A stretch of DNA of 24,000 nt from Candidatus Woesearchaeota archaeon (GTDB taxonomy: Archaea > Nanobdellota > Nanobdellia > Pacearchaeales > GW2011-AR1): NCBI GenBank assembly GCA_964468255.1, contig CAYXTB010000004.1, forward strand, positions 1 to 24,000. The letters run 5' to 3'. The notes beneath the pieces were generated by a model. The model was not told the DNA's origin and made no database searches. It saw nothing but the letters and a program-made list of their open reading frames with translations. How positions within the stretch are numbered: position 1 is the first letter of the stretch; every line of letters begins with the position of its first letter. Below, piece after piece: positions 1-24,000 of the stretch. The translations under genes and the position numbers were made by a program.

Positions 1-72
1 ATGATAGAGAACTTGAAAACATTATTTTTAAGAGCAATAAAAGATAAAAAGCCTTTAAGCATGAGTTTTTGA
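1..72 (+). CDS. 3' end of an unidentified upstream gene (partial, runs off the left edge)
   Basis: Frame 1 is open from position 1 to TGA at 70-72 (...KDKKPLSMSF*). The stop overlaps the next ATG (TGATG, 70-74), a typical coupled junction. Only 23 codons are visible, so no family call is possible. Confidence 0.3.
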   Translation: MIENLKTLFLRAIKDKKPLSMSF

Positions 73-671
73 TGGAAAGGCAGACTAAAATTGTTGATGC
101 CATTGATGAGGGCAGGATTGTGAGAGTGCCGGAAGAATACGCGATTCAGGAAGGGCTGCCAATTCTAAGAAGGCAAAAGATAGATGAAACACGGGAAAGA
201 GAAAGTTCTTGGATGCAAAGAAATAGAAAAAAAGAGAAAGTTGGGAATTATATTAGATTAGATGATTTAAGAAAGCCTTTAAGACAAAATGCAAACAATG
301 TTTCTTCCTCCCTTATAGAAAATTTCCACTGGAAAATAAGAGAAAAGAGAAGGCAGCTGAATATAACCAGAAAGCAGCTTTCCAGTATTTTGGGCATAGA
401 TGAAAGCGACTTGAAGTTAATAGAGAATGGCATAATTCCAAGAGACGATTTTGTTTTGATTAATAAGATTCAGGAGTATTTCAATCTTAATTTGAGAAAG
501 GACGGGCAGAACCCAAATGTTTTGATGAGAAAAGTTGTGGAATCTGGGAAAGCTGGGCAGGGGAAAAAGGAAATGCCCAAATGGAGAGCAAATGTGGATA
601 AGGCAAGAGAGACAAGAAACAGGATAAGCGCGGAGAATCTTATAGGCGACGATATTGAAATTATTGAATAG
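72..671 (+). CDS. HTH DNA-binding protein (XRE/MBF1-like helix-turn-helix in the middle, basic N- and C-terminal regions)
   Basis: The segment WKIREKRRQLNITRKQLSSILGIDESDLKLIENG reads as an XRE-type HTH. ATG at 72 is preferred over the track's TTG at 69. There is no zinc ribbon, so it is not a canonical MBF1. Confidence 0.55.
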   Translation: MERQTKIVDAIDEGRIVRVPEEYAIQEGLPILRRQKIDETRERESSWMQRNRKKEKVGNYIRLDDLRKPLRQNANNVSSSLIENFHWKIREKRRQLNITRKQLSSILGIDESDLKLIENGIIPRDDFVLINKIQEYFNLNLRKDGQNPNVLMRKVVESGKAGQGKKEMPKWRANVDKARETRNRISAENLIGDDIEIIE

Positions 672-716
672 GTTTCTGCTGAGTGTTTTTTATTTAACTT
701 CAGCTTTCACGAAAGC

Positions 717-724
717 TTTATAAA
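717..724 (+). promoter_or_regulatory. TATA box (TTTATAAA) for rpoL
   Basis: The box starts exactly 29 nt upstream of ATG 746 and is preceded by purine-rich gaaagc. It fits the window-wide leaderless promoter pattern. Confidence 0.6.
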
Positions 725-745
725 TCAATTTTCTGCTAAATAGAT

Positions 746-1000
746 ATGAACATTGAAATTGTCAAGCAGGAGAAGGACAATATCGAAATTAAGATAGATA
801 ATCTGACTATTGCTGAGATATTAAGAGTTTATTTATATCAATCTGGAATTGAATTTGCTGCTTGGAAAAGAGAGCATCCTTCTAAGCCTTTAATTATGAA
901 GATACAATCAAAAGATGGAAGCGCAAAGAAAGTTGTTGCTGATGCAATTACAGCTATAAAAAAAGATTGTGATAGGCTTTTGAATGCAGTAAAGAAGTAA
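746..1000 (+). CDS. rpoL: DNA-directed RNA polymerase subunit L (Rpo11)
   Basis: 84 aa. MNIEIVKQEKDNIEIKI...LTIAEILRVYL...GIEFAAWKREHPSKPLIMKIQSKDG...AITAI aligns by eye with archaeal RpoL (N-terminal beta strand, HTLxNxL-like helix, xFAxYxxxHP motif). The size is typical. Confidence 0.65.
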   Translation: MNIEIVKQEKDNIEIKIDNLTIAEILRVYLYQSGIEFAAWKREHPSKPLIMKIQSKDGSAKKVVADAITAIKKDCDRLLNAVKK

Positions 1001-1062
1001 ATTAATGGAAAAAACGTAGGGTTTATTAAGCCTAAATTCTTATTTTGTTGAGGAGGTATAAT

Positions 1063-1236
1063 ATGTGTAAAAGCTGGTGTGAGTTAATAATAGCTGTTGT
1101 AGTCATAGTATTTTCCCTATGGCAAATACCGAATGTTTCACAATGGATATTACTCGTAGCAGGTGTTCTTTTGCTGATACATTCCTTTACTTGTAAAACA
1201 TGTTTCGCAGGACACTCTGGAATGAGGAAAAGATAA
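1063..1236 (+). CDS. small two-TM membrane protein, Cys-rich C-terminus (unknown function)
   Basis: AGGAGG at 1051-1056 lies 6 nt upstream of ATG 1063, so I prefer that start to the track's TTG at 1045. There are two hydrophobic stretches (IIAVVVIVFSLW, ILLVAGVLLLI) and a CKTC motif. Confidence 0.5.
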   Translation: MCKSWCELIIAVVVIVFSLWQIPNVSQWILLVAGVLLLIHSFTCKTCFAGHSGMRKR

Positions 1237-1337
1237 AATTCTAAATTTATTATTTTTTATAATTAATTTTGTTTGGTTATTGTCAGGATGAGGGCTGATT
1301 GAAGGCAGTATAATAGATATTTACAATGATAACTATT

Positions 1338-1345
1338 TTTATAAG
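1338..1345 (+). promoter_or_regulatory. TATA box (TTTATAAG) for radB
   Basis: The box starts 29 nt upstream of the in-frame ATG at 1367 but only 20 nt upstream of ATG 1358. This favours 1367 as the leaderless start. Confidence 0.5.
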
Positions 1346-1366
1346 CTCCCTTAATTAATGTATGAA

Positions 1367-2053
1367 ATGGCTAAGATATCTGCTGGAAGCTATGATTTGA
1401 ATAAATGGCTGTTTGGAGGCTACGAATCTGATATTGTCAGTGTAATTTATGGCGGAGCTGGGACAGGGAAGACTAACTTTTGCTTGCTAGCAGCAATTTC
1501 GCAGGCGAAAAAAGGAAATAAGGTAATATTTATTGATACAGAAGGCGGATTTAGTGTTGAAAGAGCGAAGCAGTTAGTTAATGGAGATTTAGAGGAGGTT
1601 TTGAAAAATATTTTATTATTAAAAGTGACTAGCTTTCAGGAGCAGAAGGATGCTTTTAAAAAATTAAATGATTATCTGAAAGATGAAGTCAGCTTAATAA
1701 TTGTAGATGGGATGACGATTCTTTATAGATTGGATTTTGCTACTGCTCGGGAAAAAGATGATAAAGAAATTCAAAAAATAAATTCAGTTTTGGCAGAGCA
1801 GATGAAGACTTTAGCTGAAATAGCCAGAAAAAGACAAATCCCTGTAATCGTGACTAATCAGGTTTATAACTGGCAGGAAGAGAGGAGAATGGTTGGAGGG
1901 GATATTTTGCATTATTGGGGGAAATGCTTGATTGAATTGGCAAATGAAAATGGAAAGAGAACTGCTTGTCTTAGAAAACATAGAAGTCTGCCTGAGAAGA
2001 TATTGGAATTTCAGATAGTTAATTCTGGAATTAAAAAGAAAGGATGGATTTAG
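1367..2053 (+). CDS. radB: RadB-type RecA-superfamily recombination/repair ATPase
   Basis: Walker A GGAGTGKT, Walker B-like LIIVDGM, and the RadB-like N-terminus ...SAGSYDLNKWLFGG. At ~228 aa it has no N-terminal HhH domain, so it is RadB-sized rather than RadA. The start could also be 1358. Confidence 0.75.
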   Translation: MAKISAGSYDLNKWLFGGYESDIVSVIYGGAGTGKTNFCLLAAISQAKKGNKVIFIDTEGGFSVERAKQLVNGDLEEVLKNILLLKVTSFQEQKDAFKKLNDYLKDEVSLIIVDGMTILYRLDFATAREKDDKEIQKINSVLAEQMKTLAEIARKRQIPVIVTNQVYNWQEERRMVGGDILHYWGKCLIELANENGKRTACLRKHRSLPEKILEFQIVNSGIKKKGWI

Positions 2054-2068
2054 CTGTTTTTGATAAGT

Positions 2069-2076
2069 ATTAAATA
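2069..2076 (+). promoter_or_regulatory. TATA box (ATTAAATA) for DNA ligase
   Basis: The box starts 29 nt upstream of ATG 2098. Confidence 0.55.
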
Positions 2077-2097
2077 TGACCTTTTCTTTTTGGAAAT

Positions 2098-3792
2098 ATG
2101 CAATATGCGGAATTTGTTGGGCTTTATGAGAAGCTAGCTGGAACTACAAAGAAGCTTGAAAAGAGAGATATTTTAGCTGAATTTTTAAAGAAATTGCAGA
2201 AAAATGGCAGGAAAGAGTGGATTTATCTTTTAAGAGGGAAGGTATATGCCGATTATGATTCAAGAGAATTTGGCATTTCTACTCAATTAGTCATAAAGGG
2301 AATAGGTGTTGCTTTTGGAATAAATCAGGAAGAAGTCGTTGAGCAGTTTAAGAAAAAAGGAGATTTAGGAGACATTGCAGAGTTTTATGCTGATAAAAGA
2401 AAGCAGAATACTTTGTTTTCCAAGAAATTAAGTGTGCAAAAAGTTTTTGAGAATTTAAGAAAGATAATGGAGATTGAAGGTAAAGGTTCTGTTGACAGGA
2501 AGATGCAGCTAATGGCTGAGTTATTGACATCTGCTTCTGGAAAAGAAGCTAAATATATTATTAGGACATTATTAAATGATTTGAGAGTTGGAGTTGCTGA
2601 TGCAATACTTATTGATTCAATTAATAGTGCTTTTTTTGCCGGTGAGGAGAACATACAAAATATTTTGGAGGAGAAATATGATTTGGCTAATGATTCTGCT
2701 TTAATATTTGAAGTGGCTGCTAAAGGAATAGAGAAAGTAAAAGATATAGAGATTGAGCCTGGAAGGCCGTTGAAAGCAATGCTGGCAGTAAAAGCAGAAG
2801 ATATTGAAGATGCTTTTAGAATATGCGGAATACCTGCCGCAATAGAGTATAAGTATGATGGATTTAGAATGTTAGTTAATAAAGACAAACAAGGAAGAAT
2901 TAGTTTATTTACAAGAAAGCTGGAAAATGTAACTAAGCAATTTCCTGATATCGTTTCCAATGTTTTAAAAAATGTTAAGGGCAAGAGCTTTATTCTTGAT
3001 TCTGAAGTTGTTGGGTTTGATCCTAAAACTAAAAAATACAAGCCATTTGAGGCAATAAGCCAGAGAATAAAGAGGAAGTATGATATTGATAAAACCCTTG
3101 GAGAATTGCCTGTTGAAATTAATATATTTGATGTTATTTATTTAGATGGAATAAATTTAATGGATAAGCCGTTTTTAGAAAGAAGGAAATTTTTAGAGAA
3201 GATTGTAAAAAAGGAAGAGCTTAAAATAAGACCTGCAGAACAGATAATTGCTCAGAATGAAAAAGAAGCCTTGGCATTTTATGAAAAGGCTTTGAAAATC
3301 GGTGAGGAAGGAATTATGATTAAGAAGCTTGATGCTCCTTACAAAGCTGGAAGAAGAGTCGGATATATGGCGAAATTAAAGCCAAATGTTAAAGACTTAG
3401 ATTTAGTTATTGTAGGAGCCGAATATGGAACAGGAAAAAGGGCTGGATGGCTGACTAGCTATATTGTTGCATGCAGGAAAGAGAATGAATTTTTGGAAAT
3501 TGGCAAAGTATCCAGTGGCTTGAAAGAGAAAGAGGAAGAAGGAGTTACTTATAATGAGATGACTAAATTATTAAAGCCTTTAATTACGGATGAATCTGGA
3601 AATGGCATTAAAGTAAAGCCAAAAGTTGTTGTTTCTGTAACTTATCAAAATATTCAAAAGAGTCCTAGCTATGGATCGGGATATGCTTTGAGATTTCCAA
3701 GAATAACTGCTTATAGGTCTGATAGAAATACAGGCGACATTGCAGGTCTTGATGAAATAAGGAAAGAGGCAAAAAGAATGCTGAGAAAATGA
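2098..3792 (+). CDS. lig: ATP-dependent DNA ligase
   Basis: 564 aa. It has the adenylation motif I EYKYDGFR (KxDG), plus SEVVGFD, EGIMIKK and LDLVIVGAEYGTGKRAG motifs in the canonical order, and an OB-fold C-terminal region. Confidence 0.9.
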   Translation: MQYAEFVGLYEKLAGTTKKLEKRDILAEFLKKLQKNGRKEWIYLLRGKVYADYDSREFGISTQLVIKGIGVAFGINQEEVVEQFKKKGDLGDIAEFYADKRKQNTLFSKKLSVQKVFENLRKIMEIEGKGSVDRKMQLMAELLTSASGKEAKYIIRTLLNDLRVGVADAILIDSINSAFFAGEENIQNILEEKYDLANDSALIFEVAAKGIEKVKDIEIEPGRPLKAMLAVKAEDIEDAFRICGIPAAIEYKYDGFRMLVNKDKQGRISLFTRKLENVTKQFPDIVSNVLKNVKGKSFILDSEVVGFDPKTKKYKPFEAISQRIKRKYDIDKTLGELPVEINIFDVIYLDGINLMDKPFLERRKFLEKIVKKEELKIRPAEQIIAQNEKEALAFYEKALKIGEEGIMIKKLDAPYKAGRRVGYMAKLKPNVKDLDLVIVGAEYGTGKRAGWLTSYIVACRKENEFLEIGKVSSGLKEKEEEGVTYNEMTKLLKPLITDESGNGIKVKPKVVVSVTYQNIQKSPSYGSGYALRFPRITAYRSDRNTGDIAGLDEIRKEAKRMLRK

Positions 3793-3796
3793 TTAA

Positions 3797-4057
3797 TTGT
3801 CTGGTGTAGAATTTGGTATTTATGGCAGTGATTTTTATGAAAGCAAAGGGACTTTTATTCTTTCATCATTAGGAGAAAGGGGATATTCTCTGAGAGATGG
3901 CCAGAATGAAAGAAGTGGCGTTTTTAAGTTCCGCTTAAGAGAAAATGAAAAAGCGGAATTCTCCAGCCCTGAAAAGTATGGAGATGTAATATATGTTCCA
4001 ATAAGCCTTGCTCGAAGTGCCTGTCTGCAAATAGAACCGAGAGGGATAAAATACTAA
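3797..4057 (+). CDS. hypothetical protein (doubtful; only a TTG start)
   Basis: An 86-codon open frame in stop-rich AT-rich DNA with a protein-like composition. However, it has no in-frame ATG or GTG, no SD and no TATA at -29. The region also contains several strong nested helices (see findings). Confidence 0.3.
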   Translation: MSGVEFGIYGSDFYESKGTFILSSLGERGYSLRDGQNERSGVFKFRLRENEKAEFSSPEKYGDVIYVPISLARSACLQIEPRGIKY

Positions 4058-4088
4058 ATTAAAAGGCTTAAAATCCCCTTTATAAAGG

Positions 4089-4096
4089 TTTATAAA
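4089..4096 (+). promoter_or_regulatory. TATA box for tbp (second of two tandem palindromic TTTATAAAG copies, 4079-4087 and 4089-4097)
   Basis: aaaGGTTTATAAAG lies 34 nt upstream of ATG 4123. TTTATAAA is its own reverse complement, so either copy could also fire leftwards. Confidence 0.5.
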
Positions 4097-4122
4097 GACA
4101 ATTTATATTTAAATCTTAGAAG

Positions 4123-4683
4123 ATGACGAAGTCTAATCTTAAAGTTCAAAACATAGTTGCCACGACTTCTTTAGGGAAGGTAGTTCCATTGACTAAGCTT
4201 GCCAGGACACAGAGCAATACAGAATATAATCCTGAACAATTTCCGGGATTAGTTTTAAGAGTTGAGAAGCCAAAATCTGCTGTTCTTGTATTTTCCTCAG
4301 GAAATCTTGTATGCACAGGAACAAAAAGCGTAGCTCAGGTGAAGCAGGTTATTAAAGCTGTAATAAGGCAAATAGGCAAAATAGGGATTAAAATAACTCA
4401 AAAACCTAAAATAACTGTTCAGAATATTGTTGCGTCTGGGAGCATTGATTTGAATTTAAATTTGAATGTCCTTGCTTTGCAATTGGAAAATACAGAATAT
4501 GAGCCAGAGCAGTTTCCTGGATTGGTTTATAAATTAGTTGAGCCGACTGCAACTTTTCTTCTTTTTTCAAATGGAAAGCTTGTATGCACCGGAACGAAAA
4601 ATAAGCAGCAGCTTGAGGATGCAATGAAGCAATTGAATAAAAATATCAGAAAGGCAATAAAAGAGAGTAAGAATAAGCATTAA
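4123..4683 (+). CDS. tbp: TATA-box binding protein
   Basis: There are two internal direct repeats, each with QNIVA(T/S)...EYNPEQFPGLV(L/Y)...(V/L)LVFSSGNLVCTG / LLFSNGKLVCTG. This is the classic TBP signature. Confidence 0.92.
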   Translation: MTKSNLKVQNIVATTSLGKVVPLTKLARTQSNTEYNPEQFPGLVLRVEKPKSAVLVFSSGNLVCTGTKSVAQVKQVIKAVIRQIGKIGIKITQKPKITVQNIVASGSIDLNLNLNVLALQLENTEYEPEQFPGLVYKLVEPTATFLLFSNGKLVCTGTKNKQQLEDAMKQLNKNIRKAIKESKNKH

Positions 4684-4734
4684 TTGAAATAGTTATAAAA
4701 ATGGCTGGTGAAGGGAGATGAAGCTGGGGTCGGT

Positions 4735-5106
4735 TTAGAGCTTAAGTTTTGATTTGTGATTTTTGTCTATAATTGCTATTGCAATGCCGGAAACTCCGAC
4801 AATTAAATGCAGAAAATTATCTAAGGAATTAAAAGCATCTAAATCAGCGAAATCATGGAACAGAAAGCCGAACAGAGTTATATAGGTGAAGAAAAGACCG
4901 TTTATTATTGGAAAATATTTCTGGAATTGTCTGGAATTCCATCCATAATAAATGACAATAATACCTAGTAGAACATGAAAGATTTTATGCATAGTTTCAG
5001 GCCTGAAGCTATAAGAGATTAAATCTATAATTAAGCTGATTGAAACAAGAAGGAAGAAAGTGCCAATAATTCTTGTGTAGCATTTTGATAATGAATAAAT
5101 TTTCAT
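4735..5106 (-). CDS. multi-pass membrane protein (about 4 TM), family not recognised with confidence
   Basis: 123 aa, strongly hydrophobic, with conserved-looking H residues (HKIFHVLLGI, NFLHLIVGV). It lies 16 nt downstream of the DUF202-like gene, so the two are probably co-transcribed. Confidence 0.5.
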   Translation of the reverse strand: MKIYSLSKCYTRIIGTFFLLVSISLIIDLISYSFRPETMHKIFHVLLGIIVIYYGWNSRQFQKYFPIINGLFFTYITLFGFLFHDFADLDAFNSLDNFLHLIVGVSGIAIAIIDKNHKSKLKL

Positions 5107-5122
5107 TTTGATGGTTGATTAT

Positions 5123-5386
5123 TTAATCCTCATTTTCAGCTTCTTCTTTTATGCGTTTTTTTAAGAAAGAGAAGTGGATTAAGCCTATTATTAATAGGAT
5201 TGTTCCTAATACCAGAGCAGAATATCCTCCAATCAGGAATTTTTGATTATTTGATGAGAATTGCAAAAGAACAAAGCCTAGAACAAGAGTTGCAAGAGAA
5301 GTCCTGACATATGAAAGCATTGTTCTTTCGTTGGATAAAAGAGTTCTTTCTTCAGCAAGCTTTTCATAAATCTTTTTCTTATCCAT
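5123..5386 (-). CDS. DUF202/YidH-like small membrane protein
   Basis: The N-terminal LAEERTLLSNERTMLSYVRTSLA matches the DUF202 signature (ERT...ERT...RT). Two TM helices follow. Confidence 0.6.
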   Translation of the reverse strand: MDKKKIYEKLAEERTLLSNERTMLSYVRTSLATLVLGFVLLQFSSNNQKFLIGGYSALVLGTILLIIGLIHFSFLKKRIKEEAENED

Positions 5387-5407
5387 TTTCTTAGAAAGAA
5401 GAAGAGA

Positions 5408-5415
5408 GTTATAAA
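5408..5415 (-). promoter_or_regulatory. TATA box (TTTATAAC on minus strand) for the DUF202-like gene
   Basis: The box starts 29 nt upstream of the minus-strand ATG at 5386. Confidence 0.5.
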
Positions 5416-5561
5416 TGTTGCTTTTGGATAATTAATAAAAAATGTGCTAATGAATAAATATCAATATTTTGTTGATATGAATATAAGATTAATAAATTAT
5501 AGCTGTTAAATATGAATACTTTTACTATTATAGGGGTAATTTAAGAAAGATATTGAAAGAC

Positions 5562-5759
5562 TTAGCCTTTTAAGTCAGAGATGCCGAGAAGGATGAACAA
5601 AAGACCGATACCTAGTATAAACCATACAATTCCACCTTTAAGGATTTCCCAGGCAGCTGCGCCGAAATCCCAAAAGTCAGAGCCTAGAGTAAAATACCAG
5701 AGCAAAACGCCTCCGATGACTAAAATCAGGCCGAATAATAATTCAATCCATTTGTTCAT
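5562..5759 (-). CDS. small two-TM membrane protein (65 aa)
   Basis: I prefer the internal start MNKWIELLFGL... at 5759 because a minus-strand TATA (TTTATATA, 5781-5788) begins exactly 29 nt upstream of it. The 40-codon N-terminal extension in the track would cover that promoter. Confidence 0.5.
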   Translation of the reverse strand: MNKWIELLFGLILVIGGVLLWYFTLGSDFWDFGAAAWEILKGGIVWFILGIGLLFILLGISDLKG

Positions 5760-5883
5760 GTTAATTTCATTTATTGAGAGTATATAAAGATTTTTGTCTT
5801 TTGTTGATAGAGTTATAATAGTATGTTTTTCAAGTATAATTAAGATATAAAAGACTTCAAATAAAATTGAAGTCTTCATTGGG

Positions 5884-5891
5884 TTTATAAA
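5884..5891 (+). promoter_or_regulatory. TATA box (TTTATAAA) for the ArsR-like gene
   Basis: The box starts 29 nt upstream of ATG 5913. Confidence 0.55.
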
Positions 5892-5912
5892 TAAGTTTCC
5901 TTTATATCTTTC

Positions 5913-6461
5913 ATGGCAGAGAAATATTTGAATATAGATTTGAATGACGAGAGAACTGGTAAAATTGCAGAAGTATTGGCAAATAAGACTGCCAAGAGAA
6001 TCTTATTACAGCTTGCTGATAAAGAGATGAGCGTAAGTGAAATAGCTCAAGAATTAAAAATTCCTTTGAATACTGCTGATTATAATATCAAGAATTTAAT
6101 AAATACGGGACTAATTGAGAGGTCAAAGAATTTCTTTTGGAGCATAAAAGGAAAGAAAATTCTAACTTATAGAGTATCTAATAAAAAAATAGTTATCTCT
6201 CCAAAAATATCTTTTAGAGGCTTAATTCCTGCTATTTTGATATCTGGTCTTTTAGCTCTTGGAATTAAAATTTATTCTGATTATTCGGGAACAGAGATAA
6301 GGCAGAAAGCATCTGTGCCCGCAGAAGCAGCTTTAAGTGCTGCGCAAACTGGCTATGATGTGCTTGTTAATACTGAAAATGCTTGGCTTTGGTTTTTATC
6401 AGGAGCATTAATTGCTTTGATTATATTTGTATTATGGAATTGGAGGAAGATATGGAAATGA
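5913..6461 (+). CDS. ArsR-family winged-HTH regulator fused to a C-terminal two-TM membrane anchor
   Basis: RTGKIAEVLANKTAKRILLQLADKEMSVSEIAQELKIPLNTADYNIKNLINTGLIE is an ArsR/SmtB-type HTH. The C-terminus carries two hydrophobic helices (IPAILISGLLALGI, WLWFLSGALIALIIFVLW). Confidence 0.65.
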   Translation: MAEKYLNIDLNDERTGKIAEVLANKTAKRILLQLADKEMSVSEIAQELKIPLNTADYNIKNLINTGLIERSKNFFWSIKGKKILTYRVSNKKIVISPKISFRGLIPAILISGLLALGIKIYSDYSGTEIRQKASVPAEAALSAAQTGYDVLVNTENAWLWFLSGALIALIIFVLWNWRKIWK

Positions 6462-6511
6462 ATTGCAAATATTTTGAAATGCAAGAGAAATTGAAAGGAG
6501 GTTTGTGTTAG

Positions 6512-7243
6512 ATGAATAATAAACTAGTAATAGGAGCAATTGCTGTAGCAATAGTGCTTATTGTCGGTTACTTTATTTATTCTGGGACACCAGAAGTAAG
6601 TGCTATGGGGCAAGCGTCATTGCAAGTACAGCCAGATGAAATTTCTGTTTATGTGCAGATAGAAACGAAGAATGCAACATTGCAAGACGCGCAGAAAGCG
6701 AACTCTGAAATCAGGGAAAAAGTCCTTGAGAATCTGCTAGCAATGGAAATTGATGAAGAGAACATTCAATTTTCTAATTATCAGAGCTATCCATGGAGTG
6801 AGTGGAACGGGAATAAGTATTTAGAGAAAGGGTATATTGTAAGCCAGCAGATAATTGTTAAGGCCTCTGAGTTTAAGCAAGCTCCGAGAATAGTTGACAA
6901 AGCTATAGAAGCAGGAGCATTGGTGCAGAGCATTTCTCTGGAATTGTCTGATGAAAAGCAGAATGAATACAAAGCCCAGGCATTGAAAGCAGCGAGCGAG
7001 AATGCAAAAGAGAAAGCAGAAGCAATAGCAGAAGGGCAGGGAAAGAATATTGGAAGATTACTATCGATAGAATCGAGCGATTTTAATTATGTGCCGTATC
7101 CTTATTATGAGGCCCGCGGCGGTGTAGCTGCTTCTGACAGCGCAGCAGAAGCAAAGCAGGCGGTTTCAAGCATTGCTTTAGAGCCCAAGGAGCTGGAAGT
7201 CAGCGCTTCTGTGTCTGTGAAATACAAGCTGAGTTTGCTTTAA
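6512..7243 (+). CDS. SIMPL/DUF541-domain secreted or membrane-anchored protein
   Basis: There is an N-terminal signal anchor. KGYIVSQQIIVKASEF...IVDKAIEAGA...ISLELSD...AQALKAASENAKEKAEAIAEGQGKNIGRLLSIE matches the DUF541 pattern. AGGAGGT at 6496-6502 lies 9 nt upstream of the ATG. Confidence 0.65.
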   Translation: MNNKLVIGAIAVAIVLIVGYFIYSGTPEVSAMGQASLQVQPDEISVYVQIETKNATLQDAQKANSEIREKVLENLLAMEIDEENIQFSNYQSYPWSEWNGNKYLEKGYIVSQQIIVKASEFKQAPRIVDKAIEAGALVQSISLELSDEKQNEYKAQALKAASENAKEKAEAIAEGQGKNIGRLLSIESSDFNYVPYPYYEARGGVAASDSAAEAKQAVSSIALEPKELEVSASVSVKYKLSLL

Positions 7244-7258
7244 TTTTTTATTTTTTTT
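7244..7258 (+). terminator. oligo-T termination signal (T6 A T8)
   Basis: It follows the stop codon at 7241-7243 directly. Archaeal RNAP terminates at T-runs. Confidence 0.5.
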
Positions 7259-7281
7259 CTGTATCTTGATTTTTAGACAGC

Positions 7282-7289
7282 TTTAAATA
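7282..7289 (+). promoter_or_regulatory. TATA box (TTTAAATA) for the DHH gene
   Basis: The box starts 29 nt upstream of ATG 7311. Confidence 0.55.
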
Positions 7290-7310
7290 ACCTCTTTTTT
7301 TTATCTGGAG

Positions 7311-8393
7311 ATGCTGACAGAAAAGCAAATTCGTGAAATAAGGGAGCATCTTGAAAGGGCGCAGAATCCAGTGTTTTTTTATGACAATGACTGCGATGGA
7401 TTATGCAGTTTTCTTTTGCTCAGGAGGCTTATTGGAAGAGGAAAAGGAGTTGCAGTAAAGAGTTATCCTGACTTGAACGCAGAATATGCTAAGAAGGCAT
7501 CCGAGTTAAAAGCAGATTATGTTTTTATCTTGGACAAGCCAGTTATATCTCCTGCTTTTCTCGAAGAGATAGACAAAATGCAGCTGCCAGTTGTATGGAT
7601 TGACCATCACGCAATTTCTTCAAATAATAAGGAATTTGAAATTGATGAAAAAAAACACAAAAATCTACAGGCGTATAACCCTGCAAGAAATAAGGGAAAA
7701 GAAGAAAGCTTTGAGCCCGTGACTTACCTTGCTTACAAAATTAGCGAGAGGAAAGAGGATATTTGGATTGCAATAATGGGCTGCATAGCAGATCATTTTA
7801 TACCTGATTTTGCATTTGAATTCCAGAAGCACTACCCTGAATTCTGGACAAAAGAAAAAATAAAAGAACCATTTGACGCCTATTACAGAACCGAGATAGG
7901 CAGGATTGCGCAGGCCATAAGTTTCGGATTGAAAGATTCTATCAGCCACGTCGTAAAATTGCAGAACTTTTTAATTAATTGCAACTCTCCAAATGAGATT
8001 TTTTTGGAGCTCGAAGGGAATAAAGAGTTTAGGGAAAAATACTCTGAAATAAGAAAAAAATATGACTTTTTGCTTGAAAAGGCAAAGGAAAGCACAAAAG
8101 AAAAACTAATATTTTTTGATTATTCTGGTGATTTAAGCATAAGCGCTGAGATTGCAAATGAGTTGTCTTACAAACACCATGACAAATACATCGCTGTCGC
8201 TTATAAAAAAGGCGTCATAACAAATATATCCCTGCGGGGGGAAAAAATAAGAAGAATTTTAGAAAAGATTTTAAAGCGGTTTGAGAATGCAAACGGGGGA
8301 GGGCACGAAAACGCCGCCGGGGCAAGAATCAGGACAGAAGATTTGGTTAAATTTAAGGAGGCATTAGAAAATGAAATCAATTCAAGGCAATAG
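7311..8393 (+). CDS. DHH/DHHA1-family phosphoesterase (NrnA/RecJ-like)
   Basis: The DHH motifs appear in order: FFYDNDCDGLCS, VFILDKP, VWIDHHA, CIADHF. The DHHA1 motif GGGHENAAGARI lies near the C-terminus. Confidence 0.75.
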   Translation: MLTEKQIREIREHLERAQNPVFFYDNDCDGLCSFLLLRRLIGRGKGVAVKSYPDLNAEYAKKASELKADYVFILDKPVISPAFLEEIDKMQLPVVWIDHHAISSNNKEFEIDEKKHKNLQAYNPARNKGKEESFEPVTYLAYKISERKEDIWIAIMGCIADHFIPDFAFEFQKHYPEFWTKEKIKEPFDAYYRTEIGRIAQAISFGLKDSISHVVKLQNFLINCNSPNEIFLELEGNKEFREKYSEIRKKYDFLLEKAKESTKEKLIFFDYSGDLSISAEIANELSYKHHDKYIAVAYKKGVITNISLRGEKIRRILEKILKRFENANGGGHENAAGARIRTEDLVKFKEALENEINSRQ

Positions 8394-9486
8394 AAGTGAA
8401 TTAAGACAGAAGGAAAACAGAGAAATCAGCGGGCTGGATGAGCTTAGCGAGGCTGAAATAGAAGTTTATGGAAGAGTGCAGGGAGTTAATTTCAGGAATA
8501 CAATAAAAGGAAAAGCCCAAGATATGGGATTGAAAGGTTATGTCAGGAATCTTGAAAATGGCTATGTATTGATAGTTTCCCAAGGAGAAAAAAATAAGAT
8601 TCAAGAGCTTATAGCATGGGCGAAATCAAGCCCTGGTTTTTCAAGCGTAGATTCTGTGCAGTGCCAGTGGAAAAAAGCAAAGGTAAAATACCAGGGGTTT
8701 GAAATAATGGGGGAAAGCAGCCTGCTGGTTGACCAGGCAAAAAGCTTTCTCAATTTAGGGAAGAGGCTGGTTGAAAACAAGCAGAAAATACCAAGGCACG
8801 TTTCTATAATTCCTGATGGAAACAGGAGATGGGCCTGGGAGAAAGGATTGCATGCAAGCTATGGGCATTATACTGCTGGGAGCTACGAGCATATTTTTGA
8901 ATTATTCCACGAAGCTATGAATATGGGGGTAAAATATTTCTCTTTGTGGGGGTTTTCCACTGAAAATTGGAATAGGAGCGATGAGGAGATTAAAGCAATT
9001 TTTGATTTGATTTTGAATGGAATGGACAAGATGCGGGAAGAGTTTCACAAGCACAGCATAAGATTTAGGCACATAGGCAGGAGAGACAGGCTGCCTAAAA
9101 ATTTGGTAAAAGAACTGGAAAAATTAGAAGACGAAACTTCTGACTACAGAGATTTTAATGTGCAGTTATGCCTAGATTATGGGGGGAGGGATGAAATAGT
9201 GAGAGCAGTAAATAAGATGCTAAAATCTGGAATAAAGGAAATAAATGAAGAGACGTTTAAGAGCTACCTTGACACAGCAGATATTCCTGACCCTGATTTA
9301 ATAATAAGGACTTCGGGAGAAAAGCGCACTAGTGGCATTATGCCTTTTCAGGCTGCTTACGCAGAACTTCATTTCTGCGATGTTTATTTTCCTGAATTTG
9401 ACGCTTTTGAATTGAGAAAGGCAATCAAGAGCTTTGGAAAAAGGATAAGAAGGTTCGGTGGGACTGCGAAGGAAGATTTGAAGTGA
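8371..9486 (+). CDS. uppS: acylphosphatase-domain / cis-prenyltransferase (undecaprenyl-diphosphate synthase family) fusion protein
   Basis: aa ~28-112 match both acylphosphatase signatures as I recall them (VYGRVQGVNFR; GYVRNLENGYVLIVSQG). aa ~138-371 carry UppS motifs (HVSIIPDGNRRWA, FSLWGFSTENWNRS, LCLDYGGRDEIV, DLIIRTSGEKRTSG...AYAELHF). GGAGG at 8356-8360 precedes the ATG, and the gene overlaps the DHH gene by 23 nt. Confidence 0.8.
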   Translation: MKSIQGNRSELRQKENREISGLDELSEAEIEVYGRVQGVNFRNTIKGKAQDMGLKGYVRNLENGYVLIVSQGEKNKIQELIAWAKSSPGFSSVDSVQCQWKKAKVKYQGFEIMGESSLLVDQAKSFLNLGKRLVENKQKIPRHVSIIPDGNRRWAWEKGLHASYGHYTAGSYEHIFELFHEAMNMGVKYFSLWGFSTENWNRSDEEIKAIFDLILNGMDKMREEFHKHSIRFRHIGRRDRLPKNLVKELEKLEDETSDYRDFNVQLCLDYGGRDEIVRAVNKMLKSGIKEINEETFKSYLDTADIPDPDLIIRTSGEKRTSGIMPFQAAYAELHFCDVYFPEFDAFELRKAIKSFGKRIRRFGGTAKEDLK

Positions 9487-9533
9487 TAACTGAAATAAAT
9501 AGTTGTATATCGCAATAAAGAATAAAGTCAATA

Positions 9534-9541
9534 TTTATAAA
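9534..9541 (+). promoter_or_regulatory. TATA box (TTTATAAA), probable promoter of the dys transcript
   Basis: The box starts 29 nt upstream of an ATG at 9563, which opens only a 9-codon ORF. There is no TATA at -29 of the dys ATG (9650), so dys probably has an ~87-nt leader. Confidence 0.4.
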
Positions 9542-9588
9542 GCACTATTTTTTGTTAGTATAATGGATGACAGCGTCAGGGCAAAATC

Positions 9589-9602
9589 ATAAGAATTCTT
9601 AT
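9589..9602. promoter_or_regulatory. perfect 14-bp palindrome ATAAGAATTCTTAT in the dys leader
   Basis: The sequence is its own reverse complement and lies 48 nt upstream of ATG 9650. Confidence 0.35.
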
Positions 9603-9649
9603 AATAGTTTTATCTAAATTTCATCCAATCAAATATTCTAAATAATAAA

Positions 9650-10660
9650 ATGACTAATAAAAATAATAACGAGAAAATTGCAAGGAAGAACCTGCTTAGA
9701 AAAAGCTCTGAAATAACAGGGAGAGCAATAAAAGGATACGATTTCAACAATGGTGTTGATTATTCTGATATTTTGAAGAGCTATAAAAGCACAGGATTTC
9801 AGGCAGCTAATTTTTCCAGAGCTGTTGAAATAACTAGAAAAATGATTGATGATAAGGCAACTATATTCTTGGGGTATACGTCAAATATGGTTTCTTCAGG
9901 AATTAGAGATATTATAAGGTATCTTGTACAGCACAAAAAAGTTGATGTTCTTGTTACAACAGCAGGGGGCATAGAAGAAGATTTTATAAAATGCATGGGT
10001 GATTTTATCCTTGGAGATTTTAGGGCTTCTGGAAAAGAGCTGAGAAAAAAAGGCATTAACAGAATTGGCAATATTTATGTTTCTAATAACAGGTATGTTG
10101 AATTTGAGTCATGGCTGCAGCCTATCCTTGAAGAATTATACCAAGAAAGCAAGAAAACAGGAAAAGTTCTTTGTGGAAGTGATTTGATATGGAAATTGGG
10201 GGAGAAGATAAATAATAAAGAGAGTATTTACTATTGGGCGTGGAAAAATAAGATTCCTGTTTTTTGCCCTGCTTTAGGGGATGGAGCTTTAGGAGATAAT
10301 ATTTACTTTTTTAGCTTTAAGCATCCAGAGTTTGTAATTGATATAGTTGAGGATATTAAGAGGCTGAATAATACAACTATCGGATTAAAGAAATCTGGGG
10401 TTATAATCTTGGGCTCTGGTGTTGTTAAGCACAGCATTTTGAATGCTAATATGCTTCGTAATGGAGCTGATTATGCTGTTTATATAAATACTGATGAAGA
10501 ATACGATGGAAGCGATTCAGGAGCATTGCCAGAAGAAGCAGTCTCCTGGGGGAAGATATTGCCTGATGCAGAGAGCGTGAAGGTTTTTGCTGATGCAACG
10601 ATTGTTTTCCCCCTGCTTGCTGCTGAAACATTTGCTAAATGCAAAAATAACAATAATTAA
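9650..10660 (+). CDS. dys: deoxyhypusine synthase
   Basis: [57 protein letters not shown] and VSWGK are the conserved DHS blocks. The size is typical (336 aa). Confidence 0.88.
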
Positions 10661-10663
10661 AAA
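10656..10663 (+). promoter_or_regulatory. TATA box (ATTAAAAA) for gatB, overlapping the dys stop codon
   Basis: The box starts 29 nt upstream of ATG 10685. The same ATTAAAAA box sits at -29 of aspS and the HIT gene. Confidence 0.5.
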
Positions 10664-10684
10664 CACCCTAGTTCTTTTTGAAAT

Positions 10685-12070
10685 ATGAGGGATATGCAAA
10701 AACAAGAACTCAAAAAGCCGTTGCAGGGCATGATTGGCCTGGAAATACACGTTTATCTTGTTACAAGAGAGAAGCTGTTTTGCAGATGTGCGGCGCACAG
10801 GGAGCGGGGGACAAGATCGAACACATTCGTGTGCCCGATATGCACGGGGCAGCCAGGAGCAAAGCCGATGCTGCCGAATAAAAGCGCTGTTGAAAAGGCT
10901 GTGCAGATTGGACTTATGCTTGAATGCCAGATTAATTCTGATTTGAAATGGCAGAGAAAGCATTATAATTGGCCTGATTTGCCTAAAGGATACCAAAATA
11001 CTTTATCTGGAGCAAAAGCAGTTCCTGTTGGAGAAAGAGGAAAGTTTTATGGAATAAGAATAAGAAGTATGCATTTGGAGGAGGATCCTGCTTCATGGAA
11101 CCCTGAAACAGGAGAAATTGATTATAATAGGTCTGGATTGCCTTTAGCTGAGATAATAACTGAGCCGGATTTTTCTACTGCAGAAGAAGTTGTTGAATGG
11201 CTGCAGAAATTATTATTAAATTTGAGTTATTTAAAAGCAGTTGATTCTAATGCTGGAATTAAAGTTGATGTTAACGTTAATATAATGGGAAAAACAGAAA
11301 GGGTAGAAATAAAAAATATAAGCTCTCTTGAATCAATTAAAAGCGCAATTGAATATGATTTGCAGAGACAAGTAAAAGAAGGAGGAAAGCAAAAAGAAAC
11401 AAGAAGGTGGAATGATTTAAAGGGAAAAACAGAAATAATGAGAGCAAAGGAAGAGCAGGATGATTATAGATTTATTTCTGATCCTGATTTGCAAGAGATT
11501 ATTATTAAAAAAGAATTTGTTCATGTACAGAAAAAGAAGATTCCTGAAAGTCCTGAGGAAAAATTAGATAAATTAATTAAAAAGTACAAAATTAATAAGA
11601 AAAATGCCGGGATTTTGGCAAGCAACATTGATTTAGTCGAATTTTTTGAGAAAGTGGCTAATAAGATAGACGCCAAATTTGCTCTTTCTTGGGTGTCAAT
11701 AGAGCTTTTGAGATTTTTGAATTATAACAGAATAATGCTGGATAAAATTGATATTAAAGCAGAGCATTTTGTTGCTTTGCTGAAACTGGTAAAAGAAGGA
11801 AAAATTACGCCTTTGAAAGCTAAAGAGATTCTGAACAAGTTTTATCCGAGGAGCTTCATGCCTTCTGCTTCTGAAGGCAAGATTTCTGATGTAGGGCAAT
11901 TGAAGAAAGTGATAGAAAAAGTTATTGCTGAAAACAAGAAAGCTGTTGAAGATTACAAAAAAGGAGAGAAGAACGCTTTTAATTATTTGATGGGCAAGGT
12001 TATGTCTGCTACTGGAAAAAGAGCTGATTTTAAGATTGCAAGGCAGCTACTGCAAAAGTTATTGAAATGA
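10685..12070 (+). CDS. gatB: aspartyl/glutamyl-tRNA amidotransferase subunit B
   Basis: GLEIHVYL...KLFCRC...VCPICTGQPGAKPMLN, HLEEDPAS, GLPLAEIITEPD, ETRRWN...MRAKEEQDDYRFISDPDL, and a C-terminal YqeY-like tail (NYLMGKVM). At 461 aa the length is GatB-typical. Confidence 0.88.
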   Translation: MRDMQKQELKKPLQGMIGLEIHVYLVTREKLFCRCAAHRERGTRSNTFVCPICTGQPGAKPMLPNKSAVEKAVQIGLMLECQINSDLKWQRKHYNWPDLPKGYQNTLSGAKAVPVGERGKFYGIRIRSMHLEEDPASWNPETGEIDYNRSGLPLAEIITEPDFSTAEEVVEWLQKLLLNLSYLKAVDSNAGIKVDVNVNIMGKTERVEIKNISSLESIKSAIEYDLQRQVKEGGKQKETRRWNDLKGKTEIMRAKEEQDDYRFISDPDLQEIIIKKEFVHVQKKKIPESPEEKLDKLIKKYKINKKNAGILASNIDLVEFFEKVANKIDAKFALSWVSIELLRFLNYNRIMLDKIDIKAEHFVALLKLVKEGKITPLKAKEILNKFYPRSFMPSASEGKISDVGQLKKVIEKVIAENKKAVEDYKKGEKNAFNYLMGKVMSATGKRADFKIARQLLQKLLK

Positions 12071-12142
12071 CGGATCTCTATTGCATTTTGCTTTAGGAAT
12101 GTTTAAATTCATTAAAATTGTAATACTTTTAAAGGTGATAAA

Positions 12143-12985
12143 ATGCTATACTTTCCTATAATAGGCTCTTTCTTGGAAGCTGTTGGGACAGTACTTCAGA
12201 AGAAAATCTTGAAGGAAAAAGAAATTAATTACAGGAATTATTCTGCGTTTGAGTTTTTTTTCATTGTTTTGCTTTCAATTCCCTTTATTTATTTTATGTG
12301 GGGAATAGAAAGGGATGCCTTTTTGCTGAGAAACGTTTTAATATTTGCATCTATAGTGATTGTTTCTGTTGTTGCCAATCTTGTGATTGCGTATTCTTTA
12401 AAAAGAGAGGATATTAGTGAGTTTGAGCCAATCTGGCTTATGCAGCCTTTATTCACAATATTATTGGCTTTTATTTTCTTTGAAAACGAGAGAAATTGGA
12501 ATATTTTTGCGCTATCTTTGATTGCGAGCCTATCTTTAATCTTTTCCCACGTAAAAAAGAGCCATCTGGTTTTTAATAGATATTCTATTGCTACTTTGAT
12601 AGGGAGTTTTTTATTTGCTTTAGAGTTAGTTTTGTCGAATTTTATCCTTGGCTTCTATTCGCCGTTTGTTTTCTATTTCCTAAGATGTTTATTTATTTTT
12701 TTGATTATATTTCTAGTTTTTAGACCTTCTTTTAAAATTTTGAAAAGCAAGACAGGGTGGCTGATGGCTTTGATAGGGCTAATATGGATATTTTATAGAG
12801 CTATAATATATTATGGTTATACGAATATCGGAGTGGTTTATACAACGCTGCTTTTCATACTTTCTGCTGTTTTCATATTCCTTTTTGCGATTGTTTTCTT
12901 GAAGGAAAAACCAAAAGCAGGGCAGATTGTTTCTGCTATTATAATTGTAATCTGCGTCGTGTTGTCTTGGTTTATCGGGAAATAG
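12143..12985 (+). CDS. EamA/DMT-superfamily-like permease (about 10 TM)
   Basis: 280 aa, with about ten hydrophobic segments arranged as two halves. AGGTGAT at 12131-12137, ending 5 nt before the ATG, matches the complement of the archaeal 16S 3' end. The family call is from topology only. Confidence 0.5.
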   Translation: MLYFPIIGSFLEAVGTVLQKKILKEKEINYRNYSAFEFFFIVLLSIPFIYFMWGIERDAFLLRNVLIFASIVIVSVVANLVIAYSLKREDISEFEPIWLMQPLFTILLAFIFFENERNWNIFALSLIASLSLIFSHVKKSHLVFNRYSIATLIGSFLFALELVLSNFILGFYSPFVFYFLRCLFIFLIIFLVFRPSFKILKSKTGWLMALIGLIWIFYRAIIYYGYTNIGVVYTTLLFILSAVFIFLFAIVFLKEKPKAGQIVSAIIIVICVVLSWFIGK

Positions 12986-13061
12986 GGGCGCGTTTGCTTG
13001 TTTTTCAGCAGTTAGATGGATAGAATAAGTTTAAAACTCCTTTTTCGTATAGTTTTATATC

Positions 13062-13161
13062 GGGCCTATAAGTTAATGGATAGACTACTCGGCTTCGGAA
13101 GTATAAGATTTAACTGTGATGAAGGAACCGGGCAATCGGGGTTCGATTCCCTGTAGGCCTA
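13062..13161 (+). tRNA. tRNA-Arg (anticodon UCG) with a 28-nt intron at the canonical 37/38 position
   Basis: - Acceptor GGGCCTA/TAGGCCT (G1-U72) plus discriminator A.
- D arm AGTT-AATGGATA-GACT.
- Anticodon stem CTCGG/CCGGG; loop CT-TCG-G|intron|A, with the anticodon at 13095-13097.
- Intron at 13099-13126.
- T arm CGGGG-TTCGATT-CCCTG.
- A CUUC/GAAG 4-bp helix flanked by 3-nt bulges forms a BHB motif.
- No encoded CCA. A T6 run follows. Confidence 0.85.
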
Positions 13162-13167
13162 TTTTTT
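13162..13167 (+). terminator. oligo-T (T6) directly after the tRNA
   Basis: The T-run begins at the base after the discriminator. Confidence 0.5.
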
Positions 13168-13175
13168 CTTAGTGT

Positions 13176-13703
13176 TTATACAAAATTTTTGTATTCTACG
13201 GCCCTTTCTGTTCTTGCTATTGTACTATCTTCAGAATTTTGGGGTAGAATGTTTAATTCAATAGCTAATTCTACTTCTTTATATGGTCTATCATAATAAA
13301 ATAAGTTTCTATTGACTTCTTCCTCATTTTCAGGCACATAAGTAAGTAAAGGGTGTTTTTTCTCATATCTAGGGATTAGAGCAGTTACTTTGTCTCCTCT
13401 TTTAACACTTGAAATGCCGTTGAAAACAAGAGTTCTAACTGGTATAGAATTGAATGGTCTGACCTCCATAGTAACTATAGTTGAATACCCTGTGTTATAA
13501 ATAGGCGATTTTCCTCCTATACGCATCTCAGATATAGGAGTATGGGAACAGGAGAGTGACTGCTGGATAACTGATAAGACCTGAAAAGTTTCATGCACTA
13601 ATAATTGTTCAAGAGGCTTTGAATTTCTTGTTAATTCTTCTAATTCTCTTTTTCTGTTTTCTTTTATTTTTCTTCGTACTTCTATAGCGTCCATAGGTGA
13701 CAT
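13176..13703 (-). CDS. hypothetical protein (175 aa), no recognisable family
   Basis: The ORF is clean, and a minus-strand TATA (TTTTATAT, 13725-13732) starts exactly 29 nt upstream of ATG 13703. It is convergent with the tRNA. Confidence 0.55.
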   Translation of the reverse strand: MSPMDAIEVRRKIKENRKRELEELTRNSKPLEQLLVHETFQVLSVIQQSLSCSHTPISEMRIGGKSPIYNTGYSTIVTMEVRPFNSIPVRTLVFNGISSVKRGDKVTALIPRYEKKHPLLTYVPENEEEVNRNLFYYDRPYKEVELAIELNILPQNSEDSTIARTERAVEYKNFV

Positions 13704-13760
13704 AAATTCATAGTTGAATTACCAATATAAAAAGATTGTTGTGATAGCGGAATAATAAGG

Positions 13761-13768
13761 TTTAATAA
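13761..13768 (+). promoter_or_regulatory. BRE/TATA (aaGGTTTAATAA) for proS-gatD
   Basis: The TATA starts 30 nt upstream of ATG 13791. Confidence 0.55.
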
Positions 13769-13790
13769 ACCTCTTATATTTTAAGATAAA

Positions 13791-15266
13791 ATGCTCAAGA
13801 AGGAAGAAGCCGCAGATAACAAAGGCTTGACAGCCAAGAAAAATCTTGATTTTTCTGAATGGTATACACAGCTTGTTCAGAAGGCAGAGCTTGCAGACTT
13901 AAGATATAATGTAAAAGGTTTTCTTGTATTTCAGCCTTGGTCTGTTTTGGCGATGGAGAAAATGTACAAAATTTTTGAATCTGTTCTTCAAAGGAAAGGA
14001 CACAAACCTTATTGGTATCCAACACTTATACCCGAGAGCAATTTGAAGAAAGAAGTAGAGCATGTCAAAGGATTTATACCTGAAGTATTTTGGGTGACCG
14101 AGGCGGGGGATGAAAAACTTACAGAGAGACTTGCTCTAAGGCCGACTTCAGAGACTGCTTTCTATCAGATGTTTTCATTATGGATAAGAAGCTATAATGA
14201 TTTGCCCTTTAAGACATACCAGAGAGCAAATGTGTTTAGGTATGAGACAAAAGCAACGAGACCATTTTTGAGAAGCAGGGAGTTTCATTGGATTGAGACG
14301 CATTGTGCCTTTGCCAGAGAAGAAGATGCCATGAAACAAGTACATGACGACATGGCAACAACTGAGGAAGTTTTACACGGCATCTTTGGTTTGCCCCTTA
14401 TATTTTTTGAGAGGCCTAGTTGGGATAGATTTCCAGGAGCGCATAGGACTTTTGCTGCAGATGTTTTGAATCCTGATGGAAGAGTTGTGCAACAGCCTTC
14501 TACACATTTACTTTCTCAAGCATTTGCAAAAGCTTTTGATGTTAAATTCAAAGACAGAGACGGAAAGGATAAATACACTTGGATTACTTGTTATGGTCCT
14601 GCCATTTCTAGAATATTTGCAAGTATAGTTATTGTTCATGGTGATGATAAAGGATTAAGATTTCCTTTTGAAATAGCGCCTTTGCAGATTGCAATTGTTC
14701 CAATTAGTGATGATGTAAAAATAGCCGAAAAAGCAATTAATATCACAAGTAAAATAAAAACTAAGACCGGCTTTTCTGTTGAAGCTGATTTCAGCCAAAA
14801 AAGCGCTGGAGAAAAATTCAATTATTGGGAAATGAAGGGGGTTCCTATCAGAATCGATATAGGATTAAAAGATATTAAGGAAAAAAGCGTCACTGTTTTT
14901 AGAAGAGATACTAATGAGAAGAAAACTATAAGAGAGGAGAATCTTTTAGATTACATTAATAAAATCTCTGAAGAATTCACAAAGAATTTGATTAAACAGG
15001 CTGATAAGATATTTGATGACAGAGTAAAACACGCCGAGGGCATTAAAACTATTAAAAAAATAGTTGATAAAGGTGGAATTGCCCGGTGTGGTTTTTGTTC
15101 TATTGATAAAGAGGGAGAGAAATGTGCTGAAAAGATAGAAAAAGAAGTTGGGGCGAAAGTTCGAGGAAGAAAATTTGATGAAATAAACAAAATGAAAGCA
15201 TTTGGAAAGTGTATTGGATGCGGGAAAGAGGCGAAAGAAATAGTTTATATCGCAAGGGAGTATTGA
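13791..15266 (+). CDS. proS: prolyl-tRNA synthetase (archaeal/eukaryotic type)
   Basis: Class II motifs are present (LALRPTSETAFY, FRYETKATRPFLRSREFHWIE, GPAISRIF). There is an anticodon-binding domain and a C-terminal Cys-rich domain ending in ...IAREY. Confidence 0.9.
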   Translation: MLKKEEAADNKGLTAKKNLDFSEWYTQLVQKAELADLRYNVKGFLVFQPWSVLAMEKMYKIFESVLQRKGHKPYWYPTLIPESNLKKEVEHVKGFIPEVFWVTEAGDEKLTERLALRPTSETAFYQMFSLWIRSYNDLPFKTYQRANVFRYETKATRPFLRSREFHWIETHCAFAREEDAMKQVHDDMATTEEVLHGIFGLPLIFFERPSWDRFPGAHRTFAADVLNPDGRVVQQPSTHLLSQAFAKAFDVKFKDRDGKDKYTWITCYGPAISRIFASIVIVHGDDKGLRFPFEIAPLQIAIVPISDDVKIAEKAINITSKIKTKTGFSVEADFSQKSAGEKFNYWEMKGVPIRIDIGLKDIKEKSVTVFRRDTNEKKTIREENLLDYINKISEEFTKNLIKQADKIFDDRVKHAEGIKTIKKIVDKGGIARCGFCSIDKEGEKCAEKIEKEVGAKVRGRKFDEINKMKAFGKCIGCGKEAKEIVYIAREY

Positions 15267-15267
15267 C

Positions 15268-16545
15268 ATGGCAGCATTGAACTTTTCACCTGGGGATTAT
15301 GTCCGCTTGCGGTTAGCATTGAAGGAGATAGAAGGCAGGGTTTTGGAAAGTCCTGACAATAGCATTTTACTTTTAAAGCTAAGGTCAGGATATAACATAG
15401 GAATTCCTAGGGAAAATATTCTTGCTGGGAGGGCTTTGCGCAAATACAAGGAAGAGAAGAAAGAGATAAAAGAAATTCCTTTAGTGAAGGGAAAGGGAAA
15501 TATAGGGCTTGTTATTACAGGAGGAACTATTGCTTCTAAGCTTGATGCAAGGACAGGAGCTGTCAAGCCTTTGACTGATGTTAGTGAGTTTGCCAAGTTT
15601 TATCCAGAGCTGTTTGAGATGGTGAATGTTAAGAGGATTGAAGTTCCTTTCATGATTGCTTCTGAAAGCATGGATAGCTCGCACTGGATTAAAATAGCTG
15701 AAAAAGTCAAAGAGATGTTAGATGATTCAAGCATAGAAGGAGTTGTCGTGACTCATGGCACTGATACTTTGGGATATACAAGCGCTGCCCTTTCATTTTT
15801 TCTTCGCAATTTGAATAAGCCAGTAGTATTAACATATTCGCAGAGGAGCATTGATCGTGCATCGAGTGATGCTAATTTGAATTTGCAGTGCGCTGCCCTC
15901 TTTGCTTTGAGCGATTGCGCTGAAGTGGTTCTTGTTGGGCATGGAAGCATTAATGACGATTTTTGCTATGCTCTTAGAGGAACTAAAGTCAGGAAAATGC
16001 ATTCTTCAAGGAGAGATGCTTTCAAGGCAGTTAACGCAGAGCCTATTGCTAAGATTTGGCCAGACAGAGTTGAATTTTTGTCTGAGCATAGGCCGAGAAA
16101 TAATGATAAAGTTGAATTAGACACAGAATTTACAGACAAAGTTGCTCTTGTTAAATTTTATCCTGGGCAGACTCCAGATATTTTAGATTTTTATGCTCTG
16201 AAGCATAAAGGAATTGTGCTTGAAGTTTTAGGTCTTGGGCATGTTGCGTCATCTGATTCATTACAGAGCTGGGTTCCTGCGTTGAAGAAACATATTAGGA
16301 ATGGATTGATAGTTTGCGCTGCTGCGCAGACGATTTATGGAAGGCTTGACCCCTTGGTTTATAGCAATGGGCGGGAATTGTTGGATGCTGGAGTTATATT
16401 TTTGGAAGATATGCTAAGCGAGACAGCACTTGTCAAATTGGGCTTTGTGCTTGGGCATTATGGCTGGAAGAAAAATGTGAAAGAGAAAATGCTAGAAAAC
16501 ATGGAAGGCGAGATTAATGAAAGGCTAGGAACAGAATTTATTTAA
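15268..16545 (+). CDS. gatD: glutamyl-tRNA(Gln) amidotransferase subunit D
   Basis: Asparaginase-type motifs are present (VITGGTIASKLD, VVTHGTDTLGYT), preceded by the GatD-specific N-terminal domain. The ATG lies 1 nt after the proS stop, so the two are coupled. Confidence 0.9.
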   Translation: MAALNFSPGDYVRLRLALKEIEGRVLESPDNSILLLKLRSGYNIGIPRENILAGRALRKYKEEKKEIKEIPLVKGKGNIGLVITGGTIASKLDARTGAVKPLTDVSEFAKFYPELFEMVNVKRIEVPFMIASESMDSSHWIKIAEKVKEMLDDSSIEGVVVTHGTDTLGYTSAALSFFLRNLNKPVVLTYSQRSIDRASSDANLNLQCAALFALSDCAEVVLVGHGSINDDFCYALRGTKVRKMHSSRRDAFKAVNAEPIAKIWPDRVEFLSEHRPRNNDKVELDTEFTDKVALVKFYPGQTPDILDFYALKHKGIVLEVLGLGHVASSDSLQSWVPALKKHIRNGLIVCAAAQTIYGRLDPLVYSNGRELLDAGVIFLEDMLSETALVKLGFVLGHYGWKKNVKEKMLENMEGEINERLGTEFI

Positions 16546-16623
16546 TCTTATAGATTTTTCTTTCACTCTTGCAAAAACGCCGTCTGCACCCGTGCTAAAA
16601 TTTGTTAATTCAAGGATTTTCAT
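16525..16623 (-). CDS. candidate leaderless 32-aa ORF (MKILELTNFSTGADGVFARVKEKSIRLNKFCS), or simply an antisense transcript start
   Basis: It is absent from the ORF track because it is too short. A minus-strand TATA (TTTATAAT, 16645-16652) begins exactly 29 nt upstream of ATG 16623. The 3' 21 nt overlap the gatD stop region. Confidence 0.25.
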   Translation of the reverse strand: MKILELTNFSTGADGVFARVKEKSIRLNKFCS

Positions 16624-16681
16624 ATATTTTTTAGAAAAGAGAAGATTATAAAGTATGGCTTTTCGGAACGAGGAGAATTTA

Positions 16682-16704
16682 TTGTAACTATTTAAGAGTT
16701 ACAA
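16682..16704. promoter_or_regulatory. inverted repeat TTGTAAC-N9-GTTACAA between divergent promoters
   Basis: The 7-bp perfect arms are at 16682-16688 and 16698-16704. They end 10 bp upstream of the TATA box of the NTase gene. Confidence 0.4.
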
Positions 16705-16713
16705 GTAGAAAGG

Positions 16714-16721
16714 TTTAAATA
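16714..16721 (+). promoter_or_regulatory. BRE/TATA (gaaAGGTTTAAATAc) for the NTase/kinase-like cassette
   Basis: The TATA starts 29 nt upstream of ATG 16743. The same AAGGTTTAAATAC 13-mer recurs at 22286-22298 and 22558-22570. Confidence 0.6.
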
Positions 16722-16742
16722 CCTTCAAAGAGAATAAATTTT

Positions 16743-17354
16743 ATGAAAATAGATTTAAGTTTAGTTAAGTATTTAGAAGATAATAGTCAGTTAGAGAGAT
16801 TTATGGGAGAATATGAAGAATTGCATGAAAGAGACGAAGAAGGCAAAGCTTATGCAAATACGATCGGTGGATGCTTAGGCATTGCTCATGACTTAAACAG
16901 AAAAAAAGTGCCCTATTGTATTATAGGCGGTTTAGCGGTTGCTTTTCATTTACATCAAGTCAATCATGCTGCATTTTTGCAATGGAGGGGAACTAGCGAT
17001 ATAGATATTTTAGCAGATAAGAAATCAGCTGAAAGGACATTGAGAGAATTTGGCTACGATTTTAGAGAAGCTCAATATGGTAAAGCTGGGGCAAAATCCG
17101 GTATTTATGTATATGCTAAAGATGATAATGGTGAATCTTTATCTCTCGGACTAAGACAAAAAGTAGAGGATAAAACAGGAAGAAATATTGCGCCTAAATT
17201 ACTTGGAAGTGCGACTGTTGTAGATGTTTATAGCATTCCAATAAGAGTTCCCATGATTAGAGATTTAGTTGCAATGAAACTCCATGCGAATAGAACAAAA
17301 GATAGGGAAGATATTAAAAGACTAAGAGAATACTATAAAGGTCTTAAACTTTAA
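16743..17354 (+). CDS. minimal nucleotidyltransferase-fold protein (AbiEii/MNT-like)
   Basis: IIGGLAVAFHL...RGTSDIDIL gives the GG...DxD pol-beta NTase signature (GG at aa 62-63, D86/D88). The C-terminal RDLVAMKLHANRTKDREDIKRL helix is typical of these NTases. Confidence 0.6.
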   Translation: MKIDLSLVKYLEDNSQLERFMGEYEELHERDEEGKAYANTIGGCLGIAHDLNRKKVPYCIIGGLAVAFHLHQVNHAAFLQWRGTSDIDILADKKSAERTLREFGYDFREAQYGKAGAKSGIYVYAKDDNGESLSLGLRQKVEDKTGRNIAPKLLGSATVVDVYSIPIRVPMIRDLVAMKLHANRTKDREDIKRLREYYKGLKL

Positions 17355-17366
17355 TATCGTATTATA

Positions 17367-18194
17367 ATGGCACTAGAAATAAAAGTGACAAGTCATAGAA
17401 TTGGTGGAAATCCTGGGGGAAAATGTGTTGTTCGCGATGCCAAGACTGAATCTCTTGGGTATTTCAAGTTTTGCTATGGCTCTAGAATAGAAGGGTATAG
17501 TCCTTTTGTGGCGGCTAATCAACCGGTTTATGAGGCAATAACTTTTGAATTAGCGCGTAGATTGGGTCTTAAAACGCCAAGTACTTTTGTTTTGTTGAAT
17601 GATCAGAAAGATGTTAGGTTTACTAACTGGAAAGAGTTCGCAAACACTCAACAGGCGCATGACCCATCTGGAAGAAGATTTTATTTTGTCTCAAAATTAA
17701 TTCCTCATCCTATAGTTCCAGATGTCGAGACCAAAAGCAGGAGTCTCTTAGAAATGCAAAAGCCATATTTGGAGAGCCTTTTGATTTCGGATATTATAAA
17801 CATAAAACAGAATTTTGCATTTTATAATAATGGAGCTGTTGGAGAGGTTAAATATATTGATCTTGGATGTAGTTTTGTACATGCAAAAGAAGGTTTCCTT
17901 CAACAGCCAAACAGACTTAGAATTATGGATTTTAACGCAGTTAGACCAATGTCAAAGAATCTTAGAAGACATACAATTATCTCTGCCGATAACGATTTTT
18001 TTATTAATACAGAAGAGTTTGTTATATCTATTCATGATATGTGTGTTCCAACTTTAAACCCCCTTGGTAGTATGAGAACTAAAGATTTGATTTCTGTTGA
18101 AGAAATAAAACATATTGTGTATTATGTTATGCAAGGTTTTACTGATAGTCTTAAAAGCTATGAGCAGAAAGGATTACTTTTGAAATCTGCTTAA
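17367..18194 (+). CDS. protein-kinase-like fold protein (HipA / PI3-4-kinase-like), possibly catalytically divergent
   Basis: The elements, in kinase order, are the Gly-rich loop RIGGNPGGK, the YEAITFELARRLGLKTP helix (as in HipA-type kinases), SDIINIKQNF and YIDLGCSF (DFG-equivalent). No canonical catalytic-loop Asp motif is evident. The fold call is from pattern only. Confidence 0.4.
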   Translation: MALEIKVTSHRIGGNPGGKCVVRDAKTESLGYFKFCYGSRIEGYSPFVAANQPVYEAITFELARRLGLKTPSTFVLLNDQKDVRFTNWKEFANTQQAHDPSGRRFYFVSKLIPHPIVPDVETKSRSLLEMQKPYLESLLISDIINIKQNFAFYNNGAVGEVKYIDLGCSFVHAKEGFLQQPNRLRIMDFNAVRPMSKNLRRHTIISADNDFFINTEEFVISIHDMCVPTLNPLGSMRTKDLISVEEIKHIVYYVMQGFTDSLKSYEQKGLLLKSA

Positions 18195-18195
18195 T

Positions 18196-18203
18196 TTTAA
18201 ATA
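18196..18203 (+). promoter_or_regulatory. TATA box (TTTAAATA) for gatE
   Basis: The box starts 29 nt upstream of ATG 18225 and 2 nt after the stop of the kinase-like gene. Confidence 0.55.
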
Positions 18204-18224
18204 ATCTGTTTTTCTATAAGTTTC

Positions 18225-19673
18225 ATGCAAATTGACTATGAAAAGCTGGGATTTAAGGCCGGGCTGGAAATACATCAGCAGCTTGACACTGGCAAGCTGT
18301 TTTGCAAATGCCCTGCTTTTTTGCAGAGCAAAGGGCCTGATTTTATTGTAAAGAGAAGATTGCATAGAGTTGCAGGAGAGACAGGAGAGGTTGACGTAGC
18401 TGCTGAGTACGAGTCTTCCCTTGGCAGGGAATTTATCTATCAAGGATACAGGGATAGTAATTGCTTGGTTGAATTGGACGAATCTCCACCTGATATGATA
18501 AATTCTGATGCATTAGAAGAGGCAATTAAAATTGCTCTTCTTTTGAATTGTGAAATTTATCCTGCTGTTCAGATAATGAGGAAGACTGTTATTGACGGTT
18601 CTAATACAAGTGGTTTTCAAAGAACTGTTCTTATCGGGCATTCAGGATTTATCGAGACGAGCTTTGGGAAAGTGCCTGTTGAATCAGTTGCATTAGAAGA
18701 AGACTCTGCGCGGATAATAAGCAAGGATGAGAAAATTAGTGTTTATAGGTTGGATAGATTGGGAATTCCTCTTGTTGAAATTGGTACAGAGCCTGTAATG
18801 AAAAGAGCAGAGCAAGTAAAAGAGGCTGCTCTGAAAATAGGGGAAATATTAAGAGCGTGCAAAGTGAAAAGAGGTATTGGAACAATAAGGCAAGATATTA
18901 ACATGAGTATAAAGGGGCATGAAAGAGTTGAAATAAAAGGTTTTCAAGAACCTTCTTTAATGGCTTTGACAATCAACAAAGAAATTGAAAGGCAGCAAAA
19001 AGAAATAAAAGAAGGAAGAGGGAAGAAGGGAGAGGTTAGAAATGCTTTGGAAAATGGCGAGACGGAATTTTTGAGGCCTCTTCCTGGAGGGGCAAGAATG
19101 TATCCTGAGACTGACTTGCCTTTATTAAGAATTGGCAGAGAAAAGATAAATGAGATAAAGAAAAAACTGCCTAAGTTAAGGCACGAGATAAGAGATGAGC
19201 TGAAAAAGAAAGGCTTGAGCGATGAACTGATAAATTTGGTTTTAGATGGTCACCTAGATGAGTTTGAAACTTTATTACAGGTTTATCCTATTGATGCTCC
19301 TCTGGTTGCTAAATTGGTAACTTTGTGGCGTCAAGAAACAGCTACTAAATTAAAAAAATCTTTCTATGAGATTGCTAAGGTTATAGATGAGAGGACTTTA
19401 GAGCATTTGTTAGAATTGGTTAAGGAAGGTAAATTGGAGAAGGGACAATTAAAAGGTGTTTTTAGTGATTTGATGATGGATATTTTGTTAGAAGATGCTG
19501 TTAAAAAAGAAAAAGTTGATGATAACAAGCTTGAAGCGGAAATTAGGGATATTGTTAAGAAAAAGCCGGGATTGACGGTAAATGCTTATATGGGCATGAT
19601 AATCCAAAAGCTTGGAAAGGAAATTGACAAAAGAAAAACAATGGAAATTCTTAGCAAGATAATTGGCAAGTAA
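18225..19673 (+). CDS. gatE: glutamyl-tRNA(Gln) amidotransferase subunit E (short form)
   Basis: GFKAGLEIHQQLDTGKLFCKCP, RRLHRVAGETGEVDVAA, NCLVELDESPP and LRPLPGGARMYPETDLP are GatE-specific blocks, and there is a YqeY-like tail. It is only 482 aa (see findings). Confidence 0.85.
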   Translation: MQIDYEKLGFKAGLEIHQQLDTGKLFCKCPAFLQSKGPDFIVKRRLHRVAGETGEVDVAAEYESSLGREFIYQGYRDSNCLVELDESPPDMINSDALEEAIKIALLLNCEIYPAVQIMRKTVIDGSNTSGFQRTVLIGHSGFIETSFGKVPVESVALEEDSARIISKDEKISVYRLDRLGIPLVEIGTEPVMKRAEQVKEAALKIGEILRACKVKRGIGTIRQDINMSIKGHERVEIKGFQEPSLMALTINKEIERQQKEIKEGRGKKGEVRNALENGETEFLRPLPGGARMYPETDLPLLRIGREKINEIKKKLPKLRHEIRDELKKKGLSDELINLVLDGHLDEFETLLQVYPIDAPLVAKLVTLWRQETATKLKKSFYEIAKVIDERTLEHLLELVKEGKLEKGQLKGVFSDLMMDILLEDAVKKEKVDDNKLEAEIRDIVKKKPGLTVNAYMGMIIQKLGKEIDKRKTMEILSKIIGK

Positions 19674-19690
19674 TTTATCTTAGATAAAGG

Positions 19691-19698
19691 TTTTTAAA
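19691..19698 (+). promoter_or_regulatory. BRE/TATA (aaaGGTTTTTAAA)
   Basis: The TATA starts 29 nt upstream of ATG 19720. Confidence 0.5.
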
Positions 19699-19719
19699 CC
19701 GACATTTTGAGTTAAATAT

Positions 19720-20010
19720 ATGAATAAGACGGTTATTGCAGGTATTGTTATATTTATTGTGCTTGCCTTTCTGTTAGGGTTTTTTGTAAATGGTATAGCA
19801 TTTACAGGAAGTGTCGTAAAGGTTGAAGAATTTAGAAGCCAATATAGTTATACAAAGGCAATTTGTAATAGTGAAAAGAAGTGTATTGATGTTTTGATAG
19901 AGTGCGAGAATGGCGAGATAAAGAAAATAGAGCCAGTTTCTGATTTAACTTCTTTTAGTGATGATTGGGAAGATCCTAGAGATAATCCTAATGAGGAATT
20001 GTGTTTTTAA
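19720..20010 (+). CDS. small signal-anchored extracellular protein with 4 Cys (unknown function)
   Basis: There is an N-terminal TM (VIAGIVIFIVLAFLLGFFV), followed by CNSEKKCIDVLIECENG...ELCF. Confidence 0.5.
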   Translation: MNKTVIAGIVIFIVLAFLLGFFVNGIAFTGSVVKVEEFRSQYSYTKAICNSEKKCIDVLIECENGEIKKIEPVSDLTSFSDDWEDPRDNPNEELCF

Positions 20011-20037
20011 TTTATATAAAATCTAAAATGAGAAAGA

Positions 20038-20045
20038 ATTAAAAA
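20038..20045 (+). promoter_or_regulatory. TATA box (ATTAAAAA) for the HIT gene
   Basis: The box starts 29 nt upstream of ATG 20067, which favours that start over GTG 20055 or ATG 20064. Confidence 0.45.
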
Positions 20046-20066
20046 CTTGAAAATGTGGGTTATATG

Positions 20067-20534
20067 ATGGCTCAAATAAGTCCCAGTGATTGCATATTTT
20101 GTAGAATTGCAAGAGGAGAAGCTCTTGCACATAAAATATGGGAAGATGACAAGCATATTGCTTTTCTTTCTATATTCCCTAATACGTGGGGGTTTTCTGT
20201 TATAGCGACAAAGAAGCATTATTCAAGCTATGCTTTTGATGTTCCTGATGATGTTTTAAAAGATTTTATTATTGCGTGCAAGAAAGTTGGTAAGCTATTG
20301 GATTTAAAATTGGAAGATGTTGGAAGGACAGGATTAATATTTGAAGGATTTGGAGTTGATCATTTACATGCCAAGCTATTCCCGATGCATGGAACGAAAG
20401 GAGATTGGACTCCTAAAAAGTCAAGTGTCAATAAGTATTATGAGAAATATGAAGGCTATATTTCCTCGCATGATTTTGAGAGAGCCAATGATGAAATATT
20501 GGCTGACTTGGCAAGGCATATAAGAGAGAGATAA
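20067..20534 (+). CDS. HIT-family nucleotide hydrolase/transferase (variant triad)
   Basis: The N-terminal CIFCRIARGE...IWEDDKHIAFLSIFP is HIT-typical. The triad region reads GVDHLHAKLFP, i.e. H-x-H-x-K rather than H-x-H-x-H. Confidence 0.7.
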   Translation: MAQISPSDCIFCRIARGEALAHKIWEDDKHIAFLSIFPNTWGFSVIATKKHYSSYAFDVPDDVLKDFIIACKKVGKLLDLKLEDVGRTGLIFEGFGVDHLHAKLFPMHGTKGDWTPKKSSVNKYYEKYEGYISSHDFERANDEILADLARHIRER

Positions 20535-20539
20535 AAAGG

Positions 20540-20547
20540 ATTAAAAA
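20540..20547 (+). promoter_or_regulatory. TATA box (ATTAAAAA) for aspS
   Basis: aaaGGATTAAAAATAC starts 29 nt upstream of ATG 20569. Confidence 0.55.
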
Positions 20548-20568
20548 TACTCCTTTTCTAAGAGAAGT

Positions 20569-21873
20569 ATGGTAGACTTGCAGAAGCTGAATAAGGAAAG
20601 AATTTATATAAATTCTTTAACAGCCAAGGATCATGGAAAGAAGGCTGTTGTGGCTGGCTGGCTTTACGACCAAAGGGATTTGGGAAAAATTAGATTTGTT
20701 CTTTTGAGGGATATTACAGGAGAGATACAGGTTACTGCATTTAAAGGAGAAACGAAAGATGCAGTTTTTAAATTAATGGCTAAAGCTTCTAGAGAAAGTG
20801 TCATTGTCGTTTCTGGAAAAGTTGTTAAGAATGCGAAGGCTCCGGGAGGAAGGGAGATTGTTCCTGAGAGCTTTGAAGTTTTGGCAGAAGCAGAGCAGTC
20901 ACTACCAATCGATGTTTCTGATTTTTCAAAGACAGAATTGCCTAAGAGGTTGGATTATAGGTTTTTGGATTTGCATAGGAGGAGGACGCAGGCGATTTTT
21001 AAGATACAGAGTACGATCGCAGGTGCTTTTAGAGAGCATTTTTACAACGAAGGATTTATAGAGATGCAGCCTCCGTGCATTATTTCTGCTGCAAGCGAGG
21101 GAGGAACAGAGCTTTTTCCTGTACAATATTTTGAGAAAAAAGCGTATTTAGCACAGAGTCCGCAGTTATATAAACAGATGCTTGCCTGTAGCATGGAAAA
21201 GACGTTCATGATTACTCCTATATGGAGGGCGGAAAAACATAATACTTCAAGGCATATTAATGAGATAAGGCAGATGGACATTGAAGCTGCTTTTGAAAAC
21301 CAGACGACTATAATGAAGCATTTGGAAGATGTTGTTAGGTATATTGTAAAAAGAGTTATTGAGAAATGCAAAAGTGAGCTGGAACTGCTTGGCGTTAAAC
21401 TTAAAGTCCCTGGAGCTGTTTATTTGAGCTACGAGGAAGCTATAAAGAAAGTTAGAGGCAGGATGGGGGATGATTTTACGCCAGAGCAGGAAAAGAAGCT
21501 TTGTGAAATGTATAAAGGAGATATTGTATTTACGCATTCTTGGCCCCAGACTTTAAAGCCATTTTATATTATGCCTAAGGATGGAAAGAAAGATGCTAAA
21601 TTAAGCGAAGGTTTCGATGCTTTGTATGGAGGTGTTGAAATCTGTTCTGGAGGGCAGAGAATCCATATTCCTTCTTTATTGATAGAGAGATTGAAGGCAA
21701 AAGGATTAAACCCTAAGAACTTTGAGGCGTATATAGATAGTTTTAGGTATGGCGCACCCATGCATAGCGGTTGGTCAATAGGCTTGGAAAGGATGACTAT
21801 GGTACTTTGCGGGTTGGATAACATTAAGGAAGCAACAATGTTTCCAAGAGACAGAGATAGACTGACCCCATAA
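20569..21873 (+). CDS. aspS: aspartyl-tRNA synthetase (archaeal type)
   Basis: There is an N-terminal OB fold (VAGWLYDQRDLGKIRFVLLRD). The class II motifs are QSPQLYKQ, PIWRAEKHNTSRHINEIRQMDIE, EICSGGQR and GWSIGLERMTM. Confidence 0.9.
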   Translation: MVDLQKLNKERIYINSLTAKDHGKKAVVAGWLYDQRDLGKIRFVLLRDITGEIQVTAFKGETKDAVFKLMAKASRESVIVVSGKVVKNAKAPGGREIVPESFEVLAEAEQSLPIDVSDFSKTELPKRLDYRFLDLHRRRTQAIFKIQSTIAGAFREHFYNEGFIEMQPPCIISAASEGGTELFPVQYFEKKAYLAQSPQLYKQMLACSMEKTFMITPIWRAEKHNTSRHINEIRQMDIEAAFENQTTIMKHLEDVVRYIVKRVIEKCKSELELLGVKLKVPGAVYLSYEEAIKKVRGRMGDDFTPEQEKKLCEMYKGDIVFTHSWPQTLKPFYIMPKDGKKDAKLSEGFDALYGGVEICSGGQRIHIPSLLIERLKAKGLNPKNFEAYIDSFRYGAPMHSGWSIGLERMTMVLCGLDNIKEATMFPRDRDRLTP

Positions 21874-21908
21874 TTATTACAATATTAATTAAACGAACTT
21901 TGTCTTGA

Positions 21909-22106
21909 TTAAAGACCTTTTTCCTTTCTTTGTGACTCTATTTGCGTTAGCCTTCTTTTCGCTTCTTCTGGCTCTTTCCTGAACAAGTTTAGCAGTTCGA
22001 GCATTTTAATAATTACTTCTTCGTACGTCTCTTTTCTGAATACCTTTAGATTGTCCAATCTCGCCTTAGTTTTTTTTGTCAGCTTTATAGTTGTTATATC
22101 TTCCAT
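21909..22106 (-). CDS. ribbon-helix-helix (CopG / putative-antitoxin-like) small protein, 65 aa
   Basis: MEDITTIKLTKKTKARLDNLKVFRKETYEEVIIKMLELL has the beta-strand/helix/helix pattern of archaeal RHH 'putative antitoxin' proteins. ATG 22106 is preferred to the track's TTG 22145, whose extension would run through a perfect palindrome. Confidence 0.55.
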   Translation of the reverse strand: MEDITTIKLTKKTKARLDNLKVFRKETYEEVIIKMLELLNLFRKEPEEAKRRLTQIESQRKEKGL

Positions 22107-22117
22107 AAGACAACTCG

Positions 22118-22137
22118 TAAGGAACCAAGGTTCCTTA
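22118..22137. promoter_or_regulatory. perfect inverted repeat TAAGGAACC-AA-GGTTCCTTA just upstream of the RHH gene
   Basis: The 9-bp arms lie 12-31 nt upstream of minus-strand ATG 22106. This is a candidate autoregulatory operator, or a 5' hairpin. Confidence 0.45.
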
Positions 22138-22194
22138 ACGTTCAATCTCCTTTAACGTGTTCAGCCTTTCTTTCATTATTTTGAGGTATATTTT

Positions 22195-22202
22195 GGTATA
22201 CT
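22195..22202. repeat. GGTATACT site (palindromic GTATAC core), copy 1
   Basis: Exact 8-mer. A half-match GGTATATT sits 10 bp to the left, at 22185-22192. Confidence 0.5.
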
Positions 22203-22266
22203 ATAATATATTTATCTCAAATAAAGAGAGTTTATAAAGCTTATCAGCAAAAATAATTAGCTATAA

Positions 22267-22283
22267 AGTATACTTGGGTATAG
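22267..22283. repeat. AGTATACT + GGTATAGA sites immediately upstream of promoter A
   Basis: GTATAC is at 22268-22273 and GTATAG at 22278-22283. They are spaced 10 bp apart and abut the BRE/TATA at 22286-22296. Confidence 0.5.
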
Positions 22284-22288
22284 AAAGG

Positions 22289-22296
22289 TTTAAATA
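22289..22296 (+). promoter_or_regulatory. BRE/TATA (gaaAGGTTTAAATAc), promoter A
   Basis: It has the same AAGGTTTAAATAC 13-mer as at 16711-16723 and 22558-22570. The predicted TSS is around 22318, and no long ORF lies downstream. Confidence 0.5.
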
Positions 22297-22317
22297 CGAG
22301 CCACGCTTATATAAAGT

Positions 22318-22445
22318 ATTATGCTGACGTTGTTTTTGCATATACGACGCCGATAAAAAAGAGATGTTGAGCGTTATACTTTCATCTATCTGGGAAAAGA
22401 GGCGATAGGTGTGTGTCGAGATCTTTCGGCGCGTATATTTTTTTA
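22318..22445 (+). ncRNA. candidate structured small RNA (~125 nt), class unknown
   Basis: - Promoter A lies upstream.
- A 12-13 bp closing stem joins 22340-22353 to 22426-22438, with a single bulged A.
- Inner hairpins are possible (22363-22366/22383-22386; 22403-22407/22414-22418).
- It is followed by T7-A-T3 and further T-runs out to about 22484.
- Its 5' end also opens an 11-codon ORF, MLTLFLHIRRR*. Confidence 0.35.
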
Positions 22446-22484
22446 TTTCTGCAGTTTTTATATCTGTTTTTCCCTTTGTTTTGC
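22438..22484 (+). terminator. cluster of oligo-T runs (T7, T5, T5, T4)
   Basis: tttttttatttctgcagtttttatatctgtttttccctttgtttt. All runs are T on the + strand, consistent with termination of a + strand transcript. Confidence 0.45.
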
Positions 22485-22510
22485 AATGGTTTTTCCAGTG
22501 GAAATGGCAG

Positions 22511-22549
22511 GGTATACTAAATTATGATAAGGTATACTTAAGTCTATAC
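22511..22549. repeat. two exact GGTATACT sites (22511-22518, 22531-22538) plus a degenerate third (TCTATACT, 22543-22550) upstream of promoter B
   Basis: The exact copies are spaced 20 bp apart, about two helical turns. They lie directly upstream of the BRE/TATA at 22558-22568. Confidence 0.5.
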
Positions 22550-22560
22550 TAAAGATAAGG

Positions 22561-22568
22561 TTTAAATA
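22561..22568 (+). promoter_or_regulatory. BRE/TATA (taAGGTTTAAATAc), promoter B for the 214-aa ORF
   Basis: The predicted TSS is around 22590, giving an unusual ~38-nt leader before ATG 22628. Confidence 0.5.
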
Positions 22569-22627
22569 CACACAGAGTCTTATATTTAGGCCGACGCCGC
22601 ATCTTACGACGCCGACATTTCATAGAA

Positions 22628-23272
22628 ATGGAAAGTACGGGCGTTCAAACACGAACAGAAGATGCAATAAATAGCAAAGTCGTTGATATCCAGCATTTAG
22701 TTTTTTTCGGTGATGGAAGAGTTCCTTATGACAATCCTGTTCCTGAAAGTGAGCACAGAAAGATTAAAATCCGCTCTATCGATTGGCTTCTTGATGAGGG
22801 AATCATTTCCAAGGCTGAAGAAAGCTCTTCTCTTACTTGTAAATTTTTAACGCCAGACGAATGGAGGATGATTCAAAGTACACCAGAACATTATTGGCCG
22901 TGCGCATTTGCAAAAGAACTAACTGAAAGAGAATATCAACATCGTTTGAGCAGATTTGTACCTCCGCCTTCAAACCCGCTTTATAAAAATCATTATCTTC
23001 GTAATCAAAGAGTTTGGATTGCAGTGAGTAATATTTTATTTGAGCAGAAATATCATAAATATCCTACGCGGGCAGAAGAAGAACAGCAATCAGAATTTTT
23101 ATTTCCTATTTATTGTGCATTTTATGCTTTGCTTAATGGCGTAGAACTTCCACTTTCTTATCCGTGGGGAGAAACAGTTATTTCTTATTGTGATAAAAAA
23201 AGAAAGGAAGAAGATGAAAAATTGAAACTGCAAAGAGCAGGGAGGCATGTAACAGAATGGGCCCTTGCTTGA
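22628..23272 (+). CDS. hypothetical protein (214 aa), no recognisable family
   Basis: The ORF is clean. Its composition is rich in W, Y, H and P, unlike the K/E/I-rich neighbours. It has no SD and is not leaderless. Confidence 0.55.
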   Translation: MESTGVQTRTEDAINSKVVDIQHLVFFGDGRVPYDNPVPESEHRKIKIRSIDWLLDEGIISKAEESSSLTCKFLTPDEWRMIQSTPEHYWPCAFAKELTEREYQHRLSRFVPPPSNPLYKNHYLRNQRVWIAVSNILFEQKYHKYPTRAEEEQQSEFLFPIYCAFYALLNGVELPLSYPWGETVISYCDKKRKEEDEKLKLQRAGRHVTEWALA

Positions 23273-23290
23273 TTTTTTGATTAAGATATA

Positions 23291-23298
23291 TTTATAAG
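23291..23298 (+). promoter_or_regulatory. TATA box (TTTATAAG) for the metallophosphoesterase gene
   Basis: The box starts 29 nt upstream of ATG 23320. Confidence 0.5.
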
Positions 23299-23319
23299 AG
23301 AGTTTTTTCTTTTTGGATA

Positions 23320-24000
23320 ATGAGATTATTAGTTGTCGGGGATTTTCACGGGGCATTTCCTAGAAAATTTGAGAGATTGATCAAGAGAGAAAAGATAAAT
23401 TTGATTGTGTCAAACGGAGATTATTTGCCTTTTGCATATAGGAAAATTTGGTTTAAATATTGCTTTGAGAAAAAAGTAGGATTATGGGAAGTTATTGGCA
23501 AGAAGAAATATAAGAAATTAGTTAATGACGATTTAAATGCTGGAGAGAAGGTTCTCAAAAAGCTGAATAAATTGCCCATAGAAACCATAACTGTTTTAGG
23601 CAACATTGATTACCCTATACCAGATGACTTGAGAGACGATTATAAATTAAAGAATGATTGGGTTTGGGATAAAAATAGAATTTATTATTTTGGAAACTTG
23701 ATAAAAAAATATAGAAAAATACACCGAATTGATTATACTTATTTTATTTTTAATAATTTTGTTTTTATTGGTGCAAGAGGGCATAGCGCTCCTGGTAAAC
23801 CTCGGAGCAAGGCTTTTAGAAAACATAAGAGAATTCTTGAAAAATTATTCAAAAAATTCAGAAACGAAAATAAAGAAAGGGAAGTAATTTTTGTTTCGCA
23901 CAATGTTCCTTACAATACAAAATTGGATAAAATTAGCAAGAAAGCACATGCTCTTGTTAAAGGAAAGCATTACGGCTCTAAACTTGTTAGGAGAATTATT
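23320..24000 (+). CDS. calcineurin-like metallophosphoesterase (partial, runs off the right edge)
   Basis: It is absent from the ORF track because no stop is reached. I translated it by hand: MRLLVVGDFHG...LIVSNGDY...TVLGNID...GARGH...VIFVSHNVP. These are the metallophosphoesterase motifs in the canonical order, open through 24000 (227 codons). Confidence 0.7.
   Translation, partial: MRLLVVGDFHGAFPRKFERLIKREKINLIVSNGDYLPFAYRKIWFKYCFEKKVGLWEVIGKKKYKKLVNDDLNAGEKVLKKLNKLPIETITVLGNIDYPIPDDLRDDYKLKNDWVWDKNRIYYFGNLIKKYRKIHRIDYTYFIFNNFVFIGARGHSAPGKPRSKAFRKHKRILEKLFKKFRNENKEREVIFVSHNVPYNTKLDKISKKAHALVKGKHYGSKLVRRII

Follow-up and report, generated by a model that had tools for sequence, protein, structure and literature searches.

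Why should two genes, an apparent nucleotidyltransferase and an apparent kinase, stand between gatD and gatE in an ultra-small archaeon? A sequence-only reading of this locus proposed that they form a toxin–antitoxin (TA) or defence cassette, a mobile conflict module wedged into gatDE. We re-examined that proposal in the whole 24-kb stretch of DNA (hereafter the window) and in related loci. The relevant features, in window coordinates, are these:

15268-16545, + strand: gatD, the upstream flank of the slot (Pfam GatD_N, Asparaginase and Asparaginase_C)
16683-16703, no strand assigned: operator-like palindrome TGTAAC-N9-GTTACA, the sole match in the 24-kb window
16708-16721, + strand: BRE/TATA promoter of the ORF1-ORF2 unit (GAAAGG plus TTTAAATA; TATA at 16714-16721)
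16743-17354, + strand: ORF1, 203 aa, pol-beta-superfamily nucleotidyltransferase (NTase)
17367-18194, + strand: ORF2, 275 aa, predicted minimal protein-kinase-like (HipA-resembling) protein of an orphan family found only in DPANN archaea
18196-18203, + strand: TATA box of gatE (TTTAAATA), inside the 30-nt ORF2-gatE spacer
18225-19673, + strand: gatE, the downstream flank of the slot

The ORFs and both TATA boxes were re-located exactly where the sequence-only reading had placed them, and Pfam confirmed GatD, GatE, ProRS, HIT and AspRS in the window. Both ORFs lie between gatD and gatE, 12 nt apart. The distance from TTTAAATA to the ATG is exactly 29 nt for ORF1 and for gatE, which bears out the separate gatE promoter that had been proposed; a third copy of TTTAAATA, at 7282, has the identical geometry, 29 nt 5′ of an ORF at 7311. 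A search for a separate ORF2 promoter found none, so a single transcript, probably leaderless, presumably covers ORF1 and ORF2. The GC content of the ORF1/ORF2 region (0.33-0.36) is close to that of neighbouring genes, and Rfam and ARAGORN found no ncRNA or tRNA in the spacer. The GatE of the window is a short form in which the AspRS/GAD-like insertion domain is missing; its match to M. thermautotrophicus GatE (2d6f) has E 2e-91, residues 264/265 aligning to 265/393 of the 2d6f chain.

The assignment of ORF1 to the nucleotidyltransferases holds. It passes the Pfam cut-offs of DUF6036 (24.4 bits against 23.6) and DUF2204 (23.7 against 20.3), both marginally; 15 of the 16 members of its family match NTP_transf_5; and the structure closest to its AF2 model (pLDDT 92) in a Foldseek search of the PDB is TM1012 (2fcl; E 1.8e-5, TM-score 0.68 on the target). 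Invariant in the family are G62, G63, R82, T84, D86, D88, K179, N183, R184, K186 and D187, among which can be read the active-site signature R-x-T-x-D-x-D; NTase motif I, [ST]-x-D-x-D, and the Lys/Arg-rich helix of motif III are both present. The AbiEii model (PF08843) gives 14.4 bits, under its cut-off of 22.5, and is matched by just one of the 16 family members. MenT is absent among the best 50 Foldseek matches, the ORF1 profile has no match among PDB sequences, and neither MenT nor AbiEii is matched significantly in Pfam, Foldseek or the PDB profile search. ORF1 is a pol-beta NTase of the DUF2204/DUF6036/NTP_transf_5 group that is distantly AbiEii-like.

The model of ORF2 (AF2, pLDDT 93) retrieves kinases almost exclusively among its best 50 Foldseek matches in PDB and BFVD, including DAPK, Bud32, CtkA, CotH, Rio1 and PI4K, with TM-scores that are low, only 0.3-0.46. 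Across 55 homologues the Gly-rich-loop residues G13 and N15-G18 are invariant, as are K34, E56, D142, N149 and D165. The spacing from Lys to Glu (22) and from the catalytic Asp to the Mg-binding Asp (23) equals that of E. coli HipA, and the Mg-binding D165-x-G is invariant; the catalytic loop is D-x6-N as against D-x4-N in HipA, and an activation loop is not identifiable. All the peptide motifs quoted in the sequence-only reading were found, and they coincide with invariant columns of both families. Its statement that ORF2 has no obvious catalytic-loop Asp is incorrect: D142 and N149 lie inside the very motif that it quoted, SDIINIKQNF.

Sequence comparison points faintly in the direction of HipA. 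HipA_2 (PF20613) is the only recurrent Pfam match in the family (5 of 55 members, best E 0.013), and there is no Pfam match to HipA_C. An ORF2 profile reaches HipT(Lp)/HipA_C chains in the PDB with E 0.27, the alignment being confined to the alphaC-like helix, and hhalign of the family against E. coli HipA aligns the same kind of segment (22 residues, probability 2.9). NCBIfam returned nothing recurrent. Among 1.84 billion (1.84e9) proteins the family accounts for 148 clusters, all from DPANN archaea, and is unannotated: we found no source that names it and no significant Pfam or NCBIfam model. On its predicted structure, together with the HipA spacings and the weak HipA_2 and HipT matches, ORF2 is a minimal HipA-like kinase-fold protein, as had been proposed. 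ORF1 and ORF2 are predicted enzymes that are probably active.

The distribution of the two genes bears directly on the idea of an inserted pair. Of 41 informative loci, 26 have ORF2 next to gatE, mostly as a single gene and at identities as low as 30%; some of these show a contiguous gatD-ORF2-gatE. The sequence-only reading had held that lineage-wide presence of the pair between gatD and gatE would argue for a housekeeping accessory role, and such presence was largely found, for ORF2. The other 15 loci have no gatE near ORF2, and a subgroup of these adjoins tuf-rps10 (L024-26, L030, L065). In seven loci an ORF1-type NTase lies directly 5′ of gatE with ORF2 absent (L004, L043, L044, L046, L055, L057 and L064). 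Solo ORF2 or solo NTase beside gatE is far commoner than the pair. About 36 of 42 ORF2 loci, and 9 of 13 loci with an ORF1-type NTase, contain neither the other enzyme nor any other candidate antitoxin.

The pairing of NTase with ORF2 is itself recurrent. About five independent lineages show it; two unrelated NTase families take part, either gene may come first, and the gaps are tight (-14 to +18 nt). ORF1-type NTases are paired with ORF2 in the window and in L063, and distant ORF1-type NTases in L029 and L030; an unrelated 135-aa NTase takes the same part, in opposite gene orders, in L020 and L068. A second sample, chosen via GatE itself, yielded 12 informative loci: ORF2 is present in one, an NTase in three to four, and elsewhere the slot holds a PRTase-domain protein, an APH-like protein, a phosphoesterase or unknown proteins, so its cargo is heterogeneous. 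Taken across genomes, the unit most often bears ORF2 by itself, elsewhere an ORF1-type NTase by itself, both in the lineage of the window, and occasionally another transferase.

Pairwise identities of ORF2 correlate with those of GatE (r=0.55; Mantel 0/2000) and of GatD (0.75), the latter being comparable to the correlation between GatD and GatE (0.76). By this measure of sequence, ORF2 co-diverges with GatD and GatE.

The palindrome ahead of ORF1 proved to be a feature of the slot. A scan of 691 kb of related loci gave 24 sites at ≤1 mismatch, and every one precedes the first gene of the gatE-proximal slot; the palindrome with its BRE/TATA does so regardless of cargo (24/24 sites). Where a start was called the palindrome lies 18-43 nt, typically ∼40 nt, from the ATG; in three loci, where the ORF caller had set the start 5′ of the palindrome or missed the gene, we judged the position visually. 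In related loci, as in the window, the palindrome is followed by GAAAGGTTTAWAA, and the same palindrome also precedes a slot-type gene in a non-gatE context (L024). The ORF2-gatE spacer of related loci carries AATTTTAATAA, the equivalent of the gatE TATA. The promoters of gatE and ORF2 are usually separate, which means that adjacency need not imply co-regulation. For a local transcription factor acting on the palindrome there are only weak candidates, a membrane-anchored HTH_20 protein and an RHH-like DUF7557 protein, which recur in a few loci.

ORF1 and ORF2 are what this genome carries in a conserved transcription unit that has its own promoter and lies 5′ of gatE in Pacearchaeota/Woesearchaeota-type DPANN. 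The order palindrome, variable cargo, gatE defines a clean and testable regulatory unit, useful even if the functional reading that follows is wrong.

Signs of mobility or of a defence role were sought in several ways. Neither ORF matches PADLOC-DB at E ≤ 1; the search for flanking repeats or att-like sites around ORF1-ORF2 gave only chance-level short matches; and IMG/VR viral contigs contain no relatives of either gene. The 42 ORF2 loci share no conserved HipB-type HTH, HipS or equivalent partner, and the window and the 13 NTase loci contain no AbiEi/COG5340 or other MenA antitoxin. The sequence-only reading had already remarked on the lack of a HEPN or AbiEi-type partner, and none was found in the window. 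These results do not support a reading of ORF1 plus ORF2 as a mobile TA cassette inserted into gatDE. What survives of the conflict-module interpretation is the NTase, the kinase-like fold and the recurring pair; the wedged cassette is left unsupported, given that the solo genes are commoner, ORF2 co-diverges with GatD and GatE, and the promoter is conserved in the lineage, and it finds no counterpart in a PADLOC match, flanking repeat, viral relative or antitoxin-type partner.

On the reading as a mobile TA or defence pair, one enzyme would be the toxin and its partner would neutralize it by covalent modification, either a MenT-like NTase silenced by the kinase or a HipA-like kinase silenced by an MNT-like NTase as in type VII systems. 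In its favor, tight pairs are found repeatedly, whichever of the two unrelated NTase families is involved and whichever gene comes first; each of the two folds occurs among toxins known to block tRNA charging; and ORF1 has a conserved Thr two residues before the catalytic Asp, the position of the regulatory phospho-site of MenT (PMC11375011). The precedent originally invoked, neutralization of MenT3 through phosphorylation by its partner, has since been reinterpreted as auto-phosphorylation induced by the antitoxin (PMC11375011). Set against the many partnerless loci, vertical inheritance of ORF2 with gatDE, the conserved promoter and operator, a GC content like that of the flanks, and the failure to find a PADLOC match, repeat or viral copy, this explanation is unlikely. 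A slightly less improbable, but still doubtful, account sees the gatD-gatE spacer as a permissive recombination hotspot in which ORF1 and ORF2 are linked neither to GatDE nor to each other. The spacer does range from 0 to ∼3.5 kb and holds genes as diverse as those for a DUF1003 protein, a secreted protein, an epimerase, a glycosyltransferase, an HD protein, a PRTase and a phosphoesterase; gatE keeps its own promoter, and ORF2 occurs away from gatE too. A hotspot does not readily explain why the same two families repeatedly occupy the site just 5′ of gatE across deep divergence, why the same operator lies ahead of the slot genes, even in the non-gatE locus L024, or why NTase-ORF2 adjacency outlasts changes in gene order.

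Inactivation of aminoglycosides follows two classical routes, one by kinase-fold and one by pol-beta-fold enzymes. By analogy with APH and ANT the slot could hold interchangeable enzymes that O-phosphorylate, O-nucleotidylate or phosphoribosylate a small molecule, perhaps a natural translation inhibitor, and the alternative cargos – APH-like (Pfam APH, E 0.04), a PRTase-domain protein and a metallophosphoesterase – would suit that role. The sole recurrent sequence signals of ORF2, however, are those of HipA-type protein kinases, ORF1 is nearer to AbiEii/DUF2204-type NTases than to ANT/KNTase, and no transporter or biosynthetic genes are linked; we regard this possibility as very unlikely.

Two further ideas concerning GatE were considered and set aside. 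Compensation by ORF2 or ORF1 for the lost AspRS/GAD-like domain of GatE is contradicted by L068, which has ORF2 together with a 617-aa GAD-bearing GatE, and on the NTase side by L057, where an NTase accompanies a GatE of 628 aa. Replacement by ORF2 of a kinase function of GatE is unlikely: the GatE cradle is highly similar to that of M. thermautotrophicus and its conserved blocks are intact.

The explanation that we favor, with a probability of about one half, is that the slot specifies an accessory unit, regulated and passed on vertically, whose toxin-like enzymes act on aminoacyl-tRNA supply. Toxin-like enzymes would have become fixed as regulated modifiers of this supply chain, with an operator-binding factor deciding when ORF1 and ORF2 are produced. 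The ORF2 kinase may phosphorylate a protein of translation or tRNA charging (GatDE, the non-discriminating GluRS or EF-1alpha), and the ORF1 NTase may transfer a nucleotide to a protein or to the 3′ end of a tRNA. In genomes with both enzymes, one might adjust the activity of its partner, for instance if the invariant T84 of ORF1 were phosphorylated. These candidate targets are guesses drawn solely from the relatives of the two enzymes and from gene neighbourhood. A bolder version, which we put forward only tentatively and consider improbable, is a chromosomally fixed, operator-controlled translational throttle, derived from TA toxins, that switches the DPANN indirect Gln-tRNA(Gln) pathway on and off. 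Here a HipA-like kinase and/or a MenT-like NTase would act on GatDE, the non-discriminating GluRS or tRNA(Gln), and where both occur the kinase would control the NTase via its conserved active-site Thr. If true, it would provide two firsts: a bona fide kinase-fold regulator for a MenT-type enzyme, and a regulator dedicated to a tRNA-dependent amidotransferase. Searching the literature for GatDE in DPANN archaea, or for a kinase associated with gatE, found nothing relevant.

In bacteria, HipA-type kinases and MenT-type NTases are known toxins that bring tRNA charging to a halt. The ultra-small archaea studied here have relatives of each, vertically inherited, beside genes for tRNA-dependent formation of glutamine and under one conserved operator-like element. 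Should the function proposed for the accessory unit be correct, the locus would show how toxin-like enzymes turn into housekeeping regulators in reduced genomes, and would offer a first handle on regulation of the indirect Gln-tRNA pathway in archaea.

The known systems nearest to ORF2 are the small HipA-family kinases without N-subdomain 1, HipT and HipG/I/J/M (PMC8262856, PMC6581861). Common ground includes the predicted protein-kinase-like fold, a Gly-rich loop near the N terminus with an adjoining Ser in most members, and the helix motif EAITFELARRLGL, which resembles EYYCLLLAKELGL of HipA; known members of the family inhibit tRNA-charging enzymes, HipA acting on GltX and HipT on TrpS (PMC6581861, PMC8262856). 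ORF2 differs in that its sequence match is insignificant (HipA_C none, HipA_2 E ≥ 0.013, HipT(Lp) E 0.27), it is shorter (275 aa versus about 290-346 aa), its C-terminal third is alpha/beta, and it has no HipB or HipS neighbor; it is also archaeal (DPANN), vertically inherited and usually monocistronic beside gatE or tuf-rps10.

ORF1 shares with the AbiEii/MenT enzymes (DUF1814; AbiE/MenAT) the core G-G...R-x-[ST]-x-D-x-D and a C-terminal K...NR.KD helix (PMC7450476, PMC10435456, PMC11375011). Its conserved Thr occupies the Ser/Thr position whose phosphorylation inactivates MenT; the corresponding residues are T39/D41/K137 in MenT1 and R76/S78/D80/K189 in MenT3 (PMC11375011), a correspondence made by motif and not by structural superposition. 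MenT acts on tRNA 3′ ends (PMC7450476, PMC11541572), and action at the acceptor end would fit the tRNA-charging neighborhood of ORF1. In contrast to these enzymes ORF1 is smaller (203 aa), has no AbiEi/COG5340 or MenA-type antitoxin, and keeps a conserved position 5′ of gatE. Its best sequence and structural matches are in the TM1012/DUF2204/DUF6036/NTP_transf_5 group, families of no known function, from which it differs in an extra N-terminal three-helix segment (residues 1-53) and in its specific genomic association. In MNT-HEPN (type VII TA) systems a minimal NTase AMPylates its partner toxin, and the MNT-like 135-aa NTase of L020 and L068 is tightly coupled to ORF2; there, however, HEPN is absent and the partner is a kinase-fold protein, and the NTase of the window is larger and of a different type. 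Bud32 of KEOPS (Kae1-Bud32) differs from ORF2 in that the two have no sequence relationship, ORF2 occurs only in DPANN and is missing at many gatE loci, and binding to GatDE is only hypothetical. It nevertheless offers a parallel: a small atypical archaeal kinase, encoded beside or fused to a tRNA-modifying enzyme and part of its machinery, whose structure (3en9) is among the best Foldseek matches of ORF2, with a probability of 0.97.

The two genes lie on the same strand, 12 nt apart, between gatD and gatE, and the coordinates bear out their placement in an earlier, sequence-only reading:

15268-16545, gatD, upstream flank (Pfam)
16743-17354, + strand, ORF1, nucleotidyltransferase (NTase), 203 aa
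17367-18194, + strand, ORF2, kinase-fold protein, 275 aa
18225-19673, gatE, downstream flank, 482-aa product (Pfam)

Pfam confirmed the neighbours ProRS, GatD, GatE, HIT and AspRS, with GatB further upstream. The genes form a large tRNA-charging cluster (10685-12070 and 13791-21873) in the order gatB, (EamA), proS, gatD, the slot (the gene or genes on the 5′ side of gatE), gatE, a small membrane protein, HIT and aspS; relatives continue with gatC-like and gatA genes. The window also encodes a RadA-like protein, a DNA ligase and deoxyhypusine synthase; one ORF (8371-9486) unites acylphosphatase and undecaprenyl-diphosphate-synthase domains. By gene content this looks like an ordinary stretch of archaeal chromosome, and GC content along the window shows no step at ORF1 or ORF2.

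The octamer TTTAAATA is found at both proposed TATA boxes (16714-16721 and 18196-18203), each exactly 29 nt 5′ of an ATG (ORF1 and gatE). A third copy (7282-7289) also stands 29 nt ahead of an ATG (7311), and all three ORFs are long. This geometry suggests that leaderless transcription is the local rule. The 12-nt gap before ORF2 holds no element of this type, and ORF2 is therefore presumably transcribed from the ORF1 promoter.

Upstream of ORF1, at 16683-16703, lies the operator-like palindrome TGTAACTATTTAAGAGTTACA, followed by GAAAGG-TTTAAATA; the window contains no second palindrome of this kind. Allowing one mismatch, 24 sites occur in 691 kb of related loci, where by our rough estimate chance would give ∼1-2. 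The palindrome is always 5′ of the first gene in the gatE-proximal unit, usually ∼40 nt before the ATG. That gene is ORF2 in 12 loci (including L024, a locus without gatE) and elsewhere an ORF1-type NTase, a small NTase, a 360-aa protein, an APH-like protein or a PRTase-domain protein; in L022, where the unit is inverted, the palindrome separates divergent ORF2 and gatE. Nearly all loci keep a separate gatE TATA in the short spacer. Since the palindrome precedes the first gene whatever the cargo, the pair in the window appears to occupy a conserved, separately regulated slot, whose promoter would drive ORF2 directly in most relatives.

Two regulator-like genes recur nearby. A small, ribbon-helix-helix-like DUF7557 protein (21909-22145, − strand; L046 4710-4922; L055 7496-7693) is encoded 3′ of aspS in the reverse orientation; because a similar gene adjoins a PIN-domain gene in L001, the protein could be an orphan regulator or a VapB-like antitoxin. 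The other is an HTH_20/ArsR-type regulator whose C terminus carries a membrane anchor (5913-6461; L043 1187-1747; L068 1-181). Encoded a few kb upstream of gatD, adjoining a SIMPL protein, it is no more than a speculative candidate for the factor that would bind the palindrome.

The 67 related loci from other genomes (numbered with the prefix L) were gathered via ORF2, via ORF1 and via GatE and annotated with HMMs; those chosen via GatE are a sample unbiased toward ORF1 or ORF2. ORF2 is represented by 42 distinct loci, 41 informative for the position of gatE. It lies near gatE in 26: gatE is directly downstream on the same strand in 24, one small gene intervenes in L068, and the two are divergent in L022. 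Several loci (L013, L017, L019, L031, L033) have gatD, ORF2 and gatE contiguous. The remaining 15 have no gatE, and five of these adjoin tuf-rps10. A second ORF2 subgroup (L024, L025, L026, L030, L065-67; 30-35% identity), away from gatE, is found beside the genes for EF-1alpha and ribosomal protein S10, facing either way; the L030 member has its start overlapped for 4 nt by an ORF1-like NTase. The identity between any two ORF2 proteins tracks that between their neighbouring GatE proteins (r = 0.55, Mantel 0/2000) and between their GatD proteins (0.75; GatD versus GatE, 0.76), which indicates vertical co-inheritance of ORF2 with gatD and gatE.

An iterated HMM joins 13 loci with ORF1-type NTases. 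Seven have the NTase directly before gatE without ORF2 (L004, L043, L044, L046, L055, L057, L064) and four have it upstream of ORF2 (the window, L063, L030 and, as a borderline case, L029); in L052 a phosphoesterase stands between NTase and gatE, and in L045 the NTase is located elsewhere. The closest relative, L063, keeps the 12-nt junction (NTase 87%, ORF2 90% identical to those of the window). A second NTase (134-135 aa, minimal pol-beta, unrelated to ORF1) is closely linked to ORF2 in L020 and L068, the two copies being 47% identical. Among 12 informative loci selected via GatE, the position immediately 5′ of gatE is taken by an ORF1-type NTase in three, by ORF2 in one, by gatD in one and by other genes in seven, among them an APH-like protein, a PRTase-domain protein, an NTase-preceded metallophosphoesterase and unknowns. 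The first four genes below stand behind the operator and before gatE:

L053 4157-4969, 270-aa APH-like kinase-fold protein
L054 3852-4970, 372-aa PRTase-domain protein
L052 4338-4943, metallophosphoesterase after the NTase
L001 3204-4286, 360-aa unknown before ORF2
L020 7589-7993, minimal NTase upstream of ORF2, overlapping it
L068 5830-6237, minimal NTase downstream of ORF2, 1-nt gap

The stretch from gatD to the operator is also variable in relatives (e.g., L011 3899-4318, L002 5536-5934, L055 1483-3527) and contains an opposite-strand DUF1003 membrane protein, a secreted ∼130-aa Cys-containing protein, an NAD-dependent epimerase or a glycosyltransferase.

The pair had been proposed to be an inserted toxin-antitoxin or defence-type module. 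That proposal finds no support: neither gene matches a PADLOC model, no convincing repeats flank the pair, IMG/VR viral contigs carry no relative of either family, the spacer contains no tRNA or Rfam element, and the slot is conserved. We favor an inherited slot over a mobile cassette (probability roughly 0.8). Were the genes a true type-VII-like toxin-antitoxin pair, the recurrence of the NTase-ORF2 partnership in ∼5 lineages would fit; solo copies are the majority for either gene, and no HTH, HEPN, HipB/HipS or AbiEi-type partner was found. A neutral variable islet between gatD and gatE would account for the changing cargo; on the other side stand the constant palindrome and the repeated occurrence of the same two families just before gatE.

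The GatE of the window (482 aa) is without the ∼127-aa AspRS/GAD-like insertion domain of canonical GatE, its residues 264/265 aligning to M. thermautotrophicus 265/393. Relatives at 61-67% identity keep the domain (628 aa, L057 615-2501; 617 aa with Pfam GAD, L068 6309-8162), and its loss in this lineage thus appears recent or repeated. Compensation by slot genes was rejected, as L068 and L057 carry slot genes alongside a full-length GatE.

The folds first read from the sequence, and the idea of a pairing, hold up well. ORF1 is marginally over the Pfam cut-offs of DUF6036 and DUF2204 and sub-threshold for AbiEii (14.4 bits; cut-off 22.5); 15 of 16 relatives touch NTP_transf_5. A profile search of PDB sequences matched nothing. 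The AlphaFold model (pLDDT 92) best matches the putative NTase TM1012 (2fcl, E 1.8e-5), then giant-virus poly(A) polymerases and CCA-adding enzymes; MenT and AbiEii structures are absent from the top 50. Invariant residues (G62, G63, R82, T84, D86, D88, K179, N183, R184, K186, D187) form a pol-beta motif with an R-x-T-x-D-x-D core, and ORF1 is very likely an active NTase.

ORF2 has no match in Pfam, NCBIfam or PADLOC. Nearly all PDB and BFVD structures matched by its model (pLDDT 93, pTM 0.92) are kinases (DAPK, Bud32, CtkA, CotH, Rio1, PI4K II-alpha), at TM-scores of just 0.3-0.46; the predicted fold is thus protein-kinase-like but divergent, with alpha/beta structure in the C-terminal third. 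Across 55 homologues 16 invariant columns follow the canonical kinase order: a Gly-rich loop (G13, N15-G18), K34 ending a strand, E56 in the helix after it, then, following a long helix, D142…N149 and D165-x-G167. The catalytic-loop Asp, for which the earlier reading saw no obvious motif, is present and invariant. ORF2 is likely an active kinase-fold enzyme. Searched exhaustively with an HMM, 1.84 billion representatives yielded 148 clusters, and no other kinase was reached; full-length members are single-domain (roughly 250-330 aa), and all loci that the scan of species-representative genomes returned are labelled either as DPANN archaea or as archaeal MAGs that are unclassified or probably misassigned.

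ORF1-type and ORF2 genes are conserved neighbours of gatE (of tuf-rps10 in one ORF2 subgroup), share one cis-regulatory element and are sometimes paired, and both proteins retain what appear to be full catalytic signatures. For both folds, the relatives that have been characterised are toxins directed against tRNA charging: HipA targets GltX and HipT targets TrpS (PMC6581861, PMC8262856), and MenT targets tRNA 3′ ends (PMC7450476, PMC11541572). From these relatives and the gene neighbourhood we infer that ORF1 and ORF2 may be fixed, regulated modifiers of aminoacyl-tRNA supply. Candidate targets would be GatDE, non-discriminating GluRS, EF-1alpha and tRNA(Gln); in genomes with both enzymes, the invariant T84 of the NTase may be a site at which the kinase acts. 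Such functional interplay we place a little below even odds, and a target within tRNA charging or translation is more tentative still. Small-molecule modification of the APH/ANT kind is a rival, less likely function: an APH-like protein does occupy the slot in L053, but the recurrent weak signals of ORF2 are to HipA-type families. Our literature search returned no description of the gatE link for either family, nor of the palindrome.

Among known systems, the ORF1 core resembles MenT1 (T39/D41) and MenT3 (R76/S78/D80) (PMC11375011); the likeness of ORF1 to AbiEii is in motifs only, and its Pfam membership, in DUF2204/DUF6036, is marginal. ORF2 falls short of HipA family sequence thresholds and has no adjacent antitoxin. 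The recurrent weak signals of its family are to HipA-type families only: 5 of 55 members match HipA_2 (best E 0.013), and Legionella HipT/HipA_C chains match at E 0.27. Just one helix (EAITFELARRLGL / EYYCLLLAKELGL) aligns with E. coli HipA. The catalytic loop is D-x6-N in ORF2 and D-x4-N in HipA, but Lys-to-Glu (22) and Asp-to-Asp (23) spacings are the same; ORF2 probably descends from small HipA-type kinases and is predicted to work like them.
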